Shown here one piece after another: positions 1 to 41,532 of a stretch of 41,532 bases of DNA; the stretch's first letter is position 1; every line of letters starts with the position of its first letter. The translations under genes were made by a program, and so were the position numbers. The stretch is from Deltaproteobacteria bacterium (GTDB taxonomy: Bacteria > Desulfobacterota > Desulfobacteria > Desulfobacterales > SURF-15), in contig DUZK01000003.1 in NCBI GenBank assembly GCA_013349495.1, positions 1-41,532 on the forward strand. Direction: 5' to 3'. The notes beneath the pieces are model-generated. The model was not told the DNA's origin and did not search any database. It saw only the letters and a program-made list of their open reading frames with translations.

Positions 1-16
1 AAGCTGAGGTGAAAGG

Positions 17-1207
17 ATGAAACCGATAGAAATTTTTGAGAATATTTATGATGTTGGCGTCAATGATTGGAATATTAGAGATTTTCACGGTTATTCCACC
101 TGGTTGGGCTCGAGCTACAATGCATTTTTGATTCTCGATGAAAAAATCACCCTCATCGATACGGTCAAGAGTGAATTTGCGGATGCCATGCTCCGAAATA
201 TTGCCGACATTGTTGATCCCGGAAAAATAGATATTGTCATCAGCAACCATACCGAAATGGATCATTCCGGCAGCCTGCCTAGGATCATGCATCGTGTGGG
301 AGAAGATAAGCCGGTTTACTGCTCCAAAATGGGCTTGAAGAATCTTGCCGCCCATTTCGGTTCCAACTTGAACTACCAGGCCGTTGAAAACGGGAGCAAC
401 CTGTCCATCGGCAAGAATACCCTCACCTTTCTTGAAACCCGGATGCTACATTGGCCGGACAGTATGTTTACCTATCTCAATGAGTCCAAGATATTGTTTT
501 CAAGTGACGCGTTTGGTCAACATTATGCCGGGTTTGAAAAATTCGATGATGCCATGAGCGATGACATCATGCCCCATGCAAAAAAATATTATGCCAATAT
601 CCTTCTGCTTTATTCCCCGCTTATCCTCAAACTGGTACAAAAAGTCACGGAACTGGGAATAGAAATCGACATGATCTGCCCGGACCACGGTATCATCTGG
701 AGAAAAGATCCGGGAAAAATTATCGATGCCTATGTCCGATGGAGCGAGCAGAAGCCGAAGAAAAAGGCTGTCGTCATTTACGACACCATGTGGCACAGCA
801 CGGAAAAGATGGCAGATGCCGTTGCCTCAGGAATCGCTTCGGAAGGGGTATCCGTACGGCCCATGCACTTGAGAAAATGGCACCGCAGCGATGTGATGAC
901 CGAAGTGCTGGATGCCCGCGGAATTATTATCGGCTCTCCCACGCTCAACAACGGTCTGTTCCCGACGGTTGCCGATTTCCTGACCTATATGAAAGGACTG
1001 AAACCCCTGAACAGGATCGGTGCGGCATTCGGATCCTACGGTTGGAGCGGTGAAGCGGTGGAACTGATCAAACAACAGATGGCAGAAATGAAATTCGACG
1101 TCATGGAACCGAACCAGAGGATCCAGTATGTACCGGATCAAACCGGATTGGAATCGTGTTACGCGTTCGGCAAAGAGCTGGGAAAAACCATCAGCGAGGG
1201 TTTATAA
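17..1207 (+). CDS. fprA: Flavodiiron protein (FprA / rubredoxin:oxygen oxidoreductase-like)
   Basis: MBL-fold di-iron motifs HTEMDH, HWPDSM, SSDAFG and PDHG, followed by a flavodoxin domain (YDTMWHST, GSPT, FGSYGW); GAGG/AAAGG upstream of ATG. Confidence 0.93.
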   Translation: MKPIEIFENIYDVGVNDWNIRDFHGYSTWLGSSYNAFLILDEKITLIDTVKSEFADAMLRNIADIVDPGKIDIVISNHTEMDHSGSLPRIMHRVGEDKPVYCSKMGLKNLAAHFGSNLNYQAVENGSNLSIGKNTLTFLETRMLHWPDSMFTYLNESKILFSSDAFGQHYAGFEKFDDAMSDDIMPHAKKYYANILLLYSPLILKLVQKVTELGIEIDMICPDHGIIWRKDPGKIIDAYVRWSEQKPKKKAVVIYDTMWHSTEKMADAVASGIASEGVSVRPMHLRKWHRSDVMTEVLDARGIIIGSPTLNNGLFPTVADFLTYMKGLKPLNRIGAAFGSYGWSGEAVELIKQQMAEMKFDVMEPNQRIQYVPDQTGLESCYAFGKELGKTISEGL

Positions 1208-1221
1208 GTCCGTCTATATCC

Positions 1222-1413
1222 ATGAAAATACCGGTTGTCGATCTCAGCGAATGCATTCTCTGCGGCATCTGTATTGAAGTATCCCCTGCGGTGTTCAAGA
1301 TGAATGATGCCGGATTTATTGAAGTCCTTCAATCGGATGACTACCCGGAGGATGAAGTGGACGAGGCCATAAAGAACTGTCCCACAAATTGTATCTACTG
1401 GGAAGAATCATAG
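1222..1413 (+). CDS. Small single-cluster [4Fe-4S] ferredoxin
   Basis: CILCGIC ... NCP motif in 63 aa; ATG at 1222 preferred over the overlapping ORF-track start. Confidence 0.88.
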   Translation: MKIPVVDLSECILCGICIEVSPAVFKMNDAGFIEVLQSDDYPEDEVDEAIKNCPTNCIYWEES

Positions 1414-1477
1414 AAAATATGAAGTAGTGGAATACTGGAATGATGGATAATTCATCGGATGTGACCGTTGAGGCCTT

Positions 1478-2155
1478 ATGTCCAGCAGAGCCCTGAAAAT
1501 CCGGCTCCGAAACCTACTCTCTCAACCAAATCAAACCGAGGCTCACCACCGTGTCCTTGAAATGCCGCTACAGCAGGTGGTGAGTCCGCTCTTTTCTTTC
1601 TTATATGCCGGTGATGACATCATCAAATGGCATGCCGTTAGCCTATTGGGACTGGTAGTAGCCGAAATCGCAAATACAAACCTGGAAGCCGCCCGTGTTG
1701 TCATGCGGCGTCTCATGTGGAATCTGAACGACGAATCCGGTGGGATTGGCTGGGGCTCGCCGGAAGCCATGGGAGAAATCATGGCGCAGCACCGGCAACT
1801 GGCCCGGGAATACGGCAGCATTTTAGTTTCATACATTCGAGAGGACGGCAATTATATCGAACACGAAATCCTGCAAAGAGGGGTATTGTGGGGTCTGGGG
1901 CGGCTGGCCCGTAACCGCCTGGAATCAATTCCCGATATCGCTCCGTTACTGATTCCTTTTCTTACATCTCAAGACCCGTTCCTCCGGGGGCTGGCAATAT
2001 GGATCGCCGGAGCCCTCCCCTCCCCGCTCATGGCGCCTTACCTCAAAAAACTTTTAAATGATGATACCATTATAAAAATCTATCTTGACGGGCAACTCAC
2101 AGAGCATTCAATCAGTGGCCTGGCAAGAGACGCACTATCCATCTTGCCGGATTGA
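1478..2155 (+). CDS. HEAT-repeat protein, DVU0298-like family
   Basis: Motif RRLMWNLNDESGGIGWGSPEAMGEI; helical repeats. Confidence 0.8.
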   Translation: MSSRALKIRLRNLLSQPNQTEAHHRVLEMPLQQVVSPLFSFLYAGDDIIKWHAVSLLGLVVAEIANTNLEAARVVMRRLMWNLNDESGGIGWGSPEAMGEIMAQHRQLAREYGSILVSYIREDGNYIEHEILQRGVLWGLGRLARNRLESIPDIAPLLIPFLTSQDPFLRGLAIWIAGALPSPLMAPYLKKLLNDDTIIKIYLDGQLTEHSISGLARDALSILPD

Positions 2156-2245
2156 CACTCATATTTTTTACTGCCATAGTTTACTGGTGCAAAATGTCTG
2201 TCATCGCTAAGCGCTAAACATACTAAATTAGTATAGCAAATCGCC

Positions 2246-5200
2246 ATGACCGAACCCACTTTACCGAAATCGGATTGGCTGTCGAAACTGCTCACCACAG
2301 CCCTTAAAGGGCCGCTCCCTCTGCTATTGTTATTGGGTGCCCTCCTGGTCGGGGCTGTGTCGCTGGTAATCACACCACGGGAAGAAGAGCCGCAAATCAT
2401 CGTCCCCCTGGCGGATGTGCTGGTATCCGCACCCGGACTCGGTGCAAAACAGGTGGAACGCCAGATCGCCACGCCCTTGGAAAAGCTGCTCTATCAAATT
2501 GATGGCGTTGAGTATGTCTACTCCATGTCCAGAGCCGAGCAATGTGTTGTAACCGTCCGTTTTTTTGTGGGAGAAAATCGTGAAGACTCGTTAATTAAGA
2601 TCTACAACAAAATATTCTCCAATACCGACCGCATTCCAAAAGCCGTTGAATCCTGGGTCGTTAAACCCATTGAAATTGATGATGTTCCGATTATCGTCGC
2701 AGTGCTGTGGAGTGAAAACCCGACGTTAACCGGTGACCACGAATTAAGGAGGCTTGCAGAAGAAATAGAACACGATCTGCAGTCCATCAAAAACACCAAT
2801 CGGCTTGAGGTCACCGGTGGTCGTCCCAGAGAGATACGGGTTGAACTGGATCCGAAGGCATTGGCCGCGCGGCAAACGGCGCCTTTGGAGGTGGCGTGGG
2901 CCATCGATGTATCCAACAAATTGCTGCCGGCCGGTAATATTCAAATTTTAGACCAGGAATTTGTGGTTGAGGCCGGAGACTTCATCAAAAACGCAGAAGA
3001 TTTAAGAAAACTGGTCATCAATGTCGTGGACGGCGTGCCTGTTTACCTGAGAGATATTGCGAAGGTAATCGATGGGCCAGCCGAGCCGGACAGTTACACC
3101 TGGATCGGCTTCGGCCCGGCATCCGACCGATTGCAGAAATACCCGGATGACTATCCGGCAGTTGCGATATCTGTGGCTAAGCAGAAAGGAGCCAATGCCG
3201 TATGGGTAGCACGCGAAGTGGAGGACTATTTTGAAAAGCTCAAAAAAGAGATTTTTCCTCCCGAAGTCAATTTTCGGATTATTCGAAACTATGGGCAGAC
3301 CGCAGATGACAAAATCAACAACCTCGTTTCGAGCCTCTTCGTTGCGGTGCTCACGGTAGTCAGCTTTATCGGGCTCTTCTTGGGTTGGCGCGCTGCATTG
3401 GTGGTCGGATTGGCGGTTCCGATTTGCTACGGGATCACGCTGGGTCTTGACCTTTTTGCCGGTTACACCATCAACCGCGTAACGTTGTTTGCCCTCATCC
3501 TTGCTCTCGGCTTGCTGGTGGATGACCCCATAACAGGGGTCGACAACATCGAGCGCTTTATGCGGACCGGCCAACATACGCGTCGCCAGGGCGTGATCCT
3601 GGCCATGTCCGAAATCCGGGGCGCATTGATCATGTCCACCATCGCCATCATTTTCGCCTTTGCTCCCCTTTATTACATCACCGGGATGATGGGTCCGTAT
3701 ATGGCCCCCATGGCGTTTAATGTACCGGTGAGTGTGGTGGTCAGCACGGTGGTCGCATTCCTAATTACCCCCTGGCTGTCATATAAACTGATCAAACCGG
3801 CCAGGCAAAAATCCGAATATGACATCACCAAAACCCGACTGTACCGATTCTACGAATCTTTGCTGAAACCGTTGATTCGCACCCACGGGCGTTCATGGGT
3901 GTTTCTTGCGGTCATCGCATTACTCTTATTGATCTCAATGGTACTCCCCGTACTGCGGCTTGTCCCCCTTAAACTGCTCCCATACGATAACAAGGATGAG
4001 TTTCAAATCATCGTGAACATGCCGGAAGGCACCACCCTTGAACGCACCCAGGGGACGGTAGCGGCGTTCGGTCAATATTTACGTAACGTTCCGGAAGTAA
4101 ATGAATACACCGCATTTGTGGGTGTGCCGTCGCCAATGGATTTCAATGGGATGGTACGGCATTACTATCAGCGCCAGGGGGCTCACTATGCAGATATCCG
4201 GGTAACACTGGCCCAACGACAACGCAGGGCGCAACAATCCCATTCGATTTTGTTGCGCATCCGGAAGGATCTGGAACGGATCGCACATTCAAATGACGCA
4301 CGCATCATGCTGGTTGAAGTACCGCCCGGGCCGCCGGTGATTTCGACCATAACCGTTGAGCTGTACGGCAAAAAGGCGACGCCGTATGCGGCTCTTCAAA
4401 ATGCCGCAGAAATATTGGAAAACCGCCTGAAGCAGGAGCCCTTTGTAGTGGATGTGGACACATCTGTGGGTGACGATCAACAAAAAATGATATTCGTGCC
4501 GGATAAAGAGAAAGCCGCATTATCCGGGATCGGAACCGAAGACATCGCTCAAACCATCCGCCTCGCCAACAACGGCATGGTAACGGGATTCATGCAGATC
4601 CCGAGAGAAGTGAACCCCTTGCCCGTGGTGTTGCGACTCCCCATAGATATCAGAAGCTCACCCGGCGCACTTTCGGATTTGCACGTTAAAGGAAGGCCGG
4701 GAATTACCAAGATTCGGGAAAAAGCCGGTATACGCGATGCTCCACAACCCATCGTCTCCATGGCTGAAATCGGCGGTTTTCAAAACCGATTGCAGGACAA
4801 GGTCATTCACCACAAAAACCTTAAGCCCGTTGTATATGTTTTTGCAGATGTGGCGGGTCGGACACCGGCTGAGATCGTGTTAGACGTGGCCGGTGATCTA
4901 AATGCAAAACCGGACGAAATTCAACCGGTTCCGGTTGAAAGTCGAACGCATTTTAAACCGGGCGGCGGGATTTCATGGTCTTTGCCCGATGGTGTTCGAG
5001 CCGTATGGAACGGCGAGGGGGAGTGGAAGATCACGTTAAGCGTGTTTCGCGATCTCGGCATCGCATTCGGAGTCGCACTGTTGGGGATCTTCATTGTTCT
5101 TCGTATACAGACCGGGTTGTCCGCCATTACGGGAATCATTATGTTGGCTATTCCACTCTCTGTTCTCGGTATTATGCCGGGATTCTGGTTGTTGAATCAG

Positions 5201-5599
5201 ATGGGTGAACGCGTGGTAAACGGATATCCGAATCCGATTTTATTCACTGCAACAGCCATGATCGGTATGATTGCATTGGCGGGAATAGTGGTTCGCAATT
5301 CGCTGATCCTAGTAGAATTCATCCACATGGCGCTACGCCAGGGTATCGGCTTGCAAGAAGCGCTGATTCGAGCGGGTGCGGTGCGCATGCGGCCGATCTT
5401 CCTAACCGCAGGAACGACATTGCTCGGCAACCTGGTAATCACCCTGGATCCGATTTTCAGCGGGCTGGCTTGGGCAATCATATTCGGTATCGCAGCATCC
5501 ACGCTGTTTACCCTAATGGTCATTCCCATACTCTATCACCTGGTATACGGAAATAAACCCGGCCATGGACTGCCGCCGAAAGAGGAAATGGAATCGTGA
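2246..5599 (+). CDS. RND efflux permease subunit (AcrB/AcrD/AcrF superfamily)
   Basis: 1117 aa; PREEEPQI, GLLVDD and RMRPIFLT motifs; two TM bundles with large periplasmic loops. Confidence 0.93.
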   Translation: MTEPTLPKSDWLSKLLTTALKGPLPLLLLLGALLVGAVSLVITPREEEPQIIVPLADVLVSAPGLGAKQVERQIATPLEKLLYQIDGVEYVYSMSRAEQCVVTVRFFVGENREDSLIKIYNKIFSNTDRIPKAVESWVVKPIEIDDVPIIVAVLWSENPTLTGDHELRRLAEEIEHDLQSIKNTNRLEVTGGRPREIRVELDPKALAARQTAPLEVAWAIDVSNKLLPAGNIQILDQEFVVEAGDFIKNAEDLRKLVINVVDGVPVYLRDIAKVIDGPAEPDSYTWIGFGPASDRLQKYPDDYPAVAISVAKQKGANAVWVAREVEDYFEKLKKEIFPPEVNFRIIRNYGQTADDKINNLVSSLFVAVLTVVSFIGLFLGWRAALVVGLAVPICYGITLGLDLFAGYTINRVTLFALILALGLLVDDPITGVDNIERFMRTGQHTRRQGVILAMSEIRGALIMSTIAIIFAFAPLYYITGMMGPYMAPMAFNVPVSVVVSTVVAFLITPWLSYKLIKPARQKSEYDITKTRLYRFYESLLKPLIRTHGRSWVFLAVIALLLLISMVLPVLRLVPLKLLPYDNKDEFQIIVNMPEGTTLERTQGTVAAFGQYLRNVPEVNEYTAFVGVPSPMDFNGMVRHYYQRQGAHYADIRVTLAQRQRRAQQSHSILLRIRKDLERIAHSNDARIMLVEVPPGPPVISTITVELYGKKATPYAALQNAAEILENRLKQEPFVVDVDTSVGDDQQKMIFVPDKEKAALSGIGTEDIAQTIRLANNGMVTGFMQIPREVNPLPVVLRLPIDIRSSPGALSDLHVKGRPGITKIREKAGIRDAPQPIVSMAEIGGFQNRLQDKVIHHKNLKPVVYVFADVAGRTPAEIVLDVAGDLNAKPDEIQPVPVESRTHFKPGGGISWSLPDGVRAVWNGEGEWKITLSVFRDLGIAFGVALLGIFIVLRIQTGLSAITGIIMLAIPLSVLGIMPGFWLLNQMGERVVNGYPNPILFTATAMIGMIALAGIVVRNSLILVEFIHMALRQGIGLQEALIRAGAVRMRPIFLTAGTTLLGNLVITLDPIFSGLAWAIIFGIAASTLFTLMVIPILYHLVYGNKPGHGLPPKEEMES

Positions 5600-6660
5600 A
5601 AACATTAATAAAATTAACGGGATCCGTTGTTGTACTGGCAATGCTGGGTGTGGTGATGGCGTACCTGGCAGGTTTTTTTGAAACCAAGATTCCGGTTGAC
5701 TTTCGCGGTGTTGTTCCTTCCACAGTCGATGGTCAAATCATCAAGGTGGAAGTCACAACCGAACCGCTCATAGAAAAAGCCGCCGGAACCGTTCGGGCCA
5801 AAGTGGAGACGGTGATTTCACCTTTGGTAACCGCCAGGATATCGTCCATATCGGTCCGATCCGGAGACCAGGTAAAAAAGGGAGCGGTTCTGGTTCAACT
5901 CGATTCCCGCGAGCTGAAAGCCCGTGTGGATCAAGCGCATCAGGAAATGATTGCCGCCAAAGCCAGATATGACCAGGCAGAAAAGGAATATAAGCGGTTT
6001 CAGAATATTTATAAAGCAGGCGGCGGCGCGGTTTCAAAATCAAAACTGGATCAGGTCGAATCGGTGTATACAGCTGCCCGCGCAGAACTCACACGAGCGC
6101 GTCGCCAGGAAGATGAAGCGGAAACCGCACTCAGCCACAGCACGCTGAAAGCTCCTATATCAGGACGGGTGGTGGAGCGCTATGCCGAACCCGGGGATAC
6201 GGCCGGACAGGGTGTGCCGCTGCTCCGGTTGTATGACCCCGACAGTCTGCGTCTTGAAGCGAGTGTCAGAGAATCGGTGGCATCCAAACTCTCAAAGGCA
6301 CAACGCCTGACCACCGAAATCGATGCCATTGACAAACGGTTCACATCCGTCTTGGATGAAATCGTACCGTCAGCGGACCCCGGCTCCCGCTCGTTTCTTG
6401 TAAAGGTCGACCTGAAAGATAAATCAGGGTTATTTCCGGGGATGTTCGGCAGGCTGTTGATTCCAATAGGCCAAACAAAAAAAATCTATGTCCCGATTGA
6501 AGCCGTCACCCGTGTGGGCCAGCTGGATTTTGTAATCGTGAAATCGGAAAAAGGCCCCACCCGCCGTTATGTTCGCTTGGGTACTGCAGAGGACGATCGC
6601 GTCCAGGTCGTCAGCGGCTTGTCCCAAGGTGAAGAGATTTTAGTCCGCCGCCATAAGTAA
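5596..6660 (+). CDS. RND periplasmic adaptor (membrane fusion protein)
   Basis: N-terminal TM, lipoyl halves (GDQVKKG, APISGRV), coiled coil, GLSQGE; GTGA overlap with permease stop. Confidence 0.92.
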   Translation: MKTLIKLTGSVVVLAMLGVVMAYLAGFFETKIPVDFRGVVPSTVDGQIIKVEVTTEPLIEKAAGTVRAKVETVISPLVTARISSISVRSGDQVKKGAVLVQLDSRELKARVDQAHQEMIAAKARYDQAEKEYKRFQNIYKAGGGAVSKSKLDQVESVYTAARAELTRARRQEDEAETALSHSTLKAPISGRVVERYAEPGDTAGQGVPLLRLYDPDSLRLEASVRESVASKLSKAQRLTTEIDAIDKRFTSVLDEIVPSADPGSRSFLVKVDLKDKSGLFPGMFGRLLIPIGQTKKIYVPIEAVTRVGQLDFVIVKSEKGPTRRYVRLGTAEDDRVQVVSGLSQGEEILVRRHK

Positions 6661-6756
6661 TGGAAGATATAGTTGAAATTCCTTTCTGATCCAAACAGCT
6701 TTAAGTAATCGAGAGATCGTTGAGTTTATACCCCGAAACCCGATAAAGATCGAAGC

Positions 6757-7158
6757 TTACTTGGCCGCTACCACCGGACACTTGGCTTCAAGAATAACAT
6801 ACTGCGCGGTGGATCCGAAAAGCAATTTTCCCACTTTGGATCTTTTTTTAACACCGATAACGATTTCGTCAATCGCGTTTTCATTTGCAAATTGAACCAA
6901 ACTTTCCCCGGGTTGAAGATCATTAACCAAAACGCGAACTTCACAGGGGATATCCGCTTTCTCAAAATGGTTCTTGATTTCATTGAGTTGACGATCTGAC
7001 TCCTCCATTCGATCCATGTCGTCAAGTTTTACGTCATGGGATTGAGTCACTGCTGTAACCACGAAAATTTGGGCATTAAATGCTTTGGCATGATCTTCAG
7101 CAAGCTTCAATACCCCCCTGGCAATATCTGTTCCATCGAACCCCACCATTATTTTCAT
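6757..7158 (-). CDS. Universal stress protein
   Basis: MKIMVGFDG start, IVIGVKKRS, FGSTAQYVIL, CPVV; start could be 7170. Confidence 0.92.
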   Translation of the reverse strand: MKIMVGFDGTDIARGVLKLAEDHAKAFNAQIFVVTAVTQSHDVKLDDMDRMEESDRQLNEIKNHFEKADIPCEVRVLVNDLQPGESLVQFANENAIDEIVIGVKKRSKVGKLLFGSTAQYVILEAKCPVVAAK

Positions 7159-7247
7159 AGCAACCCCCATAATTAAACGTCTCGAGAATTCTACAACTTG
7201 TTGAAAACAAATTAGTTTTTTGAGGCCTCGAGTTTTGCCTCATCTAT

Positions 7248-7422
7248 GGAATAATGGAATGGTGGAATATTGGAACGTTGAATTATTGCGAAGTTTATCA
7301 TTTTTAATTCTTCCATCAACTGAAATGAATACCAACAAGCCATTATCCCATCTTCGCAGAACCCATTATTCCATTGTTCCAGTATTCCATTATTCCAATT
7401 GTGAGCGAAGCGAATTAAATTC
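7248..7422. repeat. MITE-like element with inverted arms made of 8-nt GGAATRnT tandem units
   Basis: ggaataat-ggaatggt-ggaatatt-ggaa near 7249-7276 and complementary cccattattccattgttccagtattccattattcc near 7362-7396; a half copy occurs at about 1421-1447. Confidence 0.7.
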
Positions 7423-7635
7423 AATCATTAGTGAATTCGATTGAATGTGTCAAGAAAAGGAAGCGGTATATGTCAGAAAATCGATGGCAAAGAATAAAGC
7501 GCCAGGTTCAAGGTTCACGAATCGTGTGTCGCGAGACGACTTGCAGTTATTCATCCTGTCAAATAATCTTCGAATTCAACTATGCAGGTATGAAGCGCAG
7601 CGAAGACCGCCTCGGTGATTCTCATGCGATCAACC

Positions 7636-7701
7636 TTGACAAAAGCTATTATTAGATTATATTGAATTTTATGATTTTTCAGATAATTCTGAATATTCTG
7701 A
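7636..7701 (+). promoter_or_regulatory. Sigma70-like promoter with 9-nt periodic operator array
   Basis: TTGACA 7636-7641, TATATT 7658-7663; six phased 9-mers ending in GA from 7648 to 7701. Confidence 0.6.
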
Positions 7702-7715
7702 TTTAGGAGGACATT

Positions 7716-7997
7716 GTGACAAACTCAAAAACCAAAGACGATCGGAATTCCAAATCCCCTCTGTGCGACCCGGGAAGCTGTAAAGTAGAAGCTTTGGTGG
7801 CAATGGATGCTCGGGGGCAGGTCGTTCTGCCCAAGAATGTTCGTGAAAAGGCCGGATTCAATGGGGGTGATAAGCTGGCGGTCGTGTCCTGGGAGCGGAA
7901 TGGAAAAGTCTGCTGTATCACCCTTCAAAAAGCCGATGATCTTGAAACCATGGTAAAGAATTCCCTCGGTCCCATACTAAAACAAATTTTAAGTTAG
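7716..7997 (+). CDS. AbrB/MazE/SpoVT-fold protein, HgcAB-associated (HgcC-like), Cys-rich
   Basis: MDARGQVVLPKNVREKAGF..GDKL AbrB signature plus LCDPGSC and VCC; AGGAGG RBS with GTG start. Confidence 0.78.
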   Translation: MTNSKTKDDRNSKSPLCDPGSCKVEALVAMDARGQVVLPKNVREKAGFNGGDKLAVVSWERNGKVCCITLQKADDLETMVKNSLGPILKQILS

Positions 7998-8009
7998 AGG
8001 CGTATTGAA

Positions 8010-8831
8010 ATGGAAGATATTCGAGATGTGGTGAGAGATAAGTATGGCGAAATAGCGAAAACAAGGACCTCCTGTTGCGATCCCGGCAATTCTTGCTGCG
8101 GCAGTTCAAACCGGGCCGATCATGCCGGTAAAGGAATCGGGTATTCAGACCAGGAACTCGGATCCATTCCCACGGATGCGAATTTAGGACTGGGATGCGG
8201 CAATCCCACCGCCCTTGCAGCATTACGAGATGGGGAAGTGGTGGTTGATCTGGGTTCAGGCGGCGGAATCGATTGTTTTCTGGCCGCCAAACAGGTCGGC
8301 AAAAGCGGCAAAGTGATCGGAGTAGATATGACAGCAGATATGATCAGCCTGGCACGGAAAAACGCTGAAAAGGTCGATGCCGAAAATATTGAGTTTCGGC
8401 TGGGAGAGATCGAAAACCTTCCGGTAGCCGACAATACCGCAGATGTTGTCATTTCAAACTGCGTGATCAACCTCTCGCCTGATAAACAGCGGGTTTTCAG
8501 TGAAGCCTACCGGATTCTAAAATCAGGAGGTCGGATGATGGTTTCCGATATCGTTCTGCACAAAAAGATCCCGGATGAGCTTGAAAAAAGCGTTAACGCC
8601 TATGTGGGTTGTGTTGCGGGGGCCATGCTGAAAACCGATTATTTAAAAGCGATCGCCGATGCAGGGTTTGAAGAGATTAACATAATGGGAGAAGACTGTT
8701 TCGGGTCTTTTGGCGAAACTCTCGATCCCTATGTTCAATCTCTGGCAAAGGAATCGAATCTCAGCATCGAAGAGCTGAGGGAATTCGGAAAATCAGTGGT
8801 GTCCATCAAAATCGAAGGGATTAAGAAATAA
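8010..8831 (+). CDS. arsM: Arsenite S-adenosylmethyltransferase
   Basis: LGLGCGNP, DLGSGGG, SNCVINL, VGCVAGA motifs and N-terminal CC pairs. Confidence 0.92.
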   Translation: MEDIRDVVRDKYGEIAKTRTSCCDPGNSCCGSSNRADHAGKGIGYSDQELGSIPTDANLGLGCGNPTALAALRDGEVVVDLGSGGGIDCFLAAKQVGKSGKVIGVDMTADMISLARKNAEKVDAENIEFRLGEIENLPVADNTADVVISNCVINLSPDKQRVFSEAYRILKSGGRMMVSDIVLHKKIPDELEKSVNAYVGCVAGAMLKTDYLKAIADAGFEEINIMGEDCFGSFGETLDPYVQSLAKESNLSIEELREFGKSVVSIKIEGIKK

Positions 8832-8878
8832 CATATACAGACCATTTTGTCCGGAAGCGGCGGAAGGTTTACTGGTCC

Positions 8879-9055
8879 TCATTTGGGAATCTCATAGCTG
8901 CCATCGAGACGATCCAGCATCTCTTCATATCTTCGATCCAACGCATCCAATTCCTGCCTGTAATCCTGACGACTCAGCTCTCCCTTCTGCAATCGTCGAT
9001 CCAGCGCGCTCTTTTCCATATCATACCATTTTTCGGGATCAAAATTATAGGTCAT
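8879..9055 (-). CDS. Small acidic helical hypothetical protein (SHOCT-like GELSRQDY segment)
   Basis: Plausible 58 aa ORF downstream of and co-oriented with the next gene. Confidence 0.55.
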   Translation of the reverse strand: MTYNFDPEKWYDMEKSALDRRLQKGELSRQDYRQELDALDRRYEEMLDRLDGSYEIPK

Positions 9056-9095
9056 ATCGCTTGCCTGCAAATAATGGTTAAGGGAAGCTGATTCC

Positions 9096-9620
9096 TCAAT
9101 CGTTTAGGAAAAACCGCCACTTACAGAACATGTCATCAGGATGCGGGTCCGGGGGGGCAAACAGGCATTCCACTGAAATTCGTTCATCAATTTCCCTTGA
9201 AAATCCCTCAAATTCAAGCTTGTGCATATCCTTGCACACATACTCGCCCAACCCGCGTCTTATCCGTGCCTCCTGCGTCGGGCAGGACGGAACCGAAATT
9301 ATCAATTCATCCCGGCTTTCCGTAAAATCATACCCCACGAGAATGCACCACGGGAAATACCGCATGGCCTTGACCAATCCCTGGAGTCCCTTCTCTTTGA
9401 CTCCGAATTGGCTGACGATATCTTTTGCCGCCATGCCGGCGATCCGTCCCCACACCTGCTCGTTGAGTTTTTCGGCGGTCTGTTGATCGAACCGTTCGGT
9501 CACGTATATAAACCAGAACGCATCCACAACCCGGTACTGCCACAGAAGGAATTCAAGGTAATTGCGTAGCTCCGGTTCTTTCATGTCTTTAAAAATCGTC
9601 AAATCCATCGGTCGATCCAT
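9096..9620 (-). CDS. DUF6125-like protein (H-NOX/V4R-like fold with conserved Cys)
   Basis: [31 protein letters not shown] pattern. Confidence 0.7.
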
Positions 9621-9844
9621 ATTCAGCCCCTTTCCCGTTTCAATCGAATAACTCCCGGTGCACATTCCCAACCTTCAACTCAGAACCCTCAATTTCCATG
9701 GCACACCTCTTCATGCTGAAATTTTATCTTGAACCGATTTCCAATGTCAATGTCGGCACTTTCCGTCTCCTTTTTATCCTTGTTTTGTTACATAGGGACA
9801 AATCTTGACCAAAATTCAATTTTGGTAAGTTTTCTCACACTTTT

Positions 9845-10524
9845 CAGAAACGCGTGGTGGAATTCGGCGAATGGCTATGTAAGGCGGTCTTGAAATATGT
9901 CCCCCACCGTCAGTGGGTTTTCAGTATTCCAAAACGGCTTCGAATCTATTTTATGTTCGATCGCAGTCTTCTTACAAAACTGAGCCGGTGCGCATGGAAA
10001 GTACTGAACCTATATTTGACGCAAGCCGTACCCTATGACGATGCCAACGCTGGTGCTGCAGTCGCTGTGCAAAGCTTTGGCGATTTCCAAAATTTCCATC
10101 CCCATCTACATGTTCTCGCCACCGATGGTTGCTTTTACAACGACGGCGCTTTCATGATCTGTCCTCCCCTCAAAACCACAGAGCTTGAAGAAGTTTTCCG
10201 ACATGAAGTGTTCAAAATGCTTAAAGCTGAGGGTAAAATAAATGACACGGTGATCGAAAACATGCTCAATTGGCATCACAGCGGCTTTAACGTTTATTGC
10301 GGTAACGCCATTTGGCCTCACAATGAAGAGGGCCTTGAGAATTTGGCGCGCTATATCATCCGTGCGTCATTTTCTCAAGAACGGATGACATATATTACAA
10401 CCGATGATTCCCCCGATGGCACTGCAAAAGTGATATACGAATCGAAAGACGGCAAGACCTCAAAAACCTTCGATGCCCTCGATTGGTTGGCTCAGCTTAT
10501 CACCCATATCCCCAACAGGGGGGA
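9845..10524 (+). pseudogene. IS91-family HUH transposase, central fragment (copy 1, left part)
   Basis: QKRVVEFGEWL, HRQWVFSIPKRLR, HPHLH (HUH), HSGFNV, LARYIIR, HIPNRGE; N-terminal Zn module missing and similarity stops at about 10524. Confidence 0.88.
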
Positions 10525-10583
10525 AAAACGGGGTCGCATCTTAAATATTAATTATTCAAAACAAACAGTTAATAATTAAGACC
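10525..10583. repeat. AT-rich hairpin with GGGTCGCATCTT end at the transposase breakpoint
   Basis: tcttaaatattaa ... ttaataattaaga inverted repeat (1 mismatch); a related gggacaaatctt hairpin lies at about 9795-9832. Confidence 0.5.
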
Positions 10584-10589
10584 CTATAT

Positions 10590-10756
10590 GGTTCTCGCCC
10601 GATGATTTCAGACCGCGCATCCGGATCATCCCTCACGTTTCCCTGTTCAACCCCTATGGTCGCCGATCTCGGATATGCATCACCCACGGCGATCGAAACC
10701 GACGGAACGATGAGGAGAGAAGTGATAAGGAAGATATATGGGATGTAGCGAATCAT
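10590..10756 (-). pseudogene. 3'-truncated secreted protein with the start of an SH3b-like domain
   Basis: Signal-like N-terminus, then QGNVRDDPDARSEIIG (NVRxxP pattern); runs into the hairpin. Confidence 0.5.
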
Positions 10757-10818
10757 CACTTTAAGGTGATTCACGGAAACACTTCATCGCAATCCGTTCC
10801 GCCTGCCCTCAAACCGTT

Positions 10819-11991
10819 TCAAAATGATTTGAGCAGGTTTAACCCTCCGCTTGCAAGGGGGGGCATACTCATCACATACGCCGTCGTGTTCACCGCCTGC
10901 TGTGCGGGTCGGGTGACATGAACCACGAGATGCATCCGGTCCGTTTGGAGGATCTCCGGAGCGATCGGGAAAAGAGCGCCCAGGCCCTTGATACCTGCCA
11001 CTGCATTTGAAAAACCCATCTGCTTCCAGATGCCGTCGTTTTCCTTGGGCACGGCAAAGGTGCCGAGGATGTCCCGGCCGCCTTCGCTCCATCCCCCTTC
11101 CTTGTGTTCGATCTGCTTTCCGCCGGACCACCGGGTGTATGTCCAGCTGACCGTCAGCGTCCATTCCCGATAGAGCTCGTATATTTCATAGAGTGTCGGT
11201 CCTGCTTTATTGCCGTTGTCGTCCATGAGATAGACGGTTTGAAAGGTGCCCTTGTCAGGGGAGTCGAGTATGGTGGTGCTGATATGAAGCCCCTTTTGGG
11301 TCATCTTCCCGCCCACCCTGATTTTCGTTCCGGTTGCCGGATCCGAGAAGGTGCGCTTCATACTATCAGAGCAAGGGTCTTTGGCCAGTTTCGGCGCTTT
11401 CTCCGCCTTGTCATCACCGCCGCGGCCGCCGAACACGCCTTTGGTAAGGCCGCTCAGAGCACCGCCAAGCATACCCGTTGCCTGCTCCGCAACCTTCTGC
11501 TTCCGGCGCGCGCCTGTTCCGACATCGGCATTCTTGCCGACCGAAACAGGCTGGGCCGCCTTCTCGATAACGGAAACCACGTCCTTATCAAGGGCACATA
11601 TACCGCCGTCAAGATCCATGGAAACAAGGGACAATGCCCCACTGTCGATCTGAAATGCCCCTGTTTCGCTCGGTACTGATTTTATAGGCGTCATCGACAA
11701 TTTAACCGGCCACTTATAAGTGATCGTATTCCCAGCTGCCTCTGTCACCTTGACGACCTCAGGTCTGACTATGAAGCCTTCAGGCAGGCTGAGCGTTGCA
11801 CGCCCTTCAGAATCGGTCCGGGTCTCTCCGATCGACTCCCCTTCCGCCGTCTCTATTTTGACGGTGGCGTCCGGCACGGACCGGCCGCTCTGCGTTACGA
11901 TCAGATTGCCGGTCACTGCAAACACCGGCGCAGAAAAAAGGACAAAAGATAGGGTGAAAGATGAAACAAGCGCAGAAGTCTTCATTTTCAT
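10819..11991 (-). CDS. Secreted hypothetical protein with N-terminal carboxypeptidase-regulatory/Ig-like domain
   Basis: AAGGAG RBS, signal peptide ending VFA, VPDATVKI..TRTDSEG motif. Confidence 0.7.
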   Translation of the reverse strand: MKMKTSALVSSFTLSFVLFSAPVFAVTGNLIVTQSGRSVPDATVKIETAEGESIGETRTDSEGRATLSLPEGFIVRPEVVKVTEAAGNTITYKWPVKLSMTPIKSVPSETGAFQIDSGALSLVSMDLDGGICALDKDVVSVIEKAAQPVSVGKNADVGTGARRKQKVAEQATGMLGGALSGLTKGVFGGRGGDDKAEKAPKLAKDPCSDSMKRTFSDPATGTKIRVGGKMTQKGLHISTTILDSPDKGTFQTVYLMDDNGNKAGPTLYEIYELYREWTLTVSWTYTRWSGGKQIEHKEGGWSEGGRDILGTFAVPKENDGIWKQMGFSNAVAGIKGLGALFPIAPEILQTDRMHLVVHVTRPAQQAVNTTAYVMSMPPLASGGLNLLKSF

Positions 11992-12013
11992 GTCTCTTCT
12001 CCTTTTGAAGTCT

Positions 12014-14269
12014 TTATCCCAGCTTGAGATTGAACCGCGATTCACGCTTAAAGCCGTTTTCGTGTTCCACAATGAGGCGGAGCGTCCAGGTCTTGGCGCC
12101 CTTGAAATGCTGCGGGGCAATGAGCGCAAGCTGTCCGCCTTTGACGGGTGCGGTAATATCATCCGAGACCTTGTTCCATTTTGTCGGATGGTTTCCCTTT
12201 CCCGCCGCTATCCAGGCCCGTTTAAAATGATCCGCCATGGCGCGGCCGGAAACCTCGATATGGAACTTCCCCTCCTTTTTTGTTCCGGCAACTTTAAAGA
12301 TTCGGGAAATCACATAGAAATTCGGGTCCGCACGGAAGGCAGCCTCGGCATCGAGAAGTCCGTAGCCCGTGAACTGGTCCCATCCCGGCACATCGATGTC
12401 TCTTGCCGAATGGAGGATCATTCTCGTTGCCTGCATGCCGGAAAGCTCCGGGCTCTTCGAGAGGATGAGCGATGCCACACCACTGACAAAGGGCGCGGAA
12501 AAGGATGTTCCGGTGACGCGGTAATAATCCTTGCCCCTGCCTACAAAGGCGGTGCCCGGTTTATAATCCTTCTTCTCGAATTTGAGAAGGTCCGTCCGCT
12601 TGGCGCGAAGCGAGAGGATATCGACGCCCGGAGCGGCGATGTCGATACCCGCTCCCCATCCGGAATAGCCAACCCTTTTATCGTCAGGTCCCGTGGCTGC
12701 GACCGTGACAACCCCCGGAAGCCCGGCAGGCGAATACTCATTTGTATTCATTCCCTCATTTCCCGCAGCGGCAACAACGACAACCCCTTTGCTCCTCGCA
12801 TAGCCAACTGCGAGGAGTTCCATGCGGTTGAGGCGCTTTCCGCCGATGCTGATATTGACGACGCGTGCCCCGTTGTTCACGGCATAAATGATGGCCTTGG
12901 CGATATCAAAAGCCCAGCCCCTGCCGTTCCACTCCATGGCCTTGATCGGCATAATCTTCGCCCATGGGTTCACTCCCGCAATGCCAATCTTGTTGTTTAT
13001 CAAAGCGGCAATGATGCCTGCAGTAATCGTTCCATGACCGTTGATATCTCCGATATCGTTGTTGTTATCGACAAAGTTCCACCCATGGACGTCATCCACA
13101 TAGCCGTTCTTGTCGTCGTCCTCGCCGTTGCCGGGGATTTCCTTCCCGTTTTTCCAGAGCGATTCGGAAATCTCGGGATGGGTGCGGTCAATGCCCGTGT
13201 CTATGACCGCAACGATGACAGGCTTTGCTTTGTTTGGCCAGAGCGATTTCTCCTGATCCTCATGGATGGGCCTGAAGCCGATGCGGTGGAGACCCCACTG
13301 GTCGAAATAACTCTGACCCCAGCTTCCACGGCTCTTGAACAGGGGATCATTCGGGAATGTTTCAGACTGCTGGATCTTGCGGGGGTCGTCTTCAATTATG
13401 AAAGGCTCTAAAGGCTTCGGTTCTTTGAAAAACTTATAGCGAAAAACCATGCCGCTGTCATCCGGTTCAATGCCGAGATCATCATCGTCAAAGGGGGATA
13501 ACCACTCAAAGACAAACATATCGGCTGTTGTTTCAGTTGCGGCTCCGGCCTTATCTTCTGAAGAAGTTCCCAATTTTTGCTTCTCGCGCCACCAGTCTAC
13601 TATCATCCATTCTAAGACCAATTCAATCTCTTTACTTTTTTCCAACTCAACCGGGCCTGAACCGCCATTGATAATAACGATCGGCTGAAGATACGGGACA
13701 ACACTCTCGATTTTTATATCTTCTTCCGTCTCTTCTTCTGTCTCTGTCGCATCCAATCCACTTGATTTCCGATGCTCTATCAAAAGATTGCCTATTCTTG
13801 CCCAATCTTTTTCATCTTCACCCGTAAGAAGATATATCGCTTTTGCCAATTCTGTTGCTCTATCCTCAGGGCGCTCTTCATGGAGAATGACCATGTGGCG
13901 CTTCGGGGTCGGCTTGAGCTGAACGGAGCCGCTTTGGATGAGATCTTCACCGGTGACTGTGACAGCCTTGTGACCCTCTGCATCAATAACGTATTCAGAT
14001 TTCGGGTTGATCAGGTGACCGCCCTTTACGACATCGATAGACTCGTCTTCCGGGGCGTCTTTGTCCGGTATTTCAATCGTTGTCGTCTCTATGGGTTCTC
14101 CTTTTGTGTCAGTGGCCTTGATATCCCCTATGCTGACAGCCCGGCCTGATGAGGTGTATGCGGCAAAAATGAAGCATACCATGAAGGTTACGGGCAGAAC
14201 TTTGAAAGCAGGAGAAGCGTTCCGTTTTAGGGTCTCCTGGGGGGAATGGATATGTTTGCGATGGATCAT
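12014..14269 (-). CDS. S8 family (subtilase) serine peptidase, secreted
   Basis: Catalytic triad motifs VAVIDTG, HGT, GTSFS; AAGN oxyanion; DDDKNGYVDD insert; GGAGG RBS. Confidence 0.93.
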   Translation of the reverse strand: MIHRKHIHSPQETLKRNASPAFKVLPVTFMVCFIFAAYTSSGRAVSIGDIKATDTKGEPIETTTIEIPDKDAPEDESIDVVKGGHLINPKSEYVIDAEGHKAVTVTGEDLIQSGSVQLKPTPKRHMVILHEERPEDRATELAKAIYLLTGEDEKDWARIGNLLIEHRKSSGLDATETEEETEEDIKIESVVPYLQPIVIINGGSGPVELEKSKEIELVLEWMIVDWWREKQKLGTSSEDKAGAATETTADMFVFEWLSPFDDDDLGIEPDDSGMVFRYKFFKEPKPLEPFIIEDDPRKIQQSETFPNDPLFKSRGSWGQSYFDQWGLHRIGFRPIHEDQEKSLWPNKAKPVIVAVIDTGIDRTHPEISESLWKNGKEIPGNGEDDDKNGYVDDVHGWNFVDNNNDIGDINGHGTITAGIIAALINNKIGIAGVNPWAKIMPIKAMEWNGRGWAFDIAKAIIYAVNNGARVVNISIGGKRLNRMELLAVGYARSKGVVVVAAAGNEGMNTNEYSPAGLPGVVTVAATGPDDKRVGYSGWGAGIDIAAPGVDILSLRAKRTDLLKFEKKDYKPGTAFVGRGKDYYRVTGTSFSAPFVSGVASLILSKSPELSGMQATRMILHSARDIDVPGWDQFTGYGLLDAEAAFRADPNFYVISRIFKVAGTKKEGKFHIEVSGRAMADHFKRAWIAAGKGNHPTKWNKVSDDITAPVKGGQLALIAPQHFKGAKTWTLRLIVEHENGFKRESRFNLKLG

Positions 14270-14766
14270 GGCAACCTCCTTTTTTGAATGATACAGAGGC
14301 TTTCTGATTTACGGCTGATCGGTCGATGAGAAAAGTTGCAGTAACTTCATGAAAATATAGACATTCCGGTCAACAAAAAGCAAGCCCTTTCTTCAATACC
14401 ATCCCATTGGCGATATCACGCGGAAGATCATATGATGTAAAATATCGAGATCGTATTATGCAATCGACCGGATCCCATCTGTTTCAACAACGACACGCGG
14501 GCGGCCGCCCATTGAAGAGATCCCCATCTCTTCGGTGGAGATGTTGCTTGGACCATACCCCGGCGCCGGAAAGAGGCCCATCCGCACGGTGATGATCGCA
14601 GACTCCGAATGACGCATGAAAATTGTGGTTGAAAGGTAATGGAATCTCTAATACATTTTTCTCCGGCAGGTTCTTTTCTCTTATCATTCCTGAAAGAAAG
14701 AATTATAATCGGATACCATTAACGCCATGCGTTGCGGGTTGAAAATGTTACGGCTTGGCATGCAGG

Positions 14767-14866
14767 GGTTCCGGTTCAAAACCGTCGATGGGCTGATCCG
14801 GAGTCGAAGGCACTCCGGGCCGCGATCCCTCGCAGGCGAAAACCGAAGCGGCACCGGTCCGGAACC
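14767..14866 (+). promoter_or_regulatory. Putative structured leader RNA, loosely resembling c-di-GMP-I/c-AMP-GMP (GEMM) aptamers
   Basis: Outer pair ggttccgg/ccggaacc, inner hairpins ccggagt/actccgg and gcga/tcgc; upstream of AAAGGAGGT RBS. Confidence 0.3.
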
Positions 14867-14913
14867 AAAAGGTACGGTCCGTTTCATTCAATTATACTTA
14901 AAGGAGGTCAGTC

Positions 14914-14955
14914 ATGGTTGAGACAAAACAAGGTTTCACGTTTTCGGTATGCTAA
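14914..14955 (+). pseudogene. Truncated prepilin-like N-terminus MVETKQGFT
   Basis: Strong RBS and ATG; KQGFT resembles a class III signal (K.GFTLIE) but is cut where the transposase resumes. Confidence 0.4.
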
Positions 14956-15202
14956 AAATTGGGCGCGGCTGATCCAAAAGATATATAATGTTGATCCCTT
15001 ATTATGCCCTAAGTGCCTGGGTTCAATGAAAATAATATCGATCATCGAGGATGGTAAGATTATTGAAAAGATACTGAGACACTTGGGCTTATGGGAAACC
15101 AGAAACCATGACCCGCCCGCTAAAATCGCCTCCCATATCCCTGATCTTACATATGACGATTCTTATTCTCAGCTTTCACCTACCAACTCTTGGCTCCAAT
15201 AA
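14942..15202 (+). pseudogene. IS91-family transposase C-terminal fragment (copy 1, right part)
   Basis: KNWARLIQKIYNVDPLLCPKC..MKIISII..KILRHLGLW..HDPP, homologous to the C-terminus of copy 2. Confidence 0.85.
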
Positions 15203-15407
15203 TCCTGGAATCATCCTTTAAGCATACCGGAAATTTGCGTCCAAATTTTTCAAAAAACAGGCTTTTTTGATAAGTCTTGTTCCATTGCCGCGCTTTATCC
15301 ATATCTTTAATGATCGGCAATGAATCTTCCAATTCACCCTCCACAACATCAAGTGGCCTATATCCGGTTGACACACAATCCTTCTTCTGACATATTCACA
15401 CTCGCAA

Positions 15408-15422
15408 AAAGCAACTTCTTAT
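15408..15422 (+). mobile_element. Putative oriIS terminus of IS91 copy 1
   Basis: AAAGCAACTTCTTAT, identical to the reverse complement of 20537-20551; about 200 nt downstream of the transposase end in both copies. Confidence 0.7.
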
Positions 15423-15503
15423 TATTCATAGATATTCACCTTGACTTAGTTTATCTCATGTATTAGCTTAGCTTCATTCTGCCGTGTAAAGAGAGGTCTT
15501 AAA

Positions 15504-15734
15504 ATGCAGGTAAATATCCATGAAGCAAAGACAAATCTTTCCCGCCTTCTCTCCCAGGTGCAGAAAGGTGAAGAGATTATTATTGCCAAGGCAGGGAAGC
15601 CAATCGCCCTCTTGACAAAATTTACAGCAGAAATACCCAAACGAATGCTGGGCAGGGATGCCGAACTGTTTGAAGTGCCGGACGACTTTGATGATCCATT
15701 GCCGGAAGATATTCTAAAAAGTTTTGAATCATGA
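15504..15734 (+). CDS. Phd/YefM family antitoxin
   Basis: VNIHEAKTNLSRLL..GEEIII.KAGKP. Confidence 0.92.
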   Translation: MQVNIHEAKTNLSRLLSQVQKGEEIIIAKAGKPIALLTKFTAEIPKRMLGRDAELFEVPDDFDDPLPEDILKSFES

Positions 15735-16129
15735 ACAGACTCCTTCTTGATACGAATGTCTGGCTCTGGAGCATAACCACTCCTCGTAAGCTCGGAAGAG
15801 AAGGGCTCAGACTGCTCGAAAATACCGCTAACGAGTTGTTCCTGTCAGCGGCAAGCTCGTGGGAAATCGCGATTAAGTACAGACTGGGCAGGCTTCCGTT
15901 GCCCGAACCCCCTCACAGATTTATTCCACCGCGATTGATTCGGGACGGAATAAAGCCGCTTGCCGTGGAACACCACCACGCATGCCACGTGGCAAATCTT
16001 CCGGATCTTCATCGAGATCCTTTTGATCGTCTCTTAATTGCACAGGCTCAGACCGAACATTTGGCTTTTATCACCGCAGACCAGAGGCTAAAGGATTATA
16101 AGGTGGAAATGATTCTCATTAATCATTAG
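15731..16129 (+). CDS. vapC: VapC PIN-domain toxin
   Basis: LLDTN, SSWEIAIK, HRDPFDRLLIAQA; ATGA overlap with antitoxin. Confidence 0.92.
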   Translation: MNRLLLDTNVWLWSITTPRKLGREGLRLLENTANELFLSAASSWEIAIKYRLGRLPLPEPPHRFIPPRLIRDGIKPLAVEHHHACHVANLPDLHRDPFDRLLIAQAQTEHLAFITADQRLKDYKVEMILINH

Positions 16130-16145
16130 GCTATCAGGAAAGGAA

Positions 16146-16790
16146 GTGGCTATGGTTTCTTTTGAAGCGATCACCAAGGCGGTTACCTCCGGGGACGGCA
16201 ACCTGGCATACGAGCTGACAAAGAGCGCGCTGGACGCTGATGTTTCTCCCAACGATATTCTGGATAAAGGCTTGATTCCCGGCCTGCAGGAGGTGGGCGA
16301 CCAGTTTGAAAGCGGCGATTTTTTTCTGCCCGAATTGATCGTGGCCGGCGATGCTGTTTCCAAAGCATTGGAGCTTTTGGATCCGATACTCGGTAAAGAA
16401 GGTGCGGCGACAAAGGGAAAGTTCTTGATCGGTACGGTCAAGGGAGACATCCACGACCTGGGGAAAAACATTGTTATCATGATGCTTAAGGGAAACGGGT
16501 GGAAAGTCACGGATTTGGGCGTGGACATATCTCCGGATGAGTTCTGCACGGCCGTGGCCGAAGGAGATTATGACGTCCTCGGCTTATCGTCTTTGTTGAC
16601 CATGACCATGCCGAATGCAGCCCAAACTATTGAAGCACTGAAGGCAAAGGGCCTCAGGGACAAGATCAAGGTGATGGTCGGCGGGGCCCCGACTAAGGCC
16701 GAATGGGCACAAAAAATCGGCGCAGACGCCCATGCAAAAGACGGCCCTTCCGCTGCAAGGGTGGCGGCAGAACTGATTGCAAACGCATAG
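16146..16790 (+). CDS. Methyltransferase cognate corrinoid (B12-binding) protein
   Basis: Cap domain (VGDQFE..FFLPEL), GDIHDLGKNIV, LSSL, VGGAP; start may be ATG 16152. Confidence 0.92.
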   Translation: MAMVSFEAITKAVTSGDGNLAYELTKSALDADVSPNDILDKGLIPGLQEVGDQFESGDFFLPELIVAGDAVSKALELLDPILGKEGAATKGKFLIGTVKGDIHDLGKNIVIMMLKGNGWKVTDLGVDISPDEFCTAVAEGDYDVLGLSSLLTMTMPNAAQTIEALKAKGLRDKIKVMVGGAPTKAEWAQKIGADAHAKDGPSAARVAAELIANA

Positions 16791-16806
16791 TCTAAAGGAG
16801 ATACCC

Positions 16807-17859
16807 ATGAAAAGCATGAACGGCCTTGAGCGCATAAAGACAGCCTTAAAGCTTCAGGAAGCCGACAGAGTCCCTCACTTTGAAAGAGTTGCAACATCCG
16901 TGAGAGAGGCGATCTTGCCCGGCGCTTCTGAAGAAGACTTTATTGAGCACATGGACCTGGACGGAATCCGGTTCGTGGATCGGACCCATTCCTGGGATTA
17001 TGAAATCTTTGATGAAAGCAAGCATATCAAAAAAGATCAGTGGGGCGGCCTGGTACGGTATACCACCGAAGATAATCCGGTTCCCATGGACCCGGCGATC
17101 AAGTCGGAAAAAGATTTGGATGCATACGTGCCTCCGGACCCGGATGCACCTCATCGATACGAATATCTTCAACGGCTGGTAAAGCGGTTTAAAGGGGAGC
17201 GGGCCATCATGGTCGGGTTGACCGACATTTTTGCTTTGGGCAGAGAAAATTTTTTGGGAGATATCGGCTATTTCAGGGCGATGGTGAAGAATCCGGATCT
17301 TATCGAACGGGTCAATGAGATCATTCTCGATTATCAGTTGCGTTATGCAAAGAACTGTATCGAGTTGGGAGCCGATGTCCTGTGGATCAACGGAGACTGG
17401 GCAATGACGGAAAAACCGATGGTTTCCCGGCAGTTTACGGAAAAATTTCTTGCTCCCCCTTTAAAGAAGCTTGTGGATTTTGCCCATGAGCGCGGCATCC
17501 CTTGTGTAAAGCACACGGACGGTAATATATGGCCCATATACGATGTGATTCTCGATACGGGAATCGACGGTTTGCATCCCATCGATCCCATGGCGGGAAT
17601 GGATATCGGCGAAGCCAAGGAGAAGTTTGGAGATCGGGTTTGTTTGTGCGGCAATGTGAGTTGTGCTTTTAGTCTGGTCTCAGGGACTGTGGAAGAAGTA
17701 AAACAGGAGACAAAAGAAGTCATCCGGAAAGCCGGTAAAGGCGGGGGGTTCATTTGTATGTCGAGCAACTCCATCCATTCCGGGGTTAACCCCAAAAACT
17801 ATGTGGCCATGGTCGAAGCGATCCGGGAATATGGTTCGTATCCGTTGGCGCTGGATTAG
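16807..17859 (+). CDS. URO-D/MtaA-CmuA family protein (probable corrinoid methyltransferase)
   Basis: ERIKTAL..DRVP, DQWG, HTDGN, LCGNV, GGGFI.SSNSI; AAAGGAG RBS. Confidence 0.85.
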   Translation: MKSMNGLERIKTALKLQEADRVPHFERVATSVREAILPGASEEDFIEHMDLDGIRFVDRTHSWDYEIFDESKHIKKDQWGGLVRYTTEDNPVPMDPAIKSEKDLDAYVPPDPDAPHRYEYLQRLVKRFKGERAIMVGLTDIFALGRENFLGDIGYFRAMVKNPDLIERVNEIILDYQLRYAKNCIELGADVLWINGDWAMTEKPMVSRQFTEKFLAPPLKKLVDFAHERGIPCVKHTDGNIWPIYDVILDTGIDGLHPIDPMAGMDIGEAKEKFGDRVCLCGNVSCAFSLVSGTVEEVKQETKEVIRKAGKGGGFICMSSNSIHSGVNPKNYVAMVEAIREYGSYPLALD

Positions 17860-17883
17860 AAATAAGGCGGTGGGGCAGAAACC

Positions 17884-18372
17884 TTACAGTTGAAGCACGA
17901 ACTTCTGTTCCAGAACCTTTGTGCCCCACTGGGTTCCCTCATGCTGTTCGGAAAGTCTAAACCCGAATTTCTTATAAAGATGGCGGGCGGCATGAAGCCC
18001 GTCGAAGGTCCACAGATATACCTGTCTGTATCCGCATCTTTTACAGAAATCGACGGCTTTCTCCATCAGTTTACTTCCGTAACCGGACCCCCGTACCGCA
18101 GAAGATAGGATGAACCATCTAAGATGCGCACCTTCGGATCCGGCTTTGGCCCCGTCAATAGCCAGGGCGCCTTCAACCCGGCTTTCTTTGCAGATGGTCC
18201 AGAATCCATCCCGATTTTTATCAAGGCTGCTTAAAAATTCAGACATTTCGGTCGCCACCTTTGCTTCGAAATAAAGACCGAATCCCCAGTGCTCGCTGTA
18301 ATAACGCCCATGAAGTTCGGCAATCCTCCCGATGGCCCCTGGCACATAACCTTTTGCGATAACCTGGGTCAT
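17884..18372 (-). CDS. GNAT N-acetyltransferase
   Basis: LRWFIL..RGSGYGSKL, LWTF..AARHLY..FGF. Confidence 0.9.
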   Translation of the reverse strand: MTQVIAKGYVPGAIGRIAELHGRYYSEHWGFGLYFEAKVATEMSEFLSSLDKNRDGFWTICKESRVEGALAIDGAKAGSEGAHLRWFILSSAVRGSGYGSKLMEKAVDFCKRCGYRQVYLWTFDGLHAARHLYKKFGFRLSEQHEGTQWGTKVLEQKFVLQL

Positions 18373-18383
18373 AACCGCCTCAA

Positions 18384-18977
18384 TTATTCAGCAATCGTCA
18401 GTCCGAATTCATCATACAGTTCATCGGATGTTGATACACGGAGGAGCGGATACAGCGGATTGCGCCGATAACTGTTTAACGTTTGCCGGTGAATATCTTC
18501 GGTAAATGCAGCGCAGCAGTCCTCCAGCATGACTACCTTGAAATCATGGCATACGGCATCCATCACGGTGGTGATGACACAAAAATGGGTGGCGATTCCT
18601 GCAACGGCACAAAGTGTAATCTCCCTTTCATGAAGCCAGTTTTCAAGACCGGTCTGAAAGAAGGCAGAAAACCGTGGCTTGGGCAACCAATAGTCCTGTT
18701 CCTGAAAATCGAGTTCGTCGATGACCTCGGCACCGGTCGTTCCGGCAATGGCGTGGGGATTCATCCTGCCTTTGAAGATGAAATCGTCTTCATGGTATGC
18801 ATCATTGGAAAACACGATGGGCCATCCTTTGGCTCTAAACCCCCCGATGAGTCGATTGATCGGTTCGACGATTTTCTTTGCATGGGGTGTTATGGGATAA
18901 TTATGGCTCTCTTTAAATACGTCTTTAAGCATATCTATAATCAGCAACGCCGGTTTTTCCAACTGAGGATTCTGCAT
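18384..18977 (-). CDS. Isochorismatase-family cysteine hydrolase
   Basis: LLIIDM, KPRFSAF, GIATHFCV (D/K/C triad). Confidence 0.9.
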   Translation of the reverse strand: MQNPQLEKPALLIIDMLKDVFKESHNYPITPHAKKIVEPINRLIGGFRAKGWPIVFSNDAYHEDDFIFKGRMNPHAIAGTTGAEVIDELDFQEQDYWLPKPRFSAFFQTGLENWLHEREITLCAVAGIATHFCVITTVMDAVCHDFKVVMLEDCCAAFTEDIHRQTLNSYRRNPLYPLLRVSTSDELYDEFGLTIAE

Positions 18978-19000
18978 ACCTTCAAATCTCCATATCAAGT

Positions 19001-19068
19001 TAAATAGGACTCAGACCCGCCTGCCGTTCCTGAAGAAATAAGATGGCGGGCAGGTTTACGCAGATAAA
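19001..19068 (+). repeat. Intergenic repeat with 39-nt hairpin insert, copy A
   Basis: 19012-19057 is identical over 46 nt to 23380-23425. Confidence 0.85.
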
Positions 19069-19423
19069 CACACATAACACAAGACATGGATCACCTCCAG
19101 GGGGGTTGGAATGATCCTGTGAAACCCTCGAATCCTTGACTCCTTGGATCTTTGAACCATAAGTTTACCCTACCTTGAACCGTCTCGTCAGTCAAAACCT
19201 GTTTTTGGGGTAAATGGAAACATCAACAGCGTAATGATTCTCTTCATGGAACGACCAATAAAATTAAAGTGAATGAATACTTCAATACTTTGACTTTCCA
19301 TAAAAAGTGGTTACTGAAATTATATGTATCGTTTTGAATGCTCCTTGCACCTCAACTCTCTTTTGGTGAAGGGGCAAACATCGTGCAGATGCCGATGATT
19401 CTTAACATCATACAGGTGAGAAA

Positions 19424-20527
19424 ATGAAACATATTGTTAAAATAATTCTCATGGCGCTGATCCTTTTTTCCGGATTTCAGTATTTTAAAAATGATCGAAG
19501 CATGGCGGGAAAGACAATGAATACAAAAAATAATAATTATAAAGCTGCAACATTTGCAGGCGGTTGTTTCTGGTGCACGGAATCTGATTTCGAAAAAGTT
19601 GAAGGGGTAATAGACGTCGTTTCCGGTTATATCGGTGGACATGAAGAAAATCCAACCTATCAGGAAGTATCTGCGGGTACCACCGGACATACCGAAGCTA
19701 TAAAGGTTACGTATGATTCCGGGAAAGTGAACTATTCCCAATTGCTGGATATTTTTTGGAGGCATGTGGATCCGACGGACTCCGGGGGCCAGTTTGTCGA
19801 TAGGGGCTCTCAGTACCGGACAGCCATATTTTATCATGACGAGGAACAGAAACGTATGGCTGAAGAATCGAAAGATAAACTCAACGGGTCCGGCCGGTTC
19901 AAGAAACCCATCGTTACCGAAATCGTTCCGTTTGATCGGTTCTACCCGGCAGAAGACTATCATCAGGATTATTATAAAAAGAGCCCCTTACGATACAAGG
20001 TATACAGATTCCATTCGGGCCGTGATCAGTTTTTAAAGAAAGTATGGCATGATTCCAAAGAGACCAAAGCCGGCCAATCCAGCAGTCAGTATGTGAAACC
20101 GGATGATGAGCAGCTGCGCAAAAAACTGTCCCCCAAACAGTTTCAGGTCACGCAGCAAGATGGCACGGAACCGCCATTCAAGAACGAACATTGGGATAAT
20201 AAAACAAAGGGCATATATGTGGATATCGTCTCCGGAGAACCGCTGTTCAGTTCCACCGATAAATTTAAATCGGGTACCGGATGGCCAAGTTTTACCCAGC
20301 CACTGGAGTCGGGCAACATCGTGGAAAAGGAAGATCGCTCTTTTTTCATGACACGGATAGAAGTTCGGAGTCGTCATGGTGATTCCCACCTGGGCCACCT
20401 GTTTCAAGATGGACCGGAACCCACGGGCTTAAGATACTGCATCAATTCTGCTTCATTGAGATTCATCCCGAAGGAGGATCTGGAAAAAGAAGGGTATAAG
20501 GAATACCTGAAACTATTTTCTGATTGA
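19424..20527 (+). CDS. msrAB: Fused peptide-methionine sulfoxide reductase MsrA/MsrB with N-terminal membrane anchor or signal
   Basis: [22 protein letters not shown] (MsrA); GTGWPSF, HLGH, RYCINS (MsrB). Confidence 0.95.
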
Positions 20528-20536
20528 TAATTATTG

Positions 20537-21511
20537 ATAAGAAGTTGCTTTGAACGAATGGATTCATTCCAAAAATCCGATTGTGTTAAAGATATGATCA
20601 ACGCACAAGATCTGGGTTTATCGGAAAGCCATCGAAACTGATGAATTCATAAACGAATCAGAATCCTGCTGTCAATAGATTTTCGAAGTCGATGATCTGG
20701 CTGTTGGCGTAGTTTTTACATACCAATCGGGGTGTTCCGATCCTGTTAAAGATATGATTCGAGCGGATAATACGCCAGAGGCGCACAAGTCCGGGTCTCT
20801 GACATATTCCTCGGAACGAGGCTGGAGAGCATCGTCGAACGAGGGTAACTCATCGTATGGAGGGGCCCTCCAGAGGCGGGTAAACGTTGCCTTTGGCGGC
20901 GGTTTTCGTTTTATATTCCACAGAGTTAGATGCTTGAGTATCTTTTTGATCACTTCTTCATCTTCAATGAAAGCAATCACTCGCATCGCACCGGAACATT
21001 TGGGACATATGAGGGGATCCACTTCGTATATTTTTTGTATCAAGCGCGCCCAATTCCTCCTGAACGCCTTGTCGGTAACTTCCGCCACCAGGATGCAGGG
21101 AATATTATCGTCTGCGCCTTCCTTTTTTCGTTTTCCAAGCGCCACATTGCTGTAGTGTCCATAGTAACGCACCATCTGCTCCCCCCTGTTGGGAACGTGA
21201 GAACCCATTGCTGCCAACCACTCCAGCGCGTTCAACACCTCTGTTTGCTTCCCGTCTTTGGACTGGTATGCAACCTGGCCGGTTTCACGATTGTAGTTCA
21301 TCCGGGCAAAACCGTTATTAAGAATTCCACAGTCAAGATACCTGCGTATCACCTGCATCACGTATGGCCGGTAAAACCCGTATCGTCTTTCATAACGCTC
21401 TTCATAGATCTGCTCAAAAAATTCGAAGTAATCCTCAACACACTGATAATATACCGAATTAATAGGGTTACGAGACTTGTAAACAGAACTTACTGACACC
21501 GTTCCTCCCAC
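20537..21511 (-). mobile_element. IS91-family non-autonomous derivative (copy 2) with in-frame internal deletion
   Basis: N-terminus ending YLDCG..GFAR is fused directly to MNY..SKDGK..EQMVRYYG..NWARLIQKIYEVDPLICPKC; no HUH motif; terminus 15-mer at 20537-20551. Confidence 0.85.
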
Positions 21512-21668
21512 AGAAAATTGAAGCAGATCGAAAAAATGATGCTCTAAATGTTATTTTCGATTGGGATTTGGGAATTTCAAAAAGACAGGAGATGCATGGG
21601 AGGGGTTTGCCCGGGGGATTTATGGTGCTGATTTTCAAAATTGAGCGTGTGCAATCTTAAAATTCTAA

Positions 21669-21715
21669 TTGACTAATATGACTAAATAGACTAAATGGCC
21701 TAATTAGACTATAAA
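21669..21715 (+). promoter_or_regulatory. TA operator/promoter with five phased 9-nt GACTAA repeats
   Basis: gactaatat gactaaata gactaaatg gcctaatta gactataaa (21671-21715), overlapping TTGACT. Confidence 0.65.
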
Positions 21716-21729
21716 AAAGAGGTGCTGCC

Positions 21730-21999
21730 ATGGAAACCGAATTCTCTCTTTCAGAGGCAAAATCGAAATTTTCAGATATCATAAACCGTATTATCTATAG
21801 AAAAGAAAGAATTTTAATCACCAAAAAGGGGAAGAAGGTAGCTGTTATATTTTCAATAGATGAATTTAAGAAATATGAAGATAAAGGGCTTATTGAAGCT
21901 AAAGGCGCTTTGGCGGATTTAGACGAAACGCTTGATGAAATGACCAGCCATATATATGAAGCGAGGAAATTGGAAAAGAGCAGAGAGGTTGATCTGTAA
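21730..21999 (+). CDS. Phd/YefM family antitoxin
   Basis: SLSEAKSKFSDII..RILITKKGKKVA. Confidence 0.9.
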   Translation: METEFSLSEAKSKFSDIINRIIYRKERILITKKGKKVAVIFSIDEFKKYEDKGLIEAKGALADLDETLDEMTSHIYEARKLEKSREVDL

Positions 22000-22409
22000 T
22001 GTATCTGTTTGATACGGATGTGTTGAGCAACATCGTAAAACGGAATCCATCACCTGTCCTGTTGGAAAAATTAGGAAATCTTCCAAAGAAATTACAGTTT
22101 ACCAGCGCCATCAATGTCGGTGAAATCTATTACGGCGCAAATCGGTCAAACCGAAAAGATCAAATCATTAACGCATTTAAAGAGCGGGTTTTTCCTAAAG
22201 TGAACATAATTGCTTTCGATGAAACCGGTGGAAAGTTATTTGGTAAACTAAAAGCTGAGCTGGAGAAACAGAGTCTTGTTTGCAGCGAACCCGATTTGAG
22301 AATTGCGTCGATTGCGCTTCAACACGATTTGAAGCTGATAACCGGAAACACGAAACATTTTATCAAGATACCCGGTTTGAGCGTCGAAAACTGGATCGGT
22401 GAGGATTAG
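21999..22409 (+). CDS. vapC: VapC PIN-domain toxin
   Basis: YLFDTD, GEIYYG, DLRIASIA, TGN.KHF..IPGL.VENW; TAATG coupling. Confidence 0.92.
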   Translation: MYLFDTDVLSNIVKRNPSPVLLEKLGNLPKKLQFTSAINVGEIYYGANRSNRKDQIINAFKERVFPKVNIIAFDETGGKLFGKLKAELEKQSLVCSEPDLRIASIALQHDLKLITGNTKHFIKIPGLSVENWIGED

Positions 22410-23329
22410 GGGCGAACAGTGGTAAATATCCTCCCCCCCTTGCGTTTGACAATTCCCCGTTCGATAAAATCATGCATAATCGTGTCGTAAAGGGTCCGGT
22501 AGTCACCGTCAAAATAAAGATCGATGGTCTCCTTAAACCAATAAGGCTCCATCAGTTTTGAAAAAAACAGGGATTCGTCCACTGTTTTTCGCATCAGCAG
22601 CGTGTATACGATAATCTTTTTCAGGAGGTCGAGTCCGATTTTCTCCCGATGTTCCAGATAGTCTTTTATTTTAGATTTTGTCTTGGAGATCGCTTCATTG
22701 AATGTAATAAAGGGGCTTCCATGCCCCGGAAAGACGGTACTTACCTCGAGGGATTCGATCCTCTCGATGGATTCCTGCCATTTGAAAATCGCCGTACTTC
22801 CCTCCACTCGGGCGGTCAACCCCGCCATCTCATTTTCCCAGAGCGTATCCGATGACAGGAGCAGCTTTTCTTTACTATTGTATAAAACAATACCGTCAGA
22901 GGCATGGCCCGGCGTATAAATGACTTGGAAATCATAGGGCCCAATGGTGAGCGTATCTCCGTCTTCGAGGGCTTGGGTGCAGTTAAAAAATTCTGCATCC
23001 TGCTGATAGTACTTCCACCATGTGGACCAGTCGTCATAGGTGTCGACAAAATGTTTTCCGATTTTGTGCAGCGCAATGTCACAACCGGATTTTTCCTGGA
23101 TGAATTTATTTCCACCGATATGATCGCAGTGGGTGTGCGTGCTGATGATCAGTTGGATATCAAATAACTTTACACCGAGATCATTGATTAGGTTTTCTGT
23201 CTCGCTGAAATCGGCAACATACGCCGTATCGATTAGAACCTGGGGGCTTCCCTTGTAAACAAAATGGTTTCCGTTCAGGTAACCTCTTTCAATAAAAAAG
23301 AAATCTTCTAAGATCTCCACGGAATTCAT
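22406..23329 (-). CDS. MBL-fold metallo-hydrolase
   Basis: THTHCDHIGG, TPGH, SSD, PGHG. Confidence 0.9.
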   Translation of the reverse strand: MNSVEILEDFFFIERGYLNGNHFVYKGSPQVLIDTAYVADFSETENLINDLGVKLFDIQLIISTHTHCDHIGGNKFIQEKSGCDIALHKIGKHFVDTYDDWSTWWKYYQQDAEFFNCTQALEDGDTLTIGPYDFQVIYTPGHASDGIVLYNSKEKLLLSSDTLWENEMAGLTARVEGSTAIFKWQESIERIESLEVSTVFPGHGSPFITFNEAISKTKSKIKDYLEHREKIGLDLLKKIIVYTLLMRKTVDESLFFSKLMEPYWFKETIDLYFDGDYRTLYDTIMHDFIERGIVKRKGGRIFTTVRP

Positions 23330-23368
23330 GATGCACCACAATACAGAAGAAAGCTCTCAGCCACAAGC

Positions 23369-23510
23369 TAAATAGGATGCAGACCCGCCTGCCGTTCCTG
23401 AAGAAATAAGATGGCGGGCAGGTTTGCGCGGATACACGTATATAATAATCTTTTTTTCTTAATCTAAAAAATCTGCGTTCATCCGCGTCCCAAAAAAGGA
23501 AATTCCTATA
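23369..23510 (+). repeat. Intergenic repeat, copy B (with hairpin insert and complementary right arm)
   Basis: taaataggatgcaga[39 nt]tttgcgcggat ... atctgcgttcatccgcgtcc. Confidence 0.85.
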
Positions 23511-23532
23511 CTATCAAGTCAATTTTCCAACT

Positions 23533-24150
23533 CTAACGCTTTGCAGCAATCGCAACACCGGTTCCGAATAGAATCACACCGGCGCTCCGGTTTAATATCC
23601 GCACGGCACGCAGGTTTGTGAAAAACCTTCTTACATAGGCTGCAACCCACGCATATGCAGCAAGCGTAGCACCCACAACGAATCCCACTAAGGTGACAAC
23701 CAGCACAAAATCCATGGAACTGAGATTTGAAAGATCCATAAAAGCCGGTAAAAATCCCAAGTAAAACAGGATAACTTTAGGGTTGCCCAGGGTGAGGGTA
23801 AAACCGACGATGAAGTTTCTAACAAAAGTGGATTCGGTTCCCATATCAACCTGATTTAACGGTTGGGGTTTTTTGACCCACAACTGAACTCCCATCCAAA
23901 TCAAATAACAGGCGCCGAATAGCTTAATAATATAAAATAATTCGCCCAAGATTTTACCGACAACCGCCATCCCGAGTACGGCAATGATCAGGAAAAACAG
24001 ATCGCCAAGCACAATACCGATTACCAGCCCCACAGCAGGTCGGAACCCCGAAGTCAGCGACCGGGCAATGGTTGCAAAAACTCCGGGTCCCGGAATGGAA
24101 ACAAAAATAAACAAGGCGAACGCCAAAGCCAACGAAGATTCAACCGTCAC
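23533..24150 (-). CDS. LysE family translocator
   Basis: PGPG, GACYLIWMG, NPKVILFY; AGGAGGAG RBS with GTG. Confidence 0.92.
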   Translation of the reverse strand: MTVESSLALAFALFIFVSIPGPGVFATIARSLTSGFRPAVGLVIGIVLGDLFFLIIAVLGMAVVGKILGELFYIIKLFGACYLIWMGVQLWVKKPQPLNQVDMGTESTFVRNFIVGFTLTLGNPKVILFYLGFLPAFMDLSNLSSMDFVLVVTLVGFVVGATLAAYAWVAAYVRRFFTNLRAVRILNRSAGVILFGTGVAIAAKR

Positions 24151-24261
24151 TGCTCCTCCTGTATATGACTCGTTTCAATTTTTTTCTTTAAAACAATATG
24201 ATAATGAAAATCGATTGTTACTATTACACCCGTGGATAAATGGCAACACCGGTCAGTTGTT

Positions 24262-24720
24262 TTAACCGGGTTTAAGCATCTTGGACATAACGATCAGCGT
24301 TCCATCCCTGTTAAATTCCATGAACCCGGCTTTTTCATAGCATCTGACGGCCCTGGGATTGTAGGTTCGTGTTTTTAAAACCAACTGCCGGGCAGAAAGT
24401 TTTTCTCTGGCATAGTCTTCCAGAAGGGTCATCATCCTCGCTCCCAATCCTCTAGAACGGATATCCGGTAATAGATACAAATAACACACGGCATACATAC
24501 CCTGAATTTCGGTTCGCCTTAAGGCGGCATGGCCGATGAGTTCATGATCATCATATATGAAAAATGACATATTTCCTTCATCCGGATTCAGCACTACCTG
24601 CCATTGCCCGTGGTCAAAGGGATAGTTTGCCGACGGCCACACGAGAAAAAGGTCATTCTTATCTTTAATCAAGTCTTCAATTGTATGGGTATCTACCGGG
24701 ATATTTTCGACTAGTTTCAT
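24262..24720 (-). CDS. GNAT N-acetyltransferase
   Basis: RSRGLG, NPRAVRCYEKAGF. Confidence 0.87.
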   Translation of the reverse strand: MKLVENIPVDTHTIEDLIKDKNDLFLVWPSANYPFDHGQWQVVLNPDEGNMSFFIYDDHELIGHAALRRTEIQGMYAVCYLYLLPDIRSRGLGARMMTLLEDYAREKLSARQLVLKTRTYNPRAVRCYEKAGFMEFNRDGTLIVMSKMLKPG

Positions 24721-24754
24721 TTTCTCTAATCCTGGGCCATCATTAAAAGCTGTC

Positions 24755-25012
24755 TCAAAAATCAAAATTGTAAGGAGCCAAATATCGATTCAGTTTTTCT
24801 TTAGCATCAGCCGGTATATGAGGGCAATCCTCGGTGGTTTTGACACCTTCTGCCACACGGGTAGAAAAAACCAGGCAGGTCGCCTCATTGCAGTCGCCGC
24901 AATTCGTTTTCGGCAGGAGTTTTAATATCTCAACGATATTCGGTGCCTGCATACCGGTATAGCTTGGCGTTAAGCCATCCCGATTGTCCCATGCACTGTT
25001 GATTTCCCTCTG
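24755..25012 (-). pseudogene. 5'-truncated (Fe-S)-binding protein with CdhD/AcsC-type FeS domain
   Basis: LLPKTNCGDCNEATC..CP; frame extends upstream as QREINSAWDNRDGLTPSYTG until it meets the repeat at 25015. Confidence 0.72.
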
Positions 25013-25014
25013 TG

Positions 25015-25121
25015 TTCACCTTGCCTTTCATCCCTGCTGCCCCCCAAGCGGGATCCTCCAAGGGCGGATAAATCTCCGCTTCACTCCGACATGCAGCAGG
25101 GTATTCAGGCGAAGACGAATA
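25015..25121. repeat. Nested palindromic element
   Basis: ccctgctgc (25032-25040) / gcagcaggg (25093-25101) arms, imperfect outer arms, internal 19-mer at 25054-25072. Confidence 0.7.
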
Positions 25122-25167
25122 AAAATCTGTAAAAAGTGTAGGTCTGGCCCCTATGGGGTTGTTGTGG

Positions 25168-25635
25168 TTACCGAACGTGCTTAACGGAAGCTCGCTGAAC
25201 TTGCGTATCTTTAGGCAAGAATATTTTCTCCTCAATATCAAGACCAAGCGCTTTGATTATATCTTTTATTCGAGAAAAGCTCGCAGAAGCATAATCAGTT
25301 TCTTCATAACGTTGGATTTGTTGCTCTTTTATACCCACCCGCTCTGCAAGCTGCTTTTGTGTTAATCCCAATGCGATTCGAGCACGGATCAGTCCAAGGG
25401 GCAAATCAGCAATTGAGGATCCTTTGAAAACTTTGTATTTACCGGCACGCAGTTTTTCGTATTCTTTTGCCTGGTCTTCCAACTCGGCCAGCTGGCTTTC
25501 CATAGCATCTTTTTGTGCTTTTATAAGCATCGGATGCGTACTCGATTTCTGTTTATTAAAATCGTCTAATGCTTTTCTGAATTTTTTTATCTGCGCTTTT
25601 GTGATGATATATTGACGTTCGTTTCTAATCATCAA
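25168..25635 (-). CDS. XRE helix-turn-helix protein (HigA-like)
   Basis: MIRNERQY N-terminus; ARIALGLTQKQLAERVGIKEQQIQRYE. Confidence 0.9.
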   Translation of the reverse strand: MMIRNERQYIITKAQIKKFRKALDDFNKQKSSTHPMLIKAQKDAMESQLAELEDQAKEYEKLRAGKYKVFKGSSIADLPLGLIRARIALGLTQKQLAERVGIKEQQIQRYEETDYASASFSRIKDIIKALGLDIEEKIFLPKDTQVQRASVKHVR

Positions 25636-26071
25636 AACCTCCTATCTCTAAGGCTATTATCCCTTTCTGCTCACCGGTTATTTTATCTGTTTGGAAAAAA
25701 TCCAAGAAGAGTTTTCCACTAATGCCTTCAGGAATCTCAGCAGGAAATAAATCACCTTTATATTTTTCCTTCATTATGTCTCGACCATTAGGGCTAAAAT
25801 CCAGAAGTACCGGGTCTAGTTTTTCCGGAATAACGTTGTCAATGCTCCAGCAAATATCATAATCTCCCGGAACCTCCTTAGCCGTCACAAAGCTGCCGTC
25901 AATGTAAACCTCCCGGCAGCCGGCTGCCGACAGTTCTTTAAGTGCCGCAGCAAGACGCCCTATCAATGATTTTCTGTAGGCCGTATGCCCAAAACGTCTG
26001 CAAAACTGTTTCCAAGTCGTTTCATGTATCCCTTGAGGCAAATTTCCGTTAGATAAAAATGTCGGTATCAT
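25625..26071 (-). CDS. Pol-beta-type nucleotidyltransferase (DUF6932-like)
   Basis: GNLPQGIH, IDGSFVTAKEVPGDYD (GS..DxD), KGII; overlaps the XRE gene. Confidence 0.78.
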   Translation of the reverse strand: MIPTFLSNGNLPQGIHETTWKQFCRRFGHTAYRKSLIGRLAAALKELSAAGCREVYIDGSFVTAKEVPGDYDICWSIDNVIPEKLDPVLLDFSPNGRDIMKEKYKGDLFPAEIPEGISGKLFLDFFQTDKITGEQKGIIALEIGGFDD

Positions 26072-26081
26072 GGCAAAATCT

Positions 26082-26117
26082 TAACACAACAATAATGTTG
26101 TGTTATTAAAATGTCAA
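26082..26117 (-). promoter_or_regulatory. Promoter with perfect 10-bp inverted-repeat operator
   Basis: taacacaaca-ataa-tgttgtgtta (26082-26105); TTGACA at 26117-26112 and TATTGT at 26094-26089 on the minus strand. Confidence 0.7.
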
Positions 26118-26214
26118 CAGAAAATTTTTTTCTCATAAATGCCTTGCTCTGAGAATTTGGTTCGATAAAAAAAGTTATCTTTGAGAAAGTTCGGATGTTC
26201 GGCATTTCCAGAGA

Positions 26215-26628
26215 TTAACCGATGATTTCCCATAGAGCACCTGTCATTTCCGCCGTCAGTTTTTTGCACTTGATCATCTTTTCCTGCTCGCCAAGTTTTT
26301 TTAGAATTTCAGGACATTTGGTGGACCCGATTCGTTCGATGAATCTTTTCCGGAATGCACCGGTCAGGTCTTTCAGTTTGGTGATATCCGCTCCCGGTTC
26401 CGACCGTCCGTAAAGCCATCCCAGGGCGATAACGCCGCCGGTCAAAATCCCGCAAACATCTTCCTTGCTGCTTCCGATCCCTCCTCCAAAGCCGGAAGCC
26501 ACTATAGGGATATCCTGACTATGGTTATTTCCAAGTATTTCGACGATGGTTTTGGAAATCACCTCTGCACAATGAAACCCGGTCAAGTATGTTTCGAACG
26601 CCTGCCGCTCAACTGAATCTCGACTCAT
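26215..26628 (-). CDS. C_GCAxxG_C_C family putative redox protein
   Basis: FHCAE, GFGGGIG, VCGILTG, TKC, KC. Confidence 0.88.
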   Translation of the reverse strand: MSRDSVERQAFETYLTGFHCAEVISKTIVEILGNNHSQDIPIVASGFGGGIGSSKEDVCGILTGGVIALGWLYGRSEPGADITKLKDLTGAFRKRFIERIGSTKCPEILKKLGEQEKMIKCKKLTAEMTGALWEIIG

Positions 26629-26758
26629 TTTCTGTTTCCTCCCTGTAATATTATGAATGGATATTTACCATTGATCAACCATATAAGTATCTGATATCAT
26701 ATAGTCAAACGATTAATTTAGATTGTGTCGATCGAAATTTTCGATCAAGGAGAAATCT

Positions 26759-27658
26759 ATGGAGTTGCGTCAGTTGAAAACTTTTCGGACCGTAGCCAAT
26801 CTACTCAACTTTCATCAGGCGGCCCATGTGCTGCACTATTCTCAGTCTGCGGTTTCTGCCCAAATCCATGCCTTGGAAGAAGATCTCAATATTCGGCTTT
26901 TCGACAGGCTGCCAAAGCGGATCATGCTCACCGAAGCCGGTCGGCGATTGCTTCAATATACGGATAAGATGCTCAGCCTGGCCGAAGAAACTCGTAGTGA
27001 AGTTACAGGCGGAAAGAGTCCCCATGGGAGCCTCAATATCCGGATCCCTGAAACCCTGGCGGCTCACCGCCTTCCGAAATTACTGAAACCCTTCCGTAAC
27101 CAGTTTCCCAAGGTTCAATTGATTTTCAGCACCTGCGCCTATCACAGCCTTGAGCAGGATCTCAGCAAAGGGATCTATGACCTGGCTTTTCTTCTGACTG
27201 AATCTTATCAGGCACCGAATTTATCCGTGAAATTGCTGGGGGTAGAGCCTCTGGTTATTGCAACCGCACCCAAACATCGTCTTGCCCGGAAAAAGGCTGT
27301 CTATCCGAAAGATCTTGAGGGGGAAACCTTTTTGTTTACAAGAACGGAGTGCAGCTACAGGAGGAATTTTGAACGGATGCTGGCGGAAGAAAATGTGGAA
27401 ACCATAAGGATCATCAATATCAACAGCATTGAGGCGATTAAACAGTGTATTAAAGAGGGGGTCGGCATATCGGTGCTGCCAGAAATAACCGTAAGGAAGG
27501 AAATCAATAACAAGGAATTCATACCGTTAAACTGGGCAGAGGGACATATGGAAACAGCAAGCTTAATGATCTGGCATAACGACAAATGGATCTCGCCGGC
27601 ATTAAATGCATTCATGTCCATGGCCGGCGATTTCTACTCAAACCATACCAATCCATAG
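26759..27658 (+). CDS. LysR family transcriptional regulator
   Basis: MELRQLKTF..YSQSAVSAQI..LE..LFDR..LTEAG; AAGGAG RBS; divergent from the previous gene. Confidence 0.95.
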   Translation: MELRQLKTFRTVANLLNFHQAAHVLHYSQSAVSAQIHALEEDLNIRLFDRLPKRIMLTEAGRRLLQYTDKMLSLAEETRSEVTGGKSPHGSLNIRIPETLAAHRLPKLLKPFRNQFPKVQLIFSTCAYHSLEQDLSKGIYDLAFLLTESYQAPNLSVKLLGVEPLVIATAPKHRLARKKAVYPKDLEGETFLFTRTECSYRRNFERMLAEENVETIRIININSIEAIKQCIKEGVGISVLPEITVRKEINNKEFIPLNWAEGHMETASLMIWHNDKWISPALNAFMSMAGDFYSNHTNP

Positions 27659-27949
27659 ATAGGACGAACAGCATTCATTCATACCGACTTTTACCAACTG
27701 AATGCGTGAATCGGGTCGAGTGAGACTCTCTTTGCAAAAGCGAATATATTTTGCCCCTTACGTTTCTCCGATAACAGAATTATTGAATAATTAGTTTGAT
27801 TTCTCAAATTAATATGTTATTGTGCGTTCAATCAATAAAGGACCGTTCTTCATTGACGGGCCGGTTTCGCGCTTAAGGAAAAAACCATTTGTCAAAGTGG
27901 CAACCTGAAGTTTGGAACCATGAGAATTATTTGAAAGGAGGGTGTCACG

Positions 27950-28150
27950 ATGGCTAATGGCGTTGTAAAATGGTTTAACAGCAGTAAAGGCTACGGTTTC
28001 ATTGAACAGGAAGACGGACCGGATGTATTTGTTCATCATTCCGGAATCAATGCGACCGGGTTCAAAGCTCTTTACGAAGGTGATCGGGTTACTTTTGACA
28101 TCGAGCAGGGACAGAAAGGTCCTTCTGCGGTAAATGTCACTGTAAACTAA
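27950..28150 (+). CDS. Cold-shock protein
   Basis: KWFN..KGYGFI, DVFVH, KGPSA; AAAGGAGG RBS. Confidence 0.97.
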
Positions 28151-28172
28151 GAAACGATTACTCAGGATAATA

Positions 28173-28219
28173 AAGGGCATTCCGTCGAATTATTCGGGAA
28201 TGCCCTTCTTATTTTTTTT
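28173..28219 (+). terminator. Rho-independent terminator
   Basis: aagggcattcc / ggaatgccctt stem followed by a T-run. Confidence 0.85.
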
Positions 28220-28330
28220 CAAGCGTTTGCGCGTCTAAACTTGACCGATCTGGACCAAACCACCATCCGCCGTGTCTTGATAGACTCTGCTTGCATTTTG
28301 ATTTCACTACACCCTGATTCAGGAGTTAAA

Positions 28331-30073
28331 ATGGATAAAGAAGCACATGTTCATCCCCTCGGAACCCGCGCCAGAGTCTTACTGTCAAGCGTCTTTGGTC
28401 CCTATGCCCGAAACGACGAATACGGCAGTCGAAAAATCAATCCCATGGAGCTATACCACAACCAGGTCACGCGGATCCAAAAAGGGTTTTCCCTTCGCAT
28501 GTTTCACCGGTCCTTCGGGTTAATGCTGATCCAGGAAAATATCAAGGCTCCCTGCACGTTGCTCGATTTCCCCACTCTTGAACGGTTTATCGAAGAAATC
28601 CGGCAAAATGACTACGATATTGTCGGTATCAGTTCGATCATCCCGAATGTCGGCAAAGTCAGAGAAATGTGTAAACTCATCCGGCAACACCTACCCCATA
28701 CCATAATTGTGGTCGGCGGGCACATTGCGAACATGGCCGGAATCCAAGAGAGCATCGATGCCGATCATATCGTAAAAGGTGATGGTGTAAAATGGTTCAA
28801 GCAGTTTCTCGGTCAGGATAAAAAGACGCCTGTAAAACATCCCCCCGTAATTTCTGCACATGGTACCCGGTGTTTGGGGTTCACCATGCCTAACAAACCC
28901 GAAGATACAGCTGCTATTTTAATCCCTTCGGTGGGGTGTCCGGTGGGGTGTAATTTTTGCTCCACGTCTGCATTGTTCGGGGGCAAAGGCCAGTTTGTGA
29001 ATTTCTACGAAACCGGTGAAGAACTTTTCGAGGTCATGTGTCGGATCGAAAAAAAGTTGAAAAACCGATCCTTTTTTATCCTGGACGAAAATTTTCTGCT
29101 GCACCGTAAAAGAGCGCTCGGGTTGCTCGATTTAATGAAAAAAAATAACAAAAGCTGGATGTTAAACGTTTTCAGTTCCGCCCGGGTGTTGCAATCGTAC
29201 ACTATTGAACAACTCGTGGGGCTCGGCATCGGCTGGGTTTGGATGGGCCTCGAAGGCAAGGAAAGCCGGTATAGAAAGTTAAACGACATCGACACCATAG
29301 AGTTGGTGAAGTCTCTGCAGTCACACGGAATCCGTGTTCTCGGCTCCTCAATTATCGGCCTGGAAAACCACACCCCGGAAAATATCGATCAAATTATCGA
29401 TTATGCGGTGAGCCATGATACGGATTTTCATCAATTTATGCTCTATACCCCAAATCCAGGAACCCCGCTGTATGAGAAGCATAAGAAGGATGGAACGCTT
29501 TACAATGATTCGGAATTTCCCGTTGCCGACGCCCATGGTCAGTATCGATTCAATTATCGGCACAAGCATATTCATAACGGTCAGGAGGAGCAATTTCTTG
29601 TAAACGCCTTTCAGCAGGATTTTGCAGTCAACGGCCCCAGTCTTGCCAGATTGATCAAAACGATGCTCAAAGGATGGCTGCGGTACAAACATTATCCGGA
29701 TGCACGCATTCGTGACCGCTATGAATGGGAAGTGAAACCGTTGAAGACGACATATGCCGGTGCCGTCTGGGCGATGAAAAAGAGGTATCGGAAAAACAAA
29801 CAGATGAAAGAGAAGATGGATCACCTTTTTCAGGATATATGCAGAGAGTTCGGCTGGAAAACAAAAATGATTGCCCCCCTTGTCGGTGTTTGGGTTTACA
29901 TTACCCTGAAGGCTGAAGAAAAAAGATTGGCCAACGGCTGGACCTATGAGCCGCCTTCATTTTATGAAAAAAATGAAAAGGCTCTTGCTTTGAAAGGCAC
30001 CAAAATCTCGCGTGTAGTGCCTGAAATTACAGGAGTTCGCGGGAAGTACACCCCCTCTACACAGCAGTTATGA
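28331..30073 (+). CDS. Cobalamin-binding radical SAM protein (class B-like)
   Basis: B12-binding domain (DIVGISS, VVGG), CPVGCNFC, DENF, GLE, PGTPLY; AGGAG RBS. Confidence 0.9.
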   Translation: MDKEAHVHPLGTRARVLLSSVFGPYARNDEYGSRKINPMELYHNQVTRIQKGFSLRMFHRSFGLMLIQENIKAPCTLLDFPTLERFIEEIRQNDYDIVGISSIIPNVGKVREMCKLIRQHLPHTIIVVGGHIANMAGIQESIDADHIVKGDGVKWFKQFLGQDKKTPVKHPPVISAHGTRCLGFTMPNKPEDTAAILIPSVGCPVGCNFCSTSALFGGKGQFVNFYETGEELFEVMCRIEKKLKNRSFFILDENFLLHRKRALGLLDLMKKNNKSWMLNVFSSARVLQSYTIEQLVGLGIGWVWMGLEGKESRYRKLNDIDTIELVKSLQSHGIRVLGSSIIGLENHTPENIDQIIDYAVSHDTDFHQFMLYTPNPGTPLYEKHKKDGTLYNDSEFPVADAHGQYRFNYRHKHIHNGQEEQFLVNAFQQDFAVNGPSLARLIKTMLKGWLRYKHYPDARIRDRYEWEVKPLKTTYAGAVWAMKKRYRKNKQMKEKMDHLFQDICREFGWKTKMIAPLVGVWVYITLKAEEKRLANGWTYEPPSFYEKNEKALALKGTKISRVVPEITGVRGKYTPSTQQL

Positions 30074-30231
30074 GCAGATAATCCTCCCCTCGAACTGAAA
30101 CGCCCGATCGGGAGCTGTCAGCTAACCCGCAATATCCTACCTTATTCGGGCAAAAAGAGTTGAGAGATACCTCAGATATTTGTATGTTCTATTTGCTCAC
30201 CCTTCCGAAAGCTCATATGTAGATAAGAAAG

Positions 30232-31125
30232 GTGCATTATATGAGAATGATGCTTAGCGGGCTGACCTGGGCTTGCCTGGCTCCTGTTTTCTATGCCGCC
30301 ATGAGCAGTGCATCCAAACTGGCGGCTGCCCATCTGAATATCTGGCAGGTCGGGTTGGGTCGATTTATACTGGGGTTGGTGGTTGCACCCATTATTGTTC
30401 GCATTCTGGGGTTGGATCTATGGGGTCGCAAGCGATTTCTGTTGACCCTGAGGGGGTTGTGCGGATCGGTGGCTTTTTTACTGCTGGTGGCTTCATTCCA
30501 AAAAATTCCCCTCTCCCTCGCCATGGTCCTGTTCTACCTTTATCCTGCTTTTACCGCGCTTCTATCACCCTGGGTGGCCGGAGAGGCAGTTCCGAGATCC
30601 GCCTGGCCCTTTGTCATCGGCGCCTTTATCGGAACAACGGTTATCCTATGGCCGGTGGATTCGGACGGGAGCAGCATCGGACTGGGACATATTCTTGCCA
30701 TAATCGCATCGATTCTCTGCGCATTGACCCTTCTTCTGGTTCGACGGCTGGGAAAGGATAACAATATCTATACCCTGTTCTATTACCTTTGCCTCACAGG
30801 ATGTCTTGCCTGTCTCGGCCCCCTCCTCATACAAAAGGGTCCGATTTTACCGGTTGAATCCATTGCCTGGATGAAACTGGCGGCAGTGGCGGTTTTTTCC
30901 ATCGGCGCCCAGCTCACCATCAATCAAGCCCTGGTACAAATCCCGGCATCCAAAGTAAGCGTGATCATGACCGCCGAGGTGCCGCTGGTCGCCTGTTTTG
31001 GGATTGTTTTCTTAGGAGAGCCCCTGGACTGGCGCCTGCTGGCAGGAGCACTGTTCATTTTCGGCTCCGGGGTCGGGCTCAATCTGATTCCGGCATTATC
31101 CGATCGAGGCAATAAGAATAAATAG
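30232..31125 (+). CDS. DMT/EamA family transporter
   Basis: About 10 hydrophobic segments in two repeats; YLYPAF and LGE motifs; exact start uncertain. Confidence 0.88.
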   Translation: MHYMRMMLSGLTWACLAPVFYAAMSSASKLAAAHLNIWQVGLGRFILGLVVAPIIVRILGLDLWGRKRFLLTLRGLCGSVAFLLLVASFQKIPLSLAMVLFYLYPAFTALLSPWVAGEAVPRSAWPFVIGAFIGTTVILWPVDSDGSSIGLGHILAIIASILCALTLLLVRRLGKDNNIYTLFYYLCLTGCLACLGPLLIQKGPILPVESIAWMKLAAVAVFSIGAQLTINQALVQIPASKVSVIMTAEVPLVACFGIVFLGEPLDWRLLAGALFIFGSGVGLNLIPALSDRGNKNK

Positions 31126-31170
31126 GACGCAGATATACACAGATAATTGTTAATAGAGAGGAATTTCACC

Positions 31171-31584
31171 ATGCCGATTCATGACCCATTCGGTTTAGAC
31201 CTGGAAAAACTGTCTTCTTTACTCGACCAGCTTCCCGCGGCCGTCTCGATTTTAGATTTAGACGCCAACCTGGTATATTACAGCGAAAATGCCCCGAACT
31301 TCGTCAACAGAAAACCGGAATTTCTTGGACAGGACATCAGAAACTGTCACAAGCTCCAATCGAGCAATGAGAAGATCGATGCAATGATAGAGGGATTCAA
31401 GGCGGGAAGCCGTGAGCCGGTTTCGTACATTGCAAACCCTTACGGAGAGGACTTGCGGATAACCATCGTACCCTTTATCGTAGACGGCACGCTTATCGGC
31501 TGCATCCAGCATGTGGTTAAAAAGGAGAGTGAGTTGGAAAAAAGGGTCCGAGGATTCAAGGGGTCAAGTGGCCGAGGGTTTTAA
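31171..31584 (+). CDS. Stand-alone PAS-domain protein
   Basis: LDQLPAAVSILD..LVYY, LGQDIRNCH, GTLIGC; C-terminal tail encoded by repeat. Confidence 0.78.
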   Translation: MPIHDPFGLDLEKLSSLLDQLPAAVSILDLDANLVYYSENAPNFVNRKPEFLGQDIRNCHKLQSSNEKIDAMIEGFKAGSREPVSYIANPYGEDLRITIVPFIVDGTLIGCIQHVVKKESELEKRVRGFKGSSGRGF

Positions 31585-31633
31585 TCATAAAGTATTTCAC
31601 TCGAATCCTTGAATCCTTGACCCCTTGAACCCT
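31544..31633. repeat. Inverted arms of 8-nt TTGAnnCC-type tandem units between convergent genes
   Basis: ggattcaa-ggggtcaa and ctcgaatc-cttgaatc-cttgaccc-cttgaacc; the same unit occurs at about 19125-19158. Confidence 0.7.
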
Positions 31634-31682
31634 TATGATATCAACAACTTTTTTGGAGATGATCCCAATTTATTAGGCACTG

Positions 31683-32717
31683 CTATACACGAATAGGATA
31701 TCGGCCGTATTTTTTCACCGCCTCGGACATGGCCATCACGCATTCGGGCTTCAAATAGGATGCCAGACTGTTTCCGCTGGTGAGTACATACCCGCCGCCC
31801 GGTGCGACATCCCGGATCAATTCCCTGACCTCCCTGTCCGTATCTTCCGGAGTACCTGCCCCGAGAATGTTCAAATCGAGATTGCCCAGCAAACAAACCC
31901 TGTCCCCGTATGCTTTTTTTACAGCGGCAATATCCATGGCCCCTTTTTCAATGGGATGAAACCCCGCCACCCCCAGATCGATAAAAAGATCCATTACCTC
32001 CGAAATGTCCCCGTCACTATGCAATATCCACGGAATAGTGACCTTCTCCAGGACTTTCCGATACCGGGGCACCAGCAATTCTTTAAACACCTGAGGTGCA
32101 AACATGAGGCCCGACTTGTGGGCGAAGTCATCGGTGGTCCAGAATAGGTCGAAACCGATCTTGCACATGCGGTCCGCCACCACGACCATCCAGTCAAAAT
32201 ACATATCCAGCATCTTTTCCACCATGGCCGGCTTATCATAAAGCGCCATGGAGAATCTTTCTAAACCGAGACTCAAAACCACCTGAAAAAACCCGATCCG
32301 TGTCACAAAGCATGTGACATAATCCCCTTTCTCGGCAATAAATTCTTCAGCTTCAGCATAAAGTTTGTCATCATGAGGATCCGGCAGATCGATCATTGAC
32401 AGATCATCTTCAGTCCTGATCTTTCCGTCCCCTACAAATGTTCTGCCGTCGATTCCTTTATGCATATGGGCATAGGTCGGTGCACGCAGGATGTAGCTGA
32501 TGTTGTCGAGGCCGATATGCGCCGCAATGGCTTTTGATTCTTCCACTGTATAGGGGTTCTCAGATCTGCTGCTGGTACCGACATCCGCCACATCATCCCA
32601 ATCCAACAATTTCTGGGCCAGACCGCGATCCACTGCGATATCGCAAAACGGCACCCGGTCCGGTTCCTTTAAACTTATGGCCTGCAACACTCGTTCGCGT
32701 GAAGTCATCTCCATCAT
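31683..32717 (-). CDS. URO-D/MtaA-CmuA family protein
   Basis: MTSRERV..EPDRVP, TDDFA, HSDGD, LLGNLD, GGGYVLTSGNS. Confidence 0.87.
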   Translation of the reverse strand: MMEMTSRERVLQAISLKEPDRVPFCDIAVDRGLAQKLLDWDDVADVGTSSRSENPYTVEESKAIAAHIGLDNISYILRAPTYAHMHKGIDGRTFVGDGKIRTEDDLSMIDLPDPHDDKLYAEAEEFIAEKGDYVTCFVTRIGFFQVVLSLGLERFSMALYDKPAMVEKMLDMYFDWMVVVADRMCKIGFDLFWTTDDFAHKSGLMFAPQVFKELLVPRYRKVLEKVTIPWILHSDGDISEVMDLFIDLGVAGFHPIEKGAMDIAAVKKAYGDRVCLLGNLDLNILGAGTPEDTDREVRELIRDVAPGGGYVLTSGNSLASYLKPECVMAMSEAVKKYGRYPIRV

Positions 32718-32820
32718 TAAACCTCCCGATTGCTGAAATCCGCCTTTCCGATGTTCAGTAGTATGACACTCCGGAATGGTGATATTATGTTCAAGGTCGG
32801 TTAAGGGATCAGCTTTTTAG

Positions 32821-33903
32821 TCAGAACAAGATCATACATTTTTGCGGATTTAGAAACAGGTAGAGTTCTTGTCCTTCTTCTTGCGGCAGGTGATGCGGAA
32901 CCTGCACCCTGATCATCGTCTCATTGACGCTTACGAAAAAGTACAGAAAGTTACCCAAGTATGCTTTATGGGCAATGGTACCCTTGAACAGGTTCTCCGT
33001 GACTTGAGGTGGCTCCGTAAATACTTCCACATCCTCGGGTCGTATAGATGCATACACTTTTTTTCCCGGTGTTGTTTCCGTGATGCTACTAGTCGTACAC
33101 AGCATCTTCTCGCTGAATTCGGTACGTACGTAAACCGCATCCGTATCCTGGGGGATCTGGACGACCTCACCGGACATAAAGTTCATGGTGCCGATGAAAT
33201 CGGCGACGAATCTATTGGCGGGCTTTTCATATATCTCCCGCGCAGTGCCTATTTGAACCACGTTCCCCGAGTCCATGACAGCGATGCGATCAGATATAAC
33301 CATGGCCTCGGCCTGGTCGTGGGTGACGTAGACCGATGTAATGCCCATCCGTCTTACCAGGCTCTTGATTTCAAATCTCAACTCTTCTCTGAGCTTGGCA
33401 TCCAGGTTGCTCAGCGGTTCATCCAATAGTAATACTTTAGGATTGGTCACGAGAGCCCGTGCAAGCGCCACCCTCTGCTGCTGCCCCCCGCTCAATTGAG
33501 ACGGGTATCTGTTTTCCAGGCCATCTAAACCCACCAACTCCAATACCTGCTGCGCCCTTTCTCGGATACTTTGCCTGGATATCTTCTGAAGTTTCAAGCC
33601 GTAGACGATATTATTGAATACCTTCATATGCGGCCATACGGCATAGTTTTGGAACACCATGCCGATTCCTCTTTTTGACGGTGGGACAAATCCTTCCGAA
33701 AGCATGGGCTGGCCGTCAATAACGATATCCCCCTCCTCCGGTTTCTCCAACCCGGCAATGCAACGCAAGGTGGTTGTTTTACCACAACCGCTGGGCCCAA
33801 GCATTGTCAACAATTCTCCTTTGTTCACTTCGAGCTGTATGCGATTTACTGCCACGACGTCCTTATAGCGCTTGAACAGGCTTTGGATTTCTATAAATGC
33901 CAT
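32821..33903 (-). CDS. ABC transporter ATP-binding protein (FbpC/PotA-like, TOBE domain)
   Basis: GPSGCGKT, LSGGQQQR, LLLDEP. Confidence 0.95.
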   Translation of the reverse strand: MAFIEIQSLFKRYKDVVAVNRIQLEVNKGELLTMLGPSGCGKTTTLRCIAGLEKPEEGDIVIDGQPMLSEGFVPPSKRGIGMVFQNYAVWPHMKVFNNIVYGLKLQKISRQSIRERAQQVLELVGLDGLENRYPSQLSGGQQQRVALARALVTNPKVLLLDEPLSNLDAKLREELRFEIKSLVRRMGITSVYVTHDQAEAMVISDRIAVMDSGNVVQIGTAREIYEKPANRFVADFIGTMNFMSGEVVQIPQDTDAVYVRTEFSEKMLCTTSSITETTPGKKVYASIRPEDVEVFTEPPQVTENLFKGTIAHKAYLGNFLYFFVSVNETMIRVQVPHHLPQEEGQELYLFLNPQKCMILF

Positions 33904-33924
33904 TGAATTTGTCTCCTTAACATT

Positions 33925-34098
33925 GGGTTCAGCGTTCAGCGTTCATGGTTCAGCGTTGAAGATTATTTAAAACATGAAGCACTGAATCCCTCACCCCTCA
34001 TATGAGACTCCGCAAGGTTGAAGTCTATTTTTCGATCAAACTGGCTGCTTCGGTGGCCAGCGGTGGCGCTGACACCTGAAACCCGAAACCTGACACCT
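33925..34098. repeat. Cluster of 7-nt tandem repeats and a GC hairpin inside the ABC operon
   Basis: gttcagc units at about 33927-33957; ctggc..gccag hairpin at 34041-34058; ctgacac/ctgaaac/ccgaaac units at 34069-34098. Confidence 0.65.
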
Positions 34099-35775
34099 CT
34101 AATTTTCGCCGGCGCCCCAGGCGGCTTTGAGGACGCCCCCCCCGATTCTTGATATAATCAGCAGAAGAATGAAAGTGATCACAATCATCAGAAAAGCCAT
34201 AGCGGCGGCGATTCCGAATTCCATGCCGCGATGCCAGTTCAAATAGATTCCAATGGGCAAGGTTTCCCATCCTCCTTTATAGAGAAATACCGCGGTGGAG
34301 ATCTCCTGGAACGCCATGATGAAGAACATCACTACGCCGACGAGTACCCCTTTGAGCAGCAACGGCAATGATATATTGAAAAAAGTTCTGATTTTACCTG
34401 CGCCCGATACTTCGGAGGCTTCCTCGAGCGAAGGATCCAACTGCAAGTAGGAAGAGTGCGCCATCCGCAAAAAATACGGAAGCCGCCTTGCAAACAGGGC
34501 TATGGGCATAATGATCCAATACTGGGCTAAGGGTATGCCTTTCCAAAATGCCAGGATATAACTCACACCGATCGCGATACCCGGAAACGCCAGCATCAGT
34601 GTGATCACAAAGTCGAGCGCATCTTTGCCCGGGACACGGGTGCGGACGATGAGATAGGCGACCGGAAGCCCGAATGCGATCCCGAAAATCAGGGCGATTC
34701 CGCTGAAAAGGAAGGAGTTTTTTATCAGGCCCGGGCTTTCCAGAAGGATCAGCCTGAAATTTTCGAGGGTCCAATAGGTTGGAAACGGCTCAAAGACCCA
34801 TCTTCTGGAAAAAGCGGCTAACCCCAGTACAATCGGAATGAGCAGGACAAGAATGGCGATAAAAATCATGTACACATACGCGCCCGATTTTACCAGCGCG
34901 CTTGGCTCGATCACTCTGCCTTCAGATGTTGTTCCTTTTGAAAGACCGGTATATTTTTTCTTCTCGACCCACCACCTGGCAAGTAAAAAGAGGGAAATGC
35001 AGACGATGGAAGAAACGACCACCGCCACGATCCCCATGTACTTGCGGTGCATATCGGTAAAGTGATAGGAGATGTTGATGTACGCAACCGATGGGAGAAA
35101 GTCCACCTGGCCCAAAATCAATGGCGTGAGCCAGTCTGTAAAGGGCCATAGGAATACGAGGACTGCGCCCGCCAGATAACTTGGGGTGCAGAGAGGCAAG
35201 GTGACGGTAAAAAATCTCCTAAAGCCACTGGCGCCCTCGACTTCGGCGGCTTCTTCAAAGGAGGGGTCTATGTTGGTGAAACCTGCTGAAAGACCAAGGA
35301 CGATAAAAGGGAGCATATGCAGGGATTGAATGAACACCAGCCCTTGCAGCCCGTAGATAAAATTTATGGGTTTCTCAACCAACCCGATTCCCATCAGGAG
35401 CAGATTCACCGTTCCATACTTGCCGAAAAAGATGATGAATGCAAATACGCCGGCGAAAGCGGGCAAAACAATCGGCAAAAGGATTAGGGCTGTGAAAACC
35501 GTCTTCCCCCAGTGTCTGTATCTCGCCAAAATGTATGCCAGGGGCACCCCGAACACGGTTGTCGTCAGGAGCACCAGCGTACTCAGAAACAGGGTATTTA
35601 CAAAGGTTTTCAGATAATACGCGTCCTGGAAAAATTCTATGTAATTGCCTATGCCCCAGCCACCGGTTTTGGCGATTTTGAAGCTTTCCAGCACCAGAAT
35701 TGACAGCGGATAAATCACAAGGAAGGCAATGACCAACCACAGGAGTGCTGCCAGAGAGATATTGCCGCGAGACAT
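34099..35775 (-). CDS. ABC permease, FbpB-like double domain
   Basis: Two EAA loops (FEEAAEVEGA, LEEASEVSGA). Confidence 0.93.
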   Translation of the reverse strand: MSRGNISLAALLWLVIAFLVIYPLSILVLESFKIAKTGGWGIGNYIEFFQDAYYLKTFVNTLFLSTLVLLTTTVFGVPLAYILARYRHWGKTVFTALILLPIVLPAFAGVFAFIIFFGKYGTVNLLLMGIGLVEKPINFIYGLQGLVFIQSLHMLPFIVLGLSAGFTNIDPSFEEAAEVEGASGFRRFFTVTLPLCTPSYLAGAVLVFLWPFTDWLTPLILGQVDFLPSVAYINISYHFTDMHRKYMGIVAVVVSSIVCISLFLLARWWVEKKKYTGLSKGTTSEGRVIEPSALVKSGAYVYMIFIAILVLLIPIVLGLAAFSRRWVFEPFPTYWTLENFRLILLESPGLIKNSFLFSGIALIFGIAFGLPVAYLIVRTRVPGKDALDFVITLMLAFPGIAIGVSYILAFWKGIPLAQYWIIMPIALFARRLPYFLRMAHSSYLQLDPSLEEASEVSGAGKIRTFFNISLPLLLKGVLVGVVMFFIMAFQEISTAVFLYKGGWETLPIGIYLNWHRGMEFGIAAAMAFLMIVITFILLLIISRIGGGVLKAAWGAGEN

Positions 35776-35852
35776 ATCAAATCCTTTACTCGGCCGGATG
35801 ATCCGGAACCAAAGAGGTGAATTTCAATCCAAGAAGTGCCTATCTATAATAC

Positions 35853-35890
35853 TTGATGCACGGGTCAGCATTGGCTAACCCGTGCATCAA
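35853..35890. terminator. Intergenic hairpin between binding protein and permease (stabiliser or partial terminator)
   Basis: ttgatgcacgggt / acccgtgcatcaa 13-bp stem. Confidence 0.6.
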
Positions 35891-35921
35891 AGCCGGTGGT
35901 TATTCTGACTTGATGTTGCCG

Positions 35922-37223
35922 TCACGGCGAGACAAGCAGAGCGCGTGCCTTCGCTGCAGCCAAGCGGGCTGCGGCATACTTGCCATCTATCTCGAAAAGG
36001 TCTCTGGCTTCTTTTATTTTCGCCTCAGCCTTTGCCACGTCCATCTTCTCGGCTTTGGCTGCGTTTATTTCTCCCTCTACCTCTTCTATCAGGAAGAGAC
36101 TGCTTTTCAACTCGCCCCACTTTCGGTAGATCTCGTACTCGTATTTCTTGTTGACTTCGTCCCATCTCTTTGTCGCAAGCTCCAGGTCGTATTCAATGAA
36201 GTCGACTTTCAGATCCCAGAACGAATCAACTCCCAGCGCCTTCTGGGCGTGCTTGGCCATTTCGACGCCTTCTTTTTCCCACACGGAAAATTTGATGTCC
36301 GTCCTGGCAGCGAAATAACGGCCCTCCAGCACGTATTTTTGTCCGTCCATGCTGAATAACCAGTCCAGAAAGATCTTTCCGACGGCTTCGTTGGGCGCGC
36401 CTTTCAGCAAAGCCACTGCCTCAGGAACCAGGATCGTTTTTTCCGGAAGCAGATCACGTACGGGAAAGCCGTCTTTGCGTGCAGCCATGGCGTTCATTTG
36501 CGGCTGCGCAATCCCGATGGGAATTTCGCCACGGGCCACTAACTGGGTCGTATCCGTACTGCCGGTGGAGAAGCGGGCTAACTGCGCCGCCAACAATCTG
36601 AGATATCTCCAGGCTTCCTTTTCTCCAAATGCCTGTATGAGAATTTCAATGGCTTCATGCATGGTACCTGAGGCATATGGCAGCGTATGCACGATGTTGC
36701 CCCTGTAGATAGGATTGAGTAGATCGTTCCACGTTTTTGGCGCCGGCAGCTTGAGTATTTTCAAAACCTTCTCGTTATATAGATTGGTGACGATCCAGGG
36801 CGCGAAACAGGTCCATAAATCGCCCTTATCCTTTACCTTCATGCCGTGCCAATCGGCGGGAACCATATCCCAACCCTTTGGCTTGTATGGGACGATCAGT
36901 CCCTCTTTCTTTAAGACTTCATGCGCTGGAGCGCCTGCGCCCAGGAAGATGTCGGCATCGGGTTTGCCGCCCCATGCTCTCACTTTATCCAAACAGACCG
37001 GCCACCCACCCGGCCGCACGAACGTGATGTCCACGTCCTTACCATAGGTCTTCTTATAGTACGCCTTGAAACCCTTGGTCAGACTGGCGGACAACTCCTT
37101 GTAAACGGGACCGACCCAGCCTATTTTATCTGCGGCTTGCACTTCTGCTGAAAAGATCGGCAGGAGCATCAGTGCCATTGAAAGGGCAGTAAAGATTGTT
37201 GCGGTCAAGATTCTTTTTCTCAT
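35922..37223 (-). CDS. ABC substrate-binding protein (FbpA/AfuA-like) with C-terminal helical extension
   Basis: AAAGGAGG RBS, signal peptide, PDADIF, PKTWNDLL, ASGT, FLDWLFS..GQ. Confidence 0.88.
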   Translation of the reverse strand: MRKRILTATIFTALSMALMLLPIFSAEVQAADKIGWVGPVYKELSASLTKGFKAYYKKTYGKDVDITFVRPGGWPVCLDKVRAWGGKPDADIFLGAGAPAHEVLKKEGLIVPYKPKGWDMVPADWHGMKVKDKGDLWTCFAPWIVTNLYNEKVLKILKLPAPKTWNDLLNPIYRGNIVHTLPYASGTMHEAIEILIQAFGEKEAWRYLRLLAAQLARFSTGSTDTTQLVARGEIPIGIAQPQMNAMAARKDGFPVRDLLPEKTILVPEAVALLKGAPNEAVGKIFLDWLFSMDGQKYVLEGRYFAARTDIKFSVWEKEGVEMAKHAQKALGVDSFWDLKVDFIEYDLELATKRWDEVNKKYEYEIYRKWGELKSSLFLIEEVEGEINAAKAEKMDVAKAEAKIKEARDLFEIDGKYAAARLAAAKARALLVSP

Positions 37224-37673
37224 TATGACCTCCTTTGAAGTGACATTGTCACATTTGAAAAAAATAGAAATTTCGTTATCCTGAATCACTTCCTGTTGTA
37301 AAAGCTTCCTCGGTAAGTCGACGACCCGAAATCCCGCCATCAAATCTTCCTGTCATCACCTCCTTTTGACACGGGTTTTTAACTGATGTTGCACTCTAAA
37401 CAGGATAGAAATAAATGTCAAAAAAAAAAACGAGGCCTCTTTTGATATTCCACAAAAACCGGAGTGATCGGTCGAATAATTTATTTCAATATATTCAGTC
37501 TCTTAAAGGATTTGAGAAGGTTACCGCGCCATCGACTATTGACAACTTTCGTTTCGGAGATGTAGATACCCGAAGGCGTTCTAAAATAAAACCCATCTCG
37601 AAAAAGCGTTTTGGCGGCTATCCGCTGTGTTCGTCGCATAATCAATAACCAATAACTTCAAAAGGAGGGTCCT

Positions 37674-38720
37674 ATGAAAAAATCCGCTTGGTATCGTTGG
37701 ATGGTATTACTAGGTGCTGCTGGTTTTGTTTTTTGTACAGCTCTGCTCTATTTTGAATCGCCGGCAGCTGCCAATGACTGCAAAAATCGTGGAGATTTGG
37801 ATGTGATTTTTTGCGATGAAAACGGTGATCTGCTCGCAGACACACCCACGGATCCGAAAAAACTACTTGATCCGGACACACTCGTTTTTTCCTATACCGC
37901 TGTCGAAGACCCGTCTGTTTATGAAAATGTTTTTAGTGAACTCATGCAGCATATGGCCAAGATAACCGGCAAACAGGTGAAGTGGTATGGTCCTGAATCG
38001 TACGCCGCCCAGGTGGAAGCCATGCGATCCGGCCGGTTGCACGCATCCGGTTTTGCTGCCGGTGCGACGGTGTACGGCGTGAATCTTGCCGGTTTTCATC
38101 CTGCGGCCATGATGGGCTTAAAAGACGGCGGCTTCAGGGGCTACAAACTGTGGTTAATCACCCACAAAGACTCTGATATCAAAACAATCCAGGACCTAAA
38201 GGGGCGTAAAGTTGCACATGTAACGCCCTCTTCAAATTCCGGAAACCAGGCGCCTCGAGCATTGTTCAAGAGTATGGGTATCGTGCCGGATGTAGACTAC
38301 AAGGTCATTTATTCAGGTAAACACGACAATTCCATCATGGGTGTTGTGAATCGGGACTATGATGCGGCACCGGTTGCCTCCACCGTGATGCAGCGGATGA
38401 TGGAAAGGGGTATGTTCGACAAGTCGGAGGTCCGCATTATCTGGGAGTCGGATAAATTCCCCGGTTCGGCCTACGGGTATGTCAATACGTTGGCTCCTAA
38501 ATTGCAGAAACTGGTAAGCGAAGCTTTCCTGACATTTGACTGGAAGGGAACTGGACTCGGCGAAGAGTTCGGAAAACGAGCCGATATATTCATTCCGGTT
38601 GACTATGTGAAAGACTGGAAAGTCATCCGCACCATCCAGAAAGCAAACAATGTCGTATACAGCCAGGATGGATTGAATGCATTGAAGGTCGAAAAGACAC
38701 CGAAAAAAAAGAAGAAATAA
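37674..38720 (+). CDS. phnD: Phosphate/phosphite/phosphonate ABC substrate-binding protein
   Basis: [20 protein letters not shown] motifs; context with phnC and phnE. Confidence 0.88.
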
Positions 38721-38754
38721 CATTCGACGGCGCTGCGACGCATGGAATTGGGTT

Positions 38755-39597
38755 ATGCTCGAAATCGAAGATCTTTCAAAAGTTTATCCCACAGGAACCG
38801 AGGCGCTGAAAAAAGTCAGCCTCACCGTGGACACACCCCAGGTGGTCACCATCATAGGCCCTTCCGGTGCCGGGAAGAGCACTCTTATCCGTTGCATCAA
38901 TCGTTTGATTGAGCCCACATCCGGGAGGGTCTTTTTGGATGGAACCAATGTGGTAATTTTGGGCCGGCGTGAACTTCGCAAGGTGCGACGTCGCATCGGT
39001 ATGATCTTTCAGGAATTCAACCTGGTAGAACGCCTGACCGTTATGGAGAATTTGCTCTCCGGCCGTCTGGGCTATGTCGGTTTCTGGAGGACCTATCGCC
39101 GAAAATTTCCACGGGCGGATGTTGTCGCCGCCTTCAGACTTCTCGACCGTGTCGGTCTCGCCGGCTATCAAAACACACGGGCCGATGCTTTGTCCGGCGG
39201 TCAACGCCAGCGTGTGGGCATCTCGCGGGCGCTCATGCAGCAGCCGGATCTATTGCTCGTGGATGAACCGACGGCGAGCCTGGATCCGAAAACCTCGCGC
39301 CAGATCATGCGGCTCTTGGTTGAATTGGCCCATGAACGCGGTACACCGGCACTTGTTAACATTCATGACGTCGGACTTGCTCAGTCTTTTGCCGACCGGA
39401 TTATTGGTCTGGCTGAGGGAAAAATCGTCTTCGACGGGACACCCCGGCAGGTAACGGCCCAGGTCCTGACCCGCATTTACGGGGAAGAGGACTGGAGCAC
39501 AACCATTCGGAAAGTCGACGAAAACGGTGAGGCGGACACGAAAAAAGGATCGTCCAAACGAAAGGATACCCTCGATGAGGAGGCTGCTACGGGATGA
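38755..39597 (+). CDS. phnC: Phosphonate ABC ATPase
   Basis: [32 protein letters not shown]. Confidence 0.92.
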
Positions 39598-40409
39598 ATG
39601 CATCTGCCCGGCCGCAGGCTGAAGGATCGCTTCAATGGCACCGAATCCGTATGATTGAACACCCGCTGATTCGGTACGGATTGACCGTTTTGGCCATCGC
39701 TTATCTTTTCTGGTCTGTGGGCGCCCTCGACATCGATTGGTCCCGGATGGCGGCCGGCCTGCCGCGTGCAAAAAACATGGTTGTGAGAATGATACCCCCG
39801 GATTTCAGCCGTACGCAACTGCTGGTTAGGGGGGTGCTCGAAAGCGTTCAGATGGCATTGATAGCCAGCTTTCTCGGCATGATTCTGGCAATTCCACTGG
39901 GCATTTGCGGTGCCTCCAATCTCGTACCAAAGCCGATTTACTTGATCGCACGCACTTTCATCATCCTGTCGCGCACCTTTCACGAAATTCTTGTTGCGAT
40001 TCTCTTTGTTAAAATTTTCAGTTTCGGACCCCTGGCCGGGGTGCTGACACTCACGGTGTCCAGCACCAGCTTTATTTCAAAGATGTTGGCCGAGGACATC
40101 GAAAACATGCCCTCGGGGCAAATGGAGGCGGTTCGCGCCACCGGAGCCAATTTCCCCAAGCTTTTGACCTATTGCATCTCGCCCCAGGCATTACCGCGCT
40201 ATCTGGGTGTATCCATCTACCGGTTGGACGCCAATCTTCGCCATTCAACGGTGGTCGGAATCGTCGGCGGCGGCGGTATCGGACAGGTCTTGGCCGCCTC
40301 ATTCAGCCGCTATGACTATGATTTCAGCCTGGCGATTATCTTAAGCATTATTGCGTTGGTTATCGTTGGCGAATTTTTCTCAAGCTGGGTGCGGGAGCGA
40401 TTGAGATGA
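39594..40409 (+). CDS. phnE: Phosphonate ABC permease
   Basis: [25 protein letters not shown]. Confidence 0.92.
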
Positions 40410-41218
40410 CCGTTGAGCAGCACAAGAACAAATACCCCGAGGTGTGGCGCCGTTTCAGCCCGCGTGAAACACTGACCCGCTATAGCTGGTATCTGGGCAT
40501 TGTCTTCATTGCTGCCTGGTCGGTGAGTCATTTAGACATTCCCTGGATCTACTTTCTGGACGCCCACATCCAGGCCATGGACCTGGTCACACGAATGTGG
40601 CCGCCTGATTGGGAATACGTTGCGGAACTGATTGAACCGTTGCTCGAAACCATCCACATCGCAACCATAGGCACTGTCGTAACCGTTATCATCGCATTTC
40701 CCATAGCGTTTCTTTCAGCGCGAAACACCACTTTCAACACAGCAACATGGATGATCGGCCGTTTCATTCTGGTCGCCTCGCGATCGGTTAACACAGTCGT
40801 TTGGGGCCTGCTGTTCGTTGCCATATTCGGGCCGGGGCCGATGGCCGGTATATGGGCCATTGCGTTCCGATCCATCGGTTTCATGGGCAAGTTGGTGGCT
40901 GAAGCCATTGAAGAAATCGATGAGGGGATTGTGGAGGCGATCGAGGCGACGGGTGCGTCGCGCCTGCAGGTGCTCTGGATCGGAATTCTGCCACAGGTCC
41001 TGCCCGTGATCTATGGAACCACGGTGTACCGCTGGGATATCAATATCCGCGAATCCACCGTACTCGGTTTTGTGGGTGCCGGTGGCATCGGCATCCTTCT
41101 CTACTCCTCCATTAACCAGTTCCTGTGGCAGGAGGTCACCGTCATTCTCATCACGGTTTTCGGTGTGGTGCTTGTCAGCGAATTTGTATCCGCTACGGTC
41201 AGGAAACGCATCAGCTGA
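40406..41218 (+). CDS. phnE: Phosphonate ABC permease (second)
   Basis: EAIEATGA, NIRESTVLGFVGAGGIG. Confidence 0.92.
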   Translation: MTVEQHKNKYPEVWRRFSPRETLTRYSWYLGIVFIAAWSVSHLDIPWIYFLDAHIQAMDLVTRMWPPDWEYVAELIEPLLETIHIATIGTVVTVIIAFPIAFLSARNTTFNTATWMIGRFILVASRSVNTVVWGLLFVAIFGPGPMAGIWAIAFRSIGFMGKLVAEAIEEIDEGIVEAIEATGASRLQVLWIGILPQVLPVIYGTTVYRWDINIRESTVLGFVGAGGIGILLYSSINQFLWQEVTVILITVFGVVLVSEFVSATVRKRIS

Positions 41219-41449
41219 CACCGGCAATACGCGTTGTCTCATGGCAAGCCTCTTAAAGATTGATTGGATATCCAGAGCAAACTTGGATTATTTTCATTTA
41301 TGTCGATAGCTTGGATACTCTCAATATATCTGCGCCGGTTCATATCAGGTTTTTTGGAATACATTGCATTTTGGCACGGATGACATTATGATAGTAATGA
41401 TATTCGAAGACATATCATCGATTGTTGGCCCAATGAATGGAAAGACAAA

Positions 41450-41532
41450 ATGCTGAGACAAAGTGTATACATAGAGACAACTGTAGTAAGTTATCTCGCT
41501 GCTCGTCCCCGCAGAGATTTGATCGTTGCAGC
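41450..41532 (+). CDS. PIN-domain protein, N-terminus only (runs off the window)
   Basis: MLRQSVYIETTVVSYLAARPRRDLIVA matches the VYIETxxxSYL PIN N-terminal pattern. Confidence 0.7.
   Translation, partial: MLRQSVYIETTVVSYLAARPRRDLIVA

Follow-up and report, generated by a model that had tools for sequence, protein, structure and literature searches.

A putative AbrB-fold autorepressor of the HgcC family and its proposed 9-bp operator array at the promoter of an arsM unit

How might an arsM gene be controlled where no arsR gene accompanies it? The question is raised by a 41,532-nucleotide stretch of a contig from a Deltaproteobacteria bacterium (DUZK01000003.1; "the window" below means this whole stretch), in which arsM (8010..8831, forward strand, ATG start), encoding a 273-residue arsenite S-adenosylmethionine methyltransferase, follows a gene for a 93-residue protein (7716..7997, forward strand, GTG start). 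The original prediction proposed that this small protein, described as HgcC-like and AbrB-folded, might be a thiol-based sensor-repressor acting on a 9-nt periodic operator in an operon devoid of arsR. None of the 41 scanned ORFs of the window matched an ArsR family in an NCBIfam profile scan, as had been predicted, and the two clear ArsR/SmtB genes of the genome lie on other contigs, adjoining genes for membrane proteins.

The promoter, the 93-residue gene and arsM 12 nt beyond it were all found in the sequence where they had been placed. A -35 hexamer, TTGACA (7636..7641, forward strand, by sequence scan), and a predicted -10 hexamer, TATATT (7658..7663, forward strand), are separated by 16 nt and give 11 of 12 matches, the joint best of 12 promoter-like sites between 6500 and 10000; shuffled versions of that region hold 5.7 ± 2.4. 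A ribosome-binding site, AGGAGG, follows at 7705..7710 (forward strand). The two genes are a two-gene unit with hgcC first, and the overlap of a GAGG at 7997-8000 with the hgcC stop codon suggests that their translation may be coupled. A metatranscriptome, X1 (groundwater according to its record), holds one contig that covers 7769-8200, and hence the hgcC-arsM junction, with two differences, and another that covers 8232-8769; because these contigs come without strand, start or level, and DNA was possibly present, they are a weak hint of expression. Metatranscriptome X2 contained a fraction of 0.11 of the words; in X3 they were nearly absent.

Between a usp gene and the hgcC promoter lies a long inverted repeat of 8-nt units (7246-7425), the arms of which (7247-7275 and 7369-7397) are 86% complementary; related sequence recurs at about 73 sites spread over 55 contigs of the genome, and on several metatranscriptome contigs, and the repeat is a dispersed REP/MITE-like element separate from the operator described below. 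Three IS91/ISCR-like transposase fragments are found at 9854-10579, 14732-15202 and 20672-21511, two of them near PIN-domain or Phd-VapC toxin-antitoxin genes (15731-16129 and 21730-22409). On the reverse strand, 10819-14269 encodes a subtilisin-like protease of 751 residues and then a 447-residue protein with no NCBIfam family.

The ArsM protein is full length, scoring 353.5 bits on NF008823 (PRK11873; cut-off 263) over residues 1-272. Its cysteines comprise two N-terminal CC pairs (22/23 and 29/30) and single residues at 63, 151 and 201, a set that agrees with the four-cysteine ArsM pattern for As(III) methylation, here a predicted activity. The same contig carries genes for a corrinoid protein, MtaA/CmuA-type methyltransferases and a B12-type radical SAM protein (16146-17859, 31683-32717 and 28241-30073), which by their sequences appear to form a cobalamin methyl-transfer set.

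The protein encoded ahead of arsM is HgcC-like, as had been proposed: it scored 109.9 bits on the NCBIfam profile NF040962 (cut-off 70), covering positions 1-70 of 70. The proposed AbrB fold was recovered as well, sequence and structure searches both returning SpoVT/AbrB-type proteins first. The best PDB sequence matches were SpoVT and AbrB-family proteins (2.7e-5), TIGR01439 gave 27.5 bits against a cut-off of 28.3, and Foldseek ranked SpoVT/AbrB proteins at the top with a probability of ~1 and E > 0.001; Sso7c4 was also among the sequence and fold matches. The winged helix-turn-helix profiles PF01022 and NF033788 gave no match, and HgcC is not a member of the ArsR/SmtB family.

The AlphaFold model of HgcC has a mean pLDDT of 80.5, with residues 1-19 under 50, and ends in a C-terminal helix (73-92). 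The protein is predicted to form an intertwined homodimer of the swapped-hairpin AbrB/SpoVT type. In predictions run with four copies and zinc, the dimer score was 0.58, against 0.02 for the best control; 20 of 30 solved pairs and 1 of 23 single chains attained the mark set for this score. Contact agreement between runs was at least 81% and pLDDT at least 69, with contacts 70-70' and 25-56/58'; resemblance to AbrB dimers of known structure is the probable reason for the pass. A confident interface appeared in two of the four copies only, and no confident contacts were seen past one dimer, which leaves a tetramer or filament unsupported. The same four-copy prediction gave no ligand position for a zinc site. 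Among 8000 candidates of 218-2000 residues no fused form of HgcC was found, which is weak evidence.

The cysteines of HgcC were central to the original prediction, which pointed to a C-x4-C and a CC motif. Both C17-x4-C22 and C66-C67 are present in the window protein, and C22, C66 and C67 are conserved; C-x4-C was rejected as a family motif, since C17 is not conserved in 69 aligned homologues. In that alignment D31, G34, Q35, K40, R43, G51, D52, L54, A55, C66, C67 and P86 are invariant and C22 is at least 90% conserved. We also assembled a best-match sample of 163 loci from the top 80 of 565 matches in genomes and the top 80 of 551 in metagenomes, with the window and two relatives added, and among its 149 loci that could be assigned a cargo, by which we mean the arsM or hgcA gene following hgcC, the CC pair is present in 148 and C22 in 146. 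All 149 proteins have between three and seven cysteines; other AbrB-like frames have none in 18 of 26 cases and never more than two. C21 is found in 80 of 94 arsM-linked proteins and 29 of 55 hgcA-linked ones. The predicted dimer register would place C22' near the 59-66 hairpin of the partner subunit, which carries C66-C67.

Upstream of hgcC, the six phased 9-mers of the original prediction are present exactly as written (7648-7701), and only their phase had to be changed: units ending in GA were given up, on comparison with homologues, for a palindromic unit lying 2 nt over. In this phase boxes 1-6 read TATTAGATT, ATATTGAAT, TTTATGATT, TTTCAGATA, ATTCTGAAT and ATTCTGATT, six abutting 9-bp pseudo-palindromes with the consensus WWTCWGAWW that form a putative operator at 7650..7703 (no strand assigned), spanning the -10 hexamer, which lies within boxes 1-2, and the leader, with the ribosome-binding site coming right behind box 6. 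A matrix built without the window locus scored the boxes at 7.2, 6.0, 6.9, 8.9, 10.7 and 10.7 bits, respectively, so that boxes 4-6 (7677-7703) are the strongest, and the flanks were negative. The 9-nt periodicity is beyond chance: the array matches itself with an identity of 0.62 when shifted by 9 nt and 0.61 when shifted by 18 nt, against 0.26-0.46 for the other shifts from 5 to 19, and neither the summed lag score nor six phased GA was reached by any of 20,000 shuffles with periods of 6-12 permitted. Scored over four boxes with the same matrix, the array ranks first in the 3.87-Mb genome (37.3, versus 23.2 for the runner-up), and among the top three positions of each contig we found no wider regulon of such sites.

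The same array was seen in the upstream DNA of nearly all homologue loci, in both bacteria and archaea. From the best-match sample, 158 loci offered at least 90 nt of upstream sequence, 148 after dereplication, and at least two WWCWGWW cores were present in 138 of these 148 regions, compared with 5% of dinucleotide-shuffled sequences and 1 of 126 control regions taken from far upstream. Spacings between cores of 9, 18, 27 and 36 nt accounted for 161, 84, 27 and 13 pairs, where at most 0.3 per spacing was expected. The central base of the core is A in 187 cases and T in 180, a balance that is expected if a two-fold-symmetric protein reads the box. Most loci have three to five boxes; the six of the window locus place it among the 11 of 148 with six or more. 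Weak matches that are other AbrB-like proteins lack the array, with none of 29 such loci reaching a 4-box score of 18, the homologue median being 28.4.

The array accompanies two kinds of promoter. TTGAC(A/T) precedes it in 102 of the 148 dereplicated regions, where it spans the spacer, the -10 region and the leader, and the commonest best -10-like hexamers are TATAAT (22), TATACT (11) and TATATT (8). Archaeal-type TATA promoters account for 30 of the 148, and here the array flanks the TATA-like box, lying 7 nt ahead of it in 27 of the 30. Five loci (L038, L062, L106, L153 and L160) have both TTGAC(A/T) and a TATA-like box, with archaeal-type spacing inside the array; these are possibly relics of transfer from archaea to which a bacterial -35 was added.

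Because the motif had first been read by eye from the same loci in which it was later counted, we also approached it from the cargo side, starting from the top 30 loci for hgcA and the top 30 for arsM in a phylum sample. The array (3-box score of at least 18) lay upstream of 27 of the 28 loci headed by hgcC and of none of the 32 without hgcC, in a set in which at least two loci repeat training loci and related loci are not independent; the 32 include five with a detected arsR. The array thus goes with the regulator gene and not with the cargo. In two cases in which hgcA might be controlled in trans by an hgcC-arsM unit elsewhere in the genome, no array was found at hgcA (scores of 3.6 at L259 and 10.3 at L262). 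Box-like sequence under the threshold was seen at three hgcA loci without hgcC, L238, L246 and L255 (10.6, 16.7 and 17.3), in L246 about 136 nt before hgcA, and these are possibly relic operators. At one further locus (L231; G446:C22:3000-8500) hgcC is broken by two TGA stops and has many substitutions, the array is weaker (3-box score 17.0), and an intact-looking arsM is followed further downstream by an ArsR-like ORF, read by eye; here one regulator may have been replaced by the other. Selenocysteine was considered for the two TGA codons and rejected, as one of them sits at an invariant Gly and the gene reads as a pseudogene.

The comparison of neighbors that the original prediction called for showed that the cargo is nearly always arsM or hgcA. 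In the best-match sample hgcC is followed by arsM in 95 loci, by hgcA in 55 and by another gene in 4, with 9 loci too short to tell, so that arsM or hgcA is next to hgcC in 150 of 154 informative loci; the ratio of the two is possibly biased, since the loci are best matches to an arsM-linked query. The four others comprise an arsM behind a nitroreductase, another methyltransferase, an hgcA further on and one unassigned locus. In L136 the order is hgcC-arsM-hgcA-hgcB in a single run, both cargoes standing behind one regulator gene, and in L071 hgcC and a short ORF precede a methyltransferase of UbiE-like type, distinct from ArsM (85 bits against a cut-off of 263), which is a possible third cargo. 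Representatives of the cargoes pass their NCBIfam cut-offs, and of the 52 proteins in the HgcA cluster, 43 carry the cap-helix pattern, which we take to mark HgcA.

The original prediction had noted that this gene is seen here without hgcAB. Indeed no HgcA over the cut-off was found in the window genome, which is 92.7% complete and has one hgcC over the cut-off, one of two weak matches being an acsC-type gene by eye; yet this setting is no exception, being the commonest context in the best-match sample, and the name HgcC is too narrow for a family in which 95 of 163 members of that sample head arsM. Within the phylum hgcC was present in 61 of 401 sampled genomes, its 30 best matches divided into 22 with arsM and 8 with hgcA, and it heads 21 of the 30 best-scoring arsM loci. 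Among close kin it occurs in 3 of 61 genomes including that of the window, and is absent from those of the same genus and family. On an unrooted tree of 83 HgcC proteins (93 columns, bootstrap not fully settled) the arsM and hgcA labels need 10 changes, at least five of which are forced by starred branches, indicating that HgcC swapped cargo repeatedly; the window protein pairs (96/81) with that of L165, an hgcC-hgcAB locus of the same order.

Taken together, these observations make it very probable that HgcC is an autorepressor acting on this array. HgcC dimers would occupy the palindromic 9-bp boxes lined up across the promoter and so repress their own unit, with one two-fold-symmetric dimer per box and cooperative loading along the abutting boxes; a two-fold-symmetric β-sheet dimer suits a palindromic box, and the abutting arrangement suggests such cooperativity. 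MetJ loads cooperatively on tandem palindromic boxes, and HgcC is closer in logic to MetJ than to MraZ, the AbrB-fold precedent offered by the original prediction. In bacteria an occupied array would block sigma-70 polymerase at the -10 and start site, and in archaea it would block TBP and TFB at the TATA box and BRE, so that one cassette could serve both domains. Trivalent arsenic would then bind the conserved cysteines, HgcC would leave the DNA, and arsenite methylation would be switched on. The inducer would be As(III), MAs(III) or both, held at the CC pair and C22, possibly across subunits; this is the least certain step, although, granted autorepression, we consider arsenic a reasonably likely inducer. 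For the complete scheme of an arsenic-released HgcC autorepressor, as read from sequence, the balance is slightly favorable.

The arsenic step draws on known ArsR/SmtB repressors, our comparison set being R773 ArsR, AfArsR, CgArsR, ArArsR of the arsRMC operon and ArsR2 of P. mercurii ND132, which precedes hgcAB. As(III)-sensing ArsRs use three cysteines at differing positions, two suffice for MAs(III), and the site of CgArsR is a CC pair with one cysteine of the other monomer (PMC11868830). In the favored model HgcC would resemble these proteins in its three conserved cysteines, a CC pair among them, and as a small homodimer encoded by the first gene of an operon, with a site overlapping the promoter and with arsM or hgcAB as cargo. 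The main cargo, arsM, moreover encodes an enzyme whose substrate is arsenite. It differs from them in having no winged helix-turn-helix and a multi-box 9-bp array, and its arsenic response is proposed from sequence. In ND132, arsenic elicits a response from the ArsR-like regulator that controls hgcAB (bioRxiv 10.1101/2022.10.17.512643), and arsR-like regulators are discussed by Peterson et al. 2025 (PMC11984097).

The analogy with MraZ holds in that MraZ represses its own promoter and binds cooperatively to tandem boxes (PMC12957436), and the array of HgcC likewise consists of tandem boxes at its own promoter. The likeness is otherwise loose: MraZ recognizes, as described there, GTG(G/T) with six-base spacers in place of abutting 9-bp pseudo-palindromes. 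The MraZ boxes are non-palindromic and are contacted by a ring of two-repeat subunits, whereas HgcC is a single-repeat protein with palindromic boxes and a conserved cysteine triad.

The arsenic-released autorepressor has to be weighed against other readings, and that most deserving of attention, though we think it unlikely, keeps the autorepressor and its operator but has the cysteine cluster sense thiol-redox stress or a soft metal, Hg(II) or another; arsM and hgcAB would then belong to a general thiol-stress response. One third of the cargo (55 of 163 best-match loci) is hgcAB, the cysteine number is variable, with C21 commoner in arsM-linked proteins, and thiols also bind Hg(II), Zn and oxidants; cyanobacterial AbrB2, an AbrB-family repressor, is controlled by glutathionylation of one cysteine (PMC4264147), and for the ND132 regulator other metal(loid)s are not excluded by its authors (bioRxiv 10.1101/2022.10.17.512643). 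Against a different thiol signal stand the majority of arsM among the cargoes and the ArsC-like genes that follow hgcC-hgcAB in 8 of 39 loci with at least 3 kb downstream, and a general stress regulon sits poorly with an array that scores highly at one genome site only. Arsenic itself has a point against it, in that other ars genes are scarce nearby. At the same downstream length acr3 is present in 6 of 45 arsM loci and 1 of 39 hgcA loci, and in the window genome tblastn gave no acr3 or arsC-like match at E < 1e-10. ArsR was found near hgcC in 3 of 94 arsM loci and 3 of 55 hgcA loci; ArsR detection, here and at the cargo loci lacking hgcC, used three to four query proteins, so that loci in which neither hgcC nor arsR was detected may hide divergent ArsRs. 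A plain feedback autorepressor, or an activator, that sets the methyltransferase level, its cysteines being structural (for example as a Zn site) and binding no ligand, we regard as improbable. MraZ, which autoregulates via tandem boxes and is reported as an activator in one species (PMC12957436), offers a precedent; two metal(loid) methylation cargoes in 150 of 154 loci are nevertheless hard to explain without a shared signal, and AbrB-like controls mostly fold without cysteines, which argues against a structural role. In favor of the same reading, we know of no small-molecule site in this domain of AbrB/SpoVT relatives.

It is still harder to credit that the array is not the operator of HgcC and is instead an RNA leader hairpin, a promoter feature rich in A and T, or a site bound by some distal regulator, ArsR for example. 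Boxes 3-6 can fold as a hairpin (-6.9 kcal/mol) and ArsR/SmtB genes exist elsewhere in the genome. However, 45 cores sit 9-22 nt past the first base of the -35, where no transcript would yet have begun, and an element with boxes ahead of the -10 is more likely to act as DNA than as RNA; the array is also absent at all 32 cargo loci without hgcC, and the two ArsR loci of the genome score 8.4 and 4.6 on the array matrix. Least probable of all is that HgcC is a PrlF/MazE-type antitoxin and that the cargo shares the regulation of a toxin-antitoxin system, a proposal made for hgcAB by Zhang et al. 2023 (PMC10349881). A JGI label, "antitoxin PrlF", agrees with this, and the Pfam MazE_antitoxin profile gave 23.3 bits, below its cut-off of 24.7; but the next gene is almost always arsM or hgcA, the model shows the C-terminus as an ordered helix, and among 93 scanned neighbors the sole toxin gene was ParE, in a separate Phd-ParE pair. 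In the window no toxin gene lies beside hgcC according to the ORF list and the NCBIfam and Pfam scans.

The original prediction spoke of an uncharacterised class, which is apt for its function, but the family has been named by NCBI and proposed as a regulator of hgcAB. Zhang et al. 2023 found it immediately before hgcA in 14 contigs and in 8 of 31 cultured methylators, and suggested TA-type regulation (PMC10349881); McDaniel et al. 2020 (PMC7438021) report, for 112 genomes, a putative transcriptional regulator ahead of hgcAB that may belong to the same family. The window protein, above the family cut-off, shares with the HgcC of Zhang et al. its place as first gene of a unit and its role as a proposed regulator, and a COG2002 protein of Methanocella paludicola in the supplement of that paper has the same VDERGQ and CC motifs, compared by eye. 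The window hgcC differs in heading arsM, with no hgcA found; the paper, in the portions drawn on here, regards its gene as an archaeal-leaning TA gene, without operator, cysteine analysis or arsM link. In the openly accessible literature searched, we found no paper on an operator, an arsM link or a cysteine-based mechanism of HgcC.

Both the control of hgcAB and its evolutionary purpose are described as open in the sources cited above (PMC10349881, PMC11984097, bioRxiv 10.1101/2022.10.17.512643), and since both its operator and a candidate site for the ligand are now defined, the second common regulator of hgcAB can be tested directly, using a 93-residue protein and a probe of 54 bp. Should the inducer be arsenic, methylmercury formation would be tied to arsenic in the methanogens and Nitrospirota that use HgcC, a metalloid sensor class other than helix-turn-helix would be added, and the control of arsM without ArsR in many anaerobes would be explained. 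More tentatively, at somewhat less than an even chance in our estimation, HgcC would be the first arsenic sensor on the AbrB fold, a portable cassette of regulator and operator, able to work at sigma-70 as well as TATA promoters, whose cargo has changed repeatedly between arsM and hgcAB. Were this true, mercury methylation would have been put under arsenic control twice, by the unrelated ArsR-like and HgcC regulators, and this twofold control would point to an arsenic-related native role of HgcAB.
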